NCBI GenBank assembly: GCA_045863335.1
Contig: BTVY01000071.1
Span: 1 to 22,864 of the forward strand
Direction: 5' to 3'
Length of the DNA: 22,864 bases
From: Candidatus Hydrogenedentota bacterium
GTDB taxonomy: Bacteria; Hydrogenedentota; Hydrogenedentia; Hydrogenedentales; SLHB01
This document shows, piece by piece, positions 1 through 22,864 of this stretch (positions within the stretch are counted from its first letter, which is position 1; each line of letters opens with the position of its first letter). The notes below the pieces were generated by a model, which saw only the letters and a list, made by a program, of their open reading frames with translations, was not told the origin of the DNA and did no database searches. A program made the translations under genes and the position numbers.

Positions 1-53
1 AGAGGACATTTCTAACGAGTTAAGCCAGAGGACATTTCTAACGAGTCTTGACA
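1..53. mobile_element. Terminal end of an IS1202/ISNCY-like insertion sequence (element extends left of the window)
   Basis: Two perfect 20-bp direct repeats AGAGGACATTTCTAACGAGT (1-20, 27-46) followed by CTTGACA, ending in ACA at 51-53. TGT...ACA ends with subterminal repeated transposase-binding sites are typical of IS1202/IS481-related elements. No transposase is in the window. Confidence 0.7.
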
Positions 54-90
54 AAGTATCTATCCGAACCTACCAATCGCTTAAATCACG

Positions 91-99
91 TGCTATAAT
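91..99 (+). promoter_or_regulatory. Extended -10 sigma70-type promoter for cysC
   Basis: TGcTATAAT, a perfect TGn-TATAAT, 55 nt before the cysC ATG; GGAG/GAGG ribosome-binding site just before 155. Confidence 0.7.
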
Positions 100-154
100 C
101 CGCCTTCTTTCCCGATTTTCTTGAATCCACAACCCAATTTGTATGGAGTGAGGA

Positions 155-766
155 ATGGCTGACAAAGTAAAAGCGACGAATATCACGTGGCATCAGGCGG
201 ATATCACGAAGGAAGACCGCGAAAAGCAGAACGGCCACAAGGCGGTCGTGATTTGGTTCACGGGGCTCTCCGGTTCGGGCAAGTCCACGCTGGCCCATGC
301 GGTGGAAAACGCGCTGCACGAGGCGGGCTGCCGCACCTTTGTGCTCGACGGGGATAACATCCGCCACGGTTTGAACAAGGATCTGGGATTCTCGCCGGAA
401 GACCGCGAGGAGAACATCCGCCGTATCGGCGAGGTGGCCAGCCTGTTTACGCAAGCAGGCGTGATCGCCATGACCGCGTTCATTTCCCCCTATCGCGCCG
501 ACCGCGACAAGGCCCGCGCCATTGCGGGGGAGGGAAATTTCGTCGAGGTGTATGTGAAATGCGCGCTGGACGTTTGCGAAGAACGCGACCCGAAGGGGCT
601 GTACAAGAAGGCGCGCGCCGGCGAGATCAAGGAATTCACGGGAATCTCGGCGCCCTACGAAGAACCCGACCATGCTGAACTTGTAGTGGATACAGGTGCA
701 CAGACGCTCCAGGAATCCGCCGAATCCGTCCTCGCGGCACTACGGGAACGGGGTATTATCGAATAG
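155..766 (+). CDS. cysC: Adenylyl-sulfate (APS) kinase
   Basis: [13 protein letters not shown]-loop, [50 protein letters not shown] signatures. Confidence 0.97.
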
Positions 767-816
767 GTTCATCCAGTCGCGGATTTTACTTGAGGAGATC
801 TCCGGTATTTGCGGAT

Positions 817-848
817 TTTGAACCCATCCCCTTGGGGGTGGGTTCAAA
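817..848. terminator. Long hairpin downstream of cysC (probable terminator)
   Basis: TTTGAACCCATCCC-cttg-GGGGTGGGTTCAAA: 14-bp stem with one G-U pair, 50 nt after the cysC stop, followed by only a short T run. Confidence 0.5.
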
Positions 849-872
849 TTTGCACCGCTCAGCCACAATATA

Positions 873-901
873 TTGCGTGCAGCATGGCGTTGTGCTACAA
901 T
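873..901 (+). promoter_or_regulatory. sigma70-type promoter for the 927 gene / ftsA
   Basis: TTGCGT (873-878), 17-bp spacer ending TGc, TACAAT (896-901). Confidence 0.6.
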
Positions 902-926
902 CGACCCCTAAACAGGGGCAAGCACT

Positions 927-3260
927 ATGCGATTCGGCAAGCGTAGTAAGAATCCACTCTCGTGGGGTTGGCGTGGAGCGAGCGTCGTCGAAGCACCGTT
1001 ACCTGAAGAGACCGATGTTTCCTCCAGAGAGTCAACCGAAGTCCAGCCGATCCAGAAACTTGCGATACACAGCCCAGAAGTCCCCACAACCATGGCCCGG
1101 TCCGGAACGGGAGACCACGTCGTGACCAGTGATCCCACGCAACGCCTACTCACTTCTCTGGGACGTTTCCAACGCCACTTCATGAAGGCTCGGGAGGGAG
1201 CACCCCAGGCCCAGTGGTCCGACGAGTGTATGAACCACTTGATTCACGGCGTGGAAATCGCGTTGGAACAGGGCTGGACCGATCTCGTCGAATCGCTCAC
1301 CGAAACGGGCAGGATTCTACAGTCTTACGAGGATGCGGGGCGTGCCAACGAGTGCGTGCCCTTTCTGGCGGAAAGCTACGAGATCATGTGCCTGATGGTC
1401 GGGGACCTTATCGTGGACAAGGTTCGGCCGGGGGTGCTTCGAAAATGGCGAGACTGCTATCAAAACGCCCTGGAAGACCTGTCCGTGGCGGGTTTGCAGC
1501 TAGTTCAGGACGACGATTCAAGCCGATTCCACAGTCATGGTACCGCGGATGCGCAGGCACCGGCGGCAGGAACGCCCGAGACATACGCCGACGAAGATTT
1601 TGATTCGCCGGACCTGGCGTCTGACTTAGCACCGTCGAGTTTCGGGAACTTGGAGGAGTTGCCCCCGTTGACTCCCCTCGATTCGGGCTTGACCCCTGAA
1701 ACGCCGGAGATGCCCTTCTCGTCAGACGACGCCGAGGAAATGGAGTCTCCGTTTGGCGAGCTTGTGATGGACGAAGAGCCCTTCGACGCAACCGATTTGG
1801 CGCCGCCCGAATTTGACGTCCCCCTGGAACCCGGTGCGGATGCGACGGAGGAGTTCTACGCATCGCGAGATGCGGAACTGGATGCCACGGTCTCCGAGGC
1901 ACCCAATTCCGATGCCGGGCACGGACTCGGCGCAGGCGTCGCCGAAACGCTGGACATGTTGTGCGACGGCTTGGCGCGTATCGAGGGCGACCCAAATGGC
2001 GCGCGCGGGACCGTGTTTCTCGCGATCGAGGACGGGCTTGCTTCCCTGCGTGAGTGGGCCGGGCAACAAGGTTGGAGTGGTTCTCTGGCGGCATGCGAGG
2101 CCATGTCCCGCTTGTGCCAGGCTGGGGCGAACCAGGCTGCGCCCCTTGGCGACCGGTTCTTCGAGACCGCTTACGCCTTTGGCGGCGTATACGGCGAAGT
2201 CCAGGACCAAATCGACGACGAAAGCCTTCGCAGTTGGATTGTCGAATGCGATACGTTGATTGGCGAATTGTCGGGCGAGCCCTCGGAAGCAGAGTCGCAG
2301 ACCGAACTGCCGGCCGATTCCAGTGAGGAGATCCCGTTCGAGATTCCCGCGTCGACGGAAGCCACCGAAGACGTGAACCTCGAGATGGAGGTTCCATCGT
2401 TGGAGAACGACGTGCAGGCAGAATCACCGCCTCCTCTGCCGCCGGAACTTCCGGTGGAATCGGATTCCGAGGCGGTCACAGCGGAGAACACGCCGAGCAC
2501 GGCCGCTGCGTCGGGTTCGGACGAGCAGTTTGTCGAAATATCGTCCGCCGTGCCGCCCCCCACCGCGAAGTCGCCGGAAGACGATCCTGCCGCTCATTTT
2601 CTGGAAACCGCGAGGCAGGCCATCGGTTCCGGCGCGACGGCCGACGCCAAGCTGTTCGCCATGCAGGCGGCCGCCAGTATCGCGCAGGCGCAGGCCAAAG
2701 AAGCGGAGTCCCGGGTTCGCCAGGCGGAGATCAGGCTGCAAGAAACGGTCAAGTCCATCGAGAGCGCGCGGGAACAGGTGAAGATTGCCGAAGCCCAAGT
2801 GGAGCAGGCGGAGACGCGCGTCGAAGAAGGGAAAGAACAGCTTGCCGATCGCGGTCGCCATACGCACGGTGTGTTGGGGAGTCTCGAAGGGATTCGATCC
2901 CGGATCGCGGACCTCGACCGCCGGATTCAGGAACTGCAGGCGCAGCGCGACGAAGCCACGCGCCAGCAGTCAGCCGCGGAAGACGCCCTCAATGAAGCGC
3001 GCCAGCAAGAGAGCGATGTGAAATCCCAGCTTGACGAGTTGAAGAATGCCGAGCAGATGGCGCGAGTCCAGCTGGAAGACTCCCGAGGGCAGGTAAAGCT
3101 CTTGCAGCGGAAACAAGGCGAAATCGAGGCGCTCATGGAGCGGGCCCGCGACAGCTTGACCAAATTCCGCGAATCCATGGCGGACATTGACCGGACGATC
3201 GAATTGATTCGGAATGCGGAAACGAGTGCGGCGCTGGAGAACGACGACCTGCTCTTCTAG
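927..3260 (+). CDS. Hypothetical 777-aa acidic protein: two Hpt-like helical domains, D/E/P-rich linkers, C-terminal coiled coil
   Basis: Long ORF with an upstream promoter. Helical segments at aa ~70-195 and ~338-450 share an A-x3-GW motif. Low-complexity acidic linkers, heptad-like A/E/Q/R-rich region aa ~557-770, ends NDDLLF. Start could be the later Met56. Confidence 0.85.
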   Translation: MRFGKRSKNPLSWGWRGASVVEAPLPEETDVSSRESTEVQPIQKLAIHSPEVPTTMARSGTGDHVVTSDPTQRLLTSLGRFQRHFMKAREGAPQAQWSDECMNHLIHGVEIALEQGWTDLVESLTETGRILQSYEDAGRANECVPFLAESYEIMCLMVGDLIVDKVRPGVLRKWRDCYQNALEDLSVAGLQLVQDDDSSRFHSHGTADAQAPAAGTPETYADEDFDSPDLASDLAPSSFGNLEELPPLTPLDSGLTPETPEMPFSSDDAEEMESPFGELVMDEEPFDATDLAPPEFDVPLEPGADATEEFYASRDAELDATVSEAPNSDAGHGLGAGVAETLDMLCDGLARIEGDPNGARGTVFLAIEDGLASLREWAGQQGWSGSLAACEAMSRLCQAGANQAAPLGDRFFETAYAFGGVYGEVQDQIDDESLRSWIVECDTLIGELSGEPSEAESQTELPADSSEEIPFEIPASTEATEDVNLEMEVPSLENDVQAESPPPLPPELPVESDSEAVTAENTPSTAAASGSDEQFVEISSAVPPPTAKSPEDDPAAHFLETARQAIGSGATADAKLFAMQAAASIAQAQAKEAESRVRQAEIRLQETVKSIESAREQVKIAEAQVEQAETRVEEGKEQLADRGRHTHGVLGSLEGIRSRIADLDRRIQELQAQRDEATRQQSAAEDALNEARQQESDVKSQLDELKNAEQMARVQLEDSRGQVKLLQRKQGEIEALMERARDSLTKFRESMADIDRTIELIRNAETSAALENDDLLF

Positions 3261-3359
3261 CTCTCCAGTGATGGCGCGATATCCGCGCAGGACTATTGGC
3301 AGTTCGACTTCAGCACCCGCTGAAATCAGGCGACACGCCACCAACCACAGGGACCCAGT

Positions 3360-4643
3360 GTGCGGAATCGAGGGGAAATCGTAGGGGTAGTCGACTTCGG
3401 GTCCCGCGCCATTCGCGTTCTCATTGCCCGGCGCGAGCCGGACGGCACTGTCCAGATCATCGGCCACGGCACGGCCCCCGGCCACGGCTGCGTATCTCAG
3501 GGCGTCATTCAGGATCGGAATGCCGCTCAGGTAGCGCTGAAACGCGCCCTTGCCGATGCAGAACGGGAGGCGCGCGTGCGTGTGAAGTCCCTGTTCTGCG
3601 GTGTCAATGGCAAGAACGTGGACACCTTCATTCGGGAAGGCAATGTGAAGGTTGAGCGCGAGGTCGTTGAGTTGACGCATATTGCCGAAGCGCGGGACAT
3701 TGCCTCGCGGGACATCCTGGCGGCAGGGAAACGCATCACCTCGTCCATCAGCGCGCAGGAATGGTATGTGGACGACATGCGCGTTATCGATCCCGTGGGA
3801 ATACGGGGCCAGGTGCTGAAGACGCGGGTCCACTTCGCGCGGCTGCCCGGCGTTATCGAAGACAACCTCGTCGCATGTATCGAGTCGCAGAGCCGCGAAC
3901 TCGAAGACATGATCTTCATTCCCGTTGCGTCGGCGCTGGGTTGCCTTACGCCGGAGGATATGGAGCTGGGTGTGGCGGTGCTCGACCTGGGCCGAAGCGT
4001 TTGCGGGTTGGCCGTCTATCGCGATTTTCGCATTCTCGGGACCAACTGTTTCGAGTGGGGCGGGTATCACATTACGCGCGACGTGGCGGCTGGACTCCAG
4101 GTCAGTTTCGAGGAAGCCGACGAGTTGATCCTGGAATATGGGATTTCGGAGGCCTGTATCAACGAGGAATTTGCCGAATCCATGGCCCTCGCCATGCAGG
4201 TGAACGAAGAGCGCGGGGCGCGCGTCAAGCTCAAGACGGCAGTCCCCGGAGCGCCGCCGGTTGTCGATCGCGGCGATCTGGAAATGATTATCTTCGAACG
4301 GGCCAAGGAGCTGCTCATCAAAGTGCGCCAATACCTCCACGCGCGCGGATTGAGCAAACACCTCGTCCGCGGCGTCGTGCTCACGGGGGGCGCAAGCCGG
4401 ATCAAGAATTACACCGCATTGGCGGAGGCGGTCTTTCAAGTGCCTTGCCGAGTCGGACTGCCGAACTCGGTTGAGATCCGGCCCGCGGCCGTGCAGACGC
4501 CCGAGTTTTCCGCGGCCATCGGCATCGTTCGCCACGCGTTGGACTATCGTGATGCCGCTCGTAACGGACGTATCGAGCCGCGCGGTCCAGTCGTGTCGGT
4601 ATCCCGGCGTTTGATGCGGTTCTTCAAGCGTTACTTCCTGTAA
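3360..4643 (+). CDS. ftsA: Cell division protein FtsA (divergent, not in a dcw cluster)
   Basis: Actin-like motifs VVDFGS, VLDLG, GGYHITRDVA, VLTGGAS; FtsA-type SAQEWYVDD...DPVGIRG segment; RVGLP; C-terminal amphipathic helix SRRLMRFFKRYFL. GTG start. Confidence 0.9.
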   Translation: MRNRGEIVGVVDFGSRAIRVLIARREPDGTVQIIGHGTAPGHGCVSQGVIQDRNAAQVALKRALADAEREARVRVKSLFCGVNGKNVDTFIREGNVKVEREVVELTHIAEARDIASRDILAAGKRITSSISAQEWYVDDMRVIDPVGIRGQVLKTRVHFARLPGVIEDNLVACIESQSRELEDMIFIPVASALGCLTPEDMELGVAVLDLGRSVCGLAVYRDFRILGTNCFEWGGYHITRDVAAGLQVSFEEADELILEYGISEACINEEFAESMALAMQVNEERGARVKLKTAVPGAPPVVDRGDLEMIIFERAKELLIKVRQYLHARGLSKHLVRGVVLTGGASRIKNYTALAEAVFQVPCRVGLPNSVEIRPAAVQTPEFSAAIGIVRHALDYRDAARNGRIEPRGPVVSVSRRLMRFFKRYFL

Positions 4644-4703
4644 AACCCCGGTTTATCGGTCGTCGATTACGTCTGCGTTCAGTCGAAATCCGGGCGGGCC
4701 ATC

Positions 4704-4712
4704 TGATACTAT
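4704..4712 (+). promoter_or_regulatory. Extended -10 promoter candidate for glgP
   Basis: TGaTACTAT in the ftsA-glgP intergenic region. Confidence 0.45.
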
Positions 4713-4856
4713 GCCTGACTATTGGGGATTCCAGGGGTATGCAGTCAGTCCACGGCGATCCCTGGAAACATGTGACGAATTGAATCACCAAACGGCCAGA
4801 CGGTCTGGCCCCGGTGCGACTTGAACGGGCGCAAGACGCACTGCAAGGAATGTACG

Positions 4857-7415
4857 ATGCCGAAAGTAAGTACCTATACCGTAGTTCCCAAGATCCCGGC
4901 TCGCCTCGAACGGCTCCGCGACATCGCCAACAACGTCTGGTGGTGCTGGGATCACGAAGCCATCGAGTTGTTCTTTCGAATGGATCGGGAATTGTGGGAC
5001 CGGACGGTTCAGAACCCGGTATGGACCCTCGGCGAGGTAACGCAGGCGCGTCTCGAAGAACTCGAGCACGACGAAGGGTACCTGGCGCAACTCGATCGTG
5101 TGGCGGCCCGGTTGGACGAATACCTTGCATCCAGCCCGTGGCGGGAGCGGTATCCCGACGCGCCGGAGGAGTTTAGCGTTGCATACCTTTCCGCCGAGTT
5201 CGGCTTGCATGAGTCCATCTCGATTTACTCGGGCGGTTTAGGTCTGCTCTCGGGCGATCATCTGAAGAGTGCCAGCGACCTCGGCATTCCCTTGGTGGGC
5301 GTTGGAATGCTCTACCGGGAAGGCTACCATCGCCAGTATCTCAATGCGGATGGCTGGCAACAAGAGCGCTATCCCCACAACGATGTATACAAGATGCCGG
5401 TCACGCTCGTGCGCGATAAAGAGGGGAGCCCGCTGCTGGTCGAGGTGGAGTTTCCGGAGCGTTTGGTGAAAGCGCGCGTATGGCAATGCAATGTTGGCCG
5501 GGTTCCTCTTTACCTGCTGGATACCGATTTTGACGGGAACGACCCTGACGATCGGGAGATCACGGCGCGCCTGTACGGCGGCGACCGCGATATGCGTATT
5601 CGCCAGGAGATTCTTCTGGGCATCGGCGCCGTAAAGATGCTGCACGCGATCAACGTGTATCCCACGGTGTATCACATGAACGAAGGGCACTCGGCGTTCA
5701 TGACACTGCAGCGGATCAAAGAGTTGATGCTGCAGGACGGGCTTACTTACGAGCAAGCCGTCGATGCGGTTAAGGCAGCCAGTGTGTTCACGACTCACAC
5801 TCCCGTATCGGCCGGCAACGACATGTTTTCCCCGGAGATGATTGAGCACTATTTCCACCGGTATTGTGACGAGATCGGGATCGAGATGAATCAACTCCTG
5901 GCGCTCGGCCGCCAGGATCCTAACGACGCCCGCGAGCCGTTCTGCATGACCGTGTTGGCCTTGAAGGTGTCCGCCGCCGCGAATGGCGTCAGCAAACTGC
6001 ACGGCGAAACGGCGCGAAGCATGTGGTCGCGCACGTGGCACGAGATCCCCGATGACGAAGTGCCGATTACTTCAATCACGAATGGAGTGCATACCCGGTT
6101 TTGGGTGTCCCGCGACATGGCGGGACTGTATGATCGCTATTTGGGGCCCGGCTGGGTGAGCAATCCGGCGGACAACGCGATCTGGTCTCGGATTGACGAC
6201 GTTCCGGACGCGGAACTGTGGCGAACGCACGAGCGCCGCCGTGAACGCCTGGTTACGTTTGCCCGGCGCCGTCTCGCCGCGCAATTGAGTAAGCGCGGCG
6301 CCTCAAACGCAGAGATTGCGGCAGCGTCGGAAGTGCTGGATCCCGAGGCGCTCATCATTGGTTTTGCGCGGCGCTTCGCCACGTACAAACGGGCGAACTT
6401 ATTCTTGACCGAGCCGGAGCGTCTGTTGCGTCTTTTGAAAAATGACGGCCGCCCGATTCAAATGATCGTCGCGGGCAAGGCGCATCCCCAGGACAATCAG
6501 GGCAAGGAACTTATCCGCAATATTATCCACTTCGTGCGGCGATTTGATTGCCGAAATCAGATCGTCTTTCTGGAGGACTACGACATCAACGTCGCCCGGT
6601 ACATGGTGCAAGGCGTGGACTGTTGGTTAAACACACCTCGGCGTCCGATGGAGGCGAGCGGAACCAGCGGAATGAAGGCGGCAGTCAACGGTGTGCTGAA
6701 CATCAGTATTTCCGACGGCTGGTGGTGTGAAGCAGAAGAACTTGGCGAGAACGGTTGGACCATCGGTCATGGTGAATCCTACGCGAATCCCGACGAACAG
6801 GATATGGTGGAGAGCCAGATGCTCTATGAGCTTCTGGAGCGGGAAGTCGTACCGATTTTCTACGATCGCAGCCGGGACGGTTTGCCGCGCGAATGGATCC
6901 GGCGGATGAAGTCCGCGATTCGCACGATTTCCCCGGTATTCAGCACCCATCGGATGGTGCAAGAGTATGCCGAGCGCTTTTACCTGCCATGCACGGTTCG
7001 GCGCAACAGCTTGAAGGACAACAAGCGGGCACGTTCCATCGCCTTGACCAAGTGGAAGATGAAGGTGCATTCCTCCTGGTCGAAAGTGCATTTCCTCGAA
7101 GTCGAGTCCGGTCCCACGGAAGGCCTGCTCTACAGCACGTCGCTCCCGGTGAAGGCGAGTCTCCAGCTCGACAAATTGAAGGATACGGACGTTACGGTCG
7201 AGATTTACTATGGCGATGTCGATCCCTACGGCCGGATCACGAACGGCCGCGCCACGGAGATGAAGTGCACGGGGAAATTGGAAGGCGGGATCTTCCAGTT
7301 TGAAGGCGAGATCTATTGCGACAAGACCGGTCAGCAGGGATTCACCGTCCGCGCCGTGCCGACACATCCGGATCTCCATGACAAACACGAGACGGCACTA
7401 ATCGTTTGGGCGTAG
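4857..7415 (+). CDS. glgP: Alpha-glucan (glycogen/starch) phosphorylase
   Basis: [42 protein letters not shown] and the PLP-binding [10 protein letters not shown] motif. ATG 4857 with AAGGA upstream is preferred to TTG 4821. Confidence 0.96.
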
Positions 7416-7465
7416 CGGTTACGCTTTCCGGCGTTTTGGCCCGCGTTTTGTCTTCGCTTTTCTGC

Positions 7466-7474
7466 TGGTATACT
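7466..7474 (+). promoter_or_regulatory. Extended -10 promoter for the aroF-scpB-rluB operon
   Basis: TGgTATACT 41 nt before the aroF ATG; GAGG ribosome-binding site. Confidence 0.55.
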
Positions 7475-7515
7475 GCTGCAATCGATTTCAAAAGGCTGGT
7501 GAGGATCCATATACC

Positions 7516-8532
7516 ATGATTATTGTAATGGCCTCTCGCGACCGGGAGGACATCGAGCGGGTCGTCCGCAAGGTCGAGGAGTTCGGCTACCAGGCCCATT
7601 TGATCGAGGGCGTGGAACGCACGGTAATCGGCGCTGTGGGTGACGAGCGCACCAAGCAGCGGCTCCTGTCCCTCGAATCCATGCAGGGAGTTGAGGCAGT
7701 CGTCCCTATCCTCAAGCCCTTCAAGTTGGCCGGCCGTGAACTTCGCCATGAAGATAGCGTGGTGAATGTGAACGGTGTGAAGATCGGCGGGGCCTACTTC
7801 TGTGTGATGGCCGGGCCCTGTTCCGTGGAAAGCCGGGAGCAGATCCGCGAGACCGCCCAGGCGGTGAAGGAATGCGGCGGCAACATGCTGCGGGGCGGCG
7901 CGTATAAGCCGCGCACATCGCCATACAGTTTTCAGGGGCTGGAAGAGGAAGGGCTGAAACTCCTTCAGGAAGCGAGCCGTGAATCCGGGCTCCCCTTCGT
8001 GACCGAGGTGATGACGCCGGAGCAGGTGCCGTTGGTGGAGTCGTACGCGGACATGCTGCAGATCGGCGCGCGCAACATGCAGAATTTCGGATTGCTGAAG
8101 GCGGTGGGCAAGACGCGCAAGCCGGTCTTCCTCAAGCGCGGCATGATGTCGACAATCAACGAGCTGCTCATGTCGGCGGAGTATGTCATGTCCGAAGGCA
8201 ATCCGAACGTCGTGTTGTGCGAACGGGGCATCCGGACCTTTGAAACCGAGACGCGGAACACCTTCGATATTTCCGCCGTCCCGGTGCTCAAGAAACTGAC
8301 CCACCTGCCGGTGGTCGTCGATCCGAGCCATGCAACGGGACACTGGGACTTGGTGATCCCAATGGCCAAGGCGGCCGTCGCGGCGGGGGCCGACGGGTTG
8401 ATGGTCGAGGTGCATCCGCGGCCCGTCGAAGCGTTTTCTGACGGGGCGCAATCGCTGAAACCAAAACGATTCCGGGAACTAATGGAAGGCATCCGGCCTT
8501 ATCTCGAATTGGCCGGTAAGACGTTGGGGTAA
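7516..8532 (+). CDS. aroF: 3-deoxy-7-phosphoheptulonate (DAHP) synthase, type I-beta with N-terminal regulatory domain
   Basis: [59 protein letters not shown]. Confidence 0.96.
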
Positions 8533-8534
8533 CG

Positions 8535-9122
8535 ATGGCGGAGCAAGAAGTCGAAGAACTGAACGATGACTCACTTGATGAGCCTGTAGAGTCGCTGGGA
8601 CGGGACGAAACGCGCAAGGCACTGCACGCGCTATTGTTTGTCAGCGACCGCCCCTTGAGCGCCGAACGCCTGGCCGAAGCGATGGGCGACATCGACCGCG
8701 ATGTGGTGGCGACCTTGCTGGACGAGCTGCGCGAGGAACTGGATGCGCTGGGGGCACCCTACCTGCTCCGCGAAATCGCGGGAGGGTATCAGCTCACGAC
8801 CAAAGGCGATTACGCACCCTACATCCGCCGCTTGCTTCAGATAAAGAAGAGCAACCGATTGTCGCGCGCAGTATTGGAGACGCTTGCCATCATCGCGTAC
8901 AAACAGCCGGTCACCCGGTCGGAAGTGGAAGCGGTGCGGGGCGTCAGCGTATCGCACGCCTTCGATATCCTTCAGGAAAAACGATTGATCAAAGTGGCCG
9001 GCGTCGCGGAGGTGCCGGGCCGTCCCCGACTGTATCGCACCACGGAAGAGTTTCTCGTGCATTTCGGCATCAAGAGCCTGAAAGAGCTTCCCTCCATCGA
9101 GGAACTGCGCGAGACGGGATAA
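8535..9122 (+). CDS. scpB: SMC-Scp complex subunit ScpB
   Basis: ALLFVSDRP, AGGYQLTT, LSRAVLETLAIIAYKQPVTRSEVEAVRGV, PGRPRLYRTTEEFLVHFG. Confidence 0.96.
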   Translation: MAEQEVEELNDDSLDEPVESLGRDETRKALHALLFVSDRPLSAERLAEAMGDIDRDVVATLLDELREELDALGAPYLLREIAGGYQLTTKGDYAPYIRRLLQIKKSNRLSRAVLETLAIIAYKQPVTRSEVEAVRGVSVSHAFDILQEKRLIKVAGVAEVPGRPRLYRTTEEFLVHFGIKSLKELPSIEELRETG

Positions 9123-9128
9123 GCTCCC

Positions 9129-9875
9129 ATGCGCCTCCAGCAGTTTATAGCCTCCTGCGGTGTCGCATCCCGACGTGCGGCCGAAACACTCATCTGCGAG
9201 GGCCGCGTGACGGTCAATGGCGCGACCGCCCAAATTGGCGCAACGATCGATCCCGGTGTCGATACCGTTCACGTGGACGGACGGTTGCTCACGTTCGAGC
9301 AAAAAGTCTACCTGCTTCTCAACAAACCTCGCGGTGTCGTTACGACCGTGAAAGACACCCATGGACGAGGCACGGTGCTCGATTGTTTCGATGATCTGGA
9401 CGCGCGCGTGTTTCCCGTTGGGCGTCTTGATTTGGACGTGGACGGCGCGCTGTTGCTGACCAACGACGGTGATCTCGCGCATGCCTTGACCCATCCCCGC
9501 TTTGAGGTGAAGAAGACGTATCACGCATGGGTCAGGGGGGAGGTGTCTCTCGAAACGGCGGCCCGCCTTGCACGGGGCGTGCAGTTGGACGACGGAATGA
9601 CGGCACCCGCCCGCGTGAAGATACTGAGTCGCGCTCGCGGCCGTACCCGGATTGAACTCGTAATCCACGAAGGGCGGAACAGAGAAGTGAAGCGCATGTG
9701 CAAGGCCGTGGGCCACCCGGTAAGAGAATTGACGCGCGTCGCCTTCGCGGGTCTTTCGGTGCAAGGAATTTCGCCCGGCACTTGGCGGCATCTGACGAGA
9801 GAAGAAGTCGAAGATTTGCGCGCCATGGTCCAGCCACGGGACCCTTCGACATCCCCACGGAAGCATCGCAAATGA
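9129..9875 (+). CDS. rluB: rRNA pseudouridine synthase, RsuA/RluB family
   Basis: S4 domain (MRLQQFIASCGVASRRAAE), LNKPRG, catalytic VGRLD, EGRNREVKRM; follows scpB. Confidence 0.9.
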   Translation: MRLQQFIASCGVASRRAAETLICEGRVTVNGATAQIGATIDPGVDTVHVDGRLLTFEQKVYLLLNKPRGVVTTVKDTHGRGTVLDCFDDLDARVFPVGRLDLDVDGALLLTNDGDLAHALTHPRFEVKKTYHAWVRGEVSLETAARLARGVQLDDGMTAPARVKILSRARGRTRIELVIHEGRNREVKRMCKAVGHPVRELTRVAFAGLSVQGISPGTWRHLTREEVEDLRAMVQPRDPSTSPRKHRK

Positions 9876-10822
9876 CGGACGCCGGCACGCCATCGACACC
9901 GCGTCCGGGGCCGGAACATACTCGTCAGGCTTTGTGGCAAAGGAGACTGCGGCTTGAGGAGAGATTTCGACGCGAGCGTCAAGTGGGAGAGGGGGACATC
10001 GGGGACAGGCTGTCCCGATCCCGCGTACCCGAATGGGGGTTACGGTCGATCGGACTTTGGAAGCGTGGAATTCGAAACGCCCAACATCTTCGTTTAGTAC
10101 AGCACACTTTGCGCTTGCCGAAACTGCCAGACTTCCTCATTGGCTATCGCATCCTGTACGTAGCGGACTTTCACTTTAACGATCGGTTTCCGGAGTTTGC
10201 ACCGCTCGTCCGCGACTTGTTGGCTACTGTCGAAAGTGAGATTTGTCTCTTCGGTGGAGACTACCACTTCGCCCACGATGGCGATTTCGCTCATGTGTTT
10301 CGCGATATGGCTGTTGTTCTGGAGGGGGTCAACGCCCGTCACGGAGTACATGCGATCCTGGGAAACCACGATCTCTCCGATTTCGTAGAGCCATTCCAAT
10401 CGCTGGGTATTGACATCCTGGTCAACGAAAACCGGCGGATTGACGCCGATGAAGGATCGTTCTGGGTTGCGGGCGTGGACGATCAGCATCGATTCCACTG
10501 CGAGAGTTTGCCGTTGGCCACGGAAGGAATTCCACCAGGTGACTTCAGGCTGTTGCTTGCCCATTCCCCTGAACTGGCGACGCGCGCGCCGGAATTTGGA
10601 ATCGATCTCTATTTGTGCGGGCACACCCATTGGGGACAGATCCGGTTTCCGGTGTTGGGCGCGTTAACCTATAACTCGCGATGCCCATCCCGTTTCTGTA
10701 TGGGAAGGTGGGAAAGTGAGGGGATGTTGGGTTACACCACCGCCGGTATCGGGACCACGGACCTGCCCATCCGGTATAATTGTCCGCCCGAAGCCAGTTT
10801 GCTGACGCTAGCCCGCCTCTGA
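9872..10822 (+). CDS. Calcineurin-like metallophosphoesterase (YkuE/YaeI-like)
   Basis: DFH, GGDY, GNHD, AHSP, GHTHWGQ motifs. ATG 9872 overlaps the rluB stop (ATGA), preferred to 9698. Confidence 0.9.
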   Translation: MTDAGTPSTPRPGPEHTRQALWQRRLRLEERFRRERQVGEGDIGDRLSRSRVPEWGLRSIGLWKRGIRNAQHLRLVQHTLRLPKLPDFLIGYRILYVADFHFNDRFPEFAPLVRDLLATVESEICLFGGDYHFAHDGDFAHVFRDMAVVLEGVNARHGVHAILGNHDLSDFVEPFQSLGIDILVNENRRIDADEGSFWVAGVDDQHRFHCESLPLATEGIPPGDFRLLLAHSPELATRAPEFGIDLYLCGHTHWGQIRFPVLGALTYNSRCPSRFCMGRWESEGMLGYTTAGIGTTDLPIRYNCPPEASLLTLARL

Positions 10823-11737
10823 TTGCTGTGCCATTTCGGGGCGCCACACGAGCACTTGCGCTTTGCCTTGCTTTTTTGCGCGATACATGGCGGCATCGGC
10901 GCGGTTGCACAACGTGGTGAAGTCTTCGCCATCGCGTGGGGCCTCCACGAGTCCCGCGCTGAAAGTCAGCGGTCCCGCACCGTCAGATTCCGAGAGTTGC
11001 TGGAATGTGGAGTGCATACGCTCGATGATCCGGCGGCCGATGTCTTCCGGTGTTTCGGGAAAGTAGAGAATGAACTCTTCGCCGCCGTACCGGCCCACGA
11101 TGTCGACCGTGCGGATGTCCTTGGTCAGGGCACTCGCCAAATGACCCAGCGCGTGGTCTCCGGCGGCGTGGCCATACTTGTCGTTCACTTGTTTGAATTC
11201 GTCAATGTCTAGAAAGACAAGAGTAGCAACCGCGGGATAGCGCTTGATTCGGGCGAGCTCGCGTTCGATCTCGCGTTGCAGCGTCTGCCGGTTCAGTAGC
11301 TTGGTGAGCGGGTCGAGCCGCGCCACCCGCGAATAGTTCTCGTGCCTGCGCAAGACCGCGTGCACGCGAGCCAGCAGCACCTCCGGATCGAATGGCTTGG
11401 TTACGTACTCGTCGACGCCCATTCCCAAGCCGAGAATCTGGTCCTCCGCGGTGGATTTGGCGGTGAGGAATATGAAAGGAATTTCGCGCATGACGAGGTC
11501 TTGGTTGATGCGATCGCGCAGGGCGAATCCGTCCATCTCGGGCATCATGACATCGCAAATAATGAGATCGACGACGACGATGTCGAGCTTGTGAAGAGCG
11601 CTGAGCCCGTCTTCCGCATTGAACACCTGAAAGCCGGCCTCGGAAAGGTTGTACGTGAGCAGCTCGGCCGTATGCGGATCGTCTTCGACGACAAGGACCG
11701 AGTACGTCTTGGGCTCTTCTGCTACCGAGTTCTCCAT
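10808..11737 (-). CDS. Response regulator diguanylate cyclase (REC-GGDEF)
   Basis: VVEDD, CDVMMP phosphoacceptor, FLTAK, KPF; DPLT; RTVD I-site upstream of RYGGEEF; ADAAMYRAK. Confidence 0.95.
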   Translation of the reverse strand: MENSVAEEPKTYSVLVVEDDPHTAELLTYNLSEAGFQVFNAEDGLSALHKLDIVVVDLIICDVMMPEMDGFALRDRINQDLVMREIPFIFLTAKSTAEDQILGLGMGVDEYVTKPFDPEVLLARVHAVLRRHENYSRVARLDPLTKLLNRQTLQREIERELARIKRYPAVATLVFLDIDEFKQVNDKYGHAAGDHALGHLASALTKDIRTVDIVGRYGGEEFILYFPETPEDIGRRIIERMHSTFQQLSESDGAGPLTFSAGLVEAPRDGEDFTTLCNRADAAMYRAKKQGKAQVLVWRPEMAQQSEAG

Positions 11738-11742
11738 TCGGA

Positions 11743-14037
11743 TCAGGATCCCCCACCGTCAGTTTGCGCAGGCGTTTTCAGGGGCAAACGAACGACAAAC
11801 GTCGTTCCCCTATCCATCTCACTTCGGACGGCCACCGTGCCGCCATGGAGTGTAACCATTTCCTTGACCAGGAACAATCCCAACCCGGCGCCCGCCGATT
11901 TTCGCGTGCCCCCCTTTACCTGGTAGAAGCGCTGGAAGATGTTGTCGATATGCTCGGGCGGAATGCCGATTCCCGTATCGGTCACCTCGATAACCACATC
12001 GTCAAAATCTTCATAGGCTGCAATGGAGATGCTTCCTCCCGGATTTGTGAACTTAATGGCATTCTCGAGAAGATTGCAGACGATGGTGTGGAGCTTGGTC
12101 GGGTCCGCGTAGAGTTGCGGCAGGTTTTCTGCGACGGTTTGGGTGTACTGGATCTGTTTTGACTCCAGCGCCGACGCCAACGAGGCCGCCGCCGCGGCGA
12201 TCTGCGCGGAAACATCGACCATGGCCCGATTCAGGACCTGGCGGCCCGATTCAATGGAGCCAATCTCCAGCACTTCCTCGATCAGCGCCATGAGGCGTTC
12301 GGCCTCTTCGTCAATGATATGGAGGAAGTGTTCGCGCTTTTCGCGCGGCATATGGGGGTTGCGCAGCAGGGTGTTGGCGAATCCCTTGATGGACGTCATC
12401 GGCGTTCGCAACTCGTGCGATACACCCGACACGAAATCCGTTTTCATCTGATCGATTTCGCGTTCCTTGGTCACATCGTGGAGAATGGTGACGTAGCAGT
12501 CTTCGCCTTGGATCAGTTCGGGGATACGCGAGCGCGTAACTGACAAGGTGCGGTTGATAGGCTCTTCCAGATGGACGTCGGCCTTGGCGATATCTTTGCC
12601 GGATTCGGCAGTTTCGCGCCACATCGCGCGAAACGCGTCGTCTTCCAAAAGGGCCAGGAAATCCGTGGCCAGGGGCTCGCGTTCGGCGAATCCAAGGAGC
12701 CGTTGCGCGGTATGATTCATCATGAGCACGCGGTCCCGTGTATCGGTGACGACAACGCCCTCGCCGATGCCGCGCAAGATTGTCTCCAACCGATTGCGCT
12801 CCTGTGCAAGAATTACGGCTTTGCGGCGGTTGTCGGCTTCAATTTCGCGCCGTTCCACGGCCTCGCCGAGCGTGCGCGCGACGGCGTCGAGCAGTTTTCG
12901 TTCGGAGGCGAGAAAGGGTTCGCTCAGAACGGTGGCATGGACGTCTTCCACGTAGAACACCTGCACCATCCCGCGCGCCTTGCCGTCCACGATAACCGCC
13001 GCGGATTGCCCCCACTGCGTTTCCTCAAAGCGCTTGCTCGTGTACTCGACTCCGTCGAGGAGGATGCGCGCGCGCGCGATATCCGGGAACCGCCATGCCG
13101 GAGGAATGAGCATCACGAGATCTTCACAAATCTCCGCCACGGTTTCTCGAGTGCGGAGTGACTCGGCCAATCCATAGATGCACGAAAGCTCTTTCAGTTG
13201 TTGCTCGAAGGTGACGAGGACGCGCTGGAATCGGGACTCCGCCTGTCTGCGTTGCAGTTCTCCGGCCGCGCAGGACGCAAACAGACGAAGCATGGTGTCT
13301 CGCGAAGCGGTGTTCTCCAGCGGATTGCGGTGAAACCCGCCCAGAAACGCGATTCGCTCTCCCTCTCCATGCTGCACGGTGATTCCGATGAAACTTTGGG
13401 CTTTCAATCGCTTGGATAAGGGGCATCCAGGGTACTTCCGGGAAACACCGGATCGAACGGTGTGCACGGCAGGTGTCGACTCCAGCACATCTTGAAACGG
13501 AGTTCCGTTCAGGGGGAACTCGGGTTCGTCGATGAACAAACCGTCGCTCCATGTGGCGATGGGCACGGCATGCCCGCCACGGGCTTCCGTATACGTCGCG
13601 ACGGTGGCATAGGCCATCCCACACGATTGTGCGAGGTTGCGGACCAGGGCGTTGAACAGGTTGTCTTGCGTGAGGGCGCGCGTGACTTCCAGCATTGCGC
13701 GCAAATCGGTGTGAGCGAGATGGACGTCAGATATATCCCGAACGTACAGGTAGCAGCATTGGGATTGCGGAACGCCCTGAAGTACAAACCGGAATAGACG
13801 GCTCTCGATCTGCGCGCAGAGCGAGAGTTGGTTTCCATGTTCAATAAGGGTTTTCAGATCCAGATGTTTGGCGGACGATAGGAGAGAGGATAGTGGCGCT
13901 CCCTCGGTCACGGCGAACGTGTGTCGTGCCGCAGCGTTCCCGCCGATGAGCCGGTTCTCAGTATCCACCACGAGTATGGGATCTGGATGGAGTTCCTCGG
14001 CAAGCCCCAATTCTGCTGAAAGCTGCTTCCGCGTCAT
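11743..14037 (-). CDS. Cytoplasmic sensor histidine kinase (PAS-GAF-GAF-like-PAS-HisKA-HATPase)
   Basis: H-box VSHELRTPMTSI, N-box NLLENAIKF, DTGIGI, F-box, GAGLGL; N-terminal PAS/GAF-like segments; no evident transmembrane helix; ends 5 nt before the DGC start. Confidence 0.94.
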   Translation of the reverse strand: MTRKQLSAELGLAEELHPDPILVVDTENRLIGGNAAARHTFAVTEGAPLSSLLSSAKHLDLKTLIEHGNQLSLCAQIESRLFRFVLQGVPQSQCCYLYVRDISDVHLAHTDLRAMLEVTRALTQDNLFNALVRNLAQSCGMAYATVATYTEARGGHAVPIATWSDGLFIDEPEFPLNGTPFQDVLESTPAVHTVRSGVSRKYPGCPLSKRLKAQSFIGITVQHGEGERIAFLGGFHRNPLENTASRDTMLRLFASCAAGELQRRQAESRFQRVLVTFEQQLKELSCIYGLAESLRTRETVAEICEDLVMLIPPAWRFPDIARARILLDGVEYTSKRFEETQWGQSAAVIVDGKARGMVQVFYVEDVHATVLSEPFLASERKLLDAVARTLGEAVERREIEADNRRKAVILAQERNRLETILRGIGEGVVVTDTRDRVLMMNHTAQRLLGFAEREPLATDFLALLEDDAFRAMWRETAESGKDIAKADVHLEEPINRTLSVTRSRIPELIQGEDCYVTILHDVTKEREIDQMKTDFVSGVSHELRTPMTSIKGFANTLLRNPHMPREKREHFLHIIDEEAERLMALIEEVLEIGSIESGRQVLNRAMVDVSAQIAAAAASLASALESKQIQYTQTVAENLPQLYADPTKLHTIVCNLLENAIKFTNPGGSISIAAYEDFDDVVIEVTDTGIGIPPEHIDNIFQRFYQVKGGTRKSAGAGLGLFLVKEMVTLHGGTVAVRSEMDRGTTFVVRLPLKTPAQTDGGGS

Positions 14038-14264
14038 TCACTTACCCCTACAATCCAACCGCCTGGGGTAAACTGTACCTGAATTGGAAAGGTCCTGGCG
14101 AGTTCGCGTCGGCATGGGCACGGCATAAACTTTTCCGCCGCTGAGCATCGCGGAGACGCAAGAGGTGAGACGCAGCTGGCAATGGGGCATCCAACTCGCG
14201 GAACGGCGATCTATGTGCGAAACGGGGGCAGTCGGATTCCCTTGGCGGTCAAGCCTTGAGAATG

Positions 14265-15845
14265 TTATTTCGCTTGGCGACGCTGCCGTTTGAGCAAACC
14301 CAGCCCCAGCAGTGCGGCCAGTGCGAAACCAAGCACCGCCGAGTCTCCATATCCCGCTTGCGCAGTTTCCCCTTGTTTCGGAGTCACGCGGTTAAAGCAG
14401 GATTGGGCGGGACGCACTTCCCTCCGGAAGGCCGCTGCCTGGTTTGGATTTCCCGCCAGGTCCGTGCACACGTTGGCCCGGATATCCGCGCCGATCGTTC
14501 CGGAAACGCGAAGCGGGGTGAGGGTGAAGTAATAGGTGTTCCCCGAGCCGGAGAATCCTCCTAGCTCCGCGTTCAACGGCGTGATGTCCGCGACCTCGAA
14601 TCCGGTCACTTCATTGCTGAACGTGACGGTGACGGGAATCACGGTGATGATGTTCGTTGGATCGGGCACCGTGGATGTCATCGTGACGGTAGGGCCGACA
14701 TCGTCAAAACTGCGGCTGAAGGTCTGGGCTTCCTCGTTTCCGTTGCCGGCCCCGTCCACGGCCACATCCGCCGCGATGTCTGCCTCGACGATGCCGACGG
14801 TCGCCGGAACGAGGTCAAAAGAGTACGACGAGCCGGTGCCGTCGAAGTTCTCGATGGTGGCGTTGGTAACAACGACGTCGGCCTCTACGAATCCGGTGAC
14901 CGACTCGCTAAAAGTGACCGTTACGGGGATGGGGGTGATGTTCGTGGGGTTGTCTGCGGTTGACGCGATTGTGACGGTCGGGCGAACGAGGTCGAAATTC
15001 TTGATGTACTGCCGATCCGCCTCCGCGATGCAGGCCAGCGCGTTGCCTTGTAAGGCGGCGAGTTGCTGGCATTTGACGCGCGCTTCGACTTTGCTCGGCT
15101 GCCCCGTGACGTAATTCATCACCGCGCAGGTTTCGCCCGGCGCCAGGGTCAACGTGTACTCCCAGAAGGGCTGGTCGTTGCCCGTGAGAAAGTCGATGTC
15201 GGTGATGCCGATCTGACGGTTCGGACCCTGGAACACGTGGCCGAGGCGCGGCGAGGGCGAGACGCCGCCCGTGTAGTCCTCAAAGCTGACAGCCCAGTTG
15301 TCGGACGTCGTCGCAGCTGCCGGTGGCGTAGAGGTCTCGACCAGAACGGTATCTGTATCCGAACCCAGGTCGTTGAAAATCGTGACCATCACGTTCTGGT
15401 TTGTGCCGCCGGTATTCGTAAACACATTGATCCAGCGGCAGAACTCGTCGTTGTCCGGCACGAAAACCCGGCGGCTCACCTCGATGTCGCCAATCATCTG
15501 CGGCGCGAACAGGAATTGCCGGTTCGAGCAATCGCCATCCGGAGCCGTGCCGCCGTTCATGTTGTATACGACGCCGTTGACGAACATGTTGCCGTAGCCG
15601 TCAAAGGCGTTGAGCAAGGGAGCCACCGTCGAACCTCCGGCGCTGGTGGTCGCGGTCACCGAGGTGGTATAGGAGGCGTCGCTTACCGCACCCGAAGCCA
15701 TGGTGCTTGTGGAAAACGTGATATCGGAGTTGATGAAATACTCCAGCCCCGACGCGTCCACCAGTGACAGGCTGCCGACGCCCGCCGTCGCGAACTGGGC
15801 CAGGACCATCGCCGCAATGCCAACCACAACGCTAAACCGTTTCAT
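14265..15845 (-). CDS. Secreted/surface protein with two bacterial Ig-like domains and a C-terminal membrane anchor
   Basis: Signal peptide MKRFSVVVGIAAMVLAQFATA; beta-rich N-terminal domain; two Ig-like repeats; hydrophobic C-terminal helix followed by KRQRRQAK; GGAG ribosome-binding site. Confidence 0.88.
   Translation of the reverse strand: MKRFSVVVGIAAMVLAQFATAGVGSLSLVDASGLEYFINSDITFSTSTMASGAVSDASYTTSVTATTSAGGSTVAPLLNAFDGYGNMFVNGVVYNMNGGTAPDGDCSNRQFLFAPQMIGDIEVSRRVFVPDNDEFCRWINVFTNTGGTNQNVMVTIFNDLGSDTDTVLVETSTPPAAATTSDNWAVSFEDYTGGVSPSPRLGHVFQGPNRQIGITDIDFLTGNDQPFWEYTLTLAPGETCAVMNYVTGQPSKVEARVKCQQLAALQGNALACIAEADRQYIKNFDLVRPTVTIASTADNPTNITPIPVTVTFSESVTGFVEADVVVTNATIENFDGTGSSYSFDLVPATVGIVEADIAADVAVDGAGNGNEEAQTFSRSFDDVGPTVTMTSTVPDPTNIITVIPVTVTFSNEVTGFEVADITPLNAELGGFSGSGNTYYFTLTPLRVSGTIGADIRANVCTDLAGNPNQAAAFRREVRPAQSCFNRVTPKQGETAQAGYGDSAVLGFALAALLGLGLLKRQRRQAK
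14415..14981 (-). repeat. Two tandem ~96-aa Ig-like repeats (Big_12-like)
   Basis: PTVT-x-ST-x3-PTN...IPVTVTFS.VTGF..AD...NA....F.G.G..Y.F.L.P...ADI.A.V..D.AGN.N occurs twice, starting at 14981 and 14693 (288-nt period). Confidence 0.85.
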
Positions 15846-15993
15846 GGACTACTCTCCCTGGTGGACTGGCTTTCGCCTTTCCAACGACCCCCTGCTTTCA
15901 GGCGCAGAGATATCGGCGCCGCATTCCAACGCGTGCCGATTCCCTTAACACTATACTCAAAACAGGCTTCCGTTACGTGCTTCTGTCATAACC

Positions 15994-17346
15994 TCAGACG
16001 TCGCATTCCGTTGTGCATTCGATGATCGCGGCGGGCGACATTTCCGGACCCATCGAATCGAGTCGATTCCAATCGTCCGGTGCAATACGTTTTCCAATCG
16101 TTTCAAAGAAGTCGTTCCGCTCCGCGGCGCCGGAAAAATGGCCGCGCGACCATGCGCTCGTATACCCCATGCCGCAGCGGGCCTGCATCGCGGTATGGCC
16201 GTACATGACCATCGCGCCCTTGATTGCGGGCTCTACCAACGGCTCCATCTCCGGCGCGTCGAAATCGTCCACGTGGCGTTGGCCGTGGGCGTTCATTTCA
16301 GTGCCCACCAGCACCGGGAGATCCCGCACCCGCGCCAAATCGATGATTCGGTGCAGTTCTGCAACCTTCCTGGTTTTGGCGTCCGGATCCTTGATGTTCC
16401 AATTCCGGTCGGGAATGATGTTGATGGCGGCAACGCCGTGGCTCATCGCGAGGTCCAGTAATTCCTCAATGTCCTGTTCGCCGGTGCTGGTGCCGTCGAG
16501 CCACGCGTACGTCGGTATGGCGCCCGCGTCGAGGAGAAACGCCGTCACTTCCTTGAATTCCGGAAAGTCGGGTCCTTCAGGCTTCACGTACCCCACGCCT
16601 CCTGCTTTCATCACTTTGGACCGGAAAAAGGCGTGGAACACTGGCGGTTCGTCGAACATCCTCTTGACCTGTTCCGAGTCGCCGCTCAGCGTCGTAGCCC
16701 AGAACTTGGCGCGTTCGTCTGAATCGGGAAAGACTTCGCGCGACTTGCGGTCAAAGGCGATACACAAATGGCGTTCCGTCGCGTTTCCGTTTGGCGTCAG
16801 CGGCAAAACGTCCCCCTCATAGTCCAATTGCACGGGCCCCATGTAGGGGTTAATCCTCGCGAGCATCGTTTGGTTGCGTTGCTGGGCAGTTTCTTTGAGT
16901 TGGGGCAGGAGGCCGGGATTCGTAAGTCCAGACGCAGTAAAACCCGCGCCCATGTAATAGGCGATGCCGGGTTCACCCGGGGAGTTGATTTCGCGCGTCG
17001 AAAACTCGGGGAGGAATATCCGGGATTCGAGTCCGGCGCAGCCGCGCAGCCCCAGCAGGCGGCAGGCGTCCAGGAACTCGTCAACGCCATCCAGCACGTC
17101 GAAATCGACGAGGCCGACGGCGGCGAGACCGGCGGTTCGAGCCTTCCAGGCGACGCAGGCGGGAGAGTAGCCGTAGCCGTTGAAGGAGAAGAAGGAATGG
17201 CAATGCAGATTGACCGCTTTCCGGGTCTCGGGGAGTTCGATGGTCCCCGCGCGCGCCAGGTCCCAGAGTTGCTCCAGCGCGGCCCAGCGCATCCGCGGGT
17301 CAAAGTCGTTCAGTTGCGCTTCCAGAACGCCCGGATTTGGCGACAT
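15994..17346 (-). CDS. PHP-domain protein with atypical metal-site motifs
   Basis: VNLHCHS, GLVDFD, AGLESR, VGTEMN match the PHP motif order. ATG 17346 with GGAG upstream is preferred to GTG 17361. Confidence 0.82.
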   Translation of the reverse strand: MSPNPGVLEAQLNDFDPRMRWAALEQLWDLARAGTIELPETRKAVNLHCHSFFSFNGYGYSPACVAWKARTAGLAAVGLVDFDVLDGVDEFLDACRLLGLRGCAGLESRIFLPEFSTREINSPGEPGIAYYMGAGFTASGLTNPGLLPQLKETAQQRNQTMLARINPYMGPVQLDYEGDVLPLTPNGNATERHLCIAFDRKSREVFPDSDERAKFWATTLSGDSEQVKRMFDEPPVFHAFFRSKVMKAGGVGYVKPEGPDFPEFKEVTAFLLDAGAIPTYAWLDGTSTGEQDIEELLDLAMSHGVAAINIIPDRNWNIKDPDAKTRKVAELHRIIDLARVRDLPVLVGTEMNAHGQRHVDDFDAPEMEPLVEPAIKGAMVMYGHTAMQARCGMGYTSAWSRGHFSGAAERNDFFETIGKRIAPDDWNRLDSMGPEMSPAAIIECTTECDV

Positions 17347-17568
17347 GTCGTAGAACTCCACTCGGTAGAAATTTGTGGTTGCTGTGCGCTGGCACGCGGC
17401 CGCGCGCCGGCAGCGGGCACTCGCCCCCGGTGGGTATAGTACCCTCCGCGTGGGCCGAAGCCCAAATCGATGGCTGCGGACGATGCACCTTCTTGGCTCT
17501 TGTGGAACATTCCCTGTATTCTTCAGGTCCAGATTCCAATAGTGCCTGAATGTTACTGGGCGGAGAGA

Positions 17569-18141
17569 ATGCCGCGAATCTTTATTATTGCTGGTCCGAA
17601 CGGCGCTGGGAAATCATCTTCCGCGGAGAGGCTGCTTCCGGAAGAAGTCGATTGCCGTGAGTTTGTCAATGCGGACTCGATCGCGGCAGGTTTGTCGCCG
17701 TTCGATCCGGATGGCGCTGCGATTCAAGCCGGAAGGATAATGCTCGAGCGAATTGATGAACTGGCAACCAAGCGCGTCGACTTCGCTTTCGAGACGACGC
17801 TCGCGGCCCGCAGTTTTGTCCCTATGATTCGTAAGTGGAACGCGTCGGGTTATGAGGTCGATTTGATATACTTGTGGTTGGAGAATGTGGACATCGCGCT
17901 CCAACGCGTTGCGCGCAGGGTTCGCCTCGGAGGGCACGATGTTCCCGAGGCGGTCGTGCGGCGACGCTACGTTCGGAGCTTGGACAATTTGTTTCGATTG
18001 TACATGCCGATTGTGGAGCGATGGGTTTTGTACGACAACTCACAATTCGCATCGAGACGCGTTGCCTTTAAGCGGGCCGGTCGCTTGGTGAATGTTGAGG
18101 ATGACGCAACATGGTGCTTGATTCAGAAAAAGCCACTTTGA
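17569..18141 (+). CDS. Zeta-toxin-like P-loop kinase/ATPase
   Basis: IIAGPNGAGKSS, FVNADSIA, FAFETTL, RVARRVRLGGHDVPE, YDNS. ATG 17569 with GGAG upstream. Confidence 0.9.
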   Translation: MPRIFIIAGPNGAGKSSSAERLLPEEVDCREFVNADSIAAGLSPFDPDGAAIQAGRIMLERIDELATKRVDFAFETTLAARSFVPMIRKWNASGYEVDLIYLWLENVDIALQRVARRVRLGGHDVPEAVVRRRYVRSLDNLFRLYMPIVERWVLYDNSQFASRRVAFKRAGRLVNVEDDATWCLIQKKPL

Positions 18142-18323
18142 TTCGTTCGGAAGAAGATTCCGTGTTTCAGGCGATCGATCGGGGTGTTCGCAAGGGCATC
18201 CGCGCCGCGATCATGAAGCACAAGCGCGCGGGGCATCCCATTGTGGTGCTGCGCGATGGGAAAGTCGTCGAGATACCCTCCGACGAGATTCCCGAACTGG
18301 ATGAAACCGGCTCCAAGGAATAG
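18138..18323 (+). CDS. Small hypothetical protein, partner of the zeta-like kinase (possible antitoxin)
   Basis: GVRKGIRAAIMKHKRAGHPIVVLRDGKVVEI motif, of the kind seen beside this kinase family. Start is TTG 18138 overlapping the upstream TGA, or ATG 18111. Confidence 0.7.
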   Translation: MIRSEEDSVFQAIDRGVRKGIRAAIMKHKRAGHPIVVLRDGKVVEIPSDEIPELDETGSKE

Positions 18324-18389
18324 ACTGTGGCTTTGGTGGCGATCGCACGAGTGCGTATCCAGAATCCTACGTTTCGAGTATCCGTTTCG

Positions 18390-18543
18390 GTAGGAGGGCG
18401 GGTTTTCCAACCCGCCACAGTCGCCACTCAATTGGGAATCTAAACGAGAAAGCGGGACCGGTTACCATGACCCGCTTCCGGTAAGGGATCCGCGTACTGA
18501 CACGCAATCATTGGCGTGGCGGGTTGGAAAACCCGCCCTCCTA
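18390..18543. repeat. Inverted pair of REP-like palindromes (REPIN-like)
   Basis: TAGGAGGGCGGGTTTTCCAACCCGCCAC (18391-18418, preceded by G to give GTAG) and its exact reverse complement at 18516-18543; each copy has a GGCGGG/CCCGCC hairpin; 97-bp spacer. Confidence 0.85.
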
Positions 18544-18606
18544 TGCACCTTCGTTCGGGATGCCGAATGGAGGCGGAGCGCGGAACGATCATGGGGGAAA
18601 TGAATC

Positions 18607-19767
18607 TTGAATCATCACATTTCACGCCGCGCCTTTTTGAAGTCTTCCGCATTGGGCGTTGCTTTTGCCGCGGCCGGTTGCGTCACGGCCCCGGTAGAGG
18701 TCTTGGGGCCATTCTCCTGGAGCCCCACGCTTGAAACGTATCGCGATGAGAGAACCGGCGCCCTGGTGCGCTGTCTAACCAGCGATGCGGCACGGGACGA
18801 AGTGATCTACCAGACCCACCCCATGTGGGCGGAGGGAATGGAGTATCTCGTGTTCTATTCCGATCGGAGCGGCGGGGGCATGCAACCGCACGTCCTGGAG
18901 TCGCGCACGGGTACCGTCCGCCCGTTGGCCGGCCATCCTATCGGTGATAACGTGGTGGCGCGGAAGAGCCCCGCGATCTATGCCCTTCGTGACAATGCGA
19001 TCTACGCGTTTGACGCGTTGCGTGCCTTTCATGAAGGCGCGCCAGGCAAATGGGTGGCCGATTGGCCCGCGGGCGTCGGGCATCAAGGCATGTTTTCGTT
19101 GGACGCGACTGAGCGGGTCTTGTACGGCGGCGCGACGTTCGAGCCGGAGAAGCGGTGGGGAATCGTCGCGCTGGATCTCCCGCGCGGAACCTGGCGGACC
19201 GTGGTCGAGGTGGACTTTCTCGTAGGCCACGTCCAGGCCCATCCCGAGATCCCCGGCCTGGTCAGTTTCTGTTGGGAAACCGGCGGCGATGCGCCGCAAC
19301 GCATGTGGACTGTCGATGCGAAAGAGGGCGAGCCGCGACCGATCTATCAAGAAACCTACGAGGAGTGGGTCACCCACGAGGTCTGGTGGGGACCGAACCA
19401 GATGCTCTTCACGATATGGCCCTACGACGATGCCCACAAAACCCAGCCTCACGGCGTCGCGGTGGTGGACTATCCGTCCGGCGATCATCGCATCGTGTAC
19501 CAGATGCCCGCGTGGCACACGGCGGGAAGTCCGGATCGCCGCTGGGTCATGGCCGACGATTTCGACCGCAACCTCTGGCTCATCGATCCCCGCACGGGTG
19601 AACGCCGTTTGCTCACGCAAGGCCATAACACCAAGGGCGTCGACACCCATCCCCACGCGTCCTTCACGCCGGACAGCAAGGGGATCGTCTTTACTTCCAG
19701 CAAGTTCGGCAACGCGGATGTGTTCCACGTCGAAATCCCGGAGTGGGAGTCGTTGCCCGCGGAATAG
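18607..19767 (+). CDS. Tat-exported lipoprotein, oligogalacturonate lyase/TolB-like beta-propeller
   Basis: SRRAFLK twin-arginine motif, AAGC lipobox; D..TG..V..LT, Y.THPMW, GHVQAHP, FCWETGG, WVTHEVW, HPHASFTPD. TTG start. Confidence 0.85.
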   Translation: MNHHISRRAFLKSSALGVAFAAAGCVTAPVEVLGPFSWSPTLETYRDERTGALVRCLTSDAARDEVIYQTHPMWAEGMEYLVFYSDRSGGGMQPHVLESRTGTVRPLAGHPIGDNVVARKSPAIYALRDNAIYAFDALRAFHEGAPGKWVADWPAGVGHQGMFSLDATERVLYGGATFEPEKRWGIVALDLPRGTWRTVVEVDFLVGHVQAHPEIPGLVSFCWETGGDAPQRMWTVDAKEGEPRPIYQETYEEWVTHEVWWGPNQMLFTIWPYDDAHKTQPHGVAVVDYPSGDHRIVYQMPAWHTAGSPDRRWVMADDFDRNLWLIDPRTGERRLLTQGHNTKGVDTHPHASFTPDSKGIVFTSSKFGNADVFHVEIPEWESLPAE

Positions 19768-19796
19768 CCCCGCTGGTAGCGCTCCTTCGCGGAAGC

Positions 19797-20483
19797 TCAG
19801 TCGCTGTTCGACTCCGCCTGTTCCTGCAACCGCCATTTGACGTTGTGGGGTTCGCGGAGGTCGTCGAACCGCACCGTGGGGCAGTACCCGCCGCTTTTGA
19901 CCGTGGCGCGGTTTGCTGGTTCAGCGAGGAGGATCTCGGTGTTGGGCGGGAACACCATGGACACCGTGTTTTCTGGTCCGAGCGCGGTGTTGTTGTGGAA
20001 GACCCAATCGCCGTTTTCCTCTTTGTAGATACCCCATTGCTGTCCTTCGTGGGCCATCGTTTCCGGATGCAGATTGCGGACCCAGACGGTGTACCTAATC
20101 CAGTCCCGCCGATCGACGGGCGTGCGCAGTTTGGCTTCGTAGCGCCACAGGCGATCCCCGGCTTTCACCGCCTGCCAATCCAGTTCATTGCCGTATTCGT
20201 CATACCACTGCATCTGGTCCCGGCCCAGTTCAAAGCCGTCGTATAGGTGAACCGTCCGGACCGGAACGTCTTGCCAGTTCTTCTGCTCCACGTGGAACGC
20301 GCTGGTTACCGAGGAGTCTTCGGCGAACCAGTAGGTCGCCTCCGCGCGGCCGTCGAAGACCTTGCGGGCGTTTTGCCAGACCCAGAATTCCGCGGCCCCG
20401 ACGGCGGGAATGGCAATAGCCGCCGAGCAAAGATACCCCAGCGTTTTCATGGAAACACGATTTAACAGGCTACGCATCGACAT
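19797..20483 (-). CDS. Hypothetical exported protein, third gene of the ECF operon
   Basis: GGAGG ribosome-binding site; N-terminal basic + hydrophobic signal-like segment; overlaps the upstream gene by 14 nt. Confidence 0.75.
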   Translation of the reverse strand: MSMRSLLNRVSMKTLGYLCSAAIAIPAVGAAEFWVWQNARKVFDGRAEATYWFAEDSSVTSAFHVEQKNWQDVPVRTVHLYDGFELGRDQMQWYDEYGNELDWQAVKAGDRLWRYEAKLRTPVDRRDWIRYTVWVRNLHPETMAHEGQQWGIYKEENGDWVFHNNTALGPENTVSMVFPPNTEILLAEPANRATVKSGGYCPTVRFDDLREPHNVKWRLQEQAESNSD

Positions 20484-20889
20484 GGTCGGTACCTCCCTCG
20501 CCTTCGCTCGCGGTGGGCGACATTGCGTCCAAGCGCGCGGCGATTTGGGACAACTGCAGTTGCACTTGCTTGATCTCTTTTGATGTGGCCATGCGGCTGT
20601 CGACGACCCAATACCAGAGTTTCAACAGGACGCTAGATTCCAGGCCGATCATCAGCAGGAAAAAGCCCAAGAGCATTTCCCGGGTGTCGCCTGCGTGGGC
20701 AATCCACCATGCGCCGAAGTAGAGAAATCCGGTGCAGACCAACAACGACAGCGTCAGCCGGACCATCATCTTTTTGCGCTGGTAGTCGAACTCCTCGACC
20801 ACCTTGCGCCGCGCGTCTTCGTCGGGCGCGTCGTCCAACTCCATGACGCCCCAGATGAAGTCGTGCAACCGCCGTTCTCCGTTTTTCAT
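20470..20889 (-). CDS. Two-TM membrane protein, probable anti-sigma factor
   Basis: ATG 20889 overlaps the sigma stop (ATGA); two hydrophobic helices; LKLWYW...KEIKQVQLQL tail (DUF6768-like from memory). Confidence 0.75.
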   Translation of the reverse strand: MKNGERRLHDFIWGVMELDDAPDEDARRKVVEEFDYQRKKMMVRLTLSLLVCTGFLYFGAWWIAHAGDTREMLLGFFLLMIGLESSVLLKLWYWVVDSRMATSKEIKQVQLQLSQIAARLDAMSPTASEGEGGTDHVDA

Positions 20890-21431
20890 GGCGTCGTTTC
20901 CTCCAGGCGCCGGCGCAAGTGTTGCCGGCAATGGTACAGGCGGGACTTCACCGTGCCCGGGGATATCCCCAGCACGTCCGCAATCTCCGCCACGCTCAAC
21001 TGTTCGTAGTAATAAAGGCTGACCAGCGCGCGCTGTTCCGGCGTCAATACGGTAAGCGCCGTCTCCAATGCGGCGTCTTGTCCATCCGCGCGCGTGCGCG
21101 GCGGCGGCGCGTTGGCTATCTCCTCAAAGGTCCGATCCCGTTTCCTGCGCCGCTGCTGCTTGCGGATCCAGTCGATGGCCTTGCCGTGCAGAATCCGAAA
21201 GGCCCACGCCGGGAACGCCACCGGGTCGTCCAAGTGGCCCAGGTTGCGGACCATGGCCATCCAGGCGTCCTGGGCCACGTCCCGCGCCGCTTCCCCGTCG
21301 CCGGTCAAGGCACATGCCTGCCGCACCAGCCGGGGATGCCAGCGCCGCACCAATTCGTCCAACGCCCCCGCGTCCCCCGCCTGGCTAGCCGCCACGAGCC
21401 ATTCGTCGTACAGCTTGTCCCGCTGGTCCAT
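20886..21431 (-). CDS. ECF RNA polymerase sigma factor
   Basis: GDAGALDELVRRW, ARDVAQDAW, FPAWAFRI, AIDWIRK; region 4 LYYYEQLSVAEIADVLGISPGTVKSRLYHCR. ATG 21431 preferred. Confidence 0.95.
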   Translation of the reverse strand: MDQRDKLYDEWLVAASQAGDAGALDELVRRWHPRLVRQACALTGDGEAARDVAQDAWMAMVRNLGHLDDPVAFPAWAFRILHGKAIDWIRKQQRRRKRDRTFEEIANAPPPRTRADGQDAALETALTVLTPEQRALVSLYYYEQLSVAEIADVLGISPGTVKSRLYHCRQHLRRRLEETTP

Positions 21432-21438
21432 ACATATA

Positions 21439-21466
21439 AAGGTCGCGCGAAGAGGGGGGCGGTTCA
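21439..21466 (-). promoter_or_regulatory. Putative autoregulated ECF promoter
   Basis: TGAACC-N16-GACCTT ending 7 nt before the sigma ATG; GAAC-type -35 typical of ECF promoters; no Shine-Dalgarno. Confidence 0.55.
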
Positions 21467-21559
21467 ATCGGGGGGGCGGTGAGGGGGGGAGATGAGTCCC
21501 TTGGCATTAATAAGCAATGAAATTCATACTGTCATGCCGTGCAAGTAAAGATCCCAGCG

Positions 21560-21568
21560 TGCTATCAT
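21560..21568 (+). promoter_or_regulatory. Extended -10 promoter for the KAP NTPase (leaderless geometry)
   Basis: TGcTATCAT followed by 6 nt and then ATG 21575. Confidence 0.5.
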
Positions 21569-21574
21569 TGCAAC

Positions 21575-22831
21575 ATGAGCGAAGATGGTACATATTCTCC
21601 GGTGATATCGCGCCTAACTTGGAAAGTGATTGCGTTTTGGGCTGATCGGTTTATCTTGCTGGTCACCGGATTGGTCGTCTGTCTCGTCGCTGAACCACTG
21701 CTTTCTAGAGCCGCCGAGTACGTTGCGGAGCTGCTGGAACCACATGTCTTGTTCATCAAAATCTTTGCTGTGGCAATAGCCAGCGCGACCACTTGGCACG
21801 TGGCGACGTTGCCCGGTGGTTTCTATATGCGGCAGTTTCGCCATTGCTGGAAGGTTCCGCCCATATGGGTTTTGGCATTGGTAGGGTGTGTAATCTATCT
21901 ACCCGTAGCGCCCGCACGTGCGGTCTCCAGCATTTCTGCCCCTGAAGCAGGCGATATTTGGACAAGTTTCGCGTTTGTTGCGCTTTGCGGACCTGCTCTT
22001 GCATATGTGTTGCGATGGATCACACACCCTACCAAATCGAATCCGACGCATCGAAAACAGCTTACACCAGCCGCTGTCGCTAAACCCGCGGTGCTCAAGG
22101 ATGAGGAATATCACTCGTGGCTAGAAAGCGAGAATCCGATTTCAGAGGTAAAATACGACTTCTTTGATGCCGCGACAGTTGCGCGTCGGATTAGCCGGTT
22201 ACTTGTTCAAAGTCCGCCGAAGAACGTTGGCCTTATTGGTCCTTTCGGCTCCGGTAAGAGTAGCATTTGCGACCTCGTTTGTGGGTTTCTTCTGAATCCG
22301 GATACAAAGAATTCCAGTGACGGTAATCAAACCTCGAACGCCAGGAAACTGCCGATCATCTGTCGTGTGGAGGGTTGGGGGTTTCGCGAAGGTTCAGCGG
22401 CGCTGCACATTTTGAAGTCCATGGTCAGCCGACTTTCCTGTGAAGTGGATTGTATCAGTCTTGCTAAGCTTCCTAATGAATATGTAGCGGTTCTTCGAGA
22501 GATTCCAAGTGGTTTCAGTCGAGTGGCGACGGGATGGCTGAGTCGACCAGAAGATCCAGAGGCGATTCTACTTCGCTTTGACGATCTTCTTGAGCGCGCA
22601 GGTTTGCGGTTCCTGGTGATCCTAGAGGATTTGGACCGAAATGCTGACGCCAACCAGGGGATCCTCTGCGACGAAATCTATCCCCTCCTTGACCGGATGT
22701 GTCGGTTGGAAAGAGTATCATTTCTGTTCGCTGTCGGCCATCACGGCAGTGAACTCGCTAACTTGGTAAGACTGGCGGGCCACCTGGAAGCGGTCCCTGC
22801 ACTTCTGAGGGCTCTGTTGCAAAAATCGTGA
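21575..22831 (+). CDS. KAP-family P-loop NTPase with N-terminal transmembrane helices (possibly truncated)
   Basis: About four hydrophobic segments; WL.SE.PI...DFF motif; Walker A GLIGPFGSGKSS; VEGWG; Walker B FLVILEDLDR; lower GC than its neighbours. Confidence 0.8.
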   Translation: MSEDGTYSPVISRLTWKVIAFWADRFILLVTGLVVCLVAEPLLSRAAEYVAELLEPHVLFIKIFAVAIASATTWHVATLPGGFYMRQFRHCWKVPPIWVLALVGCVIYLPVAPARAVSSISAPEAGDIWTSFAFVALCGPALAYVLRWITHPTKSNPTHRKQLTPAAVAKPAVLKDEEYHSWLESENPISEVKYDFFDAATVARRISRLLVQSPPKNVGLIGPFGSGKSSICDLVCGFLLNPDTKNSSDGNQTSNARKLPIICRVEGWGFREGSAALHILKSMVSRLSCEVDCISLAKLPNEYVAVLREIPSGFSRVATGWLSRPEDPEAILLRFDDLLERAGLRFLVILEDLDRNADANQGILCDEIYPLLDRMCRLERVSFLFAVGHHGSELANLVRLAGHLEAVPALLRALLQKS

Positions 22832-22864
22832 AGCTTGAGCATGCTTGGCGGAGATTGGACGGAC

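Follow-up and report, generated by a model that had tools for sequence, protein, structure and literature searches.

Bacterial divisomes rely on FtsA as their main membrane tether and signalling hub, and few bacterial gene orders are as well conserved as the ftsA-ftsZ link of the dcw cluster. Several cytoplasmic organisers of division or polarity (PopZ, DivIVA, EzrA and ZapB) share a common logic, in which a partner-binding end is joined through a flexible, acidic, Pro-rich linker to a helical oligomerisation domain. FtsA is itself docked by a partner in γ-proteobacteria, where, as reported, basic residues at the extreme N-terminus of FtsN bind FtsA and change its polymer form (PDB 7Q6I), with FtsN residues 1-8 occupying the IA-IC cleft of FtsA (PMC7613929). 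A different kind of scaffold is found in Pseudomonas, where the FimL/FimV polar hub combines a degenerate Hpt-like scaffold bundle with very acidic low-complexity regions. FimL and FimV are described as hub proteins required for the polar localisation of PilG (PMC12632253). Searches for literature on FtsA or cell division in Hydrogenedentota/Hydrogenedentes found nothing, judged by title or abstract, and searches on relocated ftsA, the dcw cluster and coiled-coil proteins yielded nothing relevant among the papers listed, judged in the same manner.

The window, i.e. the whole 22,864-nucleotide stretch of DNA that was analysed, carries ftsA as an open reading frame at 3360-4643 (+ strand), which encodes 427 aa from a GTG start. 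It is preceded on the same strand by an open reading frame at 927-3260, the translation of which, here termed P0001, is an acidic protein (pI 4.25) of 777 aa. The first-pass annotation had placed ftsA 99 nt after a 777-aa protein, with no ftsQ upstream and no ftsZ downstream, and the coordinates agree with it on each of these points: the spacer (3261-3359) is 99 nt long, the 5′ neighbour of the P0001 gene is cysC, encoding APS kinase (155-766), and ftsA is followed by glgP, encoding alpha-glucan phosphorylase (4821-7415).

The ftsA product scores 223.5 bits against TIGR01174 (curated equivalog cut-off 175.85) and 75.6 bits against PF14450 (cut-off 31.8), and its residues 7-399 align with the solved FtsA structure 7q6f (E 1.1e-38). 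It had been called divergent, rightly so, as the TIGR01174 scores of 13 FtsAs tested from the same order range from 160 to 254 bits, compared with 424 and 435 bits in two Hydrogenedentota genomes outside the order. The SHS2_FTSA (1C) profile gives 23.7 bits here, below its cut-off of 25.4, versus 99.7 bits in the out-of-order genome G042, and the phosphate-2 loop reads DLGRSVCG instead of the [ND][IV]GGGTT[GD] of the out-of-order genomes (GGG to GRS). Each FtsA subdomain is 17-34% identical to its counterparts outside the order, so that the divergence is evenly spread and maps to no single surface. The C-terminal tail (..RRLMRFFKRYFL), which is amphipathic as judged by eye, has a similar equivalent in nearly all of the 32 FtsA homologues listed, across the order.

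The genome studied here (G000, 99.4% complete) contains a single ftsA, the sole match above the profile cut-off, and a single ftsZ, the latter lying away from ftsA in a murC-ftsQ-ftsZ-pilT arrangement that lacks ftsA. The C-terminal peptide of its FtsZ is canonical (DLSIPAFMRKRMKRT). SepF was not found in this genome, which leaves FtsA as the one known FtsZ tether recovered there. MinC was not found either, so that there is room for lineage-specific Z-ring factors. Because ftsA is the sole copy, the FtsZ C-terminal peptide is canonical and the amphipathic tail is kept, FtsA must serve division, and the protein encoded at 3360-4643 is the divisome's own FtsA rather than part of a second cytoskeletal module. 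The word "orphan" used in the first-pass annotation is therefore misleading, since the only ftsA of a nearly complete genome is no extra copy, and the "non-canonical cytoskeletal module" proposed with it loses its support to the sole ftsA, the sole ftsZ with its canonical peptide and the order-wide retention of the FtsA tail. Among the findings that would speak against its proposal, the same annotation had named a sole, canonical ftsA from a simply fragmented dcw cluster with no predicted interaction, and the present results bear out half of this.

A separate, FtsZ-independent module, in which a spare FtsA would tether P0001 as a PopZ/DivIVA-like polymer, would suit the divergence of FtsA, its altered phosphate-2 loop and the 1C match below cut-off, and P0001 does resemble PopZ in its succession of interaction domain, acidic Pro-rich linker and oligomerisation domain. 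Nevertheless, we consider such a module very unlikely, as the genome offers one ftsA only, its FtsZ tail is of the canonical FtsA-binding type with FtsA as the only known tether found, and Pfam matches to the PopZ and DivIVA families are absent at E <= 0.01.

The P0001 gene and ftsA form a strongly conserved two-gene unit. The first folded domain of P0001 (D1, discussed below) was detected in 128 of 135 Hydrogenedentota genomes, and both the P0001 gene and ftsA were detected in 123 of the 135. Synteny of the pair in relatives, which the first-pass annotation had suggested checking, was borne out: in 113 of these 123 genomes the P0001 gene is adjacent to ftsA, directly before it and on the same strand, with D1 located 1.1-2.3 kb upstream. 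The remaining 10 carry them on separate contigs, although another part of the P0001 gene adjoins ftsA in two of these genomes (G003 and G010), and none of the 123 has the two genes apart on one contig. A P0001 homologue is present in all 41 relatives, and the arrangement is kept in all 11 families sampled (f1-f13). The same-strand gap measures 4-213 nt at 28 of the 32 loci, with starts chosen by script. The flanks of the pair change from family to family, being cysC and glgP in the present genome, rpsD plus an AbiE pair in G039, and brxC plus hisS in G036. The P0001 family is confined to one order of Hydrogenedentota, and the two out-of-order genomes lack D1 and show the gene order ftsA-ftsZ-pilT-rSAM.

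The synteny may stem from a single ancestral event, so that the genomes are not independent observations. An ancestral rearrangement could have set ftsA behind an unrelated gene, the order then being merely inherited; one event could suffice, given that every carrier belongs to one order. This explanation is quite unlikely, however, in view of the survival of the pair in 11 of 11 families sampled while all other neighbours changed, and of the short, same-strand gaps. Unlinked gene pairs seldom persist at such depth.

Transcription of the two genes as one unit is plausible. A terminator scan of the + strand (600-5000) found no terminator-like sites, in agreement with the earlier claim that none separates the two genes, the RNA fold of the 99-nt spacer does not exceed that of shuffled sequences (z -0.64), and an Rfam search of 600-5000 returned zero matches. 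The "one clear promoter" reported at 873-901 (+ strand; TTGCGT-17 nt-TACAAT) could not be upheld and is weak, as a hand count gives agreement at 8 of the 12 positions, against a consensus that may not be that of the host phylum, and it was not recovered by the consensus promoter scan, whose sole site in the region lies on the minus strand with a count no higher than in shuffles. Among four runs examined, one RNA-library run (X2) covers the region, represented by contigs rather than reads, and a 2520-nt contig of this run spans 1907-4426 and bridges the P0001-ftsA junction. All 30 bins into which the 7.5 kb were divided are covered in X2 at a depth of ~5-15 (35 in one cysC bin), including the cysC/P0001 and ftsA/glgP spacers, and the depth is similar at every intergenic region. 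Because every intergenic region is equally covered and DNA carry-over is possible, the bridging contig is uninformative on co-transcription.

P0001 begins with a conserved basic peptide, MRFGKRxK..GRR (residues 1-30; 927..1016, + strand), in which, over 28 order-wide rows, R2 and F3 are each found in 25 and G4 in 23, and position 5 is K or R in 27. This extreme basic N-terminus is the strongest conserved linear motif of the protein and constitutes its likeness to FtsN, making docking of P0001 on FtsA a candidate interaction. FtsN is bitopic in the membrane and carries a SPOR domain in the periplasm, whereas P0001 has no membrane or SPOR match in Pfam or NCBIfam, and no hydrophobic stretch was seen by eye in its translation. 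Beyond basic charge, the sequences of the two proteins presumably share no likeness.

The peptide is followed by D1 (residues 68-195; 1128..1511, + strand), the universal core of the family, which was modelled by AF2 as a five-helix bundle (pLDDT 93.0, pTM 0.86) resembling the P1/Hpt domain of CheA. In Foldseek, the top eight rows for D1 are all CheA P1 chains (TMq 0.64-0.73, E 0.02-0.13), and VIA aligns 123 residues with 3kyj_A (Z 16.7, rmsd 2.5). A second CheA-P1-like bundle, D2 (residues 335-447; 1929..2267, + strand), is recognisable in only two of the 11 families sampled (f1 and f3); its AF2 model has a pLDDT of 95.8, its CheA P1 rows in Foldseek reach TMq 0.62-0.77, and its VIA comparison with CheA P1 (Z 14.7-14.9, with rmsd 2.6 over 113 residues at Z 14.9) ties with that to a designed repeat protein. 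All Foldseek E-values for both domains are above 0.001. The same five-helix fold as in CheA P1/Hpt structures (3kyj, 1i5n, 2lp4) thus extends over the whole of D1 and D2, at sequence identities of 9-17%. A tandem duplication as the origin of the two domains was considered and is unsupported, with a profile-comparison probability of 0.3% that is not significant.

In contrast to CheA, P0001 has no conserved counterpart, in either bundle, of the phospho-accepting histidine on helix 2, His occupying at most 7 of 28 rows in any alignment column of D1 and at most 3 of 19 rows in any of D2, and it has no kinase domains and no match to Pfam Hpt (PF01627) at E <= 0.01. For these reasons, D1 and D2 would be docking modules of the CheA-P1/Hpt fold rather than phosphotransfer sites. 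Hpt-like bundles usually dock receiver domains rather than actin-like proteins, which weighs against docking on FtsA. Very acidic linkers are typical of hub proteins. The two genes might be co-expressed without mutual binding of their products, P0001 being a signalling or polar-hub scaffold whose pseudo-Hpt bundles dock a CheY-like receiver, comparable to FimL/FimV and PilG, and the operon coupling its level to the cell cycle. This possible, if doubtful, explanation draws on the match of both D1 and D2 to CheA P1, which was solved with CheY-type receivers (3kyj, 2lp4), and on an Atlas structure search that places D1 beside a FimL-second-domain cluster and CheA Hpt, the FimL match being a model-to-model one with TM 0.70 by query and 0.56 by row, below the bar for naming a family. 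The candidate likeness to FimL is structural. The role of FimL lies in type IV pilus and cAMP signalling, not beside ftsA. Against a hub role, no receiver-domain gene accompanies the pair, the flanks of which vary, the conserved His is missing from both bundles, and such a role explains neither ftsA being the only conserved neighbour nor the divergence of FtsA in this lineage.

The remainder of P0001 is built from linkers and a coiled coil. Acidic, Pro-rich linker 1 (residues 196-334; 1512..1928, + strand; 27% D+E, 12% Pro) cannot be aligned between homologues, and linker 2 (residues 448-554; 2268..2588, + strand; 25% D+E, 16% Pro) includes a short PFE motif around residue 490, P490 being kept in at least 90% of the 27 rows. 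A conserved helical lead-in and coiled coil of ~210 aa without Pro (residues 555-763; 2589..3215, + strand) is kept order-wide and would allow P0001 to self-associate. Its matches to Tropomyosin (22.9 bits vs 38.6) and SMC_prok_B (33.8 vs 567) fall under the cut-offs, as do further Pfam matches of P0001 to HAUS1 and OVT1; membership of the SMC or tropomyosin families was rejected, the scores reflecting coiled-coil composition only. An Atlas search with the coiled-coil part gave no usable match. The protein ends in an acidic peptide, ..DDLLF (3216..3257, + strand), whose terminal [L/M/E]LF is found in 26 of 27 rows of one alignment (A1) and in 17 of 28 order-wide rows of another (A3). A reading of ..DDLLF as a clamp-binding or SSB-tail-like motif was dropped, as the match is inexact.

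The architecture that the first-pass annotation had deduced (folded domains joined by acidic, Pro-containing linkers, a coiled coil and a terminal peptide) was confirmed, and a modular, scaffold-like build is supported. The PopZ/DivIVA-like partner it had envisaged was not: P0001 has no Pfam match to PopZ, DivIVA, EzrA or ZapB at E <= 0.01 and differs from them in size and in its CheA-P1/Hpt-like domains, which had not been foreseen. Searches of Pfam and NCBIfam with P0001 returned no family above its cut-off, and its 92 homologues are either labelled "hypothetical protein" from Candidatus Hydrogenedentes or nameless. An HMM of D1 run against 1.84 billion proteins matched 201 cluster representatives, and in all 150 of the matches listed D1 starts within the first 93 residues. 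P0001, previously undescribed, is probably a new division accessory protein.

The explanation we favour, to which we give about an even chance, is that the pair is a lineage-specific division operon whose first product binds FtsA at the Z-ring and assists or regulates it; gene context is what suggests the physical contact. In the ancestor of the order, the single ftsA would have left its ancestral ftsA-ftsZ-pilT arrangement and become established immediately 3′ of a new gene. This gene would have given rise to a cytoplasmic, highly acidic scaffold that self-associates via its C-terminal coiled coil, and whose flexible acidic linkers display one or two CheA-P1/Hpt-fold docking modules incapable of phosphotransfer, together with short conserved terminal peptides. 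P0001 would dock directly on membrane-anchored FtsA, most plausibly by its N-terminal basic peptide or D1, and docking may modulate FtsA oligomerisation or the way in which later divisome proteins are recruited. Neither the C-terminal LLF, missing from 11 of the 28 order-wide rows, nor D2, missing from most families, can be a universal interface. The even spread of the FtsA divergence over its subdomains also counts against the proposal, and by eye no clean co-variation was seen between the LLF motif of P0001 and the charge of the FtsA tail, a comparison confounded by phylogeny. Complex prediction of FtsA with P0001 residues 1-200, 335-450 and 555-777 gave a score of 0.00 and a mark of 0.32 and, run without controls, counts neither way.

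A bolder and unlikely form of this proposal holds that P0001 belongs to a novel class of proteins that regulate FtsA directly, and that it replaced the ancestral genetic coupling of ftsA and ftsZ. The MRFGKR peptide would then dock at the IA-IC cleft in the manner of FtsN, the multivalency of the coiled coil would gather FtsA polymers into clusters or switch them and so control the place and timing of Z-ring maturation in a lineage in which no MinC or SepF was found, and the accelerated, order-wide divergence of FtsA would be a co-adaptation to P0001.

Throughout one order of an uncultured phylum the ftsA-ftsZ link has been broken, and the sole, fast-evolving FtsA is coupled to a new scaffold-like protein. 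P0001 and FtsA are soluble and modular, which makes the idea accessible to in vitro work with no need for a culture of the organism. Should they interact, FtsA would be regulated in a novel way, and signalling folds would have been reused as cytoskeletal adaptors.

The gene for a 777-aa acidic protein (P0001; 927–3260, + strand) is followed, after a 99-nt spacer, by a GTG-initiated gene for a 427-aa protein (P0002; 3360–4643, + strand), which is FtsA: it scores 223.5 bits against TIGR01174 (cut-off 175.85) and 75.6 bits against the Pfam FtsA profile, its residues 7–399 align full-length with solved FtsA structures (7q6f, E 1.1e-38), and its C-terminus is a basic amphipathic tail (..RRLMRFFKRYFL). 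Profile matches place cysC (155–766) upstream of P0001 and the alpha-glucan phosphorylase gene glgP (4821–7415) downstream of ftsA, which bears out the first-pass annotation in that ftsA lies 99 nt behind P0001 with neither ftsQ upstream nor ftsZ downstream. It also saw no U-tailed terminator between the two genes, and a scan of the + strand from 600 to 5000 found no terminator-like site; Rfam yielded nothing for the spacer, whose RNA folds no more stably than shuffled sequence (z -0.64). The promoter described as clear (873–901, TTGCGT-17-TACAAT) fares less well, with 8/12 matches by our own count and no entry in the scan output. In an RNA-library run, one contig (1907–4426) bridges the P0001–ftsA junction, this being contig-based coverage that all other spacers share equally. 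At 820–845, an inverted repeat that is GC-rich and nearly perfect (GAACCCATCCCC..GGGGGTGGGTTC), 54 nt past the cysC stop and followed by AAATTT, is by its sequence probably the cysC terminator, though it has no T-run and was not listed by the scan.

Elsewhere in the window, a pseudouridine synthase ORF (9129–9875) and a YaeI-like metallophosphoesterase ORF (9698–10822) overlap by 178 nt; Pfam and NCBIfam matches to the latter start only at residues 118–151, hence its translation may in fact begin downstream of the listed start. On the minus strand (20470–21467), a PF07638-type ECF sigma factor is followed by a DUF6768 protein, possibly its anti-sigma partner, and a 223-aa Zeta-toxin/AAA_33-like P-loop kinase ORF (17470–18141, + strand) has neighbors without an obvious antitoxin.

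The assembly to which the window belongs as contig C71 (6.75 Mb, 99.4% complete) has a single gene scoring over the FtsA cut-off, the one in the window, plus three weak actin-fold matches (24–59 bits), and a single ftsZ (387.8 bits). The latter lies on contig C3 in the order murC, POTRA-type ftsQ, ftsZ, pilT, from which it follows that ftsA was removed from between ftsQ and ftsZ. The FtsZ C-terminal tail is canonical-looking (..DLSIPAFMRKRMKRT), neither SepF (PF04472) nor the MinC C-terminal domain (PF03775) was found in this near-complete genome, and ZapA (one match) and SPOR domains (two matches, ORFs) are present. Among the known kinds of Z-ring tether, the window FtsA is the sole one found there; being the sole ftsA, with a canonical-looking FtsZ tail and no SepF found, it must serve the divisome as the divisome's own FtsA. 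The suggested check on copy number and ftsZ location thus returned a single ftsA and an ftsZ beside murC, ftsQ, and pilT, not a separate module: the gene is no orphan in the sense of an extra copy, and the pair is to be placed in the canonical FtsZ/FtsA divisome, whose dcw region is rearranged, rather than in a non-canonical one. A pilT-family ATPase gene directly follows ftsZ in all three genomes examined (L006 on C3 of the window's genome; L057 and L058 in G041 and G042, of the same phylum outside the order that carries the pair), with a B12-binding radical-SAM gene after pilT in G041 and G042; ftsZ–pilT is a conserved linkage in the phylum.

P0001 homologues occur in 41 of 41 relatives and FtsA in 40, the missing case being a 63%-complete genome. 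In the full set of 135 genomes of the phylum (FtsA counted at E <= 1e-30), D1, the first of two CheA-P1/Hpt-like folded domains of P0001, was detected in 128, FtsA in 128, and both in 123. The proposed synteny was upheld, as the two are adjacent and co-oriented in 113 of the 123, where D1 precedes ftsA on a shared contig and strand at a distance of 1064–2333 nt (median 1666). The matches fall on different contigs in the other 10, in two of which (G003 and G010) ftsA is adjoined by the C-terminal part of a P0001 homologue gene, and none of the 123 has the two genes separated on one contig. Of 32 loci compared with starts picked by script, 28 have a gap of 4–213 nt and four a negative one; three of these are start-picking artefacts, and L088 (-17 nt) may have a genuine overlap. 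Flanks vary (cysC and glgP in the window, divergent rpsD and an AbiE pair in G039, brxC and hisS in G036), and the conserved unit is exactly the P0001 homologue and ftsA.

A 5.8-billion-protein collection yielded 92 P0001 homologues, none with a meaningful family name: named records read 'hypothetical protein' from Candidatus Hydrogenedentes or Hydrogenedentota (one just 'bacterium'), and a few JGI records read 'predicted nucleic acid-binding Zn-ribbon protein'. The D1 HMM matched 201 of 1.84 billion cluster representatives at E <= 0.001, 196 of them at E <= 1e-10, and D1 starts within the first 93 residues in all 150 matches listed (proteins of 178–941 aa); the family is therefore confined and of a single architecture. 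One homologue (L010, G004:C1:265971-268362) is broken within D1 into two frames (135 aa + 696 aa), and those of G029 and G030 carry one in-frame TAG each, which may reflect assembly errors, pseudogenes or recoding.

Seven genomes gave no D1 match, five of them incomplete order members (66–88% complete); the others, G041 and G042, are of other families, labelled just 'same phylum', and have the gene order ftsA-ftsZ-pilT-radical-SAM. On TIGR01174 the FtsAs of these two reach 423.7 and 435.0 bits, versus 223.5 for the window's FtsA and 160–254 for 12 others within the order (11 above the cut-off, the one below having been entered with its N-terminus cut). The window's FtsA was rightly called divergent: it shares 17–34% identity with those two in every subdomain, compared with 54–59% between them, and its SHS2/1C profile score is 23.7 bits versus 99.7 in G042. 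Subdomain 2B has an insertion of ~15–20 residues. The phosphate-2 loop (residues ~207–218; window 3960–4010) reads DLGRSVCG here, DxGRSTTG as the order consensus, DxGRS(T/V)(T/C)G order-wide in the FtsA alignment, and GGGTT in G041 and G042. GGGTT is also the phosphate-2 loop of other actin-fold ATPases. Judged by these residues, the order's loop may alter nucleotide binding or hydrolysis. Relocation, a new neighbor and accelerated FtsA divergence coincide on a single branch, as one event and not many independent ones.

P0001 is strongly acidic (pI 4.25; D+E 154 vs K+R 62). It starts with a basic peptide, MRFGKRxK..GRR, in which R2 and F3 are each kept in 25 of 28 order-wide rows and K/R at position 5 in 27. 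D1 (about residues 68–195), universal in the family, is followed by an acidic Pro-rich linker (27% D+E, 12% Pro; homologues not alignable), by D2 (about residues 335–447), recognizable in families f1 and f3 only and replaced by linker in nine other sampled families, and by another acidic linker (25% D+E, 16% Pro), which holds a small PFE motif. Next come a helical lead-in, which is conserved, and a coiled coil without Pro (together residues 555–763), and the C-terminus reads ..DDLLF; [L/M/E]LF is the ending of 26 of the 27 rows in the first set and of 17 of the 28 order-wide rows.

The AF2 model of D1 has five helices (pLDDT 93.0, pTM 0.86). CheA P1 (Hpt) chains fill its best eight Foldseek rows against the PDB (TMq 0.64–0.73, E 0.02–0.13; none at E <= 0.001), and a Foldseek-independent search gave Z 16.7 to 3kyj_A (rmsd 2.5, 123 aligned) and Z 15.1 to 1i5n_A and 2lp4, with CheA P1 in five of the six top rows and generic four-helix bundles at Z <= 10.5. 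In an independent Atlas search, D1 adjoins a FimL-second-domain cluster and CheA Hpt (TM 0.70 by query). D2 (pLDDT 95.8) also resembles CheA P1 (TMq 0.62–0.77, Z 14.7–14.9), tied with a designed repeat protein, and makes the weaker case because Z near 14 can arise from a common helical arrangement alone. Profile comparison detected no sequence relationship between D1 and D2. His occurs in at most 7 of 28 rows in any D1 column and in at most 3 of 19 in any D2 column, and P0001 has no Pfam Hpt match; as modeled, both domains have an Hpt-like fold but cannot serve as general phosphotransfer sites. Receiver domains are the normal docking partners of Hpt-like bundles. Hubs of the FimL/FimV type employ such modules (PMC12632253); given this fold, the main alternative is that P0001 may couple a response regulator to division or polarity with no contact to FtsA.

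The best reading is that P0001 would serve FtsA at the Z-ring as an accessory or regulator specific to this lineage. It would be a modular cytoplasmic scaffold, with a coiled coil for oligomerization, acidic spacers that give flexibility, bundles for docking and short motifs at its termini, fixed 5' of the sole ftsA. Of the PopZ/DivIVA-like partner first envisaged, the conserved pairing with FtsA and the scaffold-like character stand, and the partner is neither PopZ nor DivIVA. A documented precedent for a partner acting on FtsA via N-terminal residues is FtsN: its residues 1–8 occupy FtsA's IA-IC cleft, and double filaments are induced (PMC7613929). In P0001, the obvious candidate for an FtsN-like contact would be the invariant peptide at the extreme N-terminus. 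P0001 is rated a candidate divisome accessory protein specific to one lineage.
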